This document shows positions 1-64,000 of a stretch of 64,000 nt of DNA, piece by piece. Below the pieces are notes generated by a model. It was not told the origin of the DNA. It searched no databases and saw only the letters and a list, made by a program, of their open reading frames with translations. Where the stretch lies: positions 8,842 to 72,841 of the forward strand of contig JAFQBD010000014.1 in NCBI GenBank assembly GCA_017416795.1. The letters are read 5' to 3'. The translations under genes and the position numbers were made by a program. Positions within the stretch are counted from its first letter, which is position 1. Each line of letters begins with the position of its first letter. Source of the DNA: Bacillota bacterium (lineage in GTDB: Bacteria > Bacillota > Clostridia > Peptostreptococcales > Anaerovoracaceae).

Positions 1-962
1 GGAAGCTCTATTTCTTTAAGAGATGTACAATCTCTGAATGCTGCATTGCCGAGCTCTGTTACGCCATCAGGGATGTTGACTTTTTCCAGATTGGTGCATC
101 CATAGAAAGTGTATGCCTTGATTGCAGTGATACCTTCCGGAAGCTTTACTTCTGTTAAAGAGGTGCAGTCTCTGAATGCATAGGTGCCGATGGAAGTAAC
201 GCCATCGGGAATTTCAATTTTTTTAAGTGCATAGCATTTATTGAAACAATCCTTCGGAATTTCAGTTACACCGTCAGGAATATTTACTTTTTCAAGGTTG
301 TAACATTTCCAAAATGCCTGCGCAGCGATAGAAGTTACACTGTCAGGGATTTCGATTTCTGTAAGAGATTCGCAACCAGTGAAAGTATTGTTAGAAATTG
401 TTTCTATGCCATCAGGAATATTTACTTTTTTAAGTGAAGCATCATCCATAAATGCATGTCCGCCATAATATGTAACGGTGTCAGGAATCGTTATCTCTTC
501 GAGAAATGTGCACTTTCTGAATGATCCTGCACCAAGTCTTGTGAATCCTGTTTCAGGGAATATGACTTCTGTGATTCCATCGCATTTATAGAATGCATAG
601 TTTCCTGTTGATGTTACACCTTGCTCCAGTACGACTTTTTTAATATCATCTCTGTCATAAAAAGGTGCAATCACAGACATGTCTGTTTTGTCTTTCGAAT
701 TAGGGATATAAATAGTGTCTTCATCTGTGTTATGGCCATAGTTTGTCATTGCTCCGGTACCTGAGATCGTCAGTGTTCCTTCGCTGTCCAGTTCCCATTT
801 GAGCTTAGTGCCGCATGTGCCGCTGTCTACTATAGTTGTTTTTTCAACATTTGATTCAGTGTTTTCAGTAGCATAACTGGACACCGTGCCGTCAGCAAGA
901 TTAAGGCCTGCGAAGAGCATAGCTAAGACCAAAATGATCGCTGCAAAGTGCTTATTGAACAT
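1..962 (-). CDS. BspA-type (LRR_5) leucine-rich-repeat secreted/surface protein, 3' end outside window
   Basis: Manual minus-strand translation. SD AAGGAG precedes ATG at 962. Signal-peptide-like MFNKHFAAIILVLAMLFAG, then SGTCGTKLKWELDSEGTLTISGTG and repeated 23-aa units such as LKKIEIPDGVTSIGTYAFRDCTS. Not in the ORF track because it runs off the edge. Confidence 0.85.
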   Translation of the reverse strand, partial: MFNKHFAAIILVLAMLFAGLNLADGTVSSYATENTESNVEKTTIVDSGTCGTKLKWELDSEGTLTISGTGAMTNYGHNTDEDTIYIPNSKDKTDMSVIAPFYDRDDIKKVVLEQGVTSTGNYAFYKCDGITEVIFPETGFTRLGAGSFRKCTFLEEITIPDTVTYYGGHAFMDDASLKKVNIPDGIETISNNTFTGCESLTEIEIPDSVTSIAAQAFWKCYNLEKVNIPDGVTEIPKDCFNKCYALKKIEIPDGVTSIGTYAFRDCTSLTEVKLPEGITAIKAYTFYGCTNLEKVNIPDGVTELGNAAFRDCTSLKEIEL

Positions 963-1159
963 TAATTGTTTCTCCTTATCAGTAGCCTCTATTTGAAATA
1001 TCTTCTTTCGTACTCATGATGTGATTAGTGTTTTTATTCTCACAAGTCGCGATTATAACATATATATGTAGGAAACAGCAATAAGCACAGGGAAATAAAG
1101 GGTATGCTAGAAGAAGTTCAGCATCAATATAGTGTGAAGATAGCCTATTAGTTCATTCT

Positions 1160-1210
1160 CGAACAAAAACGCAAACACATGTTTACTTTTTGTTCGTGCC
1201 GTGATATACT
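1160..1210 (+). promoter_or_regulatory. lexA sigmaA promoter overlapped by a LexA (SOS) box
   Basis: TTTACT (1182-1187), 17 bp, TG-n-TATACT (1205-1210). AAAC-acat-GTTT (1173-1184) resembles the Firmicute GAAC-N4-GTTC box and is flanked by the inverted pair CGAACAAAAA / TTTTTGTTCG. Confidence 0.65.
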
Positions 1211-1288
1211 TTATACGATAATAAAATGAAACCAATATATATTGATATATGATGAAGGGTATTTGCAGTCGTTCGAGGAGGAAATGTA

Positions 1289-1978
1289 ATGTTGAAAGAT
1301 AGAGAACAAAAGATATTGAATTACATGAAGGATGAGATAAGACAGAAGGGCTATCCGCCTACAGTCAGAGAAATATGCTCTGCACTTAATATCAAGTCTA
1401 CCTCCACTGCTCATAAGGATATCGACAGCCTGGTGAAGCAGGGATATATCAAGAAAGACCCTTCTAAGCCTAGAGCCCTGATGATCGTGGATGTTGATGC
1501 TGCAGCGGCTTCTGAAGCAGCGAGAGAAGCTTCATACGACAGACAGTATGTAGGAACAGGCGGCGGATACAGTGACGTTTCACAAGTAAGGGAAGAAATG
1601 GTAGACATTCCTATCGTTGGACGTATCGCGGCAGGAACACCTATCTTAGCAGAACAGAATGTGGAAGACAGCTTCCCTATGCCTGCAAGATTCGTAGGAA
1701 ACGGAACAAACTTCATGCTGACAGTCAAGGGTGAAAGTATGATCGAAGCAGGTATCATGGATGGAGACTACATACTTGTAGAACAGCAGCAGACAGCTCG
1801 TAACGGAGATATCGTTGTTGCTATGGTAGACGGATTCGAGAGTGAAGCTACGGTCAAGACATTCTACAAAGAAGCGGATCATATAAGACTTCAACCTGAA
1901 AACTCCAGCATGAGTCCTATCATCGTCAAAGATGCTAAGATTCTCGGTAAGGTAAAAGGTGTATTCAGATATTTCTAG
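1289..1978 (+). CDS. lexA: LexA SOS repressor
   Basis: N-terminal wHTH (GYPPTVREIC), autocleavage site VGRIAAG-TP, catalytic Ser (GESM) and Lys (TVK). Confidence 0.97.
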   Translation: MLKDREQKILNYMKDEIRQKGYPPTVREICSALNIKSTSTAHKDIDSLVKQGYIKKDPSKPRALMIVDVDAAAASEAAREASYDRQYVGTGGGYSDVSQVREEMVDIPIVGRIAAGTPILAEQNVEDSFPMPARFVGNGTNFMLTVKGESMIEAGIMDGDYILVEQQQTARNGDIVVAMVDGFESEATVKTFYKEADHIRLQPENSSMSPIIVKDAKILGKVKGVFRYF

Positions 1979-2032
1979 GAGTTTTCTATAAGAATTCATG
2001 AAAAGAAAATAAATCATTTTATCAAAACCATA

Positions 2033-2066
2033 AAAAGAAGATGCCCATGCGGACATCTTCTTTTTA
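2033..2066. terminator. Bidirectional intrinsic terminator between lexA and the aminotransferase
   Basis: AAAAGAAGATG...CATCTTCTTTTTT hairpin between convergent genes. Confidence 0.7.
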
Positions 2067-2122
2067 TTTTGTATAGGAGTTTTTATGATGTTAATTGACG
2101 GATCTTATGATTTTACGAATCA

Positions 2123-3445
2123 TTAGATCATCTTATCAACGGAGTCTAATACCTTATCCATGATAGCCATCTGTTCTCTCAGCTCTTCTTCAGTGATGAT
2201 GAGAGGAGGAGCAACGATGATCATGTTTTCGTGAGTGTAAGTCCAGAAACCTTCTGCAACCAGCATTCCCAGGATCTTCTTCATCAGACCTTCAGGGTCC
2301 TTTCCGAATGGAACGATAGGTTCTCTTGTTTCCTTATCCTTAACCAGTTCGATAGCGGAGAACAGACCGATGTGTCTAACTTCGCCAACGCATGGATGAG
2401 CATCTACATAACCGTCCAGGATGTCAGCCAGAACTTTGCCTGTAACAGCCATCTTGCCTTCGATATCCTGATCTTTGTATTCCTTGATTGTTGCTACTGC
2501 AGCAGCACATCCCATAGGATGAGCGGAGTATGTAAGTCCGCAGCCAAGAGCAGTATCATCAAAGAACTTAGCGATTTCTTCCTTAACAACAACGCCGCCC
2601 AGAGGAACGTATCCGCAAGTAACGCCCTTAGCGAAAGTGATGATGTCAGGCTGATAATCGAAGTTCATGAATGCGAAAGGCTTACCTGTTCTGTACCAGC
2701 CTGCCATAACTTCGTCAGCTACCATCAGGATACCGTATTTGTTGCAGAGTTCTCTAACGCCTTTATACCATTTAACAGGAGCGATGAGGATACCGTTGGA
2801 ACCAACGATTGATTCCAGCCAGATTCCTGCGATGTTTTCAGGTCCTTCGTACAGGATCTGGTTTTCCAGCAGTTCCAGATAGAAATCAGCCACGTCATCT
2901 TCGTTTTCGAAGTTGCAAGCCTTAGGTGCTCTGTAAGCATAAGGTCCATCGTACTTAACGAATCCAGGACCGCCGGGTTCGTTGAAGAAGTGTCTAGGTT
3001 CGCCTGTCAGCATACCTGCGCCTGCTGATGAACCGTGATAGCATCTGTACTGTGAGAATACTTTCTGCTTGCCTGTGAACTGTCTTGCGATCTTGATAGC
3101 ATTTTCATTAGCTTCAGCGCCTGCGTTTGTGAAGAATACTTTAGCGCCTTTCAGTCCTGTCAGTTCAACTACTGCTTCAGCAGCATCTGATCTGCAGTCC
3201 ATAGCAAATCCCGGTCCCATGAATGGGATCTTCTGAGCCTGTTCACAGATGGCATCGATGATAGCCTTGTTGCCGTGACCCAGATTTGAGTTTACCAGCT
3301 GTGAAGACATATCTGCATATCTCTTGCCGTCTTCGTCCCAGAAGTAGATTCCTTCTGCCTTAGTTACAACGATAGGCTTCAGCGCACCCTGTGCTGACCA
3401 TGAATGAATGTTATATTTTAAGCTCTTTTCTCTAATTGCTGACAT
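2123..3445 (-). CDS. Class III PLP omega-aminotransferase (taurine/beta-alanine/GABA type)
   Basis: HSWSAQ N-terminal motif, DEVMAGWYRTG, PLP lysine in FAKG, GLTYSAHP. Confidence 0.85.
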   Translation of the reverse strand: MSAIREKSLKYNIHSWSAQGALKPIVVTKAEGIYFWDEDGKRYADMSSQLVNSNLGHGNKAIIDAICEQAQKIPFMGPGFAMDCRSDAAEAVVELTGLKGAKVFFTNAGAEANENAIKIARQFTGKQKVFSQYRCYHGSSAGAGMLTGEPRHFFNEPGGPGFVKYDGPYAYRAPKACNFENEDDVADFYLELLENQILYEGPENIAGIWLESIVGSNGILIAPVKWYKGVRELCNKYGILMVADEVMAGWYRTGKPFAFMNFDYQPDIITFAKGVTCGYVPLGGVVVKEEIAKFFDDTALGCGLTYSAHPMGCAAAVATIKEYKDQDIEGKMAVTGKVLADILDGYVDAHPCVGEVRHIGLFSAIELVKDKETREPIVPFGKDPEGLMKKILGMLVAEGFWTYTHENMIIVAPPLIITEEELREQMAIMDKVLDSVDKMI

Positions 3446-3481
3446 TTTATGATCCTCCTTTTTTTCGAAAAAGATAAACTC

Positions 3482-4906
3482 TTATGCATCAACCTTAGCC
3501 TTGATAGCAGCGTCGAACAGTTCTTCGTCTGTTGGCTGGAATGAAGGGATAGGTCTTGAAACGTATGTGAAGTTTAAGAGATCCTTCCAAGTAGCGTTGT
3601 GGGAGATGCTGTTGTGTCCCCAAGTTCCGCAGCCCAGAGTCATGGAGATAGGGAATCCGCAAGTCCATGAACCGGAGTTAGTCAGTGACTGAGGCTGGTT
3701 AACGCAAACCTTACATACAGGAATGACTTCGCCCAGCTTAGTTACTCTTTCAGGCAGTGCAGTGTGGATACCGCAGCTGTGTCCCTTACCCTGATAATCA
3801 AGGATCTTCATCATCTTATCTACTGCATCATCAAAGTCCTTAGCCTTTCTGATACCGGAAACTGGTGACAGCTTTTCGCCTGTGAATGGATAATCATTAC
3901 CATATCCGCCGTTTTCTTCAGCCATCAGCATCTTAGTTCCTGCAGGTACTTCGATTCCTGCTGCCTTAGCAATAGCTTCTGCACCCTGTGCTACGATCTG
4001 TCTGTTCAGGTCGTGGTTAGCAGGTGATTCAGGCCACAGAGTCTTCAGCAGTGCTGCCTTTTCAGCTGAGTCTTCCTTCAGCAGTACAGCGCCTGCCTTT
4101 TCCATAGCAGCTGCCCATGCATCGTAGCATTCTTCTAAAACGATGATGTTGTTTTCTGTTGAGCATGAAGTTGCGTGGTCGAATGACTTTGATCTAACGA
4201 TCATTTCAGCTACTTCATCAAGGTCAGTAGTTCCGTCGATGATGGATACTACGTTACCTGTACCAACGCCGATAGCAGGGTTACCGGATGAGTAAGCCTG
4301 ACGTACCATTGGAGTTCCGCCTGTTGCCAGGATGAAGTCTACCTGCAGCATCAGTTCCTGTGAAGTTTCTACTGATACGTATTCAGGTTCGATAGCCTGT
4401 ACCAGGTCTGCAGGGTAGCCCAGCTTAGCGATTGTTTCTCTGATCAGTGTAGTTACTGCCAGGTTAGTTTTTCTTGCTTTTGGATGTGGAGCCAGGATGA
4501 TAGCGTTTCTTGTCTTCAGAGCCATAAGTGACTTAACTACAGGAGTAGCTTCGCCGTTAGTTACAGGGATGATAGCGCCGATAACGCCCATTGGCTTAGC
4601 GTAAGTTTCCATACCCATCTTTTCATCTACATCGATGAGGCCAACTGACTTCTTGTCTTTCATCTGGAAGTATGAGCCCTTTACCTTACCGTACATCTTA
4701 GCCTGCTTATGTTCAGGGATACCCATTCCGGATTCTTCAACCAGCATTTCACCAAATTTCAGTGCAACTTCAGGTTTAGTTAAAGCGTAAGCAACAGCTC
4801 CTGTAAGAAGATCTACATCCTCCTGAGTAAAACCATTAGCGATTTCCTGAGCAGCTTTTGCCTTTGCTACCAGACTTGCAACGTAATCATGTGAATTCAT
4901 TGTCAT
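3482..4906 (-). CDS. CoA-acylating aldehyde dehydrogenase (sulfoacetaldehyde dehydrogenase SauS-like)
   Basis: IPVTN, ATGG, GVGTGN, catalytic Cys in SKSFDHATSCSTEN, GEKLSP, GHSCGIH, TLGCGTWG. Confidence 0.8.
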   Translation of the reverse strand: MTMNSHDYVASLVAKAKAAQEIANGFTQEDVDLLTGAVAYALTKPEVALKFGEMLVEESGMGIPEHKQAKMYGKVKGSYFQMKDKKSVGLIDVDEKMGMETYAKPMGVIGAIIPVTNGEATPVVKSLMALKTRNAIILAPHPKARKTNLAVTTLIRETIAKLGYPADLVQAIEPEYVSVETSQELMLQVDFILATGGTPMVRQAYSSGNPAIGVGTGNVVSIIDGTTDLDEVAEMIVRSKSFDHATSCSTENNIIVLEECYDAWAAAMEKAGAVLLKEDSAEKAALLKTLWPESPANHDLNRQIVAQGAEAIAKAAGIEVPAGTKMLMAEENGGYGNDYPFTGEKLSPVSGIRKAKDFDDAVDKMMKILDYQGKGHSCGIHTALPERVTKLGEVIPVCKVCVNQPQSLTNSGSWTCGFPISMTLGCGTWGHNSISHNATWKDLLNFTYVSRPIPSFQPTDEELFDAAIKAKVDA

Positions 4907-5003
4907 TTAAGTGTCCTCCTTATAATAATTGTTAAAATTGTTTTGTATTTCATGCAGATGATAGATCCATCTGTGATTCCATACTTGTCTGCCCAATATT
5001 AAA

Positions 5004-5018
5004 GCAATTGCCGTGCCA
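5004..5018 (-). promoter_or_regulatory. sigma54 -24/-12 promoter of the dehydrogenase-aminotransferase operon
   Basis: Minus strand reads TGGCAC-GGCAA-TTGC, an exact match to the sigma54 consensus, about 100 bp upstream of the 4906 start. Confidence 0.9.
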
Positions 5019-5190
5019 AACATTATGTAACTAGTTTACTTTTTTGAAAGAAAAAAATGCCAAGAAAAACGCACGCCTCTAAAACGTTGAAATTCAGCCA
5101 TTCTCATAAGGTGGATAAAAGAATGAATATTGTATACACGAGCTAATGGAGAAGAAAAGTCAAGTATGAAATTTAGAATGTAAAACAAAA

Positions 5191-5307
5191 GCGATACAAA
5201 AATGTATCGCTAAATTGTTATGTTTATGACAAAGCTTTATAAGTGTTGAAAAATGGACATTCTCATACGCGATACAAAACTGAATCGCTGATACAAAAAT
5301 GTATCGC
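5191..5307. promoter_or_regulatory. Three palindromic upstream activator sequences (GCGATACA-N4-TGTATCGC)
   Basis: Perfect copy at 5191-5210, variants at 5269-5288 and 5288-5307, lying 170-290 bp upstream of the sigma54 promoter. Confidence 0.75.
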
Positions 5308-5342
5308 AAATATGTGAATTACATATAAGCAAACTAATTATA

Positions 5343-6731
5343 TCATTCAACACTTGTAAGCTCGTATTTGTGAAGCTTCCTTACTATAGTAGGCTGACTT
5401 ACTTGCAGAGCCTTTGCCATGGCACGCGTTGAACCGTAGTCGGCCAGTGCCTTTTCCAAAATCGACTTTTCTGCCTTTTCCATAGCCTCGGTAAGAGACA
5501 GGTTGACATTGACATTGGCGTTGGTCTTGGCCTCCTGTTTCAGGAAGAGAGGCAGGTTGTCCTCGGTTATCATGCGTCCGTTACTTGTTATGGTCAGTCG
5601 TTCGATGATATTTTGAAGCTCACGGATATTGCCCGGCCAAGGATATTTGAACAGCAGGGCCATCGCTTCCGGACTTATGGTCTTGTCCTCATGCAGCTTC
5701 TCGTTGCATTTGATCAGATTGCTGTGGATAAGAGGAAGCAGATCTTCAGGTCTATCTCTGAGAGGCGGAACATTGATAGGTACAACGTTGAGTCTGTAGA
5801 ATAAGTCTTCTCTGAATTCACCTCGTTTTACCAGTTCTCTCAGCGATTTGTTGGTGGCTGAAACTATCCTTACATCGATAGGAATGGATTCTACACCGCC
5901 AACAGGAGTGATCTCACGCTCTTGGATCACTCGAAGCAAGTTTACCTGCATATTAAGAGGAAGCTCGGATATTTCATCCAGGAAGATAGTTCCATGCTGC
6001 GCAGCTTCAAAAAGTCCGCGCTTTCCTTCTGCACGCGAGCCGGTGAAAGCTCCGGGCATGTATCCGAAGAGTTCGGACTCGATCAGATTTTCCGGGATAG
6101 CACCGCAGTTCACCGTGATGAACGGTCCTTCAGAACGGTTGCCCTCTTCATGGAGAAGTCTGGCGATGAGCCCTTTGCCGACACCTGACTCTCCCGTGAT
6201 CAGCACAGTGGAGTTTACTGTCGCCAGCTTCTTAGTCAGCGACATCACATTCTGCATGGCAAGACTTTCGGCGATGATTTCTGTTTCGCTGAGATCTATA
6301 TCAAGTTCTGATATGTCGTTGACATTTATCAGCGGAGTAGGCGTTATATCGAGAGTATCGTTGCTGACAGTAAGCTGAGTGATATCTCTTGATGTTGTTA
6401 TGATCTTCATTATGCGGCCATCGTCATCGAAAATAGGCATGCCGGTAGTAAGCAGTTTTTTACCATGTCTGTTCTCGTGGATGATGGTGATTTCACGATG
6501 TTCATCAAGAACTCTTTTCGTAACTGAAGGCGAGAAGATCCCTGTGCGCTCCAGCACGTCTACATGTTTGCCTTGTACATCATCAATAGATATATTGTAA
6601 AGTTCTTCGCATGATTTATTGCACCAGATGCAGAATCCGTCCTTATCATCTATAAAGACTGCGTCGGTGAAGCTGTCCAGTATTGGAAGCAGCTTAGATA
6701 ACTTTAAGTTGTCAGAAAAACGATCAGGCAT
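5343..6731 (-). CDS. PAS-domain sigma54-dependent enhancer-binding protein (PAS-AAA+-HTH)
   Basis: PAS N-terminus, Walker A GESGVGK, GAFTG loop, Walker B FLDE, C-terminal HTH. Confidence 0.95.
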   Translation of the reverse strand: MPDRFSDNLKLSKLLPILDSFTDAVFIDDKDGFCIWCNKSCEELYNISIDDVQGKHVDVLERTGIFSPSVTKRVLDEHREITIIHENRHGKKLLTTGMPIFDDDGRIMKIITTSRDITQLTVSNDTLDITPTPLINVNDISELDIDLSETEIIAESLAMQNVMSLTKKLATVNSTVLITGESGVGKGLIARLLHEEGNRSEGPFITVNCGAIPENLIESELFGYMPGAFTGSRAEGKRGLFEAAQHGTIFLDEISELPLNMQVNLLRVIQEREITPVGGVESIPIDVRIVSATNKSLRELVKRGEFREDLFYRLNVVPINVPPLRDRPEDLLPLIHSNLIKCNEKLHEDKTISPEAMALLFKYPWPGNIRELQNIIERLTITSNGRMITEDNLPLFLKQEAKTNANVNVNLSLTEAMEKAEKSILEKALADYGSTRAMAKALQVSQPTIVRKLHKYELTSVE

Positions 6732-6829
6732 GAAAATTCTCCTTCACAGTTATATATTAATAGGTATTAGATACGATTGTTGTATTTACATATCGATTAT
6801 ACGCCTTCTGAAAAAACTTGGCAACTAAA

Positions 6830-6849
6830 ACGATTCAAAAATGTATCGC
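6830..6849. promoter_or_regulatory. Fourth copy of the activator palindrome, upstream of the activator gene
   Basis: ACGATTCAAAAATGTATCGC, two mismatches to the 5191 copy. Confidence 0.65.
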
Positions 6850-6980
6850 TTTGTTCTGATCAAACAAATAATTTATACCTTGACAGTCCAGTATAAATGT
6901 GATTATATTACAGTAACAGATAAATCACTTATGATATATTTAATTCAGGTTATAATAATATAGTAGAAAAGAGGTATGAA

Positions 6981-7292
6981 ATGGATATAATCAAGATCAC
7001 TAAAGATAATTTCGAAGCAGAAGTACTGAATTCAGACAAGCCGGTCCTGGTAGATTTCTGGGCAAGCTGGTGCGGTCCATGCATGATGCAGGGTCCTGTG
7101 CTGGATGAAATGGCCGGTGAATACGATAACATCAAAATCGGTAAAATAAATATCGATGAGCAGCAGGAACTGGCTATCAAGTACGGAGTGATGAGCATTC
7201 CTACATTGATGTTCTTCAAGGACGGCAAGCCTACAGATACTCTCGTAGGCCTTCGTTCAAAGGAACAGCTGGCGCAGAGCCTGGGGCTGTAA
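6981..7292 (+). CDS. trxA: Thioredoxin
   Basis: WCGPC active site, 103 aa. Confidence 0.95.
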   Translation: MDIIKITKDNFEAEVLNSDKPVLVDFWASWCGPCMMQGPVLDEMAGEYDNIKIGKINIDEQQELAIKYGVMSIPTLMFFKDGKPTDTLVGLRSKEQLAQSLGL

Positions 7293-7382
7293 GCCCGCCG
7301 GCGCGGGGGTATGGGGGTGCCTGTCGCAAAGCCGTAGCTGCCATCTGCTGACAGATTCAAGAAAAGGAAAAGGGGATAAGAG

Positions 7383-7772
7383 ATGGACGTTAAATTTTTA
7401 AGATGCAAGAAGTGCGGTACTACGATCGCATTTATCGTGGGAGACGGAGATAATGTCATGTGCTGCGGTGAGGAAATGTCACTGCTGCATCCAAAGGACG
7501 CAGACGGCGCTAAAGAAAAACATCTGCCTAAGGTGAGCAGACATGAAGGTGCAGTCAGAGTCGACGTAGGAGAGATAAGCCATCCGATGGAAAGCGAACA
7601 CTTTATCGAATGGATATATCTGCAGACTAAAAGGGGCGGTCAGTTCGTAAGGCTTGATCCGAATGGAGAGCCGAGAGCTACATTCGGTGTTTCGGCTGAA
7701 GAGCCTGCAGACGAACCGATCGCAGTATATTCATATTGCAATAAGCACGGCCTTTGGAAGGTGGACCTGTAA
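7383..7772 (+). CDS. dfx: Desulfoferrodoxin / superoxide reductase
   Basis: CxxC...CCG centre I, EKHLP, HPM, HFIEW, CNKHGLW centre II. Confidence 0.92.
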   Translation: MDVKFLRCKKCGTTIAFIVGDGDNVMCCGEEMSLLHPKDADGAKEKHLPKVSRHEGAVRVDVGEISHPMESEHFIEWIYLQTKRGGQFVRLDPNGEPRATFGVSAEEPADEPIAVYSYCNKHGLWKVDL

Positions 7773-7857
7773 GCAGCTTGTGGAACCGCGACCTTTGCAT
7801 AAAAAACTTAAAAAAATGCTTGCGTGTGCACTTTGCATATGGTATATTATTTGAGGT

Positions 7858-7986
7858 AGTAAGAAGAAGTCATCCGCTTCTCACCCGGAGGCGAAGGTTA
7901 CCCGGGTCAATAATCAGTAAGTTCTGGTGCCTTTTGGTGCCGTTACTAACGTGGATTTGAGGCGGATACTTGTATCCGCTTTTTAT
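7858..7986 (+). ncRNA. Ribosomal protein L20 leader (cis-regulatory RNA)
   Basis: AGAAGTCATCCGCTTCTCACC...TGAGGCGGAT pairing plus the terminator GCGGATAC-TT-GTATCCGC-TTTTT, directly upstream of infC-rpmI-rplT. Confidence 0.8.
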
Positions 7987-8033
7987 TATGGCCTGGGGCC
8001 AAAACGCGCTCAGGTTAATGGAGGTGTAAGACA

Positions 8034-8549
8034 ATTAGCAAGGAAGCTATGATCAACGAAGAAATTCGTGCGAAAGAACTGAGAATTATTGATACTGACG
8101 GTACTCAGCTGGGAATCATGAGCAGAGACGAAGCAATGGAACTGGCAGAAAGCAAGAAGCTTGATCTGGTTTGCATCGCTCCTAAGGCGGCTCCGCCTGT
8201 CTGCAAGATCCTTGATTACGGTAAGTACAAGTACGAGCTTCAGAAGAAAGAAAAAGAAGCTAAGAAAAAGCAGAAGACAACTCAGGTCAAAGAAATCAGA
8301 CTGTCAACATTCATCGAAGACCACGACATCATGGTAAAGGCGAAGACAGGAGCTAAGTTCCTGAAGGATGGTGACAAGCTGAAGGTAAGCCTCAGATTCA
8401 GAGGAAGAGAAAGAGACTACGTTGCCAGAGGAATGGAAGTTATGGAAAAGTTCGCTGAAGCAGTTTCAGAAGTAGGAACTATCGATAAGAAACCAAACTT
8501 CGAAGGCAGAAGTCTTACAATGATACTTACGCCAAAAAACGATAAATAA
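8034..8549 (+). CDS. infC: Translation initiation factor IF-3 (probable ATT start at 8034)
   Basis: INEEIRAKELR and CKILDYGKYKY motifs. GGAGG (8020-8024) is positioned for the in-frame ATT, not the ATG at 8049. Confidence 0.96.
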   Translation: MSKEAMINEEIRAKELRIIDTDGTQLGIMSRDEAMELAESKKLDLVCIAPKAAPPVCKILDYGKYKYELQKKEKEAKKKQKTTQVKEIRLSTFIEDHDIMVKAKTGAKFLKDGDKLKVSLRFRGRERDYVARGMEVMEKFAEAVSEVGTIDKKPNFEGRSLTMILTPKNDK

Positions 8550-8582
8550 GCAAAACAATACAAACACGGGAGGAAATATACC

Positions 8583-8783
8583 ATGGCAAAAAATAAGATG
8601 AAGTCTCATAGAGGCGCATGCAAAAGATTCAAGATAACAGGTTCAGGAAAAGTAAAGAGAAATAAAGCATACAAGAGCCATATCCTTACTAAGAAGAGCC
8701 AGAAGAGAAAGAGAGGCCTGAGAAAGGCAACTACTTTAACAAGTGCAGATCTGAAGAGAATCAAGGCAGTACTGAGCAAATAA
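8583..8783 (+). CDS. rpmI: 50S ribosomal protein L35
   Basis: [19 protein letters not shown]; operon context. Confidence 0.97.
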
Positions 8784-8795
8784 GGAGGTAAAGAA

Positions 8796-9149
8796 ATGGC
8801 AAGAGTAAAAAAAGGTGTAAACGCACATAAGAGACATAAAAAAGTATTAAAGATGGCTAAGGGCTTCTACGGTGCTAGAAGCAAGACTTTCAAGGCAGCT
8901 AAGCCTGCTACAATGAGAGCTTTGAGATCAGCTTACGTTGGAAGAAAGAACAAGAAGAGAGAATACAGAAGAATGTGGATCGCTAGAATCAACGCTGCTG
9001 CAAGAATGAACGACATTTCATACAGCAAGCTGATGAACGGTCTGAAGAAGTCAGGAATCGAAATCAACAGAAAGATGCTGTCAGAAATGGCAATCTACGA
9101 TCCTGCAGCTTTCGCAGCACTGTGCGAAACAGCTAAGAAGGCTCTGTAA
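8796..9149 (+). CDS. rplT: 50S ribosomal protein L20
   Basis: MARVKKG...[10 protein letters not shown]. Confidence 0.98.
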
Positions 9150-9337
9150 GACAAGTTGAGTTTCGTAAAAAGAATAATATGATCGATTAACGGGAGTTTT
9201 TAAGAAAAAACTCCCGTTTTTGTATTGTAATTACGATTTGACGAAACTTTTTCGTTAAATATGAGCGATTTTATATCAAAAACAACTGAAAATTCCCGCT
9301 TTATTTGGATAATGAGATTTTTACGAGACCTTTACGT

Positions 9338-9377
9338 TCCGACAAGTTTCGCTACCGGCCATATGTATAATCAACAC
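9338..9377 (+). promoter_or_regulatory. Putative spoIIG promoter with reversed Spo0A-box-like sites
   Basis: TATAAT at 9366-9371. TCCGACA (9338-9344) and TTCGCTA (9348-9354) are each one mismatch from reversed TGNCGAA and are 10 bp apart. An exact TGACGAA lies at 9239-9245. Confidence 0.5.
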
Positions 9378-10292
9378 ATGGTCGTTTACGGAGAACTGTT
9401 ATTTATAGAAAACATGATAATTGGCGGAGTGCTGCTCTATCTGACCGGAGAGATCTGCGGACATAACAGGCGGAAGTGTTTTGAAAGCAGCAGATATCTG
9501 GGTAAATTTCGGTTTGCTGCAGGCAGTATGATGTGCGGTGCATTTTCTCTTGTGATATTTCTCGATGCAAAGGCGCCCTTCATGCTGCTTATGGAGGTGG
9601 TTTTTGCTGCCTGCGTCTGTACGGTCGTCTTTGGGTGCAAAACGCATGGCGATAAAAGGAAACATTTGCCGTACCGACCGCTGAATCTCCGGTTACCATG
9701 GCAGCATGTTGCCACGTTCATACTGATCACATATTTTATGGGCGGGATCGTTATGGGTATACTGCTCGTGACAAAGAAGCAGGGCATACATACTGCAGCA
9801 GGAATATATACAGGAGATATGAAAGCTGCCATGCTGGCATTGCTGATCTGCTTGGGATATATGACTATAAAGCAGATCGTAAGGACGGTGCGAAACAAGA
9901 AATTATATACCGAACATACTTATGAGGCAGAAATCGTCATCGGTGAACATATAATTAAGGCAAGTGCCTTTTTAGATACGGGCAACAGGTTAAAAGATCC
10001 GCTGACCGGTAAACCTGTGGCTGTGGCTTCGGAGAGGTTTTGGGGCAGATTGGCGAAAGAAATAGCGCAGGGAACAGTGCGCTTTGCACTTGTGCCATAT
10101 GAGGCAGTGGGAACAAAAGGATTTTTAGAGGCAATAAGGACCGATCATATAGAAATAGCGGGAAAGAAATCACGCGGATGTCTGATCGCACGAGGTGAAA
10201 GAACTTTTATGGCAGGGGCAGACGGGACCGATAATATGGGATGTGTGGGCAATGGATATGACCTGCTCATTTCCGGGGAAATGGTCGAGTAA
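9378..10292 (+). CDS. spoIIGA: Pro-sigmaE processing aspartic peptidase SpoIIGA
   Basis: Starts MVVYGELLFIEN, multiple TM segments, catalytic FLDTGN-LKDP, upstream of sigE. The track start at 9261 is probably too long. Confidence 0.88.
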   Translation: MVVYGELLFIENMIIGGVLLYLTGEICGHNRRKCFESSRYLGKFRFAAGSMMCGAFSLVIFLDAKAPFMLLMEVVFAACVCTVVFGCKTHGDKRKHLPYRPLNLRLPWQHVATFILITYFMGGIVMGILLVTKKQGIHTAAGIYTGDMKAAMLALLICLGYMTIKQIVRTVRNKKLYTEHTYEAEIVIGEHIIKASAFLDTGNRLKDPLTGKPVAVASERFWGRLAKEIAQGTVRFALVPYEAVGTKGFLEAIRTDHIEIAGKKSRGCLIARGERTFMAGADGTDNMGCVGNGYDLLISGEMVE

Positions 10293-10370
10293 GGATGTAG
10301 GGTTAAGATGTAGAGTAAGTATGCGAGCGTCAACGCATTACTGATATTGAGATTTGAAGGGGGAATACAT

Positions 10371-11126
10371 ATGGTGCTGACAAAGATCAGAGAGATACTC
10401 AGGAGAAAAGACGATGTCATAAGTCGTATGGATAGATTGATCCAATCGATAAGAGAACTTCTTGCAGTACAGCCGAATGAGATATTTTATATAGGCGGGA
10501 GCGATACTTTGCCGCCGCCTTTGAGCGCCGAAGAGGAGGCTGCAGCGATAAAAGGGGCGATGTCAGGGCGGATCGATGACAGGAACAAACTCATAGAGCA
10601 TAACTTGAGGCTGGTGGTGTATATAGCCAAGAAGTTCGAAAATGCAGGAGTGAATGTCGAAGACTTGATATCGATAGGTACCATAGGCTTGATAAAAGCC
10701 GTGAATACGTTCAAGATCGAAAAGAACATAAAGCTTGCAACTTACGCATCGCGATGTATAGAAAATGAGATATTGATGTATCTGAGAAGGAGCAACAAGA
10801 CCAAGGGTGAAGTGTCCCTTGACGAACCCCTCAACGTGGATTGGGACGGCAACGAACTGCTGCTGTCAGATATATTGGGAACAGAAAACGATGAGGTCTA
10901 TGAACATATAGAGGAAGAAGTCAACAGAAAGCTTCTAGATCATGCTATGGATAAGTTGTCGTGTCGCGAGCGAGAGATCATCGAGATGAGGTTCGGACTT
11001 GCAGGCGCCAGAGAACTGACCCAGAAGGAAGTCGCCGATAAGATGGGAATATCCCAATCATACATATCGAGATTAGAGAAGAAGATAATCGGCAGACTGG
11101 GCAAGGAAATCAAGAAGCTGGGATAA
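10371..11126 (+). CDS. sigE: Sporulation sigma factor pro-sigmaE
   Basis: Pro-sequence then [62 protein letters not shown] precedes ATG 10371. Confidence 0.95.
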
Positions 11127-11212
11127 TAAACATAGAAGCTGCCGGCAAGAAATCAAAAAATACTGTTGTAAATCGCAGGGGCGTGATATCATAAGTACGA
11201 AAGGAAACGCCA

Positions 11213-12388
11213 ATGAACACGATAGATATCAAAAAAACAGATAAAAACAAGATAGCGAGCACATACGCCAGACACGACATGGCGGCATCTTCGGGAAAAG
11301 GCGCTCGCTGTTACGATACAGACGGTAAAGAATATATAGATTTCACTGCAGGGATAGGCGTCAACAGTCTTGGTTACTGCGATGAAGGCTGGATAAAGGC
11401 TGTGACAGAGCAGATTAACAAACTCCAGCATTGTTCCAATCTTTATTACACTGAACCCCAGTCAAAGGTGGCTGAAATGCTTACATCCAGGACCGGTATG
11501 CAGAAGGTATACTTCGCCAATTCCGGTGCTGAGGCTAATGAAACGGCTATCAAGACAGCTAGAAAATATGGCAGTACAAGAAAAGGGATAGAAGCTGATC
11601 GCGGCAAGATGATCACTCTCAAGAATTCTTTCCACGGAAGAACTCTGGGTGCTATGACTGCAACGGGACAGCCTAACTATCACGAAGACTTCGGTCCGCT
11701 GCCTGCAGGGTTCCGATATTGTGAAGCTAACAACATAGAACAGCTTGAAGAACTGGCGGATGGTGATACATGCGCTGTCATGATGGAACTCGTTCAGGGA
11801 GAAGGCGGCGTCAGACAGCTTGATAAAGCCTTTGTCGAAGCGGCGGCCGAGCTTTGCAGGAAGAAAGATATCCTTCTGATAATAGATGAAGTCCAGACAG
11901 GTATCGGCAGAACGGGGAAGCTTTTTGCGTATGAATATTTCGGCATCGAGCCGGATATGGTGACTTTTGCGAAAGGGATCGGCGGAGGCCTTCCTATGGG
12001 AGGCGTGCTGTTCGGAGAGAAGACTTGCGACGTGCTGCAGCCGGGAAATCACGGAACGACTTACGGCGGAAACCCTGTGGCGTGCGCAGGAGCAGTAGAA
12101 GTACTTTCTAGGATCGATGAGAGATTCCTTGAAGAAGTGCGTGAGAAGAGCTCTTATCTAAAGGGCAGACTCCTTGAGATCCCGGGGGTTTCGGACGTTT
12201 CGGGTCTCGGTCTCATGCTGGGCGTCACTCTTGATGTAAAGCCTGCAGCTGATTTCGTGAAGGAGGCTCTCGCCATGGGTCTCATGACTCTTACAGCAAA
12301 GGAAAAGGTAAGGCTTTTGCCGCCGCTGACCATCACTTATGAAGAGATAGATAAGGGACTTGAGATCTTCAGAAAGGCCTGCCTGTAA
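11213..12388 (+). CDS. argD: Acetylornithine aminotransferase
   Basis: SFHGRT, DEVQTG, FAKG (PLP Lys), HGTTYGGNP. Confidence 0.9.
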   Translation: MNTIDIKKTDKNKIASTYARHDMAASSGKGARCYDTDGKEYIDFTAGIGVNSLGYCDEGWIKAVTEQINKLQHCSNLYYTEPQSKVAEMLTSRTGMQKVYFANSGAEANETAIKTARKYGSTRKGIEADRGKMITLKNSFHGRTLGAMTATGQPNYHEDFGPLPAGFRYCEANNIEQLEELADGDTCAVMMELVQGEGGVRQLDKAFVEAAAELCRKKDILLIIDEVQTGIGRTGKLFAYEYFGIEPDMVTFAKGIGGGLPMGGVLFGEKTCDVLQPGNHGTTYGGNPVACAGAVEVLSRIDERFLEEVREKSSYLKGRLLEIPGVSDVSGLGLMLGVTLDVKPAADFVKEALAMGLMTLTAKEKVRLLPPLTITYEEIDKGLEIFRKACL

Positions 12389-12511
12389 CCGGGCAAAAAA
12401 TGAGATCTGAATCTTTGAAAACAGAATAAAAGAATCTTTATCTGCACATAAATATATTACGACATCGTGCGTTGCTTTAAGGGGAGCAAAAGGGATGCGG
12501 GGTAATTATTT

Positions 12512-13282
12512 ATGGCCGGTAAGGTTGAGATTTGCGGCGTCAACACGTCTAGTCTGCCGCGATACAAAGACAAGGAGATGCAGGAGATGCTAGAGGCCAT
12601 AAAGGCCGGAGACCTGCATGTGAGAGATGAGTTCATCAAGGGGAACTTGAGGCTGGTGCTCAGCGTCATACAGAAGTTTTCGGGACGAGGTGAAAATCCC
12701 GATGATCTGTTCCAGGTGGGATGTGTGGGGCTGATAAAGGCTCTCGATAACTTCGACATGTCTCATGGCGTGAAATTCAGTACGTACGCCGTGCCGATGA
12801 TAATCGGAGAAGTCAGGAGGTATCTCAGAGATAATAACAGCATCAGGGTGTCAAGATCTATGAGAGATATGGCATACAGGGCACTGACCGCCAAAGAAAA
12901 ACTCAACAGGCAGCTTCAGCGAGAGCCGACTATAGAAGAAGTAGCTAAGGAGCTGGATGCCAAGAAGGAAGAAGTAGTGCTGGCCCTGGATTCCATACAG
13001 GACCCCATATCTCTGTTCGAGCCTGTTTTCAATGACGATGGGGATCCGCTCTATGTGATGGATCAGATCAAGGATATGAAGAATACCGATGCCAAGTGGA
13101 TCGAGAATCTTTCGCTGTCGGAAGCCATGAAGAAGCTTTCACCGAGAGAACAACACATCATCAACCTGAGGTTTTTCGAAGGAAAGACTCAGATGGAAGT
13201 GGCAGATGAGATATCTATAAGTCAGGCGCAGGTATCGAGACTCGAAAAGAATGCGCTGAATTATATGAAGAAATATGTGTGA
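12512..13282 (+). CDS. sigG: Sporulation sigma factor sigmaG
   Basis: KVEICGVNTSSLP N-terminus, DLFQVGCVGLIKA, FSTYAVPMIIGE. Confidence 0.96.
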   Translation: MAGKVEICGVNTSSLPRYKDKEMQEMLEAIKAGDLHVRDEFIKGNLRLVLSVIQKFSGRGENPDDLFQVGCVGLIKALDNFDMSHGVKFSTYAVPMIIGEVRRYLRDNNSIRVSRSMRDMAYRALTAKEKLNRQLQREPTIEEVAKELDAKKEEVVLALDSIQDPISLFEPVFNDDGDPLYVMDQIKDMKNTDAKWIENLSLSEAMKKLSPREQHIINLRFFEGKTQMEVADEISISQAQVSRLEKNALNYMKKYV

Positions 13283-13312
13283 ATTCGATTGTACGATGAA
13301 ATATAAGGACAG

Positions 13313-13341
13313 CAAAAGACCCGGGTGATCCCGGGTCTTTT
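13313..13341. terminator. Bidirectional terminator after sigG
   Basis: AAAAGACCCGGG-TGAT-CCCGGGTCTTTT. Confidence 0.8.
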
Positions 13342-13396
13342 ATAATGTCGTTTATTTAGGAGTTTTATGATAGATGTTGGATTTCTTTGTTGTTTA

Positions 13397-14068
13397 TCAT
13401 GCCTGTGAAGCAGCATATTCTTCCATTACTTCCATAGCTGCGTCAGTACTGATAGTATCTGCACCTGCTTCGATCAGTGCCATAACTTCTGCCACTGTCC
13501 AGATCTTGCCTGCAGCCTTGATCTTGCACTTGTCGCCTACAGTATCCTTGATCAGTTTAACTGTACGAGGAGTAGCCCCGATCCTGCTGAAACCGGAGGA
13601 GTCTCTTATGTAGTCAACACCGCAGTTCAGTGCGATCTCACAAACCCTTACTATTTCTTCATCTGTGAGATAAGCTGTTTCGAGGATGACCTTCAGCTTT
13701 ACGTCTTCGCTCTTGCAGATTTCTCTGAGTGCTGTGATCTCGCTTGCAACATAGTCAAACTTTTTGTCTTTGATCGCTGCGATATTCATCATTACGTCGA
13801 TTTCTTCAGCTCCATCTTTGATAGCTTCGAAAACTTCAGCGCACTTTGAATTTGTTCCTGATGTTCCCATAGGGAATCCTGCAACAGTTACTACCTGGAT
13901 GCCGCTGCCCTTGAGATAGTCCCAAGCCAGAGGGAGATGATATCCATCTACTACAGCTCCATGAAAATCATATTTGAGAGCGTCCATCAGCAGCTTTTCT
14001 ACAACACCTTTGTTGATGTCGTAATCGAGAGTTGTGATTTCAAAGTATTTATTAAAGTCCTTATTCAT
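13397..14068 (-). CDS. DeoC-like class I aldolase with the Schiff-base Lys replaced by Arg
   Basis: VAGFPMG, GAEEIDVMMN, KVILET and KIKAAG match DeoC, but DYIRDSSG replaces the DF(I/V)KTSTG motif. SD GGAGG precedes ATG 14068. Confidence 0.8.
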   Translation of the reverse strand: MNKDFNKYFEITTLDYDINKGVVEKLLMDALKYDFHGAVVDGYHLPLAWDYLKGSGIQVVTVAGFPMGTSGTNSKCAEVFEAIKDGAEEIDVMMNIAAIKDKKFDYVASEITALREICKSEDVKLKVILETAYLTDEEIVRVCEIALNCGVDYIRDSSGFSRIGATPRTVKLIKDTVGDKCKIKAAGKIWTVAEVMALIEAGADTISTDAAMEVMEEYAASQA

Positions 14069-14294
14069 AATGCAGACCTCCTTTGGTATGTTTGTATGGT
14101 GAAACAATTTATGCACAAATCCTTTGTGTCTAATTATAGCACGTTGTAACTAATTTGCAAGTAAAAAATCAGAATTTACAGACAAGTTAAATAATTCACG
14201 AAAATTCCTACATATATATAATATATTTATAAATGAACACCCAAACTACAAAAAATTATGGTAAGATTTATCAAAAGGGATATAGAAGGAGAAG

Positions 14295-14975
14295 ATGAAG
14301 ATGATTTTAGACAATAACGACAGATTCGATATCAATGAGAAAATGATCCCGGCAGAAATGGCAGTCACGATCGAAGATGCCAGAGACATTGCCGCTATAT
14401 TCAGAGATCTGAGGATGAGATATACTGCTGCCATCAAGGAGATAAGCACTAAGCTGGAAGTCCTCGACAACGAATATCGACTGAAGCATGATTACAATCC
14501 TATACATAATATGAAGGCCAGGATCAAATCCGTAGACAGCATAATCGAGAAGATACAGAGAAAGGGCTGGCCTATGGAAGTGGCTTCTATTTATAAGATA
14601 ACCGACTTCGCAGGCGTTCGCGTAATCTGTAATTATATCGATGATATATATACAGTAGAGAACAGCCTCTTAAGACAGGATGACATCAAACTCATAAGAA
14701 GGACAGACTATATCAAGAATCCGAAAGAAAGCGGATACAGAAGTCTTCATCTTGTCGTGGAAGTGCCTATATTTTTATCCGATAGGACATATAATATGCC
14801 TGTGGAAATACAGATAAGGACTATAGCTATGGACACATGGGCGAGCCTTGAGCACGAACTCAAGTATAAGAGGAAAAACGCTATGCCGGAATATATAGCG
14901 GAAGAATTGAAAAGATGCGCCAAGTCTATGGCTGAGATCGATGCTACGATGGAACGAATACATAAGATGTATTGA
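14295..14975 (+). CDS. Small alarmone synthetase (RelP/RelQ-type GTP pyrophosphokinase)
   Basis: RIKS..SI.EK, DFAGVRVIC, GYRSLH, EIQIRT, WASLEH. Confidence 0.9.
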   Translation: MKMILDNNDRFDINEKMIPAEMAVTIEDARDIAAIFRDLRMRYTAAIKEISTKLEVLDNEYRLKHDYNPIHNMKARIKSVDSIIEKIQRKGWPMEVASIYKITDFAGVRVICNYIDDIYTVENSLLRQDDIKLIRRTDYIKNPKESGYRSLHLVVEVPIFLSDRTYNMPVEIQIRTIAMDTWASLEHELKYKRKNAMPEYIAEELKRCAKSMAEIDATMERIHKMY

Positions 14976-15015
14976 TCTTAAGATAAGGGGATATAAATAA
15001 TAAAAAGGAGAACTG

Positions 15016-16074
15016 ATGATGAAGAGAAAGTTATTTGTTGCCGCGGTATGTGTGCTTGCTATGGCAGGTCTTACGGCATGCGGCGGATCATCTGTATCAT
15101 ATGACAAGTATGATCTGGATGAATATATCAAGGTGGGAGAATATAAGGGCCTTACGGTCGCAGGTTATAAAGTAGAAGTTACTGATGATGAGATAGATAC
15201 AAGAATAGAACAAGAACTTGAAGAAGCTGCATCGTCTCAGGAAGTTGCAAAAGGCAGTCCTGTAAAAGAAGGCGATACCGTTAATATAGACTATGTGGGC
15301 AAGAAAGACGGTAAGAAATTCGATGGAGGATCGGCAGAAGGATATGATCTCGAGATCGGAAGCGGCTCATTCATCGATGGTTTCGAAGATGGCCTTATCG
15401 GGAAGAAGATCGGTGATAAAGTGAAGCTGGAGCTCACTTTCCCTGAAGATTACGGCGAAGCATCACTGGCAGGTCAGGATGTGGTATTTAATGTCACTAT
15501 CAACTCAGCGACAAGGATGACTGTTCCGGAGTACGATCTTGATTATGTGAAGAACACTACTGATTATGATTCCATCGCAGCTTACGAAAAATCAGTAGAA
15601 AAAGAAATCTACAAGGAAAAGGAAGCTGAAGAAATATCGAACCAGCAGACTGAACTTTGGTCAAAGGTACTGGAAGATACAGAAGTGATACAGTATCCTG
15701 AAAAAGAGCTGGACTATTATATACAGTTCAACAGCGATCAGATGGATGATATGGCTGAGCAGTACGGTGTCAGCAGAGAAGATATGCTGGCAAATTACGA
15801 CTTCGGTTCCGAAGAAGAATTTGCAGCGGTCAATGAAGACAGCAGTAAGCTTAGAGTGAAACAGGAAATGCTCATCGAATATATCGCAGATAAGGAAGAA
15901 CTCAAGTATACTGATGAAGAAGCAGAAGAAATGATAGCTTCATTCGAGCAGATGGGATACGATGAAGAAATGGTAAAAAGCCAGACAGGACACGATATGG
16001 ACAGCTATGTCAGGATAGAACTGCTGTATCAGAAGGTCCTGGAATTCCTGCTTGATAACGCTAAAATCAAATAG
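15016..16074 (+). CDS. Trigger-factor-like lipoprotein (FKBP PPIase plus TF C-domain)
   Basis: Signal peptide with lipobox LTA-C, then VNIDYVG...FDGG...LEIGSGSFIDGFEDGLIG FKBP domain. No GFRxGxxP ribosome-binding motif. Confidence 0.8.
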   Translation: MMKRKLFVAAVCVLAMAGLTACGGSSVSYDKYDLDEYIKVGEYKGLTVAGYKVEVTDDEIDTRIEQELEEAASSQEVAKGSPVKEGDTVNIDYVGKKDGKKFDGGSAEGYDLEIGSGSFIDGFEDGLIGKKIGDKVKLELTFPEDYGEASLAGQDVVFNVTINSATRMTVPEYDLDYVKNTTDYDSIAAYEKSVEKEIYKEKEAEEISNQQTELWSKVLEDTEVIQYPEKELDYYIQFNSDQMDDMAEQYGVSREDMLANYDFGSEEEFAAVNEDSSKLRVKQEMLIEYIADKEELKYTDEEAEEMIASFEQMGYDEEMVKSQTGHDMDSYVRIELLYQKVLEFLLDNAKIK

Positions 16075-16220
16075 ATAAATTAATACTTGTGTCAAAAGCA
16101 TAAAAATAACATTTATTTAGCAAATAATTTGTTGCAAACGACTGTAAGGTGTGATACTATCGACTCGTTAGTTATCTATCAAGCCTTACAGTTTTTGTAT
16201 GGGGCGAAGAAACTATGATT

Positions 16221-16316
16221 CTCTGGAGAGTCTCATTATGAGCGCCGAAGGTGTACGCACTTCTGGTTGTCCGCAAATACGACCGGTCGTGTAATCTCTC
16301 AGGCAAAAGGACAGAG
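16221..16316 (+). ncRNA. Glycine riboswitch (single aptamer)
   Basis: CTCTGGAGAG...CGCCGAAGG...CTCTCAGGCAAAAGGACAGAG upstream of an AGCS transporter. Confidence 0.88.
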
Positions 16317-16419
16317 CAGATAGTTTATATTATTTGCATTTAAGTCCTCTCCGGAAGTCGAACTATAAGTTTCGGCTTTTTTTATTATTTATTTTTTCAG
16401 GAGAAGGAGAAAAAACAAA

Positions 16420-17847
16420 ATGGAAAGATTTACGGAAATCTTAGTAGCGATCGATGATTTCGTATGGGGCGTCCCTCTCATCGTTCTCATCATGGGTACA
16501 GGTATCTACCTGACTATCAGACTGGGCGTGCTTCAGTTCAGAAAACTGGGTAAAGCTCTCAAGTACATGGTAAAAAATGAAGAAGACGGTATCGGTGAAG
16601 TAACAAGTTTCGGTGCTCTTTGTACAGCGATGGCTGCTACTATCGGTACAGGTAATATCGTCGGCGTTGCGACTGCAGTAGTTGCAGGAGGTCCCGGAGC
16701 TCTGTTCTGGATGATCCTGGCAGCTTGCTTCGGTATGGCTACAAAGTATTCAGAAGGTGTTCTGGCTGTTAAGTACAGAGAAGACAGAGGCGGCGGCAGA
16801 TTCCTGGGCGGACCTTTCTTCTACATCGAAAAAGGTATGGGATCAAACTGGAAGTGGCTGGCTAAGCTGTTCGCTATCTTCGGAGTAGGCGCAGGTCTTC
16901 TCGGTATCGGTACTATCACTCAGGTAAACGGTGTTGCATCAGCTACAAAAGGTTTCTTTGACCCTAATATGGAACACGTTGTAACTATTTTCGGAACTGA
17001 CTACTCTATCGTTACAGTTATCACAGCTGTAGTAGTTGCTGCTCTCACAGCTCTCGTAGTTATCGGAGGAATCCAGAGAATCGCCAGCGTTACTACTATC
17101 ATCGTACCTTTCATGGCTATCGCTTATGTAGTGGTATGCGTTGCTATTCTTATCTACAATGCAGCTGAAATTCCTGCAGCTATCGTTACAGTATTCGAAA
17201 GCGCATTCGGTCTCAGAGCAATGGCAGGCGGAGCTCTCGGAGCATTGATGCTGGCTATGCAGAAGGGTGTAGCAAGAGGTATCTTCTCTAACGAAGCAGG
17301 TCTCGGTTCTGCTCCTATCGCAGCAGCAGCAGCTCAGACTAAGGAACCTGTAAGACAGGGTCTCGTTTCAATGACAGGTACATTCATCGACACAGTTATC
17401 ATCTGTACTATGACAGGTATGACTATCCTGGTTACAGGATCATATGAAACAGCTGTAGAAAAAGGCCTTGAAGGTGTAGACGTTACATCAAACGCATTCC
17501 AGACAGGTCTGCCTTGGGGCGGTGACTTCGGAGCTGCAGTTCTGATGGTAGCACTGGCATTCTTCGCATTCACTACTATCCTCGGATGGGACTACTACAG
17601 TGAAAGATGTCTCGAATACCTCTCAGGCGGCAACATGAAGGCTGTATCAGTTTACAGATGGTTATACATCCTGGCTGTTCTGATCGGACCATTCCTGACA
17701 GTTTCAGCAGTATGGACTATCGCTGATATCTTCAACGGTCTGATGGCTATCCCTAACCTTATCGCACTGCTGGCACTTTCAGGCGTCATCGTAGCTGAAA
17801 CAAGAAGTTACTTCAAGCGCCTCGAAAACGGCGAGATCAAGAGTTAA
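16420..17847 (+). CDS. Alanine/glycine:cation symporter (AGCS family)
   Basis: ATIGTGNI, GGPGALFWM, RGIFSNEAGLGS, MAIPNLIAL. Confidence 0.93.
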   Translation: MERFTEILVAIDDFVWGVPLIVLIMGTGIYLTIRLGVLQFRKLGKALKYMVKNEEDGIGEVTSFGALCTAMAATIGTGNIVGVATAVVAGGPGALFWMILAACFGMATKYSEGVLAVKYREDRGGGRFLGGPFFYIEKGMGSNWKWLAKLFAIFGVGAGLLGIGTITQVNGVASATKGFFDPNMEHVVTIFGTDYSIVTVITAVVVAALTALVVIGGIQRIASVTTIIVPFMAIAYVVVCVAILIYNAAEIPAAIVTVFESAFGLRAMAGGALGALMLAMQKGVARGIFSNEAGLGSAPIAAAAAQTKEPVRQGLVSMTGTFIDTVIICTMTGMTILVTGSYETAVEKGLEGVDVTSNAFQTGLPWGGDFGAAVLMVALAFFAFTTILGWDYYSERCLEYLSGGNMKAVSVYRWLYILAVLIGPFLTVSAVWTIADIFNGLMAIPNLIALLALSGVIVAETRSYFKRLENGEIKS

Positions 17848-17934
17848 GCTCATGAGCCGAAATTTCTCGGCAAACACAATACATATGCAAAACGCAGAGC
17901 GTGCTTTATGCATGCTCTGTTTTTTTCGTGCAAA

Positions 17935-18152
17935 TGCCAATACTACGTTTTCCTAGTCACCTCCGTGTTCTGTATTCGTCGCAAATATTTTCTGGAACTG
18001 CTCACAGAAATTGGAGCGCTGCGTGAACTCAGTCGCAGGCTCCTTCAAACAGCACGCAGTCGCTTAGCCAATTTCTTAGTTCGCGTCAGTTCTGAAAATA
18101 TGGTTGCTCCTCATAATGTCCACTACGCTGACTAGGAAAAGTGCAGTATGCA
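17935..18152. repeat. Long imperfect palindromic element A
   Basis: Nested inverted pairs TTTTCCTAGTCA/TGACTAGGAAAA, ATATTTTCTGGAACTG/CAGTTCTGAAAATAT, AGAAATTGG/CCAATTTCT. The core reads CTGTTTGA...GAGTT on the minus strand. Confidence 0.6.
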
Positions 18153-18169
18153 TTGTGACGAACAAAAAC

Positions 18170-18312
18170 ACTTTCAGGATCGACTTGAGTTAGAAGATTG
18201 GTCCAATGTCAGGAACTGTTTGAGTGACGAAGGAACGAGTTTTCCTGACATTCCAATCTTCACGAAAGATCCTAGAAAGTGGTTGTGAGGAACACCGCAG
18301 ACGGAACTTTTC
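18170..18312 (+). repeat. Long imperfect palindromic element B (structured ncRNA or MITE-like)
   Basis: CTTTCAGGATC/GATCCTAGAAAG, GAAGATTGG/CCAATCTTC, AATGTCAGGA/TCCTGACATT around the core CTGTTTGAG...CGAGTT. Confidence 0.6.
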
Positions 18313-18405
18313 TTAGCCAGTGCAGTGCGCTTTATAAGGAGGTCTTTGCATATTTGTGACGCATGCGCATATACTTGTACAAACTACAGAAAAAGGAGGC
18401 TTAGC

Positions 18406-18654
18406 ATGCTTAACACAGAGAACATCAGAGACAAAGAGGTCATCAACATATACGACGGCAAGAGCATGGGATTCGTATGCGACATCGAGATTGACCTGAA
18501 GGCAGGCAGGATAGACGGCATAGTTTTGCCGGGAGACAGAGGATTCATGAAGCTTTTTGGCAGGGAAAACAATGATTTCGTCATAAAATGGAAACATGTG
18601 AAGACAATAGGAGAAGACGTGATACTGGTAGATGTTCCGCCCATCATAGATTGA
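18406..18654 (+). CDS. ylmC: YlmC/YmxH family PRC-barrel sporulation protein
   Basis: KEVINIYDGKSMGFVCDIEIDL...IKWKHVKTIGEDVILV. AAGGAGG precedes ATG 18406; upstream of nrdR as usual. Confidence 0.88.
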   Translation: MLNTENIRDKEVINIYDGKSMGFVCDIEIDLKAGRIDGIVLPGDRGFMKLFGRENNDFVIKWKHVKTIGEDVILVDVPPIID

Positions 18655-18743
18655 CGATATACACAAGATGTAGTAATATATTACATATATGGTTTTTTCA
18701 TGATGTGGTCGATTTTAGTCGGAACAGTTAAGGAGGTTGCCAA

Positions 18744-19205
18744 ATGAGATGCCCTTATTGCGAAAATGATGACAGCAAAGTTATAGATTCAAGACATACT
18801 GAAGATGGACATGCCATCAGAAGAAGAAGAGAATGTGAAGCTTGCGGAAGAAGATTTACAACATATGAAAAAGTTGAAGAAATGATCCTCATGGTGATCA
18901 AGAAGGACGGCAGTCGTCAGGCATTCGACAGAGTCAAGCTGCTCAACGGTATCATCAGAGCTTGTGAAAAGAGACCTGTTACTGTTGCAGAAATGGAAAA
19001 GATCGTTGACGAGATCGAAAGAGGTCTCAACAACATGATGGAAAAAGAAGTAGAAAGCACATTTATCGGAGAGCTCGTTATGGAACGCCTCAAAGAGCTT
19101 GACGAAGTGGCATACGTGCGCTTTGCATCAGTATACAGACAGTTCACAGATGTCAATACTTTCGTTGCAGAGATAGAAAAGCTGCTGATCACTAAGAAGA
19201 ACTAA
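18744..19205 (+). CDS. nrdR: Transcriptional repressor NrdR
   Basis: MRCPYC...[17 protein letters not shown] zinc ribbon plus ATP cone. Confidence 0.97.
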
Positions 19206-19218
19206 CGAGGAAGATAAA

Positions 19219-19869
19219 ATGAAAGAAGTTTTCAGAATTGCGATAGACGGTCCAAGCGGCGCAGGCAAGAGCACTATAGCTAAACTTGTAGCGAAAAAGC
19301 TTGGCATCGATTATATAGATACAGGCGCGATGTATCGTGCTGTGGGATATAAGATGAAAAGAGAAGATGTCCCGTTCGAAGAATGCGATGAGCTGCAGGC
19401 TATGCTTGATGCGACAGACATAGACTTCGTAAGCGGAGATATCATACTTGACGGACAGATCGTAAATACTCTCATCAGAACATCTGAAGTTTCACAGATG
19501 GCGTCAAAATGTTCGGCACTGCCAATGGTAAGAGAAAAGCTGGTAGAGATCCAGAGAAATATGGGATCGAGAAAAAGCGTTATCATGGATGGAAGAGACA
19601 TCGGAACTAACGTACTGAAAGATGCCGAGTATAAGTTTTTCCTCACTGCATCTGCAGAGGAAAGAGCAGAAAGACGCCACAAAGAACTTATCGAAAAAGG
19701 TGAAGAGATCACGTTTGAAGAAGTGCTTAGAGATATACAGGCAAGAGACCATAACGACATGACAAGAGCACTCAATCCTTTGAGAAAAGCAGATGATGCC
19801 CTTGAAGTAGACAGCACAGGAATGGATATAGACCAGGTAACAGAAGCGATATTGAAGGAGATAAAATAA
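19219..19869 (+). CDS. cmk: Cytidylate kinase
   Basis: IAIDGPSGAGKST, DTGAMYRA, DGRDIGT. Confidence 0.96.
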   Translation: MKEVFRIAIDGPSGAGKSTIAKLVAKKLGIDYIDTGAMYRAVGYKMKREDVPFEECDELQAMLDATDIDFVSGDIILDGQIVNTLIRTSEVSQMASKCSALPMVREKLVEIQRNMGSRKSVIMDGRDIGTNVLKDAEYKFFLTASAEERAERRHKELIEKGEEITFEEVLRDIQARDHNDMTRALNPLRKADDALEVDSTGMDIDQVTEAILKEIK

Positions 19870-21114
19870 ATGGCAACAGTCAGACCATTCAAGGCAATAA
19901 GACCCGATGAAAAATATGCATCTAAGGTAGTATCCCTGCCTTACGATGTGATGAACAGAAAAGAAGCCGCAGAAATGGCTGAGGGCAACCCGTACAGCTT
20001 CCTGCACATCTGCAGATCTGAGATAGACATGCCGCAGCAGGAAGATCCGTATGACAGATCAGTATACGAAAAAGCCAGAGATAACATAGACGCCTTCCTT
20101 AAGGATGGCATTTTCGTCAGCGAAGAAAGACCGGCCCTTTACCTTTACCGTCAGATAATGGACGGCAGGGTACAGACAGGGATCGTCGGCTGTGTCGCTG
20201 TCGATGAATATAAGAACAACACCATAAAAAAGCACGAATTCACCAGAGTCGAAAAAGAGATCGACAGGATAAACCACTTCGATGTATGCGACACTAATAC
20301 TGAACCTGTATTTCTGACATATAGGGATGACAAGAGGATCCGCAGCATCATGGAAGGTTTCGCGTCCGCCAATGATCCGGTATACGATGTAACTGCAGCA
20401 GACGGCGTGCAGCATATACTCTGGGTCATCGAGGATGAGCAGATCATCGACAGTCTTGTATCACTCTTCGATCAGATCCCGGCCATGTACATAGCTGACG
20501 GACATCACAGAAGCGCGTCCGCTTGCAAGGTGGGAGAAAAGAGGCGTGAAGAAAACCCTGACTACAAGGGTGATGAGGAATTCAATTTCTTCATGGCAGC
20601 CATCTTCCCGGATAACGATCTGAAGATATTCGATTACAACAGAGTAGTCAAAGACCTTAACGGCAATACTTGCGAAGAGTTTATCGCAAAGGTGCAGGCT
20701 TCGGGCTTTGCGGTATGCGATATGGGCGAGGATCCGTATTATCCTGAAGGAAAGGGCATTTTCTCGATGTATCTTGAAGGAAGATGGTACAAGCTTACTG
20801 CTTCCGAAGATATCATTCCGGATCATGTGATAGATTCTCTTGATGTATCAGTGCTCCAGAATAATTTGCTGGGACCTATCCTCGGCATCGAAGATCCGAG
20901 AACTGATAAGAGGATCGATTTCGTCGGCGGGATCAGAGGCCTCGAAGAACTTGTAAGAAGAGCTGAAAGCGATATGAAAGTGGCTTTCGCAGTATATCCT
21001 GTAGATGTGGACGACCTGTTGGAAGTGGCAGATAACGATATGGTCATGCCGCCAAAATCCACCTGGTTCGAACCGAAGCTGGGAAGCGGGCTTTTCATGC
21101 ACAGACTCAAATAG
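19870..21114 (+). CDS. DUF1015 family protein
   Basis: PYDV, YIADGHHR, MPPKSTWFEPKL-SGL motifs. Confidence 0.85.
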   Translation: MATVRPFKAIRPDEKYASKVVSLPYDVMNRKEAAEMAEGNPYSFLHICRSEIDMPQQEDPYDRSVYEKARDNIDAFLKDGIFVSEERPALYLYRQIMDGRVQTGIVGCVAVDEYKNNTIKKHEFTRVEKEIDRINHFDVCDTNTEPVFLTYRDDKRIRSIMEGFASANDPVYDVTAADGVQHILWVIEDEQIIDSLVSLFDQIPAMYIADGHHRSASACKVGEKRREENPDYKGDEEFNFFMAAIFPDNDLKIFDYNRVVKDLNGNTCEEFIAKVQASGFAVCDMGEDPYYPEGKGIFSMYLEGRWYKLTASEDIIPDHVIDSLDVSVLQNNLLGPILGIEDPRTDKRIDFVGGIRGLEELVRRAESDMKVAFAVYPVDVDDLLEVADNDMVMPPKSTWFEPKLGSGLFMHRLK

Positions 21115-21195
21115 ATTTCAGATAAAAATTAAAACCATAAGAAAGAATAAGCGCTCCTTTGCATGGGGAAAATACCATGCGAAGGAGTAATTTTT

Positions 21196-22866
21196 ATGAC
21201 AAGAATAAAGGGGATATCAATATTTTTTCTTGCGATTTTTCTTGCACTCACTTTGCGCCTGGCATATATCCAGCTGGTTGGTCACGAGGAGCTTTCTGCT
21301 GCGACGAGAGCCCAGTCACTGATAGCTCTTGAGGGAAGTAATACGAGAGGCATAATATATGACAGGAACGGCGAAGCACTGGTAGCCGATGAGAAACAAT
21401 ATATCTATATCATCAAGGACAGCGATTTTACAGAAGAGGCTGAGGAGCTGCTGCAGCAAGTCGGAGCGGCGATCGTCAGCGATGAAAACTCGGGTTACCG
21501 GGTCTATTCATCGAAAAAATACGAGAAAGCTACGGGAAAAAAGCTGATAAAAAATAATAATGCATATATACTGCAGGCATCCGCAAGATACGGAGAGGAT
21601 CAGATGGCAGCTCACTACATCGGATATGTCAATAAGGGTGATCTTTCGGGAGCATCGGGGCTTGAGCTTATGTACGATGAGCAGCTTTCCGGCCTCAACA
21701 GAAGGGTATATGCGGCAGCAGATGTAAAAGGCAATATCCTTACAGGAAGGGGCCTTATCATAGCTTCGGAAGCGGGCAAAGATTCATATGTGGCTGAAGG
21801 CATAAGGACCACCATCGATAAAGATCTTCAGAAGGCAGTTGAAGATATAATAGGTGAGATGGGAAACGACTGTGCCGTAGTCGTACTTGAATCAAAGACA
21901 GGAGGCGTTGCAGCTATGGCATGCACACCGGGATTTGATCCCGATAATGTGGATGAGCTGATCAATAATGAAACGGTTTCGGCAGATGATATGAACGATG
22001 AAGGTCACGAAGATGCTTTGATCAATAAGGTGACTCAGGGAGAATATCCTCCCGGATCTGTGTTCAAGATAGTGACTGCGGCGGCCGCCCTGGAAGATGG
22101 CGTGGATCTTGATAAGACTTATTACTGCAGCGGCCATGCAGTATTGGACGGATTGACTATAAAATGCGATACGGGAGGTTATGCGGGACACGGTAATATA
22201 GGATTCGAAGACGCGCTGGCAAAATCATGCAACAGCTATTTCATACAGCTTGGCCGCGATATAGGTGCAGATAAGATCATCGCTATGGCTGAAAAAATGG
22301 GGATGGGACAAGAGGTGCTCGACGGTTATCCGCACGAAGCGACGGGCCACCTTATGACAGAGGAAGAAAGAGCCGGTAATGCCATTGGCAACTTGAGCAT
22401 AGGGCAGGGCGAGATACTCGTAACACCGATACAGATCGCAGCCATGACTAACATATTGGCTAATGACGGGGTGGATATAGGGACCCATATACTGATGGGA
22501 GAAAAACAGGAACAAGAACAAGTGATATCTGCAGATACTGCCGACTCTATAAGGCGTATGATGGAAAGTGCATCGGTCTATGGGACGGGAGCGGCACTGG
22601 GTCTGGTGGAAGGCGGCAGTACTTCAGAGCACGGAAGCAAGGCTATCGCCGCATTAAAAACAGGAACGGCAGAATATGCAGCGACAGACGGAATGCGTTC
22701 ACATGGCTGGATAACGGCCATCACTCCTTGTGACGAACCTGAATATACCATAACAGTTTTCGTGGAGGACGGCGGTTCAGGTTCTCTGTCAGCAGGCTCG
22801 GTATTGAAAAAAATAATAGAGTATCTGCAAGACTCGGGAAGCTACAGCATGCCGACATTTGCATAG
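21196..22866 (+). CDS. Class B penicillin-binding transpeptidase (SpoVD/FtsI-like)
   Basis: N-terminal TM, RG.IYDRNG, SxxK (GSVFK), SxN (SCN), KTGT. SD precedes ATG 21196. Confidence 0.88.
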   Translation: MTRIKGISIFFLAIFLALTLRLAYIQLVGHEELSAATRAQSLIALEGSNTRGIIYDRNGEALVADEKQYIYIIKDSDFTEEAEELLQQVGAAIVSDENSGYRVYSSKKYEKATGKKLIKNNNAYILQASARYGEDQMAAHYIGYVNKGDLSGASGLELMYDEQLSGLNRRVYAAADVKGNILTGRGLIIASEAGKDSYVAEGIRTTIDKDLQKAVEDIIGEMGNDCAVVVLESKTGGVAAMACTPGFDPDNVDELINNETVSADDMNDEGHEDALINKVTQGEYPPGSVFKIVTAAAALEDGVDLDKTYYCSGHAVLDGLTIKCDTGGYAGHGNIGFEDALAKSCNSYFIQLGRDIGADKIIAMAEKMGMGQEVLDGYPHEATGHLMTEEERAGNAIGNLSIGQGEILVTPIQIAAMTNILANDGVDIGTHILMGEKQEQEQVISADTADSIRRMMESASVYGTGAALGLVEGGSTSEHGSKAIAALKTGTAEYAATDGMRSHGWITAITPCDEPEYTITVFVEDGGSGSLSAGSVLKKIIEYLQDSGSYSMPTFA

Positions 22867-22921
22867 CTGTGCTTTGCATAGATCTATGACAAAAATGAAA
22901 ATGACTCTGCATCATGCAGAG

Positions 22922-23560
22922 TCATGCATTCAGGGCGCCTTTTAAGCAGGCTAAGGCCTTCTTTTCGATCCTTGATACATAGGATCTGCTGATCCCCAGC
23001 ATAGCAGCGACTTCACGCTGAGTATGGGGAAGTACGCCAAAGAGACCGTATCGATATATGAGCACATATTTTTCGCGTTCCGTCAGCACTTTGCCTATGG
23101 ATTCCAGCATCACGCCTATCTTGATCTTCGTATCAAGATCATCGATTATGGCATCCGGTTCTGTGCCGAGGATATCGTTCAGGCTGATCTCATTGCCCTC
23201 TTTGTCCGTGCCGATGGGAACGTTTATCGAAACTTCAGCAGTATATTTCTTAGATGCTCGTATAGTCATCAGTATCTCGTTTTCTATACATCTGGCTGCG
23301 TACGTTGCCAGACGAGTTGCCTTGCCGCTGTTATAAGTATTGATGGCTTTGATCAGGCCTATAGTTCCGATGGAAATAAAATCGTCCATCGTGTGGAATT
23401 GAGATGTGTATTTCTTAGCGACATGGGCTACCAGCCTGAGATTTCGTTCTATAAGTATTTTTTTGGCTTCTTCCTTTGCATCATCATCACCATTCTCATA
23501 TATGTCGATATAGTATCTTTCTTCCTCTTCGGTAAGTGGCTTAGGAAAAGAAACGCTCAT
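22922..23560 (-). CDS. sigK: Sporulation sigma factor sigmaK, uninterrupted and lacking a pro-sequence
   Basis: [63 protein letters not shown]. Confidence 0.9.
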   Translation of the reverse strand: MSVSFPKPLTEEEERYYIDIYENGDDDAKEEAKKILIERNLRLVAHVAKKYTSQFHTMDDFISIGTIGLIKAINTYNSGKATRLATYAARCIENEILMTIRASKKYTAEVSINVPIGTDKEGNEISLNDILGTEPDAIIDDLDTKIKIGVMLESIGKVLTEREKYVLIYRYGLFGVLPHTQREVAAMLGISRSYVSRIEKKALACLKGALNA

Positions 23561-23642
23561 TATGTATCCCCCTCTAGATTTTTCACTATATGCGAAAAAC
23601 AGAGGGGAAGTGCCTGACCTGTCGAAAAGAGCCTGATTCTAT

Positions 23643-23801
23643 TTATCTTCTTTCGAATGACAGGCAGTCTGTACACTTATCAGACTTAGGGTTGCTTTCG
23701 TGTGCACCTACAGTGATGCAGTCCAGAGAGCAGTAATCTGCTGTGTTAGCATGATGCTGACAGCTTTCTACTGTGCATTTGATGCTTTTGTTGATATCCA
23801 T
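23643..23801 (-). CDS. DUF1540-type small Cys-rich protein
   Basis: IKCTVESCQHH...YCSLDCITVG...TDCLSF. GGAGG precedes ATG 23801. Confidence 0.8.
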   Translation of the reverse strand: MDINKSIKCTVESCQHHANTADYCSLDCITVGAHESNPKSDKCTDCLSFERR

Positions 23802-23979
23802 TTCATTACCTCCATTGATGTTTTCATCGATTATTTTTCCCTGACTTAGAAAAAATATTAGTGATACGAAAAATAAAAACACATCACAGCTATTGGAATA
23901 AAAGTAAAAAAATGGTAAAATATAAGTGCTGTGAAGTCTTCACAGATATAGGCTGACAATGTCATAAAAAGAGAAGGGA

Positions 23980-24672
23980 ATGGGAAAAATGAATATCAGA
24001 AAACTACCTGAAGGCGAAAAGCCAAGAGAAAAACTGCTGAAGGAAGGCAAAGAAAAGCTGTCGAATATCGAGATCTTGGCGATCCTGATAGGAAGCGGCA
24101 GTGGAGGCAGATCTGCCATGGAACTTGCAGCTGACATCATCTCCATGGACAGCAGCGGCATAAGATATCTTGCTGAATGCAAGCCTGAAGAACTTAGTTG
24201 TATCAAAGGGATCGGCAACGCTAAGGCGTGCGAGATCCTTGCGGCAGTCGAGCTTGGAAAACGCTTAGCCTCTATGATCCCGGATGAGAAGCCTGTGATA
24301 AAAAGCTCTTCAGCCATAGCAGACATCTTCATGGAAAGGATGCGTTATTACAAAAAAGAATACTTCATCAGCCTCATGATAAATGCCAAAGGGCAGATCA
24401 TAGAAGAAGCCGAGATATCGATAGGCGACCTTTGCTCCAGTACTACACATCCGAGAGAAGTCTTCGTGGATGCCGTAAGAAGGAGTGCAGGCTCCGTCAT
24501 CTTCGTACATAACCATCCCAGCGGCGATCCCATGCCCAGCGAAATGGATATCGCCACTACCAAGAGACTTATGGAAGCAGGCAGCATATTAGGCATACCT
24601 GTGCTGGATCACATTATCATTGGCGACGGGAAATATGTGAGCCTCAGGGCAATGGGGATAATGGAGGAATAA
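23980..24672 (+). CDS. radC: RadC family JAB-domain protein
   Basis: PREKL, HPREVF, HNHPSGDP.PS..D, VLDHIIIG. Confidence 0.95.
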   Translation: MGKMNIRKLPEGEKPREKLLKEGKEKLSNIEILAILIGSGSGGRSAMELAADIISMDSSGIRYLAECKPEELSCIKGIGNAKACEILAAVELGKRLASMIPDEKPVIKSSSAIADIFMERMRYYKKEYFISLMINAKGQIIEEAEISIGDLCSSTTHPREVFVDAVRRSAGSVIFVHNHPSGDPMPSEMDIATTKRLMEAGSILGIPVLDHIIIGDGKYVSLRAMGIMEE

Positions 24673-24675
24673 CTC

Positions 24676-27045
24676 ATGTCAAAACATAAACTGATACTCT
24701 GCTTTATGGCTGTCTTATGTGCTGTACTTTTAGTAAGGCTTGCACATATCACCCTTATCGGCCATGATAAATGGAACTCTTATGCAGAGGACATGAATAC
24801 GAGAGCAGTTTATGAGACAGGACCAAGAGGAGATATCATGGATAGAAACGGCAAGATCATCGCATCTTCAAGGCCCGTTTATTCAGTCAATATAAGCAGG
24901 GCAGATATGGGAAGTAGCGGATTGGTAAGAGAAGAAGCTATGAGTTCTGCGTCAGATGTGATGGACTTCCTGAAGGCACGAAACGAAGATATATCTGTAT
25001 CTATGGAAGAAGTGAACAGCAGTCTTTCGGAAAAAAGCTATACGTCATATTTGCCGGTAGTGATAGCAGAAGATATAGAACCATCGACAGCTAAGGCGAT
25101 ACAGGATATGGAACTTCCGGGCATAAGAGTCTCTGTAAATTATGTCAGGGATTATCCTTACGGAGATACTGCCGCCCATATAATAGGATATCTCGGCAGG
25201 ATATCTGAAGAGGAAAAGGCAGAGTTCGTGGATGAAAAAGGTTACCGCCTAGAATCCCTCATAGGGAAGAGCGGCATAGAAAAGCTGTTTGAAGATAAAC
25301 TCCGCGGAACTGATGCTGTGAGCAGGCTTCAGGTCGATTCCGGCGGAAATGTCACTGAGCAGATAGACAGACAGGATACGAAAAAAGGAAATCTGGTGAA
25401 GCTGACTATCGATATGGAACTTCAGCAGACAGCAGAAAAAGCGCTTGAAGATGCCATAGAGTCAGCAGCTGCAGGCGGGACATTCACGGGAAATCATGGT
25501 GATGTCAGGATGGCTTATGCGCCGAAAACAGAGTCAGGTGCAGCTGTTGTACTGGATGTGGATACGGGAGAAGTTCTCGCCATGGCAAGCTTTCCCGATT
25601 ACGATCCAAATGATTTCGCAGAAGGGATATCATCGGATAAATGGGCAAGCCTTCAGGCGAAGAACCCTAATGATCCGTTATCTCCGTCAGCCATGTATAA
25701 TATAGCGACCATGAGTGCAGTCCAGCCCGGATCCACATTCAAACCGGTAACTGCACTTGCTGCATTGAGCTGCGGTCTTGATGAGGACGCGGCTCTTTAT
25801 GATGCAGGTCATATAGACATGGGAGGAAGGAGTTTCGGATGTCATCTGTGGAATTCGACAGGCGGCACTCACGGTTATACAGATCTTGATGATGCCATGA
25901 AAGTTTCCTGCAACTATTATTTTTATGATATCGCAGCAGGGATGGACTTTGCATCGGGAACATCCCTAGGCTATGAGAAAACGATGACGAACGAGACTAT
26001 ACTGACCTTTGCACGAAAGCTGGGACTTGGAGAGAAAACAGGTATAGAGATCGGAGAAAGCAGCGGGACGCTGCCGTCTGAAGCTTTGAAGCGGCAGGCT
26101 GCTAAGGCTTCATTAAAAAACTTCTTGATCGAAGAATGTGAGACTTACTTTAAAAAAGAAACCTTAAAAGACAGTGAAACTTTCGATAGAAATGTTGAAA
26201 AAATCCTAAATCTGACAGATAAGGACTTGACTTTGAATCAATTAATAGGCAAACTAAAACTGGAGGATTTTATCCTTGAAGGTAAAGCCCCTCAGCTTGC
26301 AGAAATGTGTAAATATACTTGCTCGGGCCAAAGTGAATGGTCGGCAGGTGATACTTTTAACATTGCCATCGGTCAGGGAGATAATTCGTATACTCCTTTG
26401 CAGATGGCATCATATATGGCTGCGCTCGGCAGAGGCGGTGTGCGAAAAAACGTATCGCTTGTTTACGATGGACAAGCAGCGGAGGAAAATAGCGAAGACG
26501 GGCAAGCGACAGCCGCTGGGTCCGGAATCGACAAAGGCGATATCAGGACTGTCATCGATGCCATGACTTGCGTGACATCCGATCCGGGAGGTTCGCTATA
26601 CGGCTTGTTCGGATCGTTCCCATACAGCGTCGCAGCTAAGACGGGCACTGCACAGAGGGCAGGCAAGATAGCGACTGATGATGAGAAAGATTACATCAGA
26701 AGACATCTTCATCTTATCGCACCGGATGTGAGCTTCGATGAGGCTGAACGAGAAGCCTCGAGGCTCATGAGAGAATACCCCGGCATATATGATTCTGAAA
26801 CTTATGCGCTCAGAAGGGCAGTCATCGATTTAAGCAGCAGCAAAATAGCAGAAGAAGACATCGACAGATATAAAGAAAGTTACGATAATTTCGCCTGGAC
26901 GGTGGCATTGGCACCGGCAGACGATCCTGAGATAGCGGTGGCAGTATTATTGGTACAAGGTAAGACATCAACTAATGCGGCTCCGGTAGTCAGGGAAATA
27001 ATAGGAAAGTACGGAGAAATTTCACAATGGGAAAAGTTATTTTAG
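24676..27045 (+). CDS. mrdA: Penicillin-binding protein 2 (MrdA-like)
   Basis: RGDIMDRNG, R.YPYG..AAHIIGY, GSTFK, SCN, KTGTAQ. Confidence 0.85.
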   Translation: MSKHKLILCFMAVLCAVLLVRLAHITLIGHDKWNSYAEDMNTRAVYETGPRGDIMDRNGKIIASSRPVYSVNISRADMGSSGLVREEAMSSASDVMDFLKARNEDISVSMEEVNSSLSEKSYTSYLPVVIAEDIEPSTAKAIQDMELPGIRVSVNYVRDYPYGDTAAHIIGYLGRISEEEKAEFVDEKGYRLESLIGKSGIEKLFEDKLRGTDAVSRLQVDSGGNVTEQIDRQDTKKGNLVKLTIDMELQQTAEKALEDAIESAAAGGTFTGNHGDVRMAYAPKTESGAAVVLDVDTGEVLAMASFPDYDPNDFAEGISSDKWASLQAKNPNDPLSPSAMYNIATMSAVQPGSTFKPVTALAALSCGLDEDAALYDAGHIDMGGRSFGCHLWNSTGGTHGYTDLDDAMKVSCNYYFYDIAAGMDFASGTSLGYEKTMTNETILTFARKLGLGEKTGIEIGESSGTLPSEALKRQAAKASLKNFLIEECETYFKKETLKDSETFDRNVEKILNLTDKDLTLNQLIGKLKLEDFILEGKAPQLAEMCKYTCSGQSEWSAGDTFNIAIGQGDNSYTPLQMASYMAALGRGGVRKNVSLVYDGQAAEENSEDGQATAAGSGIDKGDIRTVIDAMTCVTSDPGGSLYGLFGSFPYSVAAKTGTAQRAGKIATDDEKDYIRRHLHLIAPDVSFDEAEREASRLMREYPGIYDSETYALRRAVIDLSSSKIAEEDIDRYKESYDNFAWTVALAPADDPEIAVAVLLVQGKTSTNAAPVVREIIGKYGEISQWEKLF

Positions 27046-27746
27046 TTTCATCAGGAAAGGGCGGCACAGGCAAGACCATGTTTTCCGTCAATCTGGGAGC
27101 GATCCTGGCACAGCAGGGGAACAGAGTCATGCTGCTTGATATGGACATGGGTCTCAGAAACATGGACATCTATTTGGGTATGGAGAATAAGGTCATCTAT
27201 AACATAATGGATGTCATTTCAGGTGTATGTCGTATCAAAAAAGCCATGATGCGTGTAGACGGTTTTCAGGACCTTTATTTCATGGCTGCATCTCCCAGAA
27301 GAGACGATCGTGATATGACGCCTCTCCATATGGAAGTTCTCTGCAATAAACTGAGAAAATACTTCGACTATATCATAATCGACTGTCCGGCAGGCATAGG
27401 CGATCTCTTCGATGTGTCCATGGCTGCAGCGGACAAGACTGTAATAGTCACAGAGCCTGAAGTGGCTTCACTGAGAGACGCTGACACTACGGAAAGATAC
27501 CTGAGAGAAAAGGGTATGGACAATATGTGTGTAGTAGTTAACAAGGTGAAGGTGGAATTGATGCAGGCGGGACTGGTGCCCGGCATGTCTGAGATAATGA
27601 ATATGTTCAAGAGCCCTGTTGCGGGACTCATCCAGTACGATGAGAACATCCATATCTCAACTAATAAGGGCATTCCGATCGTGTGCAAGAGCGGTACATA
27701 CATAGAGAGAAACTTCCTGGATATAGCAAACAGGATCGTGCAGTAG
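27027..27746 (+). CDS. minD: MinD ATPase, C-terminally short
   Basis: Deviant Walker A SGKGGTGKT, DMDMGLRNMD, IIDCPAGIG; ends at 239 aa. Confidence 0.88.
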   Translation: MGKVILVSSGKGGTGKTMFSVNLGAILAQQGNRVMLLDMDMGLRNMDIYLGMENKVIYNIMDVISGVCRIKKAMMRVDGFQDLYFMAASPRRDDRDMTPLHMEVLCNKLRKYFDYIIIDCPAGIGDLFDVSMAAADKTVIVTEPEVASLRDADTTERYLREKGMDNMCVVVNKVKVELMQAGLVPGMSEIMNMFKSPVAGLIQYDENIHISTNKGIPIVCKSGTYIERNFLDIANRIVQ

Positions 27747-27800
27747 AAAGAGCCGGCTGATAAGCCGGCCTTTTTTATGCAAAAGGCAGATCAGGGGAGA

Positions 27801-28967
27801 TCACAGCTTCTGCCTGCAGCTGACGCTGAGCAGAAGCCCCACACCTATCCAGGATGCCAGCATCGATGAGCCGCCGTAGCTGAGGAAAGGTAGCGTTATT
27901 CCGGTAACGGGCATCAGCCCCATAGTCATGGCGATGTTTTCGAATGACTGAAAAAAGAACATACCTGTCATACCTGCAGCAACGAGTGCACCTTGGATAT
28001 CTTTGGCATAGCGGGCAGCTTTAAGTGATCGGTATATGATAAGTGCGAACATGGCAATGATATATATGCCACCGACAAATCCCAGCATTTCAACGGCTGC
28101 AGCAAATATGAAATCTGATTCCGGCACCGGCAGAAAACCTAGAGTGCTCTGGGTACCGCCTGTAAGCCCTTTGCCGAAAAGCCCGCCGGAACCTATTGTG
28201 ACCTTGGAATTCCAAACTTGATAATTGCCGGGAAGATCCAGATCATTAGGTTCCAGAAATGCGTCTATACGGTCTTTTTGATATCCTGCCAGGAAGAAAT
28301 AGAACATAGGCAGGAGGATGATTATTACCATGGCAAGACGGACTATGATCCTAAGCTGAAGGCCTGAACAGAACACCATGAATATCCAGATGGCACAGAA
28401 TACACATCCGCTGCCGAAGTCTTCCTTGGCGACCAGCAAAATAAAAGGAAGCCCGTACAGGGCTGCCTTCAGGATGTCCCAAGACTCGGGGAAGCCGCCT
28501 GCCGAGCTTTGGGAGCATGATATGCCGTGTATAGACCTGGATAAGTACGAAGACATCAAGATAATGAACGTTATTTTGACCGCTTCGGAAGGCTGGAATG
28601 TGATGAATCCCAGAGATATCCATGATCTTGAGCCGTTGACTGAAGTGCCGAGTCCGGGGATATATACGAGAAGCAGAAGAAATAAACTTAAAATATATAT
28701 GATTTTTTCCAGATCGATAAAATATCTGTAGCCCAGCATCAGTATCGCAGCAGCTGCTGTGAGACCGATGACGAGGGCTGCAGATTGTATCATAACTTCC
28801 CTGGAAAGGAAGGTCATAAAGCCGGTGCCAAGGGAGCTGTCACTTTCACGGGTGATGGCGTACAGACATACTATTCCCGTTAAAGAAAGTGCCAGGGAGG
28901 GAATGAGAATCAGATGATCGCATCGTGCTGCTAAATGTGAAAATTTGTTCATCTGCGGACCCTCCAT
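27801..28967 (-). CDS. rodA: RodA/FtsW/SpoVE SEDS glycosyltransferase
   Basis: GSRSWI, FQPSE..K, YQ...S...IGSGG..GKG, PESDFIF, TGITLPFLSYGGSS. Confidence 0.88.
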   Translation of the reverse strand: MEGPQMNKFSHLAARCDHLILIPSLALSLTGIVCLYAITRESDSSLGTGFMTFLSREVMIQSAALVIGLTAAAAILMLGYRYFIDLEKIIYILSLFLLLLVYIPGLGTSVNGSRSWISLGFITFQPSEAVKITFIILMSSYLSRSIHGISCSQSSAGGFPESWDILKAALYGLPFILLVAKEDFGSGCVFCAIWIFMVFCSGLQLRIIVRLAMVIIILLPMFYFFLAGYQKDRIDAFLEPNDLDLPGNYQVWNSKVTIGSGGLFGKGLTGGTQSTLGFLPVPESDFIFAAAVEMLGFVGGIYIIAMFALIIYRSLKAARYAKDIQGALVAAGMTGMFFFQSFENIAMTMGLMPVTGITLPFLSYGGSSMLASWIGVGLLLSVSCRQKL

Positions 28968-29128
28968 TTCCTTGACTAGACAACCAAAAAAGTCTATAAT
29001 ACCATTGTGTGCTTTTAATTAAAATTTATTACCTTACGGTGATGTTTTGATATTTTACAAGTAACTTTGAATTTGACTATAGAATTGCAAATTGAAAACT
29101 GAAAATCTAAAGAAAAGGAGGCGAGTGT

Positions 29129-30673
29129 ATGGCAGGCATAATTATACCTATCGTAGTTGGACTGGTCGCACTTTTAATAGGGCTGCTGGTTGGATATATA
29201 CTCAGAAAAAATGTCGGTGAAAAGACTATCGGCAATGCAGAACAGAAAGCTAAAAACATGATCCTCGATGCTGAAAACAGAGCAGAAACTCTGAAGAAGG
29301 AAATGATCCTGGAAGCTAAAGAGGAGGCTCACAGACAGAGAAGTGACGCAGAAAGGGAAATAAGGGAGAGAAGAAACGAGATCCAGAAATCTGAAAGAAG
29401 ACTGGTTCAGAAGGAAGAATCCATAGACAGAAAACTTGAAAATATTGAGAAGAAAGAAGAAAGCATCACAAATAAAGAAAAGAACCTGATAAATAAACAG
29501 CAGGAGATGGATAAGCTGATGGCAAAGCAGCTTGAAGAACTGGAAAAGATCTCAGGCTACTCCATCGAAGAAGCTAGAAACATCATCCTCCAGAAGGTTG
29601 AAAAGGAAGCGAGAAGCGACGCTGCAGCCCTGTATAAGGACATCGAAAACAAGGCTAAGGAAGACGCTGATAAGAAGGCTAAGGAAATCATCACAGGAGC
29701 TATCCAGAGATGTGCTGCAGACCACGTGGCAGAATCCACAGTATCTGTAGTTCCGCTGCCTAACGACGAAATGAAGGGTCGTATCATCGGAAGAGAAGGA
29801 CGTAACATCAGAGCTATCGAAACTCTGACTGGAATCGACCTGATCATCGACGATACTCCTGAGGCAGTTATCCTCTCAGGATTCGATCCTGTAAGAAGAG
29901 AGATCGCAAGACTGTCTCTCGAAAAACTGATCGTAGACGGAAGAATACATCCGGCTCGTATCGAAGAAACAGTAGAAAAATCAGAACGTGAAGTAAATGC
30001 TATCATCAAGGATGCAGGCGAACAGGCTACATTCGAAGTTGGTATCCACAACCTTCACCCTGAACTGATAAAGCTTCTGGGAAGACTGAAGTACAGAACT
30101 TCATACGGACAGAACGTACTGAAGCACTCAGTAGAAGTGGCTCATCTGGCAGGACTGATGGCAGGAGAACTGGGACTTGATGTTACTCTGGCTAAGAGAG
30201 CAGGTCTGCTCCACGACATCGGTAAGGCACTTGACCACGAAAGAGAAGGAACTCACGTTGACATCGGTATGGAAGTACTGAAGAAGTACAAGGAATCCGA
30301 AGCAGTTATCAACGGTATGGCTGCACATCACGGAGATTACGAACCTAAGTCTATCGAAGCAGTTCTCATCGCAGCAGCAGACGCACTGTCAGCAGCAAGG
30401 CCGGGAGCGAGAAGAGAAACTCTCGAATCTTACATCAAGAGACTGCAGAAGCTTGAAGAGATCGCCAACACTACTGAAGGTGTTGAAAGATCATTCGCTA
30501 TCCAGGCAGGCAGAGAAATCAGGATCATCGCTAAGCCTGATGAAGTTGGCGACGATGCTATCGCACTGCTGGCCAGAGATATCTCCAAGAAGATCGAATC
30601 TGAACTGGAATATCCGGGTCAGATCAAGGTCAACGTAGTGAGAGAAACAAGAGCTATCGACTACGCTAAATAG
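29129..30673 (+). CDS. rny: Ribonuclease Y
   Basis: N-terminal TM, coiled coil, KH ([13 protein letters not shown]), HD (LLHDIGK). Confidence 0.97.
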
Positions 30674-30771
30674 TCTGTAGCAAACAATGTAATGAATGAA
30701 GCAATGTTCGGCCAAGCCGGATATTGCTTCTATTTATGAATATAGTTTTTCGATTTTCGAAAGGAAAAGAA

Positions 30772-31935
30772 ATGATTTATCTCGATAACAGCGGGACAAC
30801 TAAACAATACAGTGAAGTCACATCTGTGATGGTAAAACACATGGAGGAAGTCTTCGGCAATCCTTCATCTCTGTACCAGCTGGGCGTGGACAGTGAAAAG
30901 TCCATCAAAAAGGCACGCAAACAGCTGCAGGATGCTATGGGTATGGGAAGCGGCAAAGCTTACTTCACATCAGGCGGGACTGAAGCAGATAACATGGCTA
31001 TCTTCGGAGCAGCCAAGGCCTTCGGAAGAAGAGGAAAGCGCATCATCACATCGAGCGTAGAGCATCCGGCAGTGCTGGAGTGTTTCAAGACCCTTGAGAA
31101 ACAGGGCTTTGAAGCTGTATATATCGATGTGGACAGAAACTGCAGACTCGACGAAAAACAGCTTGAAGCAGCTATCAACGATGAGACGATCTTGGTCAGC
31201 CTTATGCATGTCAACAACGAAGCCGGAACTATAATGCCGGTGGATAAGGTCAAGGACATCATGAAAGCTAAGAACGCACCCGGCATCTTCCATACAGATG
31301 CAGTGCAGAGCTTCGGCAAAGTGCCCCTTTGCAAAACGGCTGATGCCATTTCCGTAAGCGGACATAAGATCCACGGACCGAAGGGAACAGGCGCGCTTTG
31401 GATAAGAGATAAGGTGAACATCCCGGCGTTTATCGAAGGTGGCGGCCAGGAAGAAGGAAAGCGCTCAGGTACTCAGAATGTGCCGGGCATCGCAGGATTC
31501 GGCGAGGCATCAGAGATCAGCGAGAAGACAAGAGCTAAAGAAATGACTCGCATCATAGAGATGAGAAAATATCTGATGGACGGCCTTGGTACAGAGTTGA
31601 AGGATATCATCATCAACAGCCCTGAGGAAGCCGGCGAGAAAGCAGGCTTGTGCTGCGGCAGCGTGCTCAATATCACATTCATGGGTACGAGAGGAGAAGT
31701 GCTGCTCCATACTCTCGAGCAGGACGGTATCTATGTCAGCACAGGATCAGCATGCTCATCTAATAAAAAAGGTCAGAGCCACGTGCTCAAGGCTATGGGA
31801 TTAAAGGATAAGGAAATCGAAGGAACTCTCAGGTTCAGCTTCGGCAGGATGAACTCCATGGAAGAAATGGACATCGTCATCGACAAGGTGAGCGGAGCTG
31901 TAAAGAGATTCAGGAAGCTGGGAAGCTTCAGATAG
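30772..31935 (+). CDS. iscS: Cysteine desulfurase (IscS/NifS group I)
   Basis: IYLDNSGTT, SGHKIHGPKG, catalytic STGSACSS; adjacent to thiI. Confidence 0.9.
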   Translation: MIYLDNSGTTKQYSEVTSVMVKHMEEVFGNPSSLYQLGVDSEKSIKKARKQLQDAMGMGSGKAYFTSGGTEADNMAIFGAAKAFGRRGKRIITSSVEHPAVLECFKTLEKQGFEAVYIDVDRNCRLDEKQLEAAINDETILVSLMHVNNEAGTIMPVDKVKDIMKAKNAPGIFHTDAVQSFGKVPLCKTADAISVSGHKIHGPKGTGALWIRDKVNIPAFIEGGGQEEGKRSGTQNVPGIAGFGEASEISEKTRAKEMTRIIEMRKYLMDGLGTELKDIIINSPEEAGEKAGLCCGSVLNITFMGTRGEVLLHTLEQDGIYVSTGSACSSNKKGQSHVLKAMGLKDKEIEGTLRFSFGRMNSMEEMDIVIDKVSGAVKRFRKLGSFR

Positions 31936-31937
31936 GA

Positions 31938-33128
31938 GTGATCATGAATAATGAACATATTTTTATCGTAAGATGCGGAGAAGTTGCCCTGAAGGGAATG
32001 AACAAGCCGTATTTCGAAAGGATGCTGGTTGAACGTATCAAGAAACTGCTGAAGAAATTCGACGGCATCACAGTCAAAAGACATGAAGGCCTGATCTGGG
32101 TAAGAGCAGACAAGAGCCTTGACAAGCAGGCTATCATCAAGGAGATATCCAAGGTGTTCGGCGTAGCATCCATCAGCCCTGCTATCGAGTGTGAAAGCAC
32201 TATGGAAGCTATCGGTGAAGCTGCAGTAAAATACATGCTGGAAGCTATCGAAGAGCGCGGCGTGAAGACTTTTAAAGTCGAAGCTAAGCGTGCTGACAAG
32301 AACTTCCCTGTCAAGTCACCTGAGATCGGCAGACTGATCGGCGGTGCCGTACTCAAGGGCTGCAAGGTACTGAAGGTAGACGTCCATAATCCTGACTGCC
32401 TGCTGTATGTAGATGTAAGACAGGAAAAATCATATATCTATCAGGACAAGATCGCAGGTTTCGGCGGCCTTCCGCTGGGAACTAACGGCAAGGGTCTCTC
32501 ACTGCTTTCAGGCGGCATCGATTCACCTGTAGCTACATGGATGATGGCTAAGCGCGGAATGATGATCGAAGCTATCCACTTCCATTCATATCCTTATACA
32601 AGCCAGAGAGCACAGGAAAAGGTAGAAGACCTGGCAAGCCTGGTTGCTACTTACTGTGGCCGTTTCAAGATGCATGTCATCAATCTGCTGCCTATCCAGG
32701 AACAGATCGTTCAGAACTGTCCGGAAGAAGAAACTACTATATTAGTAAGAAGATTCATGATGAGGATCGCTCAGAAAGTCGCAGAAAACACAGGCTGCAA
32801 CATGCTGATCACAGGTGAAAATCTGGGTCAGGTAGCAAGCCAGACTGCAGAATCTCTCGTAGTTACAGATGCATCCGTAACTATGCCTGTAATGAGACCT
32901 CTCATCGCTATGGATAAGGTGGATATCATGGACAAGGCTATGGAAATAGGAACATATGAAACTTCCATCCAGCCTTACGAAGACTGCTGCACAGTATTCC
33001 TGCCAAAGCATCCTGCAACTAAGCCTAAGCTGGAAAGGATCCTGGAATCAGAATCAAAGCTGGACTGCGAAGCACTTATCGCAGCAGCAGTAGAATCAGA
33101 AGAGATCATCGATATCTTCCCTGCATAA
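31938..33128 (+). CDS. thiI: tRNA 4-thiouridine synthetase ThiI
   Basis: THUMP domain, LLSGGIDSPVA, GQVASQT, EDCC. Confidence 0.95.
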   Translation: MIMNNEHIFIVRCGEVALKGMNKPYFERMLVERIKKLLKKFDGITVKRHEGLIWVRADKSLDKQAIIKEISKVFGVASISPAIECESTMEAIGEAAVKYMLEAIEERGVKTFKVEAKRADKNFPVKSPEIGRLIGGAVLKGCKVLKVDVHNPDCLLYVDVRQEKSYIYQDKIAGFGGLPLGTNGKGLSLLSGGIDSPVATWMMAKRGMMIEAIHFHSYPYTSQRAQEKVEDLASLVATYCGRFKMHVINLLPIQEQIVQNCPEEETTILVRRFMMRIAQKVAENTGCNMLITGENLGQVASQTAESLVVTDASVTMPVMRPLIAMDKVDIMDKAMEIGTYETSIQPYEDCCTVFLPKHPATKPKLERILESESKLDCEALIAAAVESEEIIDIFPA

Positions 33129-33295
33129 GAATATGAGCGCCGCTGACAAGCGGCGTTTTTTATCGCCAAAACTAGTGCATACTCGACATTTTCTCTTAAG
33201 GACAAGCCCTCTTGTTCAGGAATATAATGGATACATGGATCTATCGCATAATGCGGTACAGCCACGTATTTCATACCTGAAAAGGGGGTTTTTTA

Positions 33296-33661
33296 GTGGA
33301 AGTTGTTTTCAAAGTAAGAGGTGACATACTTATAGCATGTATCAAGGGTGAATTGGATCACCATAATGCGGCACCGCTGAGAAAGGGGATAGATAGATCG
33401 ATGAAGGTATTTGAATGCCGCGATCTGATCCTCGATCTTACGGAAGTGGATTTTATGGATAGTTCCGGAATAGGTATAGCCCTCGGCAGATATAAGAAGC
33501 TGTCAAAGAGCGGCGGCAGGATATGCATAGCAGGCTGCTCCACATATATAGAGAAAGTACTTGATATGGCGGGAGTATTTTCCATAATCCCGAAGGAAGC
33601 CGATGTGCAAAGCGCACTTTGTCTTCTGGGCGGAGAGGAACAATTACACATGGAGGTTTGA
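33296..33661 (+). CDS. spoIIAA: Anti-sigmaF antagonist SpoIIAA
   Basis: GELDHH, FMDSSGIG phospho-Ser motif; operon context. Confidence 0.93.
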   Translation: MEVVFKVRGDILIACIKGELDHHNAAPLRKGIDRSMKVFECRDLILDLTEVDFMDSSGIGIALGRYKKLSKSGGRICIAGCSTYIEKVLDMAGVFSIIPKEADVQSALCLLGGEEQLHMEV

Positions 33662-33662
33662 T

Positions 33663-34127
33663 ATGGAAAATGTTTTGAAGATGGAATTCAGTGCTCTGGC
33701 AGAGAACGAAGCCTTTGCCAGAGCAGCAGCTGCAGCCTTTGTGATGCCTCTCGATCCTACGGTTGAGGAAGTGACAGAGATAAAGACTGCAGTATCTGAA
33801 GCAGTGAGCAATTGTGTGATACACGGGTATGGGGAGCTTTGCGGCGATGAGTCCTTTGCAAAAAATGAGGCGCCTACCATAGTGATGGAGTGCGCTTTGG
33901 AAAAGGGCAACAGGCTCACTATCACCATAGAAGATAAAGGCGTGGGTATCGATGATGTGGATCAGGCCATGGAGCCGCTTTTTACGACGGGAGATGAGGA
34001 AGAGCGATCCGGAATGGGCTTCACGGTGATGCAGAGTTTCATGGACAGATTGAAGGTGAGGTCGTCAAAAGGTGAGGGGACCACTGTGATAATGACCAAG
34101 TATCTGGACGTGCCGGGTGAGTACTAA
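33663..34127 (+). CDS. spoIIAB: Anti-sigmaF kinase SpoIIAB
   Basis: TAVSEAVSNCVIHGY, DKGVGI, ERSGMGFTVM. Confidence 0.95.
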   Translation: MENVLKMEFSALAENEAFARAAAAAFVMPLDPTVEEVTEIKTAVSEAVSNCVIHGYGELCGDESFAKNEAPTIVMECALEKGNRLTITIEDKGVGIDDVDQAMEPLFTTGDEEERSGMGFTVMQSFMDRLKVRSSKGEGTTVIMTKYLDVPGEY

Positions 34128-34857
34128 ATATGTGCCGGTAGCTAAGGAAGATACATATAAACTAATAGAAGCAGCACAGAAGGGTGATCCGCAGGCGCGG
34201 GAACTCGTAGTCAATCAAAACATCGGACTCGTAAAAAACTTAGCGATGAAATATGCGTCGAACTATTATGAACCGGAAGATCTGATACAAGTAGGATTCG
34301 TCGGACTTGTGAAGGCTATCGACAGATTCGACTGCCGATTCGACGTGATGTTTTCAACCTATGCAGTCCCCATGATATTAGGTGAGATAAAGCGGTTCAT
34401 ACGAGATGACGGCAAGATAAAAGTGAGTCGTCAGCTGAAGACGGAAATGAAGGAACTGAAGAATCTCCGTCAGGAATATTACAACAAATACGGTAAGAGT
34501 CCGAAGGTGAGTTATCTGGCATCGCGGATGGGAGTATCTGCAGAACATGTGATGGAGGTGCTGGAAGCGATAGACTCATTATCGAATGTAGAAAGTCTGG
34601 ATAATACATTGATCCCTGAAGGAATGCACGGCGGAGATTATGTTGATGAAGAAGAAACCAATGTGGATATCATGGACCTCAAAGAAGCCATACGTGAGCT
34701 TGAGGATCGTGAGCGACAGATAATAGTCCTCAGATATTTCAAGGATATGACTCAGCAGCAGATCGCCAAGGTGATGGGAATATCACAAGTGCAGGTGTCC
34801 AGGATAGAGAAAAAAGTTCTGCTGCGTATGAGAGAAAAGATGAAAAAAGTGGAATAG
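34117..34857 (+). CDS. sigF: Sporulation sigma factor sigmaF
   Basis: DLIQVGFVGLVKAID, FSTYAVPMILGEIKRFIRDDG.IKVSR; third gene of spoIIA. Confidence 0.95.
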   Translation: MSTKYVPVAKEDTYKLIEAAQKGDPQARELVVNQNIGLVKNLAMKYASNYYEPEDLIQVGFVGLVKAIDRFDCRFDVMFSTYAVPMILGEIKRFIRDDGKIKVSRQLKTEMKELKNLRQEYYNKYGKSPKVSYLASRMGVSAEHVMEVLEAIDSLSNVESLDNTLIPEGMHGGDYVDEEETNVDIMDLKEAIRELEDRERQIIVLRYFKDMTQQQIAKVMGISQVQVSRIEKKVLLRMREKMKKVE

Positions 34858-34940
34858 AGGATCGAGACAATCCTTATAAACGTTGAAAAATAGCCGTTTT
34901 GGACGGATGAAAAAAATTTATAAAAAAATTACAAAAAAGT

Positions 34941-34969
34941 GTTGACAATGTAGACTAAAATGGTATAAT
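34941..34969 (+). promoter_or_regulatory. Consensus sigmaA promoter of the rubredoxin gene
   Basis: TTGACA, 17 bp, TATAAT. Confidence 0.75.
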
Positions 34970-35070
34970 AAACTCAACAAAGAAAGTTGATTAAAAAAGT
35001 CAAGATTAAAACAACTAATAACGAAATGAAAAAAGGGTCCTGAAGGACCAACATGAAGGAGGAAAAGAAA

Positions 35071-35253
35071 ATGTCAAAGAACTTAGATAAGAAATACAAG
35101 TGCGAACCATGTGAATACATCTACGATCCAAGAATCGGAGATAGAGACGGTAACGTAGCACCGGGAGTACCATTCGAAGAACTCCCAGAAAACTGGATAT
35201 GCCCTAACTGCGGAGTAGGCAAAGAATACTTCGTACCGGTAGAAGAAGACTAA
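35071..35253 (+). CDS. Rubredoxin
   Basis: CEPCEYIYDP...LPENWICPNCG; AAGGAGG precedes ATG 35071. Confidence 0.93.
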   Translation: MSKNLDKKYKCEPCEYIYDPRIGDRDGNVAPGVPFEELPENWICPNCGVGKEYFVPVEED

Positions 35254-35430
35254 GAAGTCAGTAAAAGCTAAATGCTAAACATAAATAAGTCATGAACAAA
35301 CTCCATAAATCCTAAACTATAAAATACAACCTTAATTACAAACGATTGATTAGAGATACTCCGTCCGATAAAGACGGAGTATTTTCGTTTGACATCATAT
35401 TCTTCATGTTGTATAATATTTTCTGCATGA

Positions 35431-35506
35431 GCGCCATTAGCTCAATGGATAGAGTAACGCACTACGAATGCGCAGGTTTGGGGTTCGAGTCCCTAATGGC
35501 GCGCCA
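35431..35506 (+). tRNA. tRNA-Arg(ACG)
   Basis: Cloverleaf with GCGCCAT/ATGGCGC acceptor stem, loop CT-ACG-AA, GGTTCGAGTCC T-arm and encoded CCA. Confidence 0.95.
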
Positions 35507-35711
35507 AATAAAAAAGACACCTTTTGGTGTCTTTTTTATTTGATGCGTATATAGATGGAAGGGACTCGAAGCCGAAAGGGCCTGAACGTAGTGAGACAGT
35601 TCGGTGAACTGTCGAACAGTGAAGGGTCCAAGCAGGGTGCAGAGAACCTGCGCAGGACGGCGGATGCGAAGCATACGCAAAAGTCCCTAATGGCGCGCCA
35701 AATAAAAAAGA
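35488..35711 (+). repeat. 30-bp direct repeat of the tRNA 3' end flanking a short structured insert
   Basis: AGTCCCTAATGGCGCGCCAAATAAAAAAGA at 35488-35517 and 35682-35711, each followed by its own terminator hairpin. Confidence 0.9.
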
Positions 35712-35816
35712 GATAAGTTATTGCTTATCTCTTTTTTTTTTTTTCGTATGTTAATAGCAATATTTCATGTATAATATATCTAACATACAGACAACTCTGA
35801 GAGAGGGGGAACTGCA

Positions 35817-36296
35817 ATGAAATTATACATAAAAGAAAAAGCGATTTCTGTAATGGATAAGTTCTATGTCAGAAATGAAAAAGGTGACAAGAAATATGAG
35901 ATCAGAAGAAAATTCGAGCCTGCAATAGGATTGAAACTGCATATCCTCGATATGGATGGTAATGAACTGGGATACATCAAAGAGAAGAATATAAGCTTAA
36001 GACCTAAATTCCGTATATTCACAGGTGGGGAACATACAGCGACCATAACCAAGAAAGTGGTTTCCATGAGACCTAAATACGAGGTTGAGGAGCTGGGGTG
36101 GAAGATAAAAGGTAACCTGATACAGCGAGATTATAAGATCGTCGGCAAAGAAGGTGAAGTAATGAATATCCACAAAGGGCTCCTGAAGCTGAGCGATACA
36201 TTCGTACTGGAATTCAGCGATAAAAAACATGTAGTTGAAGCCCTTGCCGTAGTAGTTGCCATCGACTACATACTTGATGAAAAGGCAGAAGACTAA
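35817..36296 (+). CDS. LURP-one/scramblase-like (YxjI-type) protein
   Basis: LYIKEKAIS..DKF, W.IKGNL...DY.I, ALAVVVAID pattern. Confidence 0.75.
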   Translation: MKLYIKEKAISVMDKFYVRNEKGDKKYEIRRKFEPAIGLKLHILDMDGNELGYIKEKNISLRPKFRIFTGGEHTATITKKVVSMRPKYEVEELGWKIKGNLIQRDYKIVGKEGEVMNIHKGLLKLSDTFVLEFSDKKHVVEALAVVVAIDYILDEKAED

Positions 36297-36331
36297 GGAA
36301 AAGGTATTACAAGAACAGAAAGGTGATCAAT

Positions 36332-36748
36332 ATGAGATTAGAATACGTAGGAACAGATATAACAGAACTCAGCCTTAGAAAGGACATCCCCGATGACGCA
36401 GAGATAGAACTTCAGACAAATACCAACTATACAGTGTATTTTTCAGAAGACGGCGATTCATGTTACGGTGAATTCAATGTTGAGATAATATCACAGCATG
36501 ATCCTTCCATGTTATCCATCAATTACTGCTCAAAGAGTTATTTCAATATCTACGATGCATACTTTGGTGAAGAAGGAGACATAGAAAGACAGATCCACAT
36601 GGAAGTATTCAACAGGATCTTCCCTATGTGCAATGAAACATTGAGACAGTTCACATCTATGGCAGGCGTACCTAATATCTCGCTTCTCGAGATGAACATG
36701 TCCGACATGGATATCGTTACTGAAGCTGCACCACAGTTCAGCATGTAG
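36332..36748 (+). CDS. SecB-like chaperone (acidic, about 138 aa)
   Basis: Beta-rich N-terminus, then IFPMCNETLRQFTSMAGVPNISL, resembling the SecB 'lfPy.R..i..lt..aG.P.l.l' signature. Confidence 0.55.
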   Translation: MRLEYVGTDITELSLRKDIPDDAEIELQTNTNYTVYFSEDGDSCYGEFNVEIISQHDPSMLSINYCSKSYFNIYDAYFGEEGDIERQIHMEVFNRIFPMCNETLRQFTSMAGVPNISLLEMNMSDMDIVTEAAPQFSM

Positions 36749-36760
36749 AATAAGAAGGTC

Positions 36761-37348
36761 TTATTTATCATATCTGCAGATTATTTCATCTGCGATCTCT
36801 TTTCTTGAAACACAGCGATCCATTGCAGTTTTTTCGATATATCTGTGAGCATCAGGTTCGCTCATATTTTCATGACTTATCAACATCCATTTAGCACGGT
36901 TGACAAGACGGATCTCTTCCATCTTCTGTTCTATGGATGTTGTTTTATTTTCATAACGGCGGAGACGCTCACGAGAACTTATCATCCATGAAAGGGCGCG
37001 CTCCATTATTGTTCTTGAAGTAGGTTTTGGCAGTGTGAAAACACCGTGAGGAGAAACCTTGCTGTAGATCTCATCGTGGATATCGCTCTTGATCAACAGA
37101 AGTACGACTGCATTATTCCTGGAACAAGTATCCACAGCGAATCTTATACCCTGATCATCAGGCAGCGGAGAGTTTATAATGATAAAATCATATGACCTTT
37201 CTGCCAGCGAACGCTTAGCGCAGTTGATGCCGGAAGCAACAGATACTGTATCATAAAGAGACTCGGGAAGCAGTGAGGTCAGTGAAGCAGTAAATGTCTT
37301 AGATGCTGATACTATAAGGATGCTGTAAACACGCTTTTTGAGACTCAT
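36761..37348 (-). CDS. ANTAR-domain antiterminator with a degenerate receiver domain
   Basis: C-terminal RLVNRAKWMLI...MSEPDAHRYIEKTAMD ANTAR motif. The receiver has IVSA for the acidic pocket and IIINSP for the phospho-Asp. Confidence 0.9.
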   Translation of the reverse strand: MSLKKRVYSILIVSASKTFTASLTSLLPESLYDTVSVASGINCAKRSLAERSYDFIIINSPLPDDQGIRFAVDTCSRNNAVVLLLIKSDIHDEIYSKVSPHGVFTLPKPTSRTIMERALSWMISSRERLRRYENKTTSIEQKMEEIRLVNRAKWMLISHENMSEPDAHRYIEKTAMDRCVSRKEIADEIICRYDK

Positions 37349-37369
37349 CTGCAACCCTCCTTTCTTTTG

Positions 37370-38581
37370 TTATCTTTTGCAGTAAATGTCCAGTATATCG
37401 GTAGGTATATGTTTTTTGATAAAATCGCTGTCAGCAGCTGCTCTGCAGGCAGCTTCAAGATCCTGCGGCAGTCTCTTGTACTTGTCCAGTTCTTCGCTTG
37501 GGGCCTTGTAAAGATTCAGGTCGGCAGAAGGCGGAAGTTCCAGCTTGTTCCTTATGCCGTATATGCCTGCATATATCATCAATGCAAAGGCCAGGTAAGG
37601 GTTTGATGAAGGATCGGGCGAGCGCATTTCTGCCCTTCGATATTCTCCTGATGCAGCAGGGATACGAATCAGCTGTGAACGGTTTTCGCCTGACCATGAA
37701 ATGAATCCGGGAGCCTTGTCGCTGCCAAATCGCTTGTAAGATTCCTCGATCGGATTCAGGAAGATAGTCATATCTTCCGTTTTATCAAGGACACCCGCGA
37801 TCATTTGATCCATATGGTCTAAGCCGTCATCTGATTGTACAGAGATATTTATATGGAAGCCGCTTCCCGCACTGTCAGCTAAAGGTTTAGGCCCGAAGTC
37901 TGCATGTAATCCGTTTCTGTGAGCAACAGTCTTGACAATAGTCTGGAATGTCATAGCATTGTCGGCAGCAGTGACAGGGTCTGAATATCTGAAATCTATC
38001 TCGTTTTGTCCGGGACCGACTTCATGGTGAGAACTTTCAGGTTGGATTCCCATCTGCTCCAGAGTGAGGCAAATCTCACGTCTGATATTTTCCCCTTTAT
38101 CATCAGGAGCAATATCCATATAGCCTGCATTATCGTATGGGACCTTAGTAGGCATGCCATTGTCATCAAGCTTAAATAAATAAAATTCCTGTTCGGCTCC
38201 GAAGAAAAACCTGAGTCCTGCCGATCTGGCTTCAGATACAGCCTGTTTGAGAAGACTGCGGGTATCACATTTAAAAGGGGTGCCGTCAGGATATCTGATG
38301 CTGCAGAACATGCGAACGATACGGCCGTGTTCCGGTCTCCATGGAAGGAGCATCAACGTGTCGGCATCAGGATACAGCAGAAGATCTGAACGTGATTCAT
38401 CTCCAAAGCCTTTTATGCCCGATGCATCTATGGCGATCCCATAGTCAAAAGCGCGTGGGAGTTCTTCCGGCATGATGGCAATATTTTTTTGCCTGCCGAA
38501 CACATCACAGAACGCCAGACGGATGAATTTGATATCTTCTTCTTGAACAAATTGAATAACTTCGTGTTTTGAGTATTTCAT
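37370..38581 (-). CDS. Glutamine synthetase-like protein (type I fold, non-canonical)
   Basis: GAEQEFYLF, HHEVGPGQNEID, GSGFH, NRS..IRIP, EMRSPDPSSNPYL. The flap reads DKAP instead of YEAP. Confidence 0.85.
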   Translation of the reverse strand: MKYSKHEVIQFVQEEDIKFIRLAFCDVFGRQKNIAIMPEELPRAFDYGIAIDASGIKGFGDESRSDLLLYPDADTLMLLPWRPEHGRIVRMFCSIRYPDGTPFKCDTRSLLKQAVSEARSAGLRFFFGAEQEFYLFKLDDNGMPTKVPYDNAGYMDIAPDDKGENIRREICLTLEQMGIQPESSHHEVGPGQNEIDFRYSDPVTAADNAMTFQTIVKTVAHRNGLHADFGPKPLADSAGSGFHINISVQSDDGLDHMDQMIAGVLDKTEDMTIFLNPIEESYKRFGSDKAPGFISWSGENRSQLIRIPAASGEYRRAEMRSPDPSSNPYLAFALMIYAGIYGIRNKLELPPSADLNLYKAPSEELDKYKRLPQDLEAACRAAADSDFIKKHIPTDILDIYCKR

Positions 38582-38686
38582 GATCCTACCTTCTTTCTTG
38601 AACCATAAGATGTCATATTATATATCCAGCATTCTGAAAAAATCAACAAATATGTTTGAAAAAACAAATAAAAACAAAATTTATGG

Positions 38687-38777
38687 TTGCAAAATTCAAA
38701 AACCGGGTGTATTATGTTCGAGTAAAGGCAAAGGCGTCTTTAATGTTTATACGTTAAAGGCGCCCTTGTCTTTTTTT
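38687..38777 (+). promoter_or_regulatory. sigmaA promoter plus attenuator leader with an ANTAR-type hairpin
   Basis: TTGCAA (38687), 17 bp, TATTAT (38710). Hairpin AAAGGC-[AAAGGC]-GTCTTT (38724-38741) is alternative to a 20-bp terminator stem (38726-38771) followed by T6. Confidence 0.7.
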
Positions 38778-38779
38778 GA

Positions 38780-41528
<2,749 letters not shown>

Positions 41529-41539
41529 TCGGAGAAAAA

Positions 41540-45671
<4,132 letters not shown>

Positions 45672-45682
45672 GGGATGACGAA

Positions 45683-46777
45683 ATGGAAGGGCTGATTTAT
45701 CTTGAAGATGGCACAGTTTTTAAAGGTCAGGGTTTCGGTGCTCCGGCTACTGCGGTAGGAGAGCTGGTGTTCAATACATCCATGACCGGGTATCAGGAGA
45801 TACTTACGGACCCATCATACAAAGGGCAGATAATCGATATGACATATCCTTTGGTGGGTAATTATGGTATAAGTGAACATGATAACGAATCCGATAAAAT
45901 ACATGCTTTCGGTCTGATAGTGAAAGATCTGTGTGAAACACCGTCAAACAGCATGTGTGTCAAAACTCTTGACCGGTGGCTCGATGAAAATGGTGTGCCG
46001 GGGGTATATGACATAGATACAAGGAAAATCACAAAAATAATAAGAAAAAACGGAACAGTAAAGTGCCTGATAAGTACTGAAGGGATATCCATAAGCGAGG
46101 CCAAGGAGCTATGTGATAAAACGATGCTTAGGAATGATTGGATGAAAGAAGTCTCGGTAAAGACAAAAACTGTAATAATGCCGGAACAGAAAAAAGCGGA
46201 TAAAACTTACCGTGTCGCAGTAATGGATTTCGGTGTTAAAGCCAACATACTGAACAGTTTGAAAAAAAGGGGTTGTGAATTGATATTATATCCATACGGC
46301 ACTGCAGCGGAAGAGATCCTTGCTGATGACCCTGACGGCATACTTCTGACTAATGGTCCGGGAGATCCTGAAGAGGCGACCGAAGCCATAGAAGAAGTCA
46401 AGAAACTGATCCAAAGTGAAATACCTGTCTTCGGCATATGCATGGGACACCAGATCCTCGCGCTGGCCTTTGGAGGGGAGACATATAAATTGAAATATGG
46501 GCACAGAGGGGGAAACCATGGTGTGTACGATAAGGATACAAAAAGATCATATATCACTTCTCAGAATCATGGATATGCAGTAAATCATGAAAGCATCATA
46601 CTTAAAGGGCTGGAAGTGACACATCTCAACTTAAATGATGGTACTGTAGAAGGTATGGCACATAGAGATTTACCTGTTTTCTCTGTCCAATTTCATCCGG
46701 AAGCCTCGCCGGGACCAACAGATACAGCATATCTATTCGATAAGTTTATATCTCTATTGACTTCTGTTCATATTTAA
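45683..46777 (+). CDS. carA: Carbamoyl-phosphate synthase small subunit, copy 1 (catalytic triad intact)
   Basis: FNTSMTGYQE, NGPGDP, GICMGHQ (Cys), FHPEASPGP. Confidence 0.95.
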   Translation: MEGLIYLEDGTVFKGQGFGAPATAVGELVFNTSMTGYQEILTDPSYKGQIIDMTYPLVGNYGISEHDNESDKIHAFGLIVKDLCETPSNSMCVKTLDRWLDENGVPGVYDIDTRKITKIIRKNGTVKCLISTEGISISEAKELCDKTMLRNDWMKEVSVKTKTVIMPEQKKADKTYRVAVMDFGVKANILNSLKKRGCELILYPYGTAAEEILADDPDGILLTNGPGDPEEATEAIEEVKKLIQSEIPVFGICMGHQILALAFGGETYKLKYGHRGGNHGVYDKDTKRSYITSQNHGYAVNHESIILKGLEVTHLNLNDGTVEGMAHRDLPVFSVQFHPEASPGPTDTAYLFDKFISLLTSVHI

Positions 46778-46827
46778 CTAATAATACAAATATGAAAAAC
46801 TACAGATAAAAGGAGCTATATCAGTCG

Positions 46828-47439
46828 ATGGAAATATACATCCAGGGTCTGACTATGGGTTTGGCATACGTCGCACCCATAGGACTTCAGAATCTTTTTG
46901 TTATCAATACGGCATTGACCCAGCCGAAACGCAGATGCTATCTGACGGCACTCATCGTCATATTCTTTGATGTGACACTGGGACTTGCCTGTTTCTTCGG
47001 GATAGGTGCCATCATGCAGTCTTCGAGGGTGCTCGAGATGATAATACTGCTGGTAGGCAGCCTTATCGTCATCTGGATCGGGATCGGTCTTATGCGAGAT
47101 AAGAGTACCATGGACAACTCAACTAAAGTAGATATCCCTATACTCAAGGTGATCACTACTGCATGTGTAGTTACATGGTTCAACCCGCAGGCCCTGATCG
47201 ACGGATCCATGATGCTGGGAGCATTCAAGGCGACACTTCCTCCGGGAACAGATGCTTTCTTCGTAGGCGGATTCGCATCAGCATCGGTGCTTTGGTTCCT
47301 GAGCATCACAACGATAATCTCGCTGTTCAGTGCCAAGTTTACAGATAAGACCCTCAGATGGATCAACATCATCTGCGGCGCAGTTATCATATTCTATGGC
47401 ATCAAACTGCTGGTGACATTCATTACAATGGTGGTATAA
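46828..47439 (+). CDS. LysE/ArgO family amino-acid exporter
   Basis: APIGLQNLFVI, TWFNPQALID motifs. Confidence 0.85.
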   Translation: MEIYIQGLTMGLAYVAPIGLQNLFVINTALTQPKRRCYLTALIVIFFDVTLGLACFFGIGAIMQSSRVLEMIILLVGSLIVIWIGIGLMRDKSTMDNSTKVDIPILKVITTACVVTWFNPQALIDGSMMLGAFKATLPPGTDAFFVGGFASASVLWFLSITTIISLFSAKFTDKTLRWINIICGAVIIFYGIKLLVTFITMVV

Positions 47440-47498
47440 TGATATGGTCGGCGAGAATGGTCGATCATAACAAGAACAATAAGATCGGAGACTAAAAA

Positions 47499-48485
47499 AT
47501 GGACAAGATTAGAATCGGAATACTCGGATACGGTAATTTAGGCAAAGGCGTAGAATGCGCTGTCAAGCAGAATGAAGATATGGAAGTTGCAGCTATCTAT
47601 ACGAGAAGAGATCCTGCATCCATCACACCGCTGACTGAAGGAGTGAAAGTGTGCCATGTGGACGAACTGGAAACTCCGCAGGATATAGATGTACTGATCC
47701 TTTGCGGCGGAAGTGCTACAGATCTGCCGGAGCAGACACCTAAGTACGCTAAGATGTACAACGTAATAGATTCATTCGACAATCACTCTAAGATCCCTGA
47801 GCATTTTGCAGCTGTAGAAGCGGCAGCGAAAGAAGGCGGTAAGATGGCGTTCATCTCTTTCGGATGGGACCCGGGCCTTTTCTCACTTGCCAGAGTTATC
47901 ATGACAGCGGCTCTTCCAAAGGGCGAGAATTACACATTCTGGGGCAAAGGCGTAAGTCAGGGACATTCAGATGCCATCAGAAGGATCGAGGGTGTAAAGG
48001 ATGCGAGACAGTATACCATCCCTGTGGAAAAGGCACTGGATGCAGTAAGAGCAGGAGAAAATCCTGAGTTGACCACGAGAGAAAAACATACAAGAGAATG
48101 CTTCGTAGTTGCTGAAGAAGGTGCAGACCTTGACAAGATCAAGAATGAAATAGTAACTATGCCCGCATACTTTGCAGATTACGATACTACAGTACATTTC
48201 ATCACTGAAGAAGAAATGAAAGCAGAACACTCAGGACTTCCTCACGGCGGCTTCGTCATCCGTGCAGGTAAGACAGGCTGGGAAGAAGAAAACAACTCTA
48301 TCTGCGAATTCAAATTATCGCTGGATTCAAACCCGGAATTCACATCAAGTGTCATAGTTGCTTATGCGAGAGCAGTCCACAGAATGGCGGCAGAAGGCCA
48401 GATCGGATGTAAGACTATATTTGATGTACCAATTTCATACGCATTCCCACAGACAGCTGAAGAAATGCGAAAGCATCTCCTTTAA
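47499..48485 (+). CDS. ddh: meso-diaminopimelate D-dehydrogenase
   Basis: GYGNLG, DSFDNH, GWDPG, TFWGKGVSQGHSDA, HGGFV. Confidence 0.95.
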   Translation: MDKIRIGILGYGNLGKGVECAVKQNEDMEVAAIYTRRDPASITPLTEGVKVCHVDELETPQDIDVLILCGGSATDLPEQTPKYAKMYNVIDSFDNHSKIPEHFAAVEAAAKEGGKMAFISFGWDPGLFSLARVIMTAALPKGENYTFWGKGVSQGHSDAIRRIEGVKDARQYTIPVEKALDAVRAGENPELTTREKHTRECFVVAEEGADLDKIKNEIVTMPAYFADYDTTVHFITEEEMKAEHSGLPHGGFVIRAGKTGWEEENNSICEFKLSLDSNPEFTSSVIVAYARAVHRMAAEGQIGCKTIFDVPISYAFPQTAEEMRKHLL

Positions 48486-48529
48486 CAGATATGATGCGGC
48501 GGCATGTCTGCAGCCGCAGGAGGTCAAAA

Positions 48530-49867
48530 ATGACACAGGCAAATAAAATGGGAACACAAAAAATGCTGCCACTCATATTAGATATGACGTGGCCGCCTTT
48601 TTGTTCCATGATGATGGCATATTCATATAATTTGGTAGACAGCATGTTCGTAGCATGGGCAGGTCACGATGAACTGGCAGCAGTATCGCTGGCATTCCCG
48701 CTCAACACATTCATGGTGGCATGCGCTATCGGTTTCGGTGTAGGTATCAATGTTCTCGTATCGAGACATCTTGGCGAGAAGGACCAGCCGGCAGCCGACC
48801 TGGCGGCAACTAACGGACTGGTGATGGCAGCCCTTATAGGTGTGTTTTTCAACATACTGCTGCTGCTCATAGCCAAACCGTACTTCACCATATTCCTTGA
48901 TGACCCTACTCTTATGGATCTGAGCCTTCAGTATACTAAGATACTTACATTCATGATGGTTCCCGTCATGCTGCAGATAGGTATACAGAAGATACTTCAA
49001 GGTACGGGCAACATGATCGCACCAATGTGGCTTCAGATCAGCGGCGTCATATTCAACTTCGTGCTCGACCCGGCTCTCATCTTCGGATGGGGACCATTCC
49101 CGGAAATGGGCGTCCGCGGAGCGGCAATAGCGACAGTCTTCGGATATACCTTCTCAGGCGCGCTTTCCTTCTACGTGCTCCTTTGCAGGAAACAAAAAGT
49201 CACAGTCAAGTTCAGGGGATACAGACCAAATTGGAAGCAGGCGGCAGAAACTGTCAAGATCGGTATGCCGTCATTCCTCATGAATGTCCTTGGGGCTGTG
49301 ATGGTCAGTGCTGCCAATGCGGTGCTGGTAGGATTCTCGATAACGGCAGTATCATTCTTCGGGGCCTATTTCAAAGTGCAGCAGATCGTTGAGCGCGGGG
49401 TAAACTCGCTGGTTCAGGGTGTGCTGCCGATAATGAGCTTCAATTATGGAGCCAAGGATTACGGCAGACTTCATCATGCATTCAAATTGGGAATAATAAT
49501 AGCTGTCATGATAATGGCAGTAGGGACTGTATTGATCCTGGTATTTCCTGAAACGATCCTAAGCATCTTCAAGGCAGACGAGGCCATGCTGGCAGTCGGA
49601 GTGCCGGCAATGAGGATAATGGTGCTGGGATATGTGTTCGCCGGCATGGGAATAATCTTTGCTACATATATGCAGGCAGTCAAGAATATCAAACAGAGCA
49701 TAATCATCAACCTGCTGAGGCAGGCTATCATACTGCTTCCTGTCATGTTCATACTATCTAATGTCTTCGGTATTTACGGAGTGTGGGTCGCATACCCGAT
49801 AGCAGAAATAGTGACATGTATATACAGTTTCTTCGTATTCAGGAAGAAGTCGGCAGAGCTGAAATAA
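48530..49867 (+). CDS. MATE family efflux transporter
   Basis: YNLVDSMFV, VLDPALIFGW...GVRGAAIAT; about 12 TM segments. Confidence 0.9.
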   Translation: MTQANKMGTQKMLPLILDMTWPPFCSMMMAYSYNLVDSMFVAWAGHDELAAVSLAFPLNTFMVACAIGFGVGINVLVSRHLGEKDQPAADLAATNGLVMAALIGVFFNILLLLIAKPYFTIFLDDPTLMDLSLQYTKILTFMMVPVMLQIGIQKILQGTGNMIAPMWLQISGVIFNFVLDPALIFGWGPFPEMGVRGAAIATVFGYTFSGALSFYVLLCRKQKVTVKFRGYRPNWKQAAETVKIGMPSFLMNVLGAVMVSAANAVLVGFSITAVSFFGAYFKVQQIVERGVNSLVQGVLPIMSFNYGAKDYGRLHHAFKLGIIIAVMIMAVGTVLILVFPETILSIFKADEAMLAVGVPAMRIMVLGYVFAGMGIIFATYMQAVKNIKQSIIINLLRQAIILLPVMFILSNVFGIYGVWVAYPIAEIVTCIYSFFVFRKKSAELK

Positions 49868-49930
49868 ATAATAACATCAAAAAATCCGGAGGTTTCTCCG
49901 GATTTTGTTTTGTATATTTATGTTTTTTTA

Positions 49931-50827
49931 TCATTTTGCAGGGTCCGGCAGTTTCTCCGCCTTATCCGGCAGGTTTGTCAGCAGGACAGCCAGCACTACC
50001 AGGAAACCACCGATCACCATAGTCTTAGTTATGATGTCTCCGATGAGGAAGTAGCCGAATACGCACGCACATACAGGCTCGGCAGTATTGATGATAGATG
50101 CGTTTGTAGGTCCGATCAGTTTGACACCGAGGCAGAACAGCATGATTGCCAGGAATGCGTTGACGATAGCCAACATCAGTACGAAGAAGAGCTGGTCGCC
50201 GCCTTGGCTGAACATTGGCGCATCGCTGAACATAGTTCTGAAGAAGTTGATGACAGCTGATGTGACCATAACGTAGCCTGCTGTAACGAATGTGTTCACG
50301 TCTTTCAGTACCGGATGAGCCAGCCCGATAGTGTAGAATACGTAACATACTGCACACAGCAATGCCCAGATAACACCGATGATCTTTATCTCCATATCAG
50401 GTGACCATACTACGAGTGCCAGACCGATCATGGATAAGATAACAGCGATGATCTTCACGGCACGAACAGGTTCACGACCGCGGATCATTTCAACTGCGAT
50501 CACCATAGCAGGGAATGTGAACTCGATGATGGTAGCCAGCGATCCGCTGATATTTTCGAATGCCAGATACAGAGTGATGGCAATACCTGCATAAGCCAGA
50601 ACGACTACGATCATAGGTTTGATCTGCTCGCGCGTCAGCTTGAACGGGAGCTTCTTGATCAATATGTATGCCCACATGATGATGGCAGCATACAGGAATT
50701 TATTGAAGAGTATGGTTTCAGACACCAGACCTGTGTCAAAAGCCATGAATGATAATGACGGCACCAGTCCGTAACAGAGAGTGGCGCCAATGATGGCCAG
50801 TGTTCCGATAAGTTTAGCGTTTTTCAT
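49931..50827 (-). CDS. DMT/EamA family permease
   Basis: Two hydrophobic EamA repeats, ASII.T.EPV, GGFLVV. Confidence 0.85.
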   Translation of the reverse strand: MKNAKLIGTLAIIGATLCYGLVPSLSFMAFDTGLVSETILFNKFLYAAIIMWAYILIKKLPFKLTREQIKPMIVVVLAYAGIAITLYLAFENISGSLATIIEFTFPAMVIAVEMIRGREPVRAVKIIAVILSMIGLALVVWSPDMEIKIIGVIWALLCAVCYVFYTIGLAHPVLKDVNTFVTAGYVMVTSAVINFFRTMFSDAPMFSQGGDQLFFVLMLAIVNAFLAIMLFCLGVKLIGPTNASIINTAEPVCACVFGYFLIGDIITKTMVIGGFLVVLAVLLTNLPDKAEKLPDPAK

Positions 50828-50933
50828 TTTCTCACCTGTGAATAATATTGATAATTTTTCTAATCAGTACAACGTGGTATATTCTATCACACTTTTGTTT
50901 GAATGTTAAGCTGACCTATAGTATTATTGACTC

Positions 50934-52256
50934 ATGGATATGAATAATTTATTAAAAAAAGACCCTCTTATCGAGGACATAGCAAACTGTAAGGAAATAT
51001 TTTGGGTGAATCCTAGTGTAGACGCAAAGCTCCCGCATGCTGGAGCCCTCGGCTCTGTTGCTGAGGCTAAGGCGGATCCGGCTGAAAGCGTTGACATCGA
51101 TGCAGCCGAAGCGAGGCTGCTGCGTTTTGCTCCGTTCATCGCCAAGATGTTTCCTGATGCAAAGGACGGTATAATCGAGTCTGAACTTAAAGAGATCAGT
51201 CGTATGAAAGAGCTTCTGGTAGGAGGAGAAGTCAAAGGAAGACTGTTTCTCAAGTGTGACAGCCATCTTCCTGTTTCAGGATCCATCAAGGCCAGAGGCG
51301 GCATTTATGAAGTGCTCAAGCTGGCTGAAAAGATCGCTATGGAAGAAGGCGGCCTTACTTACGATGACGACTATTCGGTTTTGGCAGAACCGAAGTTCAA
51401 GGATATATTCAGTAAATACAAGGTGGCTGTCGGATCTACAGGAAACCTTGGCCTTAGCATAGGTATAATCAGTGCGACTATCGGGTTTGAAGTCACTGTA
51501 CATATGTCAGCCGATGCGCGTCAGTGGAAGAAAGATATGCTTAGAGCAAAGGGCGCCAAGGTGGTGGAATATCCGGATGATTATGAAGCGGCAGTAGCTC
51601 AGGGAAGAAGAGAAGCTGCTGAGGATCCCGCATGTCATTTCGTAGACGATGAAAATTCCCTTGATCTCTTTGAAGGATATTCTGTTGCGGGCAAGAGACT
51701 GAAGAAACAGCTGGATGATCAGGGGATCACCATCGATAAAGATCGCAGACTCTATGTTTATCTGCCATGCGGCGTAGGCGGAGCTCCGGGAGGAGTTGCC
51801 TGGGGCATCAAAAAATACTTCGGAGAAAATGCATACTGCTTCTTTGCAGAACCTACTCATGCTCCATGTATGGTGCTGGGACTGGTGTCAGGACTTAAGA
51901 ATAAGATCGCTGTAGGCGACATAGGTATAGACGGGAAAACCGAAGCCGACGGATTGGCAGTAGGAAGACCTTCAGCCCTCGTTTCAGAGATCATGGACAG
52001 CCGGCTTACAGGATGTTTCACAGTAGATGATGAGAAACTCTATCCGTATCTGGCAGAACTTAAAGACAGCGAAGATATATTCATCGAACCATCGGCATGT
52101 GCAGCCTTCGAAGGACTCAAGTATGTATGCGGATCACCGGGAGGTTTCCCTGCTCCCGATGAAAACTCTATACATATAGTATGGGCGACAGGCGGTAACA
52201 TGGTTCCGGAAGATGAAAAGGAAGCGTACTATAAGAGAGGATGCGAGGGAAGATGA
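50934..52256 (+). CDS. dsdA: D-serine ammonia-lyase
   Basis: GSIKARGG (PLP Lys), GSTGNLG, LPCGVGGAPGG, EPSA, WATGG. Confidence 0.93.
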   Translation: MDMNNLLKKDPLIEDIANCKEIFWVNPSVDAKLPHAGALGSVAEAKADPAESVDIDAAEARLLRFAPFIAKMFPDAKDGIIESELKEISRMKELLVGGEVKGRLFLKCDSHLPVSGSIKARGGIYEVLKLAEKIAMEEGGLTYDDDYSVLAEPKFKDIFSKYKVAVGSTGNLGLSIGIISATIGFEVTVHMSADARQWKKDMLRAKGAKVVEYPDDYEAAVAQGRREAAEDPACHFVDDENSLDLFEGYSVAGKRLKKQLDDQGITIDKDRRLYVYLPCGVGGAPGGVAWGIKKYFGENAYCFFAEPTHAPCMVLGLVSGLKNKIAVGDIGIDGKTEADGLAVGRPSALVSEIMDSRLTGCFTVDDEKLYPYLAELKDSEDIFIEPSACAAFEGLKYVCGSPGGFPAPDENSIHIVWATGGNMVPEDEKEAYYKRGCEGR

Positions 52257-52732
52257 CCATGGAACAGGAAATGATGACAGGACAACAGAGGCTTGAAGCA
52301 CATGTGGAGAAGACCCTTCACGAGAACAATGTTATCCAGAAAGATCTGATAAACGGCATGATGAAGTCTGAAAAAGTCAGCTGTTCTTATGAAGATAAGA
52401 CGATAACTTTTGCATTTCCGGTGCAGCAGTGGCAGGCCAACAGAGTCGGCAAGCTCCATGGAGGGATCATATGTGCCGCATTCGATATGACTATCGCAGC
52501 ACTGGCAAGGTTTTATGCGGGAGAAAACTTCGCGCCTACTATCAGCCTCGATGTGAAATATGTCCGCCCTGTAGAAGTGGGTGATACGATGCTGGTGACA
52601 GCGAAGGCAGTTTCGGCAGGAAAGAGGATAACTCAGCTGACATGTGAAGCAACAAGCAAAAATACAAGTAAGATCGTCGCTACAGGAGCATCAGTATATA
52701 TGAATGTGGACACGATCAAAGAAAGAGAATAA
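52253..52732 (+). CDS. PaaI-type hotdog-fold thioesterase
   Basis: N..G.LHGGII...D motif; ATGA overlap with dsdA. Confidence 0.8.
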   Translation: MTMEQEMMTGQQRLEAHVEKTLHENNVIQKDLINGMMKSEKVSCSYEDKTITFAFPVQQWQANRVGKLHGGIICAAFDMTIAALARFYAGENFAPTISLDVKYVRPVEVGDTMLVTAKAVSAGKRITQLTCEATSKNTSKIVATGASVYMNVDTIKERE

Positions 52733-52811
52733 AATCAAAAGCTAATACTGAAGTACCGTGCGGGATGATTTCCGGGCGGTATTTTTTATACATTTTTCTG
52801 CAAAAATATCC

Positions 52812-52850
52812 ATGCACACTATTGAATAAACATGAATATTGATGTATAAT
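52812..52850 (+). promoter_or_regulatory. carAB promoter overlapped by ARG-box-like sites
   Basis: TTGAAT, 17 bp, TATAAT. TGAAT-AAAC-ATGAA and TGAAT-ATTG-ATGTA are each one mismatch from TGAAT-N4-ATNCA. Confidence 0.5.
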
Positions 52851-52930
52851 TATTAAGAAAGCGGCAGAGATGTCGCTTATTGAATGTGCAATACAAATTT
52901 GAATAATATACAAGGAGAAAAAGTAAGACT

Positions 52931-54055
52931 ATGATCAAGACTACTAAAGCAGCAGAAGGTATGATTTATCTGGAAGACGGCACAGTTTTCAAGGGAAAGA
53001 GCTTCGGAGCAGTCAAGACAGCTGTTGGAGAACTGGTATTCAATACTGTTATGACAGGCTATCAGGAACTGTTGACAGACCCTACTTACAAGGGACAGAT
53101 AATCAATATGACGTATCCTATCATAGGTAATTACGGTATAAGCGATGTGGATAATGAATCGGATAATATTCATGCATTCGGCCTTGTGGTCAAGGATGTA
53201 TGCGATGAACCGTCAAACAGCATGTGCACTAAGACATTAGACCAGTGGATGAAGGAGCATGATGTTCCGGGAGTCGCAGGTGTAGATACGAGACAGATAA
53301 CTAAGAAGATAAGAAATAACGGTACAATAAAATGCCTCATCAGTACAGAAGGTATTTCCATAAGTGAAGCCAAGAAGCTTTGCGCGGAAGCAGAACTCAA
53401 AGGTGACTGGATGAAAGAAACTGCAGTCGCAGAGAAGACGATCCTGGGTCCTACAGCTAAAACTGCCGAAGAACCGCTGGACGTAGCAGTCATAGATTTC
53501 GGTATCAAGCAGCATATCGTAGACTTTCTGAGAGAAAAGAACTGCAAGCTGACTCTCTATCCGTACGGAACAGAGGCTGAAGAAATCATCGCAGACGATC
53601 CGGACGGCATTTTCCTCACCAACGGACCGGGAAATCCTGAAGAGGCCGCAGAAGCCATAGAAGAAGTGAAGACGCTTATAGCTGAGAGCGAACTTCCTAT
53701 GTTCGGTATCGGTCTCGGTCACCAGATACTGACCATAGCACTGGGCGGAAGCACATATAAGCTGAAGTACGGACATAGAGGCGGCAACCACGGCGTATAC
53801 GATAAAGAAACTAAACGCTCATACATAACTTCCCAGAACCACGGATATGCAGTTAACCACGACAGTATCATCCTCAAGGGAATGGAAGTCACACACCTAA
53901 ACCTCAACGACGGAACAGTAGAAGGTATGGAGCACAGAGACTTGCCGATCTTCTCGACACAGTTCCATCCGGAAGCTAAGCATAACGCCAACGACAGCGG
54001 ATATTTATTCGATAAATTTATTTCTATGATGAAGGAGGAAACGAAAAATGCCTAA
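52931..54055 (+). CDS. carA: Carbamoyl-phosphate synthase small subunit, copy 2 (nucleophile Cys replaced by Gly)
   Basis: Close paralog of copy 1 but reads GIGLGHQ (GGT at 53711-53713) and FHPEAKHNA; overlaps the carB start. Confidence 0.92.
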   Translation: MIKTTKAAEGMIYLEDGTVFKGKSFGAVKTAVGELVFNTVMTGYQELLTDPTYKGQIINMTYPIIGNYGISDVDNESDNIHAFGLVVKDVCDEPSNSMCTKTLDQWMKEHDVPGVAGVDTRQITKKIRNNGTIKCLISTEGISISEAKKLCAEAELKGDWMKETAVAEKTILGPTAKTAEEPLDVAVIDFGIKQHIVDFLREKNCKLTLYPYGTEAEEIIADDPDGIFLTNGPGNPEEAAEAIEEVKTLIAESELPMFGIGLGHQILTIALGGSTYKLKYGHRGGNHGVYDKETKRSYITSQNHGYAVNHDSIILKGMEVTHLNLNDGTVEGMEHRDLPIFSTQFHPEAKHNANDSGYLFDKFISMMKEETKNA

Positions 54056-57000
54056 GAAAACTTCGCTGAAAAAAATACTCATAATCGGATCCGGCCCTAT
54101 CGTCATAGGACAGGCGGCAGAATTTGACTATGCCGGAACACAGGCCTGCAAGGCGATCAAAGAAGAAGGTATAGAAACTATCCTGGTAAACAGCAATCCG
54201 GCAACGATAATGACGGACAAAGGGATAGCAGATAAAGTATATATGGAGCCGCTGACAGAAGAGGCTCTCGAAAAGATAATGGAAAAAGAACGCCCTGACG
54301 GTATGCTGGCAGGCTTCGGCGGACAGACAGGCCTCAATCTTGCCATGGAAATGGAAGAAAAGGGCATCCTTGCCAAGTACGGAACTAAACTCCTCGGCGT
54401 AAATAAAGAAAGCATCAAGAAGGCGGAAGACAGAGAAGCCTTCAAGGAACTGATGCAGGAGATAAACGAGCCTATCCCTAGCAGCATCATAGCTACGACT
54501 ATCGAAGAATGTTACGACTTCATCGAAAAAGAAGGCTATCCAGTTATCATCAGACCTGCATATACCCTCGGTGGTACAGGCGGCGGCATCGCAGAAAACA
54601 AGGAAGAACTGGAAGAACTCTGCTACAAGGGTATGGAAAGCAGCGCCATAGGACAGATACTTCTCGAAAAATCCGTAGCCGGCTGGAAAGAGATCGAGTT
54701 CGAGGTCATGCGTGACAGAAGAAACAACTGCATCATCATCTGCAGCATGGAAAACATGGACCCTGTAGGAGTACATACAGGCGACAGTATCGTAGTAGCT
54801 CCTGTACAGACACTGAGAGACGAAGAATATCAGATGCTGAGAGATGCATCTATCAAGATCATCAGAAGTCTCGAGATCGAAGGCGGATGCAATGTACAGT
54901 TCGCTCTTGATCCGGATACAGGAGATTACATAGTTATCGAAGTAAACCCTCGTGTAAGCCGTTCATCAGCCCTCGCTTCAAAAGCTGCAGGCTATCCTAT
55001 AGCTAAGATCTCCGCTAAGATCGCTCTGGGATATACGCTGGATGAGCTTTACAACTACGTTACTCAGACCACAAGTGCATGCTTCGAACCTACTATAGAC
55101 TATATCGTAGTCAAGTTCCCTAAGTGGCCGTTCGACAAGTTCAGGACAGCATCGAGAAAGCTGGGAACTCAGATGAAGGCGACGGGCGAAGTAATGTCCA
55201 TCGACAGAACTTTCGAGAGTGCGCTGCTGAAGGCACTCACATCAATAGAAATCAAGTGTGACGGTCTCCATACTCCGTATGTGACAGGTTTACCAAACGA
55301 CAAGCTGATCGCCAAGCTGAAGGATTGCGACGATGAGAGGGTATTCTGCATAGCGGAAGTTATGAGAAGAGACTTGATGGATGTGGAAGAACTATACTCA
55401 ATCACTAAGATAGACAGATGGTTCTTGAACAAGATCAAGGGCATCATCGATCTGGAAAACACACTTAAGACACAGCCGCTCACTAAAGATCTGGTTTATG
55501 AGGCAGAGTCGAGAGGCTTGACAGATTCAGACATCATCGAACTTTCGGGAGTATCCAGAGATGTCCTTCAGGATATCCGTGTATATAACGACATTTATCC
55601 TGTTTATAAGATGGTAGATACATGCGGCGGTGAATTTGATGCGCTGACACCGTATTACTATTCATGTTATGACGAAGAAGATGAAAGTATCAGAAGCCCT
55701 GAAGAGAAGATCCTCGTTATAGGCTCAGGCCCTATCAGGATCGGTCAGGGTATAGAATTCGACTACTGCTGCGTACAGGGCGTATGGGCTATCAAGGAAC
55801 TGGGATATGAAGCTATCATCATGAACAACAACCCTGAGACAGTGAGCACAGACTTCGACACATCCGACAAGCTGTATTTTGAATCTCTCCACATAGACAA
55901 CGTGATGAACGTCATCAAGAGAGAACGTCCTTACGGAGTCATCCTCCAGTTCGGCGGCCAGACATCGCTGAACCTGGCAGAAAAGCTCAACAGCAGAAGC
56001 ATCAATATTCTGGGAACAGCTTTCGAAGATATAGACCTGGCAGAAGACAGAGAAAAGTTCTGCGAGCTGCTGGCAGACCTTGGCATCGCTGTGCCTGAAG
56101 GCGTAGCGGTGACTACTGAGGAAGAAGCATTCGAAGCAGTGGCAAGACTAGGATATCCGCTGGTGGTACGTCCGTCATACGTTATCGGCGGCAGAGCTAT
56201 GCAGGTAGTATACAGCGACGACGAACTTAAGAGATATCTGAAGGAATCAGTATCCCTGTCCACTGAACATCCTGTACTTATCGACCAGTATATCCAGGGT
56301 AAGGAGATAGAAGTAGATGCCATCGCAGATGGTGAAGACATCCTGATCCCGGGCATAATGGAGCACGTGGAAAGGGCAGGGGTCCACTCCGGAGACAGTA
56401 TTTCCGTATATCCGAATTACTCTCTCTCAGAAGAAGTGGAAAACACACTCCTCGAGTATACGGAAAAGATCGCAAAGGCTCTCAATACAGTAGGACTCAT
56501 CAATATCCAATATGCATATGACGGTGAGAAGATCTACGTTATCGAAGCTAACCCTAGAGCATCACGTACAGTTCCTATCCTCAGCAAGATCACTAGAGTT
56601 CCTATGGTCAAGCTGGCAGTGGCAGCTATGCTGGGACATAAGCTTAAGGACAGTGAATACGGAACAGGACTGTATAAGAAAACTAAGGAATATGCAGTCA
56701 AAGTGCCTGTATTCTCCAGCGCCAAGCTGACTGATATGGACATCGCACTGGGACCTGAAATGAAGTCTACGGGAGAAGTCCTCGGCATAGATGAAGATCT
56801 TGATAAGGCGCTTTATAAGGGCTTCCTCGGTGCAGGCATGGATATTCCTGACGGTGGCAATATCTTCGTTACACTCAGATCTACAGAGCAGACAGAGTAT
56901 ACGGCAGACATCCTCAAGGATTACTGCGATAACGGATTCAAACTCTACGCCACAGATGATACTATCAACTTCATCAAGGAGTATGGCATGGATGCTGAAC

Positions 57001-57248
57001 TGATGGACTATGTGACTGCCCAGGAATGGATCATGGATCACGATGAAGACAGTGACAAGAGCATATCACTGGTCATCAACGTTCCGACAGTTGCCAACAC
57101 GAAGAAGAACGACAGCTTCCCTGTAAGAAGAAAGGCTATAGAGTGGGGTGTTCCTGTAATGACTTGTATGGATACTGCCAGAGTATTCCTCAAGGCTATC
57201 AAACAGCACCAGAAGGGAATAGCGCTGACATATAATTCGCTGGACTAA
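54048..57248 (+). CDS. carB: Carbamoyl-phosphate synthase large subunit
   Basis: IGSGPIVIGQAAEFDY, two ATP-grasp halves, C-terminal MGS-like domain; 1066 aa. Confidence 0.98.
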   Translation: MPKKTSLKKILIIGSGPIVIGQAAEFDYAGTQACKAIKEEGIETILVNSNPATIMTDKGIADKVYMEPLTEEALEKIMEKERPDGMLAGFGGQTGLNLAMEMEEKGILAKYGTKLLGVNKESIKKAEDREAFKELMQEINEPIPSSIIATTIEECYDFIEKEGYPVIIRPAYTLGGTGGGIAENKEELEELCYKGMESSAIGQILLEKSVAGWKEIEFEVMRDRRNNCIIICSMENMDPVGVHTGDSIVVAPVQTLRDEEYQMLRDASIKIIRSLEIEGGCNVQFALDPDTGDYIVIEVNPRVSRSSALASKAAGYPIAKISAKIALGYTLDELYNYVTQTTSACFEPTIDYIVVKFPKWPFDKFRTASRKLGTQMKATGEVMSIDRTFESALLKALTSIEIKCDGLHTPYVTGLPNDKLIAKLKDCDDERVFCIAEVMRRDLMDVEELYSITKIDRWFLNKIKGIIDLENTLKTQPLTKDLVYEAESRGLTDSDIIELSGVSRDVLQDIRVYNDIYPVYKMVDTCGGEFDALTPYYYSCYDEEDESIRSPEEKILVIGSGPIRIGQGIEFDYCCVQGVWAIKELGYEAIIMNNNPETVSTDFDTSDKLYFESLHIDNVMNVIKRERPYGVILQFGGQTSLNLAEKLNSRSINILGTAFEDIDLAEDREKFCELLADLGIAVPEGVAVTTEEEAFEAVARLGYPLVVRPSYVIGGRAMQVVYSDDELKRYLKESVSLSTEHPVLIDQYIQGKEIEVDAIADGEDILIPGIMEHVERAGVHSGDSISVYPNYSLSEEVENTLLEYTEKIAKALNTVGLINIQYAYDGEKIYVIEANPRASRTVPILSKITRVPMVKLAVAAMLGHKLKDSEYGTGLYKKTKEYAVKVPVFSSAKLTDMDIALGPEMKSTGEVLGIDEDLDKALYKGFLGAGMDIPDGGNIFVTLRSTEQTEYTADILKDYCDNGFKLYATDDTINFIKEYGMDAELMDYVTAQEWIMDHDEDSDKSISLVINVPTVANTKKNDSFPVRRKAIEWGVPVMTCMDTARVFLKAIKQHQKGIALTYNSLD

Positions 57249-57300
57249 AAGGCAAAAATATGGTATCATGACAAAAATGACTTTTTGAAAGGGTAATGAA

Positions 57301-57492
57301 ATGTTTATACTTATTTTAGCACTGGTTTTCGGGGCAGCAGTTTTATATTTTACTATTCGCAGTTACAACAATGCTAAAGAAAGCGGCGGAGACAGCAAGC
57401 TGATAAAGATACTGAAGCTTGTCGTACTGGCGGAAGCTCTTCTTTACGTAGTGCTTTTCGCATTCGTGTTCCTCAAGACATTGTTCATGTAG
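57301..57492 (+). CDS. Small two-TM membrane protein
   Basis: 63 aa with two hydrophobic segments; SD-like sequence upstream. Confidence 0.55.
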   Translation: MFILILALVFGAAVLYFTIRSYNNAKESGGDSKLIKILKLVVLAEALLYVVLFAFVFLKTLFM

Positions 57493-57601
57493 CACGACTG
57501 CATATATAATATCTATATAATAAAAACAGCGAGATATCATGTGATATCTCGCTTTCTTTTTTATGAGGTCAATGCTATTTAGTTCAATGATCGCCGGCAG
57601 A

Positions 57602-58147
57602 TCAGAATCTGTCGCTGTAATTCAGAAGACCTCTGATGAAGCCTGCCTGAGGCTTTTTCTTAGGGCCCATGATGGTCGAATAATATACGATGGAAGCATC
57701 AAGTCCATCCTCATTAGTTCTGATGATGGCATAGGAACCGTCACTGCCGTCGCGAGGAAGTGTCAGGCTTCCCGGATTTATGAAACGCACTCCTCCTGCT
57801 TCGTCGATGAGGCCGTGATGAGTGTGGCCGAAGACAGCAGCTATGCAGCCTGCTTCCTGAGCTTTGTACATCAATGTATTGAGCTGGTATTTCACATTCT
57901 CCATATGACCGTGGGTCAAGAGGATTTTGCCACATTCTGTCTCTATGATCTGATGATTCTCTTCGTGGCAGCCGTCACAGTTACCTTTGACAGCCACTGC
58001 AGGTATGCCGAATTCTTCAGAAATCTTCTGAGCATCTCTGTAATAGTCACCTGTATGGATGATCAGATCGATATCTCTCAGCTTAGTAAATATGTCTCTG
58101 ACTTTATTGAGTTTTCCGTGTGTGTCACCTATTGCTAATATTTTCAT
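57602..58147 (-). CDS. YfcE/MJ0936-type metallophosphoesterase
   Basis: GDTHG, HTGD, GNCD, THGH, FGHTH, NPGS. Confidence 0.92.
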   Translation of the reverse strand: MKILAIGDTHGKLNKVRDIFTKLRDIDLIIHTGDYYRDAQKISEEFGIPAVAVKGNCDGCHEENHQIIETECGKILLTHGHMENVKYQLNTLMYKAQEAGCIAAVFGHTHHGLIDEAGGVRFINPGSLTLPRDGSDGSYAIIRTNEDGLDASIVYYSTIMGPKKKPQAGFIRGLLNYSDRF

Positions 58148-58251
58148 GCCAACAGTTTAACATAACCCGCCAATCTTGACTAGATGTTGATTTTCAAGTA
58201 GAATAAGCTGATAGGAAAAAAACAAAGAATTGGAGTTAAAAATCAGATAAT

Positions 58252-58695
58252 ATGTCAGAAAACAAGAAAACGATAATCACAGACGGTCAGGATCTGGCCG
58301 AGAAAGCAGCACAGCTTGCAGCTGATGGTGTGACTGATGTAGTGATCACGCTGAACACACTCAATTATACAAGATACAAAGAAACTAATGACGGCAAGGA
58401 ACTCGGCCCTGTGATCGAAGGTATCAATGCGGCTGTTGGACAGAAACTTCATATCACACTTCAGGTGAGCCTGAAGGAAGGGTACAATGAAGCGGAGATC
58501 CTGGACCTTCTCCAGCTGACATTCCAGCATAGATATGACATAGTATTCATGCCGACTATAAGCTACGATCTTCTCAGAAGCAAGATGCCTGCTCTCAAAC
58601 CGATAGACGGAGATTTCGGCGATGTGGAAATGTACAAGTATCCCGGTGCTGTAGGCAGGATCGGACTGTTAAGAGATAACAAGAACAATCAGTAA
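58252..58695 (+). CDS. MoaA-derived protein lacking both Fe-S cluster motifs
   Basis: ITDGQDL, V.ITLNTL, V.EGI.AA, G.NE.EI.D, YKYPGA.GRIG align by eye with the MoaA mid-region; no Cys in the ORF. Confidence 0.6.
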   Translation: MSENKKTIITDGQDLAEKAAQLAADGVTDVVITLNTLNYTRYKETNDGKELGPVIEGINAAVGQKLHITLQVSLKEGYNEAEILDLLQLTFQHRYDIVFMPTISYDLLRSKMPALKPIDGDFGDVEMYKYPGAVGRIGLLRDNKNNQ

Positions 58696-58712
58696 AGATC
58701 AGGAGAGATTCA

Positions 58713-59447
58713 ATGCACGAAGAACTTTACAATATGAGAAAAGAACTGGCGGGGATGATCAAAAACAACAGACTGCTCAAGTCTGCGATCAGAGAAGTCA
58801 ACAGGATAGATATGATAAAGGCTTCACTGATAGTGAGAAATCCTAACCACGATAAGATCAACATTGAACAGATCCTTGAAGGCGGTACGCTGCAGAAGGA
58901 TGTTCCGGTAGGAGACTACATGTTCATCAGCAATTTCAGCAATGTCATCAGACTGGCCTTCAACTGTATCGAGATGGGAAACTATCTGGACAGACATCTG
59001 CTGATAAGCGCATACAGGATGCTCACTGAAGATGACAATGCATATTTCAGAAAGAATAATCCTGTCATTTATGCATTCAACCACGTACCGACACATTCAG
59101 TCGATATAGAAGAGAAGCTGGATGATGCCATGAGACGCGTGTACAGCAGAGAATCCGGCAACAACGTGATCCTCAAGGCGATGTATATACATAACAAGAT
59201 CATCGAGATATATCCGTTCAAGGAATACAGTGCGGAACTTGCAGTGTTCGCCATGAATTATTACTTGATGGAAAACGGTCTGGCACCTATCAACATGCCG
59301 ATCGGCAGACAAGACTATTATGAAATAGTCAGCGCATGTCTCAAAGGTCACAGACAGGAAGAATTCTACAACTTCCTCAGCCGTGCGGTATTCGACAAGA
59401 TGAAGGGCACGGTAGAAGCGTGCAGAGAATATCTTAAGAATATGTAA
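58713..59447 (+). CDS. Fic-fold protein with a degenerate active site
   Basis: FRK, A...H..I.EI-YPFKEYSAELA in place of HPFxDGNGRxxR, then N..L...G..P and DYY. Confidence 0.7.
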   Translation: MHEELYNMRKELAGMIKNNRLLKSAIREVNRIDMIKASLIVRNPNHDKINIEQILEGGTLQKDVPVGDYMFISNFSNVIRLAFNCIEMGNYLDRHLLISAYRMLTEDDNAYFRKNNPVIYAFNHVPTHSVDIEEKLDDAMRRVYSRESGNNVILKAMYIHNKIIEIYPFKEYSAELAVFAMNYYLMENGLAPINMPIGRQDYYEIVSACLKGHRQEEFYNFLSRAVFDKMKGTVEACREYLKNM

Positions 59448-59543
59448 GACAATATCAATACATGAAATAAATGAAAATGCTCCCTAAGGCGGGGAGCATT
59501 TTCATTTGATGTTAGAAGATTTTTGAGTTGAGGAATTATTTCC

Positions 59544-60908
59544 TTATTTACTTTCTATATCTGCCAGCTGCTGCTTCACGCTTTCGAATGAAGTGGAGCC
59601 CTTTGATTTCTTGGCTTCTATGCAGCTTCTGATGGCGATCTTTTCATAGATGTCTTCATCAAACTTGTCCGAGAAGGACTTGAATTCATCCATTGTCATT
59701 TCTTCTATAGCTATTCCTTTGTTGATACAGTGGAGAACGATCTTGCCGATGATCTCATGACAATCTCTGAACGGGATGCCCTTGGCAACCAGATAGTCGG
59801 CAGCATCGGTAGCATTCATATATCCATACTTAGCTGCGCTTTCCATCTTCTCTTTTCTCACGTGCATAGTGAGGATCATTTCTGTGAAGATACCGATGGA
59901 AGCCTTCAGAGTATCTGCAGCATCGAAGATCGGTTCTTTGTCTTCCTGCAGATCCTTGTTATATGCCAGCGGCAGGCCTTTGCAGATAGTCAGAAGACTC
60001 ATCAGGTCTCCGTATACTCTGCCGGACTTACCTCTGATAAGTTCCGCCATATCAGGATTCTTCTTCTGAGGCATGATGCTGCTGCCTGTGGAATAGGCAT
60101 CGTCCATTTCGATGAAGCTGAATTCCACGCTGCTCCAGTTGATCAGCTCTTCGCAGAATCTTGAGAGGTGCATCATAGTGATGGCACAGCAGTTGATGAA
60201 CTCGATGGCGAAGTCCCTGTCTGCTACGGCGTCCATGCCGTTAGGCAGTACAGATGCAAAGCCCAGTTCTTCTGCAAGAAAATCTCTGTCTGTATTATAT
60301 GTAGTTCCTGCAAGAGCTCCGCTTCCCAGTGGGAGTCTGTCTATACGAGTAAGGCAGTCAGCAAATCTTTCCTTATCTCTTGAGAACATCTGATAGTATG
60401 CCAGCAGGTGATAAGCCAGCGTTACAGGCTGTGCCCTCTGAAGGTGGGTGTAGCCCGGCATTACAGTATCCTGATGTTCCTTAGCTAATTTAGCGAGAGC
60501 TTCAAGCAGCTCTGCCAGCAGCGTATCGATGGCTGATGTCTCTTTCTTCATATAAAGTCTTATGTCCACGTTTACCTGGTCGTTCCTGCTTCTAGCCGTG
60601 TGGAGTTTTTTACCTACGTCACCGATGCGCTGTGTCAGCACTGTTTCGATATTCATGTGGATATCTTCAGCCTCGATGGTGAATTCCACCTTGCCGGCTT
60701 CGATATCCTCGAGGATCTCACCGAGAGTTTTAATGATCAGGTCTACATCTTCCTGAGGGATGATGCCCTGTTTGCCCAGCATCTTGGCATGGGCTATACT
60801 GCCGGTGATATCTTCCTTGTACATCTTCTGGTCGAACTGTATTGAGGCATTGAATTCATCAGCCGACGAAGTCGATGCCTTTGAGAACCTTCCTTTCCAA
60901 AGCTTCAT
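59544..60908 (-). CDS. argH: Argininosuccinate lyase
   Basis: [38 protein letters not shown]. Confidence 0.97.
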
Positions 60909-62127
60909 GTTCTTTGGCTCCTCCTTCTACTGTTTGTTTCTGGATGGCTCTGATCTTCAGCGGCAGTGCGAACAGGTTGATGAATCCTTCTGCATCGCTC
61001 TGATCATATACGTCATCCTTACTGAATGTAGCGAACTCTTCGTTGTACAGTGAGTAAGGGGACTTCTTAGCAACAGGATATGCAGTACCCTTGTACAGCT
61101 TCATCTTAACTGTACCTGTAACTTCCTTCTGAGTAACGTCTACGAAAGCACTTATTGCTTCTCTAACAGGAGTATACCATAAACCGTCGTATACCAGTTG
61201 TGCGAATTTCTGAGCTACGATAGCTTTGTACTGAGTTGTGTCTCTGTCGAGGATCAGCTGTTCCAGACCTGCATGTGCTGCGAACAGGATAGTTCCTCCC
61301 GGAGTTTCATATACGCCTCTTGATTTCATACCAACGAGACGGTTTTCGATGATGTCGATAGTACCTACACCGTTTCTTGAACCCATTTCATTGAGTTTTT
61401 CCAAGATTTCGATAGGTCCCATTTTTTCGCCGTTGATGCCTACAGGAACGCCTGATTCGAAATCGATATCAACGTATTCAGGTTTGTCAGGTGCCTTTTC
61501 AGGCGGTACGCTGAGTACGTGGATAGTATCGTAATGTTCGTTCCAAGGGTTTTCCAGCTCTCCGCCTTCGTGGGAGATGTGCCAGATGTTTTCGTCACGG
61601 CTGTATATTTTTTCAGTTGACTGGTTGATCGGAATATTATGTGATTTAGCATATTCGATCAGTTCTTCTCTTGAATGAAGATCCCAGAATCTCCAAGGTG
61701 CGATGATCTTGATGGCAGGGTTCAGTGCCTGGATAGTAGTTTCGAAACGTACCTGGTCATTACCCTTGCCTGTGCATCCGTGTGCTATGTAAAATGCTTC
61801 TTCCTTTTCAGCGATCTCAACCAGCTTCTTAGCCATGAGAGGTCTCGCCATGGAAGTACCCAGCATGTACTGTCCTTCATAAATAGCGCCTGCTTTCAGA
61901 GTCGGCCAGATGAAGTCTGTGATCATTTCTTCTCTCAGGTCAACTGTATATGCCTTGCTTGCGCCTGTAGCTATCGCCTTCTTTTCGATAGCATCGAAGT
62001 CTTCCTTCTGTCCTGCGTTGCAGCATACTGCGATAACGTCATAGTCGTAATTTTCCTTGAGCCATGTCATGATGATGGATGTGTCTAAACCACCCGAATA
62101 GGCTAATACCACTTTTTCTTTAGCCAT
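60859..62127 (-). CDS. argG: Argininosuccinate synthase
   Basis: [43 protein letters not shown]. Confidence 0.97.
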
Positions 62128-62145
62128 TGATAAAACCTCCTAACG

Positions 62146-62200
62146 ATGCATAAAAATTTATGATATGTTATTATTATACATAGTTTATGCATAAATACAA
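62146..62200 (-). promoter_or_regulatory. argG promoter with an ARG-box-like site
   Basis: Minus strand TTGTAT, 16 bp, TATAAT (62200-62173). TGCAT-AAAA-ATTTA at 62147-62160. Confidence 0.45.
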
Positions 62201-62372
62201 CCCCTAAAAGCGAAAAATAAAAAGTCAGACAATTTACATATATAAAATATATATTAATTACCGATTAAGATAAAAAATATGGAGACTTTATGTCAGAATT
62301 ATTGTAAAATATAAAAACGGAAGTGCATAAACTCATGCATATTCATTATTAATAACAAGAGGCAGGTAAAAG

Positions 62373-63287
62373 ATGGGCTTAAAAGAAATAAAAGACCTTC
62401 TCATCAGTAAAATCGATGAGGAGTATATAATAGAAAACGTACCGATGGCAGAGCATTCATCATTCAAGGCAGGTGGAAACGCTGACCTTATGGTGTTGCC
62501 GCAGAGCATCGATCAGCTTAAGGAAGTTCTGCAGATACTGGCAGGCTGCGACTATCCGTACATGATCCTGGGCAACGGATCCAACATCTTAGTAAGAGAC
62601 GGCGGATACAGAGGCATCATGGTCAAGATGGGCAGTGCATTCGATGATGTACAGGTGGATGGAAACAGAGTCGTATGCGGAGCAGGAGCACTTCTTAGTG
62701 TAGCTGCCAAGACTGCTGCAGCGGCAGGGCTTGCGGGACTGGAATTCGCATCAGGCATCCCCGGCTCTATAGGTGGAGCAGTATTCATGAATGCAGGTGC
62801 ATATGACGGAGAAATGAAATTCGTTTTGGAAAAGGCTCGCGTCATCTCTAAGGACGGCAGTGCAGACAGATACATGACTCCTGATGAGCTGGACATGGGA
62901 TACAGACATACTGTTCTCCATGAAACAGGAGATATCGTAGCAGAAGCTGTTTTCAAGCTGGAAGCAGGAAATATAGATGAGATCAAGGCGAAGATAGCCG
63001 ATCTTACTCAGAGACGTAATTCGAAGCAGCCGGTGAGCTTTCCGAGCGCAGGAAGCTTTTTCAAGAGACCTACGGGATATTTTGCAGGAAAGCTGGTGCA
63101 GGATGCAGGGCTAAAAGGCCTCACTGTGGGAGGAGCACAAGTATCTGAACTGCACAGCGGTTTCGTTATCAATATAGGCGGTGCGACTGCTACTGATATA
63201 CTTCAGCTGATGGAGATCTTACAGCAGACAGTAATGGATAAATTTGGGGTAATGTTAGAGCCTGAGGTAAGGATAATAGGAGAATAA
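62373..63287 (+). CDS. murB: UDP-N-acetylmuramate dehydrogenase
   Basis: LGNGSN, GIPGSIGGAVFMNAGAY, PSAGSFFK, HSGFVIN. Confidence 0.96.
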   Translation: MGLKEIKDLLISKIDEEYIIENVPMAEHSSFKAGGNADLMVLPQSIDQLKEVLQILAGCDYPYMILGNGSNILVRDGGYRGIMVKMGSAFDDVQVDGNRVVCGAGALLSVAAKTAAAAGLAGLEFASGIPGSIGGAVFMNAGAYDGEMKFVLEKARVISKDGSADRYMTPDELDMGYRHTVLHETGDIVAEAVFKLEAGNIDEIKAKIADLTQRRNSKQPVSFPSAGSFFKRPTGYFAGKLVQDAGLKGLTVGGAQVSELHSGFVINIGGATATDILQLMEILQQTVMDKFGVMLEPEVRIIGE

Positions 63288-63300
63288 GAGGGAGGAAAGG

Positions 63301-64000
63301 ATGACCGCAGAAGAATTGAGAAACAAATACGAGATGTTCTATGATCTGCATACTCATACGACATATTCTCACGGCAAAGGATCCGTTGAAGATAATGTGA
63401 GAGAGGCGTTCAATCAGAACATGGAATTCATAGCAATATCGGATCACGGACCGGGACATTTGACTTACGGAGTCAACAGAGATGAATTCGTCAACCTCAG
63501 AAACGATGTAGAGAGGATGAACGTCAAATATCCTAAGATGAACGTGAAGATGAGCGTAGAAGCCAACATCATCAAATCCGGAAACAACCTGGATGTGAGA
63601 CCAGAGGAGTTCGAGGAATTCGACTTCGTCATAGCAGGATATCATTACGGACTGTTCGGATGCAGCTGCGTCAGGAACTGGCTGTGGAGCAAAGGTTTCA
63701 AGTGGAAGGAAGATGAGTTAAGAGAATCCAATACTCAGATGGTGATAGATGCACTCAGAAAAAATGACATCGCCATACTGACTCATCCGGGAGATAAGGG
63801 TCCGTTCGATATCAGAAGGATAGCGGAAGTTTGTGCCGAGACCGATACGCTTATGGAAATAAGCACATGGCACGGACATCTGACAGAAGAAGAAATAAAG
63901 ATCGCGGCAGAAGTAGAAGATGTGAAATTCATCATCAGCAGCGATGCCCACTCACCGGCAAGAGTCGGAGATTTCGTATCGGGGCTTGAACGAGCGATCA
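63301..64000 (+). CDS. PHP-domain phosphoesterase, 3' end outside window
   Basis: Manual translation: DLHTHT.YSHG, ISDHG, EAN, HPG, SSDAH. GGAGG upstream. Confidence 0.88.
   Translation, partial: MTAEELRNKYEMFYDLHTHTTYSHGKGSVEDNVREAFNQNMEFIAISDHGPGHLTYGVNRDEFVNLRNDVERMNVKYPKMNVKMSVEANIIKSGNNLDVRPEEFEEFDFVIAGYHYGLFGCSCVRNWLWSKGFKWKEDELRESNTQMVIDALRKNDIAILTHPGDKGPFDIRRIAEVCAETDTLMEISTWHGHLTEEEIKIAAEVEDVKFIISSDAHSPARVGDFVSGLERAI

Follow-up and report, generated by a model that had tools for sequence, protein, structure and literature searches.

A sigma-54-controlled module of the Anaerovoracaceae predicted to convert a short amino acid, most likely beta-alanine, to an acyl-CoA

Which amino acid is the substrate of a two-enzyme module placed under its own sigma-54 activator in an Anaerovoracaceae genome, and which acyl-CoA does it yield? 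The module, an aminotransferase and a CoA-acylating aldehyde dehydrogenase (ALDH), lies in a 64-kb stretch of DNA, analysed whole and hereafter called the window. The original prediction described it as self-contained, controlled by sigma-54 and converting an omega-amino acid, by way of an aldehyde, into an acyl-CoA, a general scheme that holds. The substrate would be a short, acid-ended amino acid; beta-alanine is the most likely one and taurine a possible one.

Results

The enhancer-binding protein (bEBP), the exact sigma-54 promoter and the two-gene operon of the original prediction were all borne out, with all elements on the minus strand where that prediction had placed them.

6832-6847, unstranded: one activator-site palindrome, GATTCA-N4-TGTATC, immediately ahead of the bEBP gene's own promoter
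6796-6824, minus strand: sigma-70-like promoter of the bEBP gene, TTGCCA-17-TATAAT (consensus match only, 11/12)
5343-6731, minus strand: sigma-54 enhancer-binding protein, 462 aa, with PAS sensor, AAA+ domain with GAFTGS loop, and HTH_50
5290-5305, unstranded: UAS 1, perfect palindrome GATACA-N4-TGTATC
5271-5286, unstranded: UAS 2, palindrome with one mismatch, 19 bp from UAS 1
5193-5208, unstranded: UAS 3, perfect palindrome, ca. 78 bp downstream of UAS 2 and ca. 175 bp upstream of the promoter
5003-5018, minus strand: sigma-54 -24/-12 promoter, TGGCACG-N4-TTGCT, with the ALDH start 112 nt downstream
3482-4906, minus strand: CoA-acylating aldehyde dehydrogenase, 474 aa, Aldedh family, with Cys248 nucleophile and His376
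2123-3445, minus strand: class III aminotransferase (266.5 bits), 440 aa, Toa family (PRK06062)
2030-2067, minus strand: intrinsic terminator, 17-bp stem, at the operon end, shared with convergent lexA

The two enzyme genes lie 36 bp apart and remain neighbours in each of the 20 family loci studied in detail. The flanking genes encode LexA, desulfoferrodoxin, IF3 and L20; as predicted, none of them is a transporter or CoA-releasing enzyme, nor is a CoA ligase among them. Many gut and sediment Anaerovoracaceae have conserved the module, but over half of the family lacks it, one genome of the same genus among them.

The bEBP comprises PAS_9/PAS_4, Sigma54_activat (228.8 bits), AAA_lid_14 and HTH_50 domains, and its top NCBIfam model is PrdR, at 419 bits against a cut-off of 795. 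The promoter, TGGCACGGCAATTGCT at 5003-5018 (minus strand), is the sole match in the window, with 0.18 expected by chance, and one of nine such sites in the 1.94-Mb genome, where rpoN was also found. Sites of the GATACA-N4-TGTATC palindrome start at 5193, 5271, 5290 and 6832, the last being a probable site of bEBP autoregulation. At one mismatch or fewer, the window holds five matches (0.16 expected); within this genome they cluster only at this operon, the remaining matches being isolated and having two or three mismatches. A bEBP ortholog is found upstream of the ALDH gene in 13 of the 20 family loci and in the majority of another 80 loci, and the 19-bp pairing of UAS 1 and UAS 2 recurs in most bEBP-bearing relatives. 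The promoter and UAS triplet accompany the bEBP in 13/13 loci and are missing in 7/7 loci that lack it; that is, regulator, sites and promoter are jointly present or jointly absent.

The aminotransferase is a member of the Toa family. It passes PRK06062 (510 bits, above the 472 required) and scores 441 bits against the Bifidobacterium kashiwanohense enzyme Toa (BkToa, a taurine:2-oxoglutarate aminotransferase, PDB 6JIX), the next structure scoring 233. HSWSAQ, which had been cited as a motif of transaminases that include taurine enzymes, is present and does mark the clade: the longer form, YN[LV]HSWSAQ, is common to the ALDH-linked enzymes and to two sister clades of Toa-type aminotransferases, one linked to Xsc, which is bona fide (TIGR03457, 776 bits against 676), and one to Fe-ADH. 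Only two alignment columns have a fixed difference that separates the ALDH-linked enzymes from their Xsc-linked, Fe-ADH-linked and BkToa relatives, and thus the aminotransferase bears no mark of a shift away from taurine. According to its EC entry (2.6.1.55), taurine:2-oxoglutarate transaminase accepts beta-alanine and 3-aminoisobutyrate as well, which speaks for the beta-alanine reading. The characterised or context-assigned relatives (BkToa, Xsc-linked and Fe-ADH-linked) are all taurine enzymes, which counts against beta-alanine.

The ALDH contains both FD-x-ATSCS-x-EN and LGCGTWG, motifs originally taken as typical of SauS. That reading was right for the clade, ATSCS and GCGTWG distinguishing the entire SauS superclade from SucD/AdhE, but not for the protein. 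SauS (NF047625) is its top NCBIfam model, yet the score of 472 bits falls under the 600-bit cut-off, and the ALDH, 39-41% identical to NCBIfam-true SauS proteins, is placed in the half of the superclade opposite to those that pass the model; we therefore rejected its identification as SauS. The superclade is an acidic-aldehyde group, sister to SucD, in which Cys248 and His376 are invariant; in the pocket helix, the lysines at 67, 70, 74 and 76 are conserved.

Three Anaerovoracaceae MAGs of 4-4.7 Mb encode a second copy of the ALDH, 71-74% identical to the module enzyme, nested within the aminotransferase-linked clade, and differing in the active-site segments solely by V115I. Its operon runs ALDH, AdhE-like fusion, BCCP, biotin carboxylase, EtfB, EtfA and carboxyltransferase, and adjoins genes for an enoyl-CoA hydratase, an Fe-ADH, a 527-aa CoA-transferase and an acyl-CoA dehydrogenase. 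The biotin acyl-CoA carboxylase is complete, and all the genes listed, operon and neighbours, have a role in a route from acetyl-CoA through malonyl-CoA, malonate semialdehyde and 3-hydroxypropionate to propionyl-CoA. The presence of an ALDH with a near-identical active site inside an acyl-CoA carboxylase operon points to malonyl-CoA/malonate semialdehyde as the substrate pair, and we propose that the module ALDH is a malonyl-CoA-forming malonate-semialdehyde dehydrogenase. The carboxylase operon occurs with the second ALDH in only three genomes, and its function is read from gene content.

The genome under study encodes an MmdA-type Na+-pumping decarboxylase, with alpha, gamma and BCCP subunits on one contig (C14) and the beta subunit (OAD_beta) on another (C34), as well as PduL and AckA. 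No methylmalonyl-CoA mutase, 2-hydroxyacyl-CoA dehydratase, biotin carboxylase/ACC or fatty-acid synthase KAS was found in this genome, and no alternative source of substrate for the decarboxylase is evident there. An MmdA-like carboxyltransferase is present in 42 of the 45 module-bearing genera, the three exceptions being genomes 77-84% complete, versus 13 of the 75 genera without the module. This co-occurrence may be a clade effect, because the genomes are related and one of the same genus (G082) has the decarboxylase without the module.

Discussion

We give a probability of roughly 0.45 to a pathway in which the module converts beta-alanine to malonate semialdehyde and then malonyl-CoA, which goes on to acetyl-CoA and CO2. 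This alternative, named by the original prediction, is favoured because of the ALDH copy in the carboxylase operon, the lack of SauCD/SqwKL-type ligases (PF00549; absent here and found in 2 of the 45 module-bearing genera), and the anti-correlation with TauE, which occurs in 1/45 module-bearing genera versus 19/75 others. The module would serve in the catabolism of short beta-amino acids, with beta-alanine the most likely substrate and beta-aminoisobutyrate perhaps a further one. Neither a transporter for beta-alanine nor a source of it was identified.

In the proposed mechanism, the PAS domain of the activator would sense the substrate or a close derivative, and the protein would bind the three palindromes and open the sigma-54 promoter. 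The aminotransferase would transfer the amino group onto 2-oxoglutarate and leave malonate semialdehyde; using NAD(P)+ and CoA, the dehydrogenase would then oxidise this aldehyde to malonyl-CoA, retaining the CO2. Beyond the module, the MmdA-type biotin decarboxylase would form acetyl-CoA and CO2 while exporting Na+, and PduL followed by acetate kinase would yield ATP. Splitting the usual one-step decarboxylating enzyme in two would thereby conserve the energy of decarboxylation.

Taurine, the first choice of the original prediction, is a less probable substrate and the main rival. The aminotransferase would produce sulfoacetaldehyde and glutamate, the ALDH sulfoacetyl-CoA, and a CoA-transferase would move the CoA to acetate or butyrate, with excretion of sulfoacetate; taurine would supply nitrogen and reducing power, and the thioester energy would be recovered via acetyl-CoA, PduL and AckA. 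In favour of the first step, the Toa-type aminotransferase, with its 441 bits to BkToa, keeps the YN[LV]HSWSAQ and GEPR motifs, and its sister clades adjoin Xsc, or Fe-ADH, PucR and an ABC transporter as in the B. kashiwanohense TauF-Toa cluster (PMC6616044). On the second, the ALDH shares its motifs with SauS, its top model, but it fails that model, lies in the other half of the superclade, has Gly in place of the SauS Arg73, and has the copy with a near-identical active site in an operon whose biotin carboxylase and carboxyltransferase have no evident place in sulfonate chemistry. As for the thioester, the acylating sulfoacetaldehyde and 3-sulfopropionaldehyde dehydrogenases SqwD and HpfX are known to feed ATP-yielding steps (PMC11489063, PMC12890257), and four genes of the butyryl-CoA:acetate CoA-transferase family are present; however, besides the missing PF00549 ligases and scarce TauE, this genome has no ACD-type ligase (PF13607) and no ortholog of the taurine-cluster transporters, the best matches being at most 30% identical.

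Longer omega-amino acids are improbable substrates, whether GABA, 5-aminovalerate or homotaurine; the respective products would be succinyl-CoA, glutaryl-CoA (passing on through glutaconyl-CoA and a biotin decarboxylase) and 3-sulfopropionyl-CoA. SucD is the sister group of the ALDH superclade, but two other SucD homologues in the genome are closer to the Clostridium kluyveri enzyme (CkSucD; 516 and 432 bits versus 289), and the genome lacks a mutase for the use of succinyl-CoA; the GABA option of the original prediction is unlikely. The carriers are amino-acid fermenters, those in culture including C. aminobutyricum DSM 2634, Anaerovorax odorimutans and Zhenpiania hominis, a biotin decarboxylase of MmdA/GcdA type is present, and PrdR, the activator's top model, regulates proline reductase, proline reduction giving 5-aminovalerate. 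Certain residues of BkToa, however, reportedly hold the acid group of its two-carbon substrate, and the aminotransferase keeps them; GabT-type structures score less than half of BkToa against it.

Operation in the biosynthetic direction, from malonyl-CoA through malonate semialdehyde to beta-alanine for pantothenate/CoA synthesis, is very improbable: both reactions are reversible, SucD-type enzymes work reductively in vivo (PMC10249356) and a type III pantothenate kinase gene adjoins the decarboxylase genes, but the acetyl-CoA carboxylase needed to supply malonyl-CoA is absent from the genome, most of the family does without the module, and a dedicated PAS/sigma-54 activator with upstream sites, here three, typically drives catabolic operons in Clostridia (PMC6615313).

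Comparison with known systems

BkToa is by far the nearest structural relative of the aminotransferase, aligning end to end and sharing the N-terminal SW motif and the GxxR arginine, and the published Fe-ADH context of its nitrogen-assimilation cluster, Toa-TauF, recurs in the sister clades (PMC6616044). The module differs in that its aldehyde is predicted to become a thioester, instead of undergoing reduction to a waste alcohol or cleavage through Xsc, and in having sigma-54 instead of PucR control and no transporter gene.

The SauS-type enzymes compared (SauS, SqwD and HpfX, from C. necator, B. wadsworthia, the sulfo-TK variant and E. gilvus) form one well-supported superclade with the ALDH, and share its EutE/SucD-type fold, catalytic Cys and His, and signature motifs; all use, or in the ALDH are predicted to use, a C2-C3 aldehyde bearing an anionic group. 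Unlike SauS, the ALDH has Gly73/Lys76 and a different 405-415 loop, never adjoins SauT, SauCD, SqwKL or Xsc, and is partnered by an aminotransferase or, in three genomes, an acyl-CoA carboxylase. The succinyl-CoA reductase CkSucD (PDB 8CEI-8CEK), also an acylating dehydrogenase, acts on an aldehyde bearing a carboxylate, and equivalents of its Lys66/Lys70, Cys242-Ser243 and His364 are all kept in the ALDH (PMC10249356), which nevertheless has ATS rather than GII before the catalytic Cys and a one-residue insertion in the 395-401 loop.

The bEBP resembles PrdR and further clostridial sigma-54 activators of the PAS type in its PAS-AAA+-HTH architecture and in the arrangement of several upstream palindromes with a -24/-12 promoter (PMC6615313). 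The bEBP lacks the first ca. 135 residues of PrdR, scores far under its cut-off, and has a different regulon, not included in that Clostridia survey.

If the favoured beta-alanine pathway is right, its chemistry would be identical to that of the natural malonyl-CoA reductases (EC 1.2.1.75; Chloroflexus MCR-C and Sulfolobales Mcr). The reductases known so far belong to protein families other than that of the ALDH, which is of EutE/SucD type and would run oxidatively in a fermenter. With beta-alanine as substrate, the module would be a natural form of an energy-saving malonyl-CoA route so far only built synthetically, its chemistry again identical to that of the engineered transaminase-malonyl-CoA reductase route from beta-alanine to malonyl-CoA (bioRxiv 10.1101/2025.08.03.668335).

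Organization and regulation of the module

The three genes of the module, all on the minus strand, follow one another in the same direction in the order activator, dehydrogenase, aminotransferase:

5343-6731, minus strand: sigma-54 activator (bEBP), 462 aa, with PAS, AAA+ sigma-54 interaction, lid and HTH_50 domains
3482-4906, minus strand: CoA-acylating aldehyde dehydrogenase (ALDH), 474 aa, of the EutE/AdhE-N/SucD type
2123-3445, minus strand: class III aminotransferase, 440 aa
5003-5018, minus strand: sigma-54 promoter, TGGCACGGCAATTGCT
5193, 5271 and 5290: three copies of the palindrome GATACA-N4-TGTATC, in the activator-ALDH spacer
6832: fourth palindrome, abutting the sigma-70-like promoter of the activator gene

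Domain searches and a promoter scan bore out every detail of the self-contained sigma-54 module described in the original prediction, namely a PAS-containing bEBP, an exact promoter and a two-gene ALDH-aminotransferase operon. The activator scores 228.8 bits on Sigma54_activat, with GESGVGKG as its Walker A motif and GAFTGS as its loop. Its top NCBIfam model is PrdR, at 419 bits and thus far under the 795-bit cut-off; the first ca. 135 residues of PrdR have no counterpart in this protein. The spacer of 436 bp carries the promoter, which is the sole match in the window (0.18 expected by chance), as well as the three palindromes, and a strong terminator is found 3' of the aminotransferase gene. 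With rpoN encoded in the genome, all elements of a sigma-54/bEBP-dependent operon are present: the AAA+ domain with a GAFTGA-type loop, the -24/-12 promoter, the upstream sites and the sigma factor. The whole 1.94 Mb genome has nine strict -24/-12 promoters and six sigma-54 activators; one of these promoters, on another contig (C64:18361), precedes two amino-acid permease genes.

The lone palindrome ahead of the activator gene directly adjoins the -35 box of a sigma-70 promoter close to consensus (palindrome and promoter together, 6796-6847), which suggests that the gene is autoregulated. Copies at or near the consensus occur in the genome only at the operon and ahead of the activator gene, the remaining matches being few, isolated and with 2-3 mismatches, which makes the operon itself the probable regulon. 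Whichever substrate is true, activator, palindrome and promoter would make up a compact sigma-54 switch, proposed to respond to a ligand.

Conservation of the module

The genome assembly (Anaerovoracaceae, 68 contigs) is 99.96% complete. Orthologs of the ALDH, 59-84% identical, are encoded in 45 of the 120 genera sampled from the family, the closest named relatives being Aminipila, Clostridium aminobutyricum, Anoxybacterium, Lentihominibacter, Anaerovorax and Zhenpiania. Many of the module-bearing genomes come from the gut (of human, mouse, chicken or termite), from digesters or from sediments. Carriers available in culture include Clostridium aminobutyricum DSM 2634, Anaerovorax odorimutans, Zhenpiania hominis and Sinanaerobacter chloroacetimidivorans. 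Among 400 genomes sampled across the phylum, the top match outside the family was 51% identical, with no adjoining aminotransferase.

For a detailed comparison of synteny, we used 20 loci, each with 10-kb flanks. The ALDH adjoins the aminotransferase in all 20. The activator is present in 13, every one of which also has the -24/-12 promoter and two or three palindromes (in most, three, with two of them 19 bp apart and the third ca. 78 bp further); the seven loci that lack the activator lack promoter and palindromes as well. Eighty further loci showed the same gene order. Across these roughly 100 loci the neighbors are housekeeping genes (LexA, IF3, L20, spoIIGA, sigE/G, MoxR/VWA, LysO), and the scan of neighbors found no transporter, ligase or exporter, in line with the earlier remark that no transporter or CoA-releasing enzyme adjoins the module.

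The start of the window cuts a gene for a BspA-type leucine-rich-repeat surface protein (3-962, minus strand). In several relatives (loci L134, L139, L146, L155 and L192), genes for a second sigma-54 activator, an Amidohydro_3 protein, a 331-aa protein and an NhaC-type transporter lie just past the lexA gene by the module. This Amidohydro_3 protein is 32% identical to one whose gene, in a different family, immediately precedes that of an aminotransferase homologue (L103, L114, L115), and might free the amine substrate from a conjugated form.

The aminotransferase and its relatives

The aminotransferase passes NCBIfam model PRK06062 (510 bits; cut-off 472). Its nearest solved relative, at 441 bits over the full length, is BkToa, the taurine:2-oxoglutarate aminotransferase of Bifidobacterium kashiwanohense (6JIX); the next structure scores 233 bits. 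Trp21 and Arg156 of BkToa reportedly hold the sulfonate. Both are kept here, where they align with Trp16 and the Arg of GEPRH, and they could fit a carboxylate as well as a sulfonate. Toa enzymes reportedly also accept beta-alanine and 3-aminoisobutyrate.

Homologues outside the family occur in several settings. Those 49-53% identical adjoin bona fide Xsc (TIGR03457, 776 bits; cut-off 676) and an amino-acid permease; others, 43-62% identical, adjoin aldehyde:ferredoxin oxidoreductases; those at 61% adjoin an Amidohydro_3 protein; and those at 58% adjoin an Fe-ADH together with a PucR regulator and an ABC transporter, which is the published TauF-Toa arrangement (PMC6616044). In our tree, the ALDH-linked aminotransferases form one clade within a well-supported group that includes the Xsc-, Fe-ADH- and amidohydrolase-linked enzymes. 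Only two columns are fixed differently between this clade and those relatives, and at one of them BkToa sides with the ALDH-linked clade. From this placement and the two columns, the protein is by sequence a Toa-family enzyme with no visible pocket change. A neighbor specific for sulfoacetaldehyde consumption (of the Xsc, TauF, IsfD or SarD kind) is seen in the sister clades, not in the ALDH-linked one.

A related arrangement was seen in genome G481, from another family of the phylum (L102:2800-15000). An activator 52% identical to that of the window is accompanied there by the same GATACA-N4-TGTATC palindrome and by a sigma-54 promoter, which drives genes for a Na+/solute symporter and an aminotransferase (62% identical). 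Because two aldehyde:ferredoxin oxidoreductase genes lie nearby, the aldehyde is probably oxidized to the free acid at this locus.

The genome also has a second aminotransferase copy (C4:2-1132; 84% amino acid and ca. 80% DNA identity), truncated at residue 64, where its 7.5-kb contig starts. The DNA identity, evenly ca. 80%, gives no sign of a repeat-induced assembly break, which leaves a paralog or a bin contaminant. No second ALDH is present in this assembly.

The dehydrogenase forms its own clade

The original prediction took FD-x-ATSCS-x-EN and LGCGTWG to be typical of SauS-type enzymes, the acylating sulfoacetaldehyde dehydrogenases. The motifs are indeed present, but FD-x-ATSCS-x-EN and GCGTWG mark a whole superclade (SucD and AdhE have GIIC and GCGSWG instead), and the ALDH falls short of SauS by both score and phylogeny. 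Its top NCBIfam model is SauS (NF047625), at 472 bits, under the curated cut-off of 600; true members reach 650-799 bits. Since a SucD-like paralog of the same genome reaches 442 bits, this model barely separates the two proteins. In the tree, the ALDH orthologs are a clade of their own within one half of the superclade (SH-aLRT 100), with true SauS in the other half and SucD-like proteins as sister to the whole. In a comparison with 1.84 billion cluster representatives, its closest full-length matches beyond its own cluster are 47% identical, and three representatives that pass the SauS model are 39-41% identical. Cluster names were automatic or missing. The nearest relatives outside the family, 46-50% identical, sit with TRAP transporters and sugar-acid dehydratases, which gives no clue to substrate.

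Both catalytic residues, Cys248 and His376, are invariant. The clade of this ALDH has Gly73 and Lys76, in contrast to SauS with its Arg at query position 73, and the 405-415 loop also differs. Equivalents of the carboxylate-binding residues of CkSucD, the succinyl-CoA reductase of Clostridium kluyveri, are kept in the ALDH (PMC10249356), so an anionic aldehyde is the expected substrate; the residues concerned (Lys66/70, Ser243 and Thr395), conserved or conservatively changed, do not discriminate carboxylate from sulfonate. Two other acylating dehydrogenases of the genome, C14:16310-17761 (minus strand) and C1:27462-28823 (plus strand), are much nearer to CkSucD (516 and 432 bits) than the ALDH is, and neither gene is in an obvious 4-hydroxybutyrate cluster.

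A sodium-pumping decarboxylase co-occurs with the module

Elsewhere in the genome, an MmdA-type Na+-translocating acyl-CoA decarboxylase is encoded on two contigs:

C14:11948-14360: alpha and gamma subunits and BCCP
C34:32296-33453: beta subunit

The genome also encodes PduL, acetate kinase (AckA) and four genes of the butyryl-CoA:acetate CoA-transferase family. Searches of the genome found no SCS-type (PF00549) or ACD-type (PF13607) ADP-forming ligase, no Pta/Ptb, no Xsc above cut-off, no methylmalonyl-CoA mutase, no 2-hydroxyacyl-CoA dehydratase, no biotin carboxylase/acetyl-CoA carboxylase and no fatty-acid synthase KAS. The decarboxylase is thus without an evident source of substrate and the module without an evident sink for its product, and the two would fit each other if that product were malonyl-CoA or methylmalonyl-CoA. 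Other sinks or roles were rejected: conversion of succinyl-CoA to propionate, because the genome has no mutase; use of malonyl-CoA in lipid synthesis, as no KAS was found; and a glutaconyl-CoA decarboxylase of the hydroxyglutarate pathway, as no 2-hydroxyacyl-CoA dehydratase was found.

An ortholog of the carboxyltransferase is present in 42 of 45 module-bearing genera versus 13 of 75 without the module, TauE in 1 of 45 versus 19 of 75, and PF00549 ligases in 2 of 45 module-bearing genera; these counts ignore shared ancestry and could reflect clade effects. The three module-bearing genomes without carboxyltransferase are only 77-84% complete. TauE, being anti-correlated with the module, was rejected as a sulfoacetate exporter, as was a SqwKL/SauCD-type ligase as module partner, given its absence here and its rarity among module-bearing genera. 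A scan of about 100 loci turned up neither SauT nor SauCD/SqwKL nor Xsc as a partner for sulfoacetyl-CoA or sulfoacetaldehyde.

In three relatives, a second dehydrogenase copy lies in a carboxylase operon

Three large Anaerovoracaceae MAGs, at least two of which also carry the aminotransferase-linked module, have a second ALDH copy that is 71-74% identical to the window's ALDH and nests within the aminotransferase-linked clade. In the active-site segments, the sole difference between the two is V115I. The second copy is the first gene of a carboxylase operon:

L181:7968-17244 and L200:1-9200; also L182/L201 and L175: ALDH, AdhE-like ALDH+Fe-ADH fusion, 70-aa biotin carrier (ESMKME), biotin carboxylase, EtfB, EtfA, carboxyltransferase

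A LysR gene runs divergently to the operon, and adjoining genes encode an enoyl-CoA hydratase, an Fe-ADH, a 527-aa CoA-transferase and an acyl-CoA dehydrogenase. Also next to the operon is the MoxR/VWA pair, which in other genomes borders the aminotransferase-linked module. By gene content, the operon looks like an ATP-dependent route from acetyl-CoA via malonyl-CoA and 3-hydroxypropionate to propionyl-CoA, or the reverse, in strict anaerobes. Each gene would fit a step between acetyl-CoA, malonyl-CoA, malonate semialdehyde, 3-hydroxypropionate, acryloyl-CoA and propionyl-CoA, and none has an evident role with a sulfonate. The simplest inference is that members of this ALDH clade convert malonate semialdehyde and malonyl-CoA, or their methyl-branched counterparts, into each other. 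The operon link to malonyl-CoA enzymes belongs to this nested paralog; for the window's own ALDH there is only co-occurrence, at genome level, with the MmdA-type decarboxylase.

Substrate and proposed pathway

Beta-alanine, with or without 3-aminoisobutyrate, is our favored substrate, at a little under even odds. It is the substrate common to the evidence from the aminotransferase, which is of a taurine family that tolerates beta-alanine, and from the ALDH, which would be of a malonyl-CoA type within a superclade of sulfoacetaldehyde enzymes. With beta-alanine, the Toa-type aminotransferase and the EutE/SucD-type ALDH would supply malonyl-CoA (or methylmalonyl-CoA) to the Na+-pumping biotin decarboxylase, and the route would be complete in this genome, ending in acetate and CO2 and yielding ATP and a Na+ gradient.

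Taurine, which the aminotransferase family and the shared superclade with SauS would suit, is unlikely but the strongest competitor: conversion to sulfoacetyl-CoA would need a further sink for this product plus an exporter, neither of which was identified in the genome. A longer omega-amino acid is improbable, and a module running in the biosynthetic direction, the opposite of the degradative route favored here, is very improbable; a small share of the probability is assigned to none of these readings.

Returning to beta-alanine, we tentatively propose, with a probability of roughly 40%, an undescribed energy-conserving fermentation of beta-amino acids in Anaerovoracaceae. The Na+-pumping biotin decarboxylase would be fed by the Toa-type aminotransferase together with a malonate-semialdehyde dehydrogenase of a new, malonyl-CoA-forming EutE/SucD type, and the same dehydrogenase would have been recruited in some relatives to the ATP-dependent route from acetyl-CoA via malonyl-CoA and 3-hydroxypropionate to propionyl-CoA.

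Discussion

If the substrate is beta-alanine, the Na+-pumping decarboxylase would gain a source in genomes where mutase, ACC and fatty-acid synthesis are absent. If it is taurine, module-bearing bacteria would be an unrecognized gut source of sulfoacetate, which Bilophila wadsworthia respires to H2S (PMC10413351).

The component families of the module are all known: the bEBP/sigma-54 switch, the Toa-type aminotransferase and the SucD/SauS-type acylating dehydrogenase. We found no description of the pairing of Toa with an acylating dehydrogenase in the literature searched, and a survey of sigma-54 regulons in Clostridia does not list the operon (PMC6615313).

Known malonyl-CoA reductases have other folds. 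We propose to liken the ALDH to malonyl-CoA reductase (EC 1.2.1.75) by function and not by membership; with beta-alanine as substrate it would be a new enzyme type, a malonyl-CoA reductase of the SucD/EutE fold working oxidatively. In the literature searched, the conversion of beta-alanine via malonate semialdehyde to malonyl-CoA is cited only as an engineered pathway. If beta-alanine is the substrate, the module would offer natural parts for malonyl-CoA and 3-hydroxypropionate routes that are now engineered from unrelated enzymes and, if the malonyl-CoA reading is true, would be a naturally occurring form of the synthetic "transaminase - malonyl-CoA reductase" route.

Follow-up and report, generated by a model that had tools for sequence, protein, structure and literature searches.

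We propose that a glutamine synthetase (GS)-like open reading frame (ORF) encodes the metabolite-sensing subunit of a two-protein switch, in which it would act on a NitR-type ANTAR antiterminator by protein contact. Based on sequence and gene-order comparisons, we assign this reading a probability of about 55%. The protein is probably not the glutamine-making enzyme of the cell, its likely ligands are predicted to be 2-oxoglutarate (2OG) and glutamine or glutamate, and the pair probably serves as a nitrogen-status switch in many gut Clostridia. How NitR-type proteins sense nitrogen in clostridia has been an open question since the glnA-nitR cluster was described. Our analysis now names a candidate sensor, together with its candidate ligands (2OG, glutamine/glutamate), a candidate docking surface and a one-hairpin RNA output. 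Clostridia of the gut and rumen carry the GS-like/ANTAR module very commonly. It bears on the nitrogen economy of gut commensals as well as on strain engineering in cellulolytic clostridia. The features discussed below lie within a 64,000-nucleotide stretch of a Bacillota bacterium contig, hereafter referred to as the window, and are listed in Table 1.

Table 1. Positions of the genes, codons and regulatory sites in the window (Bs, B. subtilis; Ec, E. coli numbering).
Feature	Position	Strand	Remarks
GS-like gene, 403 aa	37370..38581	(-)	Pfam Gln-synt_N and Gln-synt_C; short Lys-flap clade of ANTAR-linked GSI-alpha homologues
Codon AAG of Lys289, which replaces the catalytic flap Glu (Bs E304 / Ec E327)	37715..37717	(-)	HMMER alignment
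Remodelled Asp50' loop, residues 52-66, DASGIKGFGDESRSD	38384..38428	(-)	D52 retained; Gly in place of S53, Asp in place of Bs R62, Glu in place of I63
NitR-type ANTAR protein, 195 aa	36761..37348	(-)	Pseudo-receiver, coiled coil, ANTAR domain
Asn codon AAC at the receiver phospho-acceptor position	37172..37174	(-)	Alignment to Rv1626
Promoter-like site of the GS-like/ANTAR operon, TTGATT-18-TATAAT	38617..38646	(-)	Leader short, no attenuator
Promoter-like site of the divergent purA operon, TTGCAA-17-TATTAT	38687..38715	(+)	
Single ANTAR-type hairpin, 7-bp stem, hexaloop AAAGGC (A1, G4)	38723..38742	(+)	Covariance model E 4e-7
Intrinsic terminator and U-run, purA leader	38724..38782	(+)	-36.8 kcal/mol, z -6.2
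purA, at the head of the presumed target operon, which encodes nitrogen-adding enzymes	38813..40114	(+)	

The 403-aa ORF carries both domains of the GSI-alpha pair, as matches to the Pfam families PF03951 and PF00120, and its nearest solved structures in HMMER searches are GSI-alpha proteins from Firmicutes and methanogens (E about 1e-103). A first-pass annotation of this DNA had proposed a structure-based alignment with GSI. The AF2 model of the protein (pLDDT 87.7, pTM 0.91) superposes well on the GSI-alpha structures from M. mazei, P. polymyxa, S. aureus and B. subtilis, with TM scores of 0.90–0.93 and M. mazei GS as the top match (TM 0.92). At the level of NCBIfam profiles, however, the ORF scores below the equivalog cut-off for GlnA (TIGR00653, 338.7 versus 429.15 bits) and well below that for type III GS (235 versus 470). 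Comparison with gamma-glutamyl-amine ligases, also proposed in the first-pass annotation, gave no membership either: the ORF scores 184.4 bits against a cut-off of 650 for NF045547 (gamma-glutamylputrescine/polyamine synthetase), and we rejected assignment to that family. The protein is also truncated. Its C-terminus is 24–26 residues shorter than that of canonical GS, with a tail of 0 in its clade and of +24 in canonical proteins, and a further 12-residue segment is missing after the His269-equivalent strand. In GS, the C-terminal helices alpha14 and alpha15 hold the two rings together (PMC9249791). Judged by its position, the absent tail would correspond to alpha15, the last helix, and the oligomer of the GS-like protein may therefore differ.

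The ligands for both metals (n1, n2), ATP and glutamate are all present in the ORF, in line with the earlier claim that the metal ligands are retained. These include the ExE motif (E130, E132), HHE (E187), E194, H243 and E318, along with R284, R301, R306, R316, R320 and Y154. In contrast, the elements that handle ammonium are rebuilt, namely the flap Glu, Ser53, the Asp50' loop and the Asn loop. The flap reads YKRFGSDKAPGF, and in the HMMER alignment the segment YKRFG-SDKAPGF lies beneath YKRLVPGYEAPCY, with K289 under the flap Glu of LVPGYEAP in S. aureus GS (PDB: 7tdv). This alignment shows that Lys289 replaces the flap Glu, so that the by-eye reading of a GSDKAPG flap with a Lys codon (AAG, 37717-37715) was correct. 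In the N-terminal loop, DASGIKGFGDESRSD is aligned beneath DGSSIEGFVRIEESD, and GFGDESRSD beneath GFVRIEESD of 7tdv. The loop had also been described as altered, which applies to residues 52–66, rebuilt at the positions of S53, R62, I63, E64 and E65, but not to Asp50 itself, which is kept as D52.

To place these changes within the family, we gathered 516 relatives from species-representative genomes and examined the best 80 for their neighbours and flap. These 80 share 71–79% identity with the window's protein and come from many genera, mostly Lachnospiraceae and other gut Clostridia. A Lys occupies the flap position in 80 of the 80, and an ANTAR gene follows approximately 20–170 nt downstream of the GS-like gene in every one of these 80 loci. 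In addition, a sample of 150 Clostridia genomes was drawn evenly across families; 83 of these contain ANTAR genes, 89 in total, and the 2.7 kb upstream of each ANTAR gene was searched for GS homologues. A homologue lies directly upstream on the same strand of about 64 of the 89 genes. The ANTAR-linked homologues fall into three grades: a canonical GSI-alpha grade with DGSSIEGFVRIEESD, GxNGSG, PGYEA and the +24 tail; an intermediate grade that keeps the Glu flap and the tail and has lost Arg62; and a short grade with the Lys flap, GFG[DG]E..SD, PGNG and no tail.

In a maximum-likelihood tree, the intermediate and short grades form one clade (support 100/99), within which all short copies, plus three further-degenerated members, form a single nested clade (100/99). 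The canonical ANTAR-linked copies, by comparison, intermingle with unlinked canonical GS. This topology makes the window's protein a member of a derived clade of single origin. One might suppose that it is a decaying, functionless GS paralogue, as the protein is truncated and lacks a catalytic residue. We consider this highly improbable and rejected it on conservation and selection: identity remains at 71–79% over many genera, no locus has a broken reading frame, an alignment of 38 sequences (34 clade members and three outgroups of 47–52% identity) contains about 92 invariant columns, and dN/dS is 0.04–0.08 in the short clade and its dead relatives.

The substitutions recur throughout the clade. 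Across its 99 members, the residue equivalent to Bs Glu304 is Lys without exception, against Glu in 20 of 20 canonical proteins, and together with the flap Lys of the 80 related loci this shows that the changes in the ORF are not due to chance. The Ec Ser53 equivalent is Ala in 92% of the clade (Gly in the window's ORF), Bs Arg62 is Asp in 85% and Gly in 10% (Asp in the window), Bs Ile63 is Glu in 95% (likewise Glu), Bs Glu65 is His in 74% (Arg) and Ec Asn264 is Pro in 84% (Ala). Bs E64 corresponds to Ser in the window's ORF and to Thr or Asn in the family. The unchanged positions are equally uniform, with the six metal ligands, Tyr179, Gly265, Asp50 and the Arg residues for glutamate, ATP and phosphate 100% invariant over the same 99 sequences.

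The replaced residues have a known regulatory role in B. subtilis GS. There, the product glutamine bonds Glu304, which in turn bonds Arg62' of the adjacent subunit (PMC9249791). Through this lock, both the flap and the Asp50' loop are held in a conformation to which the GlnR tail binds (PMC9249791), and glutamine feedback requires Arg62 (PMC10799026). By this comparison, what has been rebuilt in the clade is the regulatory lock and docking surface, with its charges reversed. We infer that Lys289 faces, and pairs with, Asp61/Glu62' of the neighbouring subunit, which would make it a reversed-charge substitute for the Glu304–Arg62' lock. Such a charge swap is plausible but unproven, since no more than 85% of members have Asp at position 61.

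The complete conservation of the metal, ATP and glutamate ligands exceeds what simple ligand binding would be expected to need, and fits a retained ATP-dependent reaction. It is also the reason why the status of a pseudo-enzyme is not established for the clade. The protein could thus still be an enzyme that is merely co-transcribed with a regulator, either a GS with altered kinetics or regulation (e.g. 2OG-activated, as in methanogens) or a gamma-glutamyl ligase whose Lys flap favours a different acceptor. Co-transcription of this kind is also the usual reading of glnA-nitR. Besides the ligands, Asp50 and Tyr179 are invariant, as would suit an enzyme, the GSI-alpha fold is confidently predicted, and canonical, surely active GS genes also precede ANTAR genes. 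Nevertheless, we regard this alternative as unlikely, though the most serious of those considered here. Throughout the clade, Lys takes the place of the flap Glu and Ala or Gly that of Ser53, the ORF falls under the GlnA, GGputSyn and type III GS cut-offs alike, and no gamma-glutamyl-amine pathway genes are linked to it. The sensor and enzyme readings would be reconciled if sensing itself involved ATP hydrolysis or the formation of gamma-glutamyl phosphate.

The sensor reading draws on the ANTAR partner. The ANTAR ORF begins 21 nt downstream of the GS-like ORF (ATG at 37348, SD AAGGAGG) and is the single ANTAR gene in the entire 1.94-Mb genome. Its receiver domain scores below the Pfam cut-off (22.4 versus 30.2). 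In a full-length alignment to Rv1626, the protein has IVSAS in place of IAEDE and IIINS in place of VIMDV; the acidic pair of the receiver is thus Ser-Ala, and the phospho-accepting Asp is replaced by Asn, which agrees with the earlier statement that this receiver lacks the phospho-Asp. The loss follows the genetic linkage. Among the ANTAR proteins of the even sample, Asp is present at the phospho-site in 7 of 64 GS-linked proteins versus 19 of 25 unlinked ones (Fisher p = 5.5e-9). An Asn occupies the site in 39 of the 64 linked proteins and in three unlinked ones, two of which are cut by contig ends. We take this association as evidence that the pair operates as a unit with no kinase involved.

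All 35 surveyed genomes bearing an intermediate or short copy contain an additional GS, usually a GSIII of about 700 aa and often within 5–8 kb of the remodelled copy. The genome of the window encodes a 638-aa GS with DGSS and canonical PGYEAP motifs on another contig (C60). A remodelled copy is the sole GS in 0 of 36 genomes, whereas 5 of 19 genomes with a canonical ANTAR-linked copy have no other GS (p = 0.003); these five can be counted in favour of an enzymatic role. These counts suggest that the remodelled GS is probably not the housekeeping enzyme, and they weigh against the view that the protein is still an enzyme. The same view is difficult to reconcile with sister lineages that lack metal ligands and retain the gene, its ANTAR linkage and purifying selection. 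In L198/L200, L167, L180, L194, P0125 and P0137, metal ligands or a key Arg have been lost, yet the gene is intact and an ANTAR gene follows. L198/L200 carry the substitutions E134N, E189A and E196Q, and their dN/dS is 0.039, similar to the 0.023 of canonical GS. The comparison provides evidence that catalysis may be dispensable for whatever keeps the GS-like/ANTAR pair together.

The first-pass annotation had viewed the protein as a possible pseudo-enzyme that binds ligand and signals to the pseudo-receiver. Its core, a ligand-binding, non-housekeeping partner of the pseudo-receiver, is favoured by synteny, by the loss of the phospho-Asp, by the extra GS and by the dead members under selection; the label of pseudo-enzyme does not extend to the clade as a whole. 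The additional GS genes also bring up a different possibility, namely that the GS-like protein regulates a true GS (the 638-aa GS or GSIII) or another enzyme through mixed oligomers or an inhibitory complex, with the signal for the ANTAR protein coming from elsewhere. GSIII genes are often found a few kb from the pair, and control by protein partners is common among GS enzymes (PMC9249791). Mixed rings are unlikely, however, because GSIII and the 638-aa GS have architectures unlike that of the GS-like protein, and the window's genome carries its true GS gene on a separate contig. Nor would this arrangement account for the association between GS linkage and a missing phospho-Asp, and we judge it to be quite improbable.

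The alignment points to a second candidate ligand site in addition to the former active site. In M. thermolithotrophicus GS, the 2OG pocket is formed by F18, R20, R88, R174, R175 and S191, and only small residues fit at positions 34 and 94. Bacterial GS such as that of B. subtilis lack Arg88, and their Y20 and E36 clash with 2OG. We assigned the corresponding positions by alignment and published numbering offsets, which agree with the HMMER coordinates. The window's protein has F19, R21, A35, R82, I88, R167, R168 and S184, so that F18, R20, A34, R88, R174, R175 and S191 of the methanogen structures (PDB: 8ool/8ooq) are matched by F19, R21, A35, R82, R167, R168 and S184. The protein thus keeps a putative methanogen-type 2OG pocket. 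The key Arg is present in 18 of 20 canonical, 27 of 27 intermediate and 99 of 99 short ANTAR-linked proteins. In contrast, five unlinked canonical GS from the same genome set have I, N, K, E or G at this position as well as other mismatches, and the pocket positions of S. aureus GS are occupied by Y, E and T. The presence of the Arg in the ANTAR-linked grades and its absence from all five unlinked proteins indicate that the 2OG pocket tracks ANTAR linkage and not lineage. Such a pocket also occurs in true enzymes, which is compatible with an enzymatic role: the methanogen proteins (8ool/8ooq; M. mazei, 8s59) are active and, unlike the window's protein, have a Glu flap, a full C-terminus and no ANTAR partner. 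The 2OG pocket, the C-terminal truncation and the retention of Asp50 are features that the first-pass annotation did not mention.

On the RNA side, the leader of the divergent purA operon contains an ANTAR-type hairpin that overlaps the 5' arm of the intrinsic terminator, making the two structures mutually exclusive. A hexaloop with A1 and G4 and competition with a terminator, both expected of an ANTAR RNA target (Ramesh 2012), are found here. The P1/P2 dual hairpin is not, there being room for one hairpin between the promoter, whose -10 element ends at 38715, and the terminator. Among relatives, the hairpin occurs with two versions of the stem, AAAGGC/GTCTTT and ATGAGC/GTTCAT, with the loop AA[AG]GGC and an invariant closing C-G pair; three pairs covary across 47 sites. 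In these relatives, the same hairpin precedes an operon of split GOGAT, GS-like and ANTAR genes, and also GSIII-asnB. Searching the window's genome with the covariance model identified one significant site, the purA leader (E 4e-7). A genome-wide hairpin/terminator scan yielded nothing beyond it, and a loose motif scan returned noise only. The leader of the 638-aa GS gene contains a terminator-like hairpin, but no ANTAR hexaloop and no significant covariance-model match. Rfam has no family for the purA leader, where it gave chance miRNA-like matches only.

Taken in its full form, the sensor reading becomes a more specific model, to which we give somewhat less than even odds. In much of Clostridia, a GS-derived oligomer would integrate 2OG, bound in the allosteric pocket, with glutamine or glutamate, bound in the former active site, and would contact a kinase-less ANTAR antiterminator acting on one 5'-proximal hairpin. 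The Lys-flap clade would then have become a dedicated sensor, as GSIII or a long GS carries out the chemistry. In the sensor reading as first stated, the shape of the flap and of the Asp50' loop would depend on 2OG as the signal of nitrogen poverty and on glutamine/glutamate plus nucleotide as that of nitrogen plenty. The flap/Asp50' surface, which binds the GlnR and TnrA tails in B. subtilis GS, would accordingly bind or release the ANTAR pseudo-receiver, holding it much as AmiC holds AmiR. Once free, an ANTAR dimer could hold the 5' hexaloop hairpin of the purA leader, block the terminator and turn on the operon, presumably purA-purB-guaA-pyrG-asnA-carA.

The sign of this regulation is a guess. 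We favour a direction in which the nitrogen-excess ligand state sequesters the ANTAR protein and 2OG releases it, on the basis of NitR induction on nitrogen limitation, the analogy with AmiC-AmiR and a deletion reported in C. thermocellum. There, loss of the type I GS reportedly led to more transcript from nitrogen-assimilation genes even though glutamine was high; the deletion may have been polar on the ANTAR gene. NitR, for its part, induces GS/GOGAT genes on nitrogen limitation by a 'not fully understood mechanism' (PMC6316151).

The closest known arrangements are glnA-nitR(-gltAB) of C. saccharobutylicum NCP262 and Clo1313_2030-2036 of C. thermocellum, in which, as here, a GS gene is followed by that of an ANTAR protein. 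Relatives of the window match the C. thermocellum layout of split GOGAT, GS and ANTAR, and ANTAR-type attenuation of nitrogen-assimilation genes is common to the glnA-nitR systems and the window's system. While the GS of these systems has been treated as the enzyme, the window's protein combines a Lys flap with rebuilt ammonium loops and lacks the C-terminal helix. Moreover, it is not the sole GS, and its single detected target is the purA operon instead of GS/GOGAT. Our literature search found no described GS-like partner or sensor of an ANTAR protein.

A second parallel is with TnrA/GlnR control in B. subtilis, where GSI-alpha reports glutamine to a regulator at its flap/Asp50' surface; we propose a similar use of that surface here, and the residues changed in the window's protein are those of the Glu304–Arg62' lock. 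The two differ in that the B. subtilis partner is a MerR-type DNA binder, whereas the window's would be an RNA-binding ANTAR pseudo-receiver, and in that B. subtilis GS is fully enzymatic, has both of the thong helices and lacks the 2OG pocket (Y20 and E36 clash; no Arg at 83). If the sensor reading is true, it would reveal a third regulatory role of GS, in addition to those in Bacillus TnrA/GlnR and the PII/IF systems. The three grades would then represent a natural series from enzyme to pseudo-enzyme receptor, with a trigger enzyme caught at successive stages.

Finally, the pair resembles AmiC-AmiR and NasS-NasT, in which a non-phosphorylated pseudo-receiver ANTAR protein is likewise encoded beside a ligand-sensing partner, a relationship known from synteny in the window, and in which a hairpin likewise competes with a terminator. 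The sensors AmiC and NasS have periplasmic-binding-protein folds, whereas the candidate sensor of the window has a GS fold, and its RNA site consists of one hexaloop hairpin, compared with the dual hairpin recognized by EutV, AmiR and NasR.

Within its own clade of short homologues, which carry a lysine in the catalytic flap and are linked to an ANTAR gene, the GS-like protein of the window is an outlier at two sites. Its Asn loop (residues 236–241) reads DSAGSG, whereas 84–95% of the clade conform to the consensus xxPGNG, and position 55 is occupied by Gly in place of the clade's Ala.

In the maximum-likelihood tree of GS homologues, the closest relatives of this protein belong to other GTDB families. 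The sole genome of the window's family with a GS-like/ANTAR pair, G001 (locus L196), carries a different, long-branch type, with a REQEA flap and an Asp-containing receiver. This pattern hints that the module has been laterally transferred or replaced.

In the relative L084, whose GS-like protein has 439 residues and a Glu flap, pyrG follows the ANTAR gene, linking CTP synthase to the pair there too; pyrG likewise lies within the presumed target operon in the window.

The window's own genome encodes one other GS, the 638-aa form on contig C60, which probably serves as the working enzyme. A terminator-like hairpin (CAGGACATTCCCG...CGGGAATGTTCTG followed by TTATTTT) lies ~50 nt upstream of its start, and no ANTAR hexaloop was found upstream of this gene.

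The representative library search gave its top scores to two giant predicted polypeptides, P0121 (4424 aa, 12 GS-like stretches) and P0124 (2757 aa, six such stretches), each at ~31% identity; these may be tandem multi-GS polypeptides or else assembly artefacts.

Elsewhere in the window, an ORF with no family match adjoins a gene of the LURP-one-related family, which is better known from plants.

Coordinates of the features discussed
Feature	Location	Strand	Remarks
tRNA gene	window, 35431-35503	+	Rfam, 60.5 bits
LURP-one-related protein	window, 35817-36296	+	PF04525, 159 aa
ORF	window, 36323-36748		
GS-like gene	window, 37370-38581	-	
638-aa GS gene	contig C60 (outside window), about 46725-48638	-	DGSS and PGYEAP motifs
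L084 locus	GCA_964370735.1, 1-6513		amtB-PII and GSIII divergent from GS-like, ANTAR, pyrG

Follow-up and report, generated by a model that had tools for sequence, protein, structure and literature searches.

Two small-subunit genes and one carB

The window (the whole stretch of DNA that was analysed, 64,000 nucleotides) contains two genes for a CPS small subunit, which we call carA1 and carA2, and a single gene for the large subunit, carB. The open reading frames of carA2 and carB overlap by 8 nt. The pair is preceded by dsdA (D-serine ammonia-lyase) and then a hotdog thioesterase gene, and the order dsdA-thioesterase-carA-carB is conserved through the genus. The carA2-carB locus has the following features.

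About 52755-52790: hairpin and T-run after the thioesterase gene, ahead of the promoter-like site (sequence)
52822-52850, + strand: promoter-like site TTGAAT-17-TATAAT ahead of carA2 (consensus match only)
52931-54055, + strand: carA2, CPS small subunit, 374 aa (translation; TIGR01368, 456.6 bits)
53084-53086, + strand: codon of Thr52, at the E. coli Ser47 position (conservation in alignment)
53711-53713, + strand: Gly261 codon GGT, at the class I amidotransferase nucleophile position (E. coli Cys269; alignment)
53978-53992, + strand: loop K350-H-N-A-N354, in place of E. coli Ser357-Pro358-Gly359-Pro360-His361 (alignment)
54048-57248, + strand: carB, the sole large-subunit gene of the genome, 1066 aa (TIGR01369, 1516 bits)
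57528-57553, + strand: strong terminator-like hairpin after carB (sequence)

The genome of the window (G000; 1.94 Mb, 99.96% complete) carries carB once and carA exactly twice. The original prediction had allowed that a second carB elsewhere might be the partner of CarA1; none was found in this genome, where the next match is a 1153-aa ATP-grasp protein with 26% identity. The arrangement is therefore not a duplicated CPS, which would have two carB genes, and neither is it an orphan CarB lacking a small subunit, because a full-length and constrained CarA2 is encoded together with carB.

The other small-subunit gene, carA1, is the sixth gene of the run purA-purB-guaA-pyrG-asnA-carA1 (38792-46777), and this run has a pair of divergent genes upstream.

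36297-46826: 10.5-kb module made up of the regulator pair and the purA...carA1 operon, absent at the syntenic site in the closest relative, sister species G067
36761-38581, - strand: divergent pair, one gene for an ANTAR protein whose receiver is degenerate (36761-37354) and one for a glutamine-synthetase-like (GS-like) protein (37370-38581)
38733-38764, + strand: terminator hairpin in the leader ahead of purA, conserved in two relatives (L074 and G016)
38792-45671, + strand: purA-purB-guaA-pyrG-asnA, ahead of carA1 in a tightly packed co-directional run (domains)
45683-46777, + strand: carA1, canonical small subunit, 364 aa, with no adjacent carB (translation; TIGR01368, 502 bits)

Downstream of carA1 lie lysE, ddh (meso-diaminopimelate dehydrogenase, two genes after carA1) and a MATE gene, followed by a strong terminator at 49881-49906. 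The module holds the only purA, purB, pyrG and asnA copies of the genome. Searching 40-60 kb against Rfam (E <= 1) gave no PyrR site, no T-box and no other known leader close to either operon. As predicted, the paralog occupies a unit separate from carB, and with its ANTAR protein, GS-like gene and leader terminator this unit looks nitrogen-regulated.

CarA2 is a CarA family member without the glutaminase nucleophile

CarA2 has the domain order of a CPS small subunit, with PF00988 (CPSase_sm_chain, 8.4e-53) in its N-terminal part and PF00117 (class I GATase, 2e-50) in its C-terminal part. Both CarA2 and CarA1 score above the curated TIGR01368 cut-off of 307 bits, and CarA2 thus belongs to the CarA family by domains and by score. 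It is also carA2, and not carA1, that lies directly upstream of carB and is coupled to it. CarA2 is 45% identical to the solved E. coli CarA and 73% identical to CarA1.

The starting observation, that the glutaminase nucleophile of the carB-linked CarA has been replaced, was confirmed by translation and by alignment with the E. coli protein. CarA2 reads GIGLGHQ at the nucleophile motif, and a profile alignment to E. coli CarA structures places its Gly261 at Cys269. Translation likewise confirmed that the SPGP following FHPEA has become KHNA (FHPEAKHNAND from residue 345). The remainder of the site is largely in place. In the profile alignment to the E. coli structures His353, Glu355 and Gly293 (E. 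coli numbering) are kept, and the glutamine-pocket residues Gln273, Asn311-His312-Gly313, His353 and Glu355 are retained apart from Cys269 and Ser47. When CarA2 was compared with CarA1, no replacement cysteine for Cys269 was found in CarA2, since each of its cysteines has a CarA1 counterpart. In contrast, CarA1 carries GICMGHQ (Cys253, TGC at 46439-46441) and FHPEASPGPTD, so that its Cys, His, Glu and SPGP are all intact; its predicted integrity and its lack of a neighbouring carB held up on translation and inspection of the adjacent genes. The Cys269-His353-Glu355 triad of EC 6.3.5.5 is thus broken in CarA2, which has Gly at 269, and complete in CarA1. Glutamine hydrolysis needs both Cys269 and His353 (review PMC6245113). 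In the annotation, all of these genes are auto-named 'glutamine-hydrolyzing'.

The glycine is shared by several species

We asked whether the glycine could be a sequencing or assembly error, or a mutation private to one assembled genome. In contigs from four independent metagenome studies, positions 53711 and 53712 are unchanged, and the sole variant in the codon is a synonymous GGT>GGG change at 53713. A synonymous change is also seen in these contigs at 53707, in the preceding glycine codon. The stretch is present in metagenomes of at least 11 studies of animal gut or faeces, and the names on its homologues point to an Anaerovoracaceae-like member of the Bacillota from animal guts. The closest protein-database clusters (82–96% identical, plus one at 76%) all have Gly at this position; more distant clusters mostly have Cys, with P0014, P0049 and P0067 as the exceptions. 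In a tree of 65 CarA sequences, the glycine-bearing proteins form a clade with 99% SH-aLRT support, nested among carB-linked CarAs and beside a Cys-bearing sister (P0010). This Gly clade has eight representatives: the genome of the window, G016, G067, contig L074, P0004, P0007-P0009 and P0011. With the same glycine in independent studies and in several species, an artefact or private mutation is ruled out, and we give it a negligible probability. The original prediction had named a TGT or TGC codon at 53711, in reads or relatives, as the observation that would count against it; glycine stands there in all four studies and in the Gly clade, and the proposed check of carB-adjacent orthologs found the Cys-to-Gly change common to the eight-member clade.

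CarA2 is under purifying selection, and its changes cluster at the glutaminase site

Rates of evolution were taken from the closer pairs only, dS being saturated (negative NG86) for G000-G016 and for all G008 pairs. For CarA2, dN/dS was 0.034 (dN 0.037, dS 1.10) between G000 and G067, 0.053 between G000 and the L074 species, 0.048 between the L074 species and G067, and 0.062 between G067 and G016; the corresponding values for CarB were 0.030, 0.030, 0.022 and 0.025. The constraint extends over both domains of CarA2, with dN/dS of 0.025–0.045 in the N-terminal domain and 0.018–0.052 in the dead GATase domain. Live CarA pairs of the genus gave 0.02–0.08, and CarA1 gave 0.079. The dN/dS check that had been suggested for the carB-adjacent CarA therefore returned 0.034–0.062, which is purifying: CarA2 is not decaying, and it is under purifying selection as are CarB and the live CarAs. 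Among CarA2-type sequences, which have diverged to 76–96% identity, there are zero stops or frameshifts. Relative to CarB, CarA has undergone somewhat more amino-acid change in dead pairs (CarA/CarB ratio 2.5–3.65) than in live pairs (median 1.64, range 1.09–2.63), which fits local relaxation rather than decay.

In order to locate the changes, we used a conserved set of 230 alignment columns, each at least 90% conserved among 51 live carB-linked CarAs. Gly-clade members keep 206–217 of these 230 columns and CarA1-clade members keep 217–221, CarA1 itself keeping 221. Seven of the 230 are altered in at least seven of the eight Gly-clade sequences; in E. coli numbering, they are Gly19, Ile42, Ser47Thr, Arg212, Cys269Gly, Ala276Thr and Ser357Lys. 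(At column 19, Gly is the genus consensus and E. coli has Ala.) Position 47 is Ser in 57 of 57 live relatives and Thr in all eight Gly-clade sequences, Ser357Lys is common to the entire clade, and Pro358 has also turned variable within it. We take Ser47 and the 35-47 loop of E. coli CarA to be a cap over the glutamine site, residue 276 to belong to the helix that follows the nucleophile elbow, and residues 357-361 to be the start of the ammonia tunnel, lining it at the subunit interface. By this mapping, the changes at Ile42, Ser47Thr, Cys269Gly, Ala276Thr and Ser357Lys cluster at the predicted glutaminase site and tunnel.

CarA1 shows a different pattern, with a single clade-specific change, Phe237Leu, and 94–96% of the conserved positions kept. 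On these grounds CarA1 looks like a working CarB partner. Its origin may lie in horizontal transfer or in duplication within the lineage: the maximum-likelihood tree places CarA1 at the base of the genus CarAs, and the AU test does not reject the topology in which it joins the Gly clade (p = 0.19).

Distribution of the dead subunit and of the second carA

We examined 77 species genomes of the genus, 40 of which have carA, and examined the catalytic motifs at each locus recovered. The carB-linked CarA has both Cys and His in 36 of the 40; the four in which it does not are G000, G067, G016 and G008. The G067 protein reads GIGLGHQ and KHGA, and its CarB is 97% identical to that of the window; G016 reads GIGMGHQ and KSGA, while G008 reads GVGLGHQ and has His353 replaced by Leu as well. 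A second carA occurs only in G000 and G016 among the 40 carA-bearing genomes, that is, in two of four genomes with a dead carB-linked copy and in none of 36 with a live one (Fisher p = 0.008, for cases that share ancestry). Because of this shared ancestry, the association is closer to one event than to several.

The layout of the window recurs in relatives. In G016 (L063), the second carA ends a purA-purB-guaA-pyrG-asnA-carA1 run with a GS-like gene upstream of purA. In a third species, represented by the 111-kb metagenome contig L074, the whole arrangement is repeated, from the ANTAR/GS-like pair through purA...asnA-carA1, lysE-ddh-MATE and EamA to dsdA-thioesterase-carA2-carB, and its CarA2 reads FAVGMGHQ and KQGAG. 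In a fourth lineage, pyrG and carA1 occur without an intervening asnA and without a carB after them.

The dead subunit is also found without the module. In G067, a LOR-like gene (window 35817-36296) abuts lysE on an intact contig, and the segment corresponding to about 36297-46826 is missing. No carA1, asnA or pyrG was found in the G067 assembly (metagenome-assembled, 97% complete), and no second carA was found in G008 (metagenome-assembled, 91% complete); carA1 is likely truly absent from both. Since G067 keeps Gly-CarA2 and CarB in the absence of the module, the dead pair can probably stand alone without carA1.

Loss of the triad has occurred repeatedly, with at least five state changes on the tree of 65 related CarAs. 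P0014 and P0049, which lie in a dsdA-thioesterase-carA-carB context, have Ser for Cys and Val or Ile for His353. P0067 has Tyr for His353. G008, with Gly for Cys and Leu for His353, is a further separate loss. A 100%-complete genome from another family (G028) has GYQ for GHQ, with His353 replaced by Arg.

Relation to known CPS enzymes

After E. coli CarA, the next-best structural relative of CarA2 is human CPS1 (PDB 5DOT/5DOU; EC 6.3.4.16), in which a CarA-like module without the catalytic Cys is likewise kept structurally (PMC4655335). Like CPS1, CarA2 is a nucleophile-less, glutaminase-like module under selection. The two differ in several respects. The nucleophile position is occupied by Ser294 in human CPS1 and by Gly in CarA2. 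CPS1 blocks the ancestral tunnel with Gln318 in place of E. coli Gly293, whereas CarA2 keeps Gly293. Vertebrate CPS1 is one fused chain of 1500 residues that needs N-acetylglutamate, whereas CarA2 and CarB are separate subunits from two separate genes, and the genome of the window also retains an intact small subunit. The ammonia dependence of CPS I arose via changes in its glutaminase part, and isolated bacterial CarB is able to use ammonium (PMC8121099; PMC4655335).

CarA2-CarB resembles E. coli CarAB (PDB 1JDB; C269S 1C30) in its fold, domain order, carA-carB pair, His353 and Glu355, and tunnel-gate region. In E. coli, the Cys269 change was engineered; here it is natural and selected, and it is accompanied by Ser47Thr, Ala276Thr and a rebuilt 357-361 loop. 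The engineered C269G and C269S enzymes of Rubino et al. 1986 and Mullins et al. 1991 reportedly lose the use of glutamine and keep ammonia-dependent synthesis. Blocking the E. coli ammonia tunnel is reported to abolish glutamine use and to leave ammonia use intact (Huang and Raushel 2000, as cited in PMC6245113 and PMC4655335).

A physiological parallel is offered by Bacteroides thetaiotaomicron, where ammonium decides between two CPS forms (Liu et al. 2021, PMC8121099). At high ammonium the work is done by an orphan CarB2, and in other conditions by CarAB, whose locus is induced when ammonium is low (PMC8121099). The organism of the window is also a gut anaerobe with two probable routes to carbamoyl phosphate, and its putative glutamine-dependent component is in a separate locus. 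The B. thetaiotaomicron logic includes an ammonium-type meso-DAP dehydrogenase (PMC8121099), and here ddh follows closely on carA1. In B. thetaiotaomicron, however, it is the large subunit that has been duplicated, and the ammonium form works without a small one, whereas here the small subunit is duplicated and one copy is dead. Bacillus and Lactobacillus, with an arginine-specific CarAB and a pyrimidine-specific PyrAA/PyrAB, also have more than one carA under separate regulation, but each of their two enzymes is complete, glutamine-dependent and equipped with a large subunit of its own, while here there is one carB. A Francisella 'carA2' (PMC13548406) was considered as a precedent for the paralog and rejected, the name referring to transposon alleles.

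No published description of a dead and a live CarA with one CarB was found in the literature searched. In the 2021 paper, all eubacterial CPSs examined were glutamine-dependent, and prokaryotic ammonium-dependent CPSs were restricted to Archaea (PMC8121099). To this the locus adds a natural example, kept by selection, of a bacterial CPS with a small subunit predicted to be unable to hydrolyse glutamine and, on the inferred pairing, of a single large subunit shared by a dead and a live small subunit, the live one encoded in an operon that looks nitrogen-controlled. If this pairing is true, the locus would constitute a compact nitrogen-donor switch that does not duplicate the 3.2-kb carB, and a clean natural system for small-subunit roles on CarB beyond ammonia delivery.

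A model for two small subunits and one CarB

An arginine deiminase cluster (OTC, arcA, arcC, OTC) is encoded in the genome, as is an aspartate carbamoyltransferase (pyrB); this implies that carbamoyl phosphate has users and that ammonia is made in quantity. Its glutamine synthetase genes are those for the GS-like protein of the module and a type III-like GS; it is without the 488-aa GS of G067 and G016.

We propose that CarA2 is a pseudo-glutaminase. Having lost the attacking thiol, it would be incapable of glutamine hydrolysis, and it would be kept as a small subunit that is co-translated and assembled with CarB. Loss of the nucleophile and the habitat together suggest that CarA2-CarB probably runs on free ammonia and makes carbamoyl phosphate as a two-polypeptide bacterial counterpart of vertebrate CPS I. 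That habitat is ammonia-rich; the organism ferments amino acids in the animal gut and has both an arginine deiminase pathway and a D-serine ammonia-lyase. CarA1, the product of the last biosynthetic gene in an operon of amination enzymes, would be under the ANTAR/GS-like nitrogen module; once the operon is expressed, CarA1 most likely competes for freshly synthesised CarB to give a glutamine-dependent CPS. The pairing of CarA1 with CarB is most likely in view of its sequence conservation and of there being no other carB, and control of the choice of subunit by nitrogen status is something that we infer. The overlap between carA2 and carB should promote assembly of their products during translation and hinder access by CarA1. 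That CarA2 is glutaminase-dead but functional is well supported, and the simplest reading of its role is that of a pseudo-enzyme acting in assembly, stability or allosteric coupling. We consider the model as a whole, an ammonia-dependent CarA2-CarB with an optional, glutamine-using CarA1 for the same CarB, to be somewhat more probable than its negation. The original prediction had one CarB alternating between a structural and an inducible catalytic small subunit. Its foundations stand: the dead carB-linked CarA, the conservation of the change, purifying selection, the single carB and the separate unit of the paralog. The nitrogen-donor switch by subunit exchange that it built on them is plausible, and persistence of the dead subunit does not depend on it.

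Other explanations divide the work between the subunits differently. CarA2-CarB might be the only CPS of the cell, using ammonia only, with CarA1 acting as a free glutaminase or as an ammonia feeder for AsnA or PyrG. Several observations lend this some credibility: carA1 always ends a pyrG(-asnA) operon and never adjoins carB, AsnA uses free ammonia, and the overlap of carA2 with carB favours CarA2 as the CarB partner. However, CarA1 keeps the whole CarB-specific N-terminal domain along with 94–96% of the positions conserved in carB-linked CarAs, and it has one clade-specific change and a dN/dS of 0.08, while PyrG and GuaA have amidotransferase domains of their own. On its own, E. coli CarA hydrolyses glutamine very poorly. 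The narrower proposal that CarA1 is the glutaminase partner of AsnA is weakened both by the lineage with pyrG-carA1 and no asnA between them and by the canonical CarB-type N-domain. We therefore regard a CarA1 that works apart from CarB as unlikely, although it deserves to be kept in mind. The converse arrangement is that CarB now has CarA1 as its catalytic partner and that CarA2 persists as a stabiliser or chaperone of nascent CarB, or as a non-hydrolysing glutamine sensor. This would account for the strong constraint on CarA2 and the retention of its glutamine-pocket residues (Cys269 and Ser47 excepted), and it would agree with the contig depth of asnA-carA1, which is at least that of carA2 in three RNA-derived assemblies, contig depth being a poor measure of expression. 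It fits badly with G067 and G008, which hold a dead CarA and CarB and no second carA, and the loss of His353 in other lineages speaks against a preserved glutamine-binding role in general; we judge it improbable.

That CarA2 is simply a redundant copy in early decay since the gain of CarA1, its frame kept by translational coupling to carB, would agree with its modest acceleration (CarA/CarB change ratios of 2.5–3.65 in dead pairs against a median of 1.64 in live ones). But the dN/dS of 0.03–0.06 over both domains already contradicts decay, as do the intact frames at 76–96% identity, the synonymous variants at and beside the Gly codon, and the persistence of dead CarAs in genomes that have no paralog, and this explanation is very improbable. 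A last possibility is that CarA2 is more than a passive scaffold. Its pocket, preserved apart from Cys269 and Ser47 at a dN/dS of about 0.02–0.05, might bind glutamine without splitting it and tune CarB allosterically, with CarA1 from the ANTAR-controlled operon competing for the same CarB. We consider this a rather long shot, but if it were true, nitrogen status would be read twice at one enzyme, through subunit composition and through a pseudo-enzyme sensor.

In RNA-derived gut assemblies from two studies, both carA1 and carA2-carB are covered by contigs with at least 97% identity to the window. Both loci are thus probably transcribed in vivo, DNA carry-over being possible. The occurrence of both genes in the same RNA-derived assemblies argues for mixed complexes rather than an on/off switch. 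In CarB itself, the genomes that have Gly-CarA2 share ten substitutions, one of which, Thr253Val, lies close to the tunnel-gate strand.

Triad losses in carB-linked CarA subunits

Triad residues have been lost from several carB-linked CarAs of the genus to which the window's genome belongs. The triad is changed to Gly plus Leu in genome G008 (locus L015), to Ser plus Val or Ile in the protein-database clusters P0014 (L076) and P0049, and in cluster P0067 the triad His is replaced by Tyr. These losses are independent, and a tree of 65 CarA sequences requires at least five triad-loss events. In the same order but another family, genome G028 (L025; completeness 100%) encodes a single carB-linked CarA with the motifs GVCLGYQ and QFRPE, the latter reflecting replacement of His353 (E. 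coli numbering) by Arg. This protein may be another impaired glutaminase subunit; one in-frame TAG is listed for its gene in the search table.

Ten substitutions at genus-conserved positions of CarB (window 54048-57248) are common to the three genomes with Gly-CarA2, the carB-linked CarA that has Gly for Cys269. They include Thr253Val, which lies on the same strand as Ala251, the tunnel-gate residue of E. coli.

The carA1 module and CPS across the genus

The intact paralog, carA1, is part of a larger block, listed here with its glutamine synthetase (GS)-like gene and a cluster elsewhere in the genome.

36297-46826: 10.5-kb module, an ANTAR and GS-like pair plus a purA-purB-guaA-pyrG-asnA-carA1 operon
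37370-38581: GS-like protein, 338.7 bits versus a curated GlnA cut-off of 429, and so under the cut-off
L072, contig C8 of the window's own genome, 1-5400: arginine deiminase cluster, arcA and arcC between two ornithine carbamoyltransferase genes

The module was found in the window's genome, in G016 (another genus member with Gly-CarA2) and on metagenome contig L074 from a third species, and it is cleanly missing at the equivalent site in the sister species, G067. It holds the sole purA, purB, pyrG and asnA of the window's genome, as well as one of only two GS-family genes there; the 488-aa GS of G067 and G016 is not present in that genome. An RNA-derived contig (run X28) fuses window position 45285 to 51062, leaving out the asnA end, carA1, lysE, ddh, MATE and EamA; the junction reflects strain variation or, alternatively, chimeric assembly.

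In our genus survey, carA was wholly missing from 37 of 77 species genomes, and because these include nearly closed assemblies, carbamoyl-phosphate synthetase (CPS) appears dispensable in much of the genus. Two members, G045 and G059 (L059 and L060), have divergent carAB genes, 46-50% identical, adjoining pyrG, and the visible part of the G059 pyrG shares 95% identity with that of the window.
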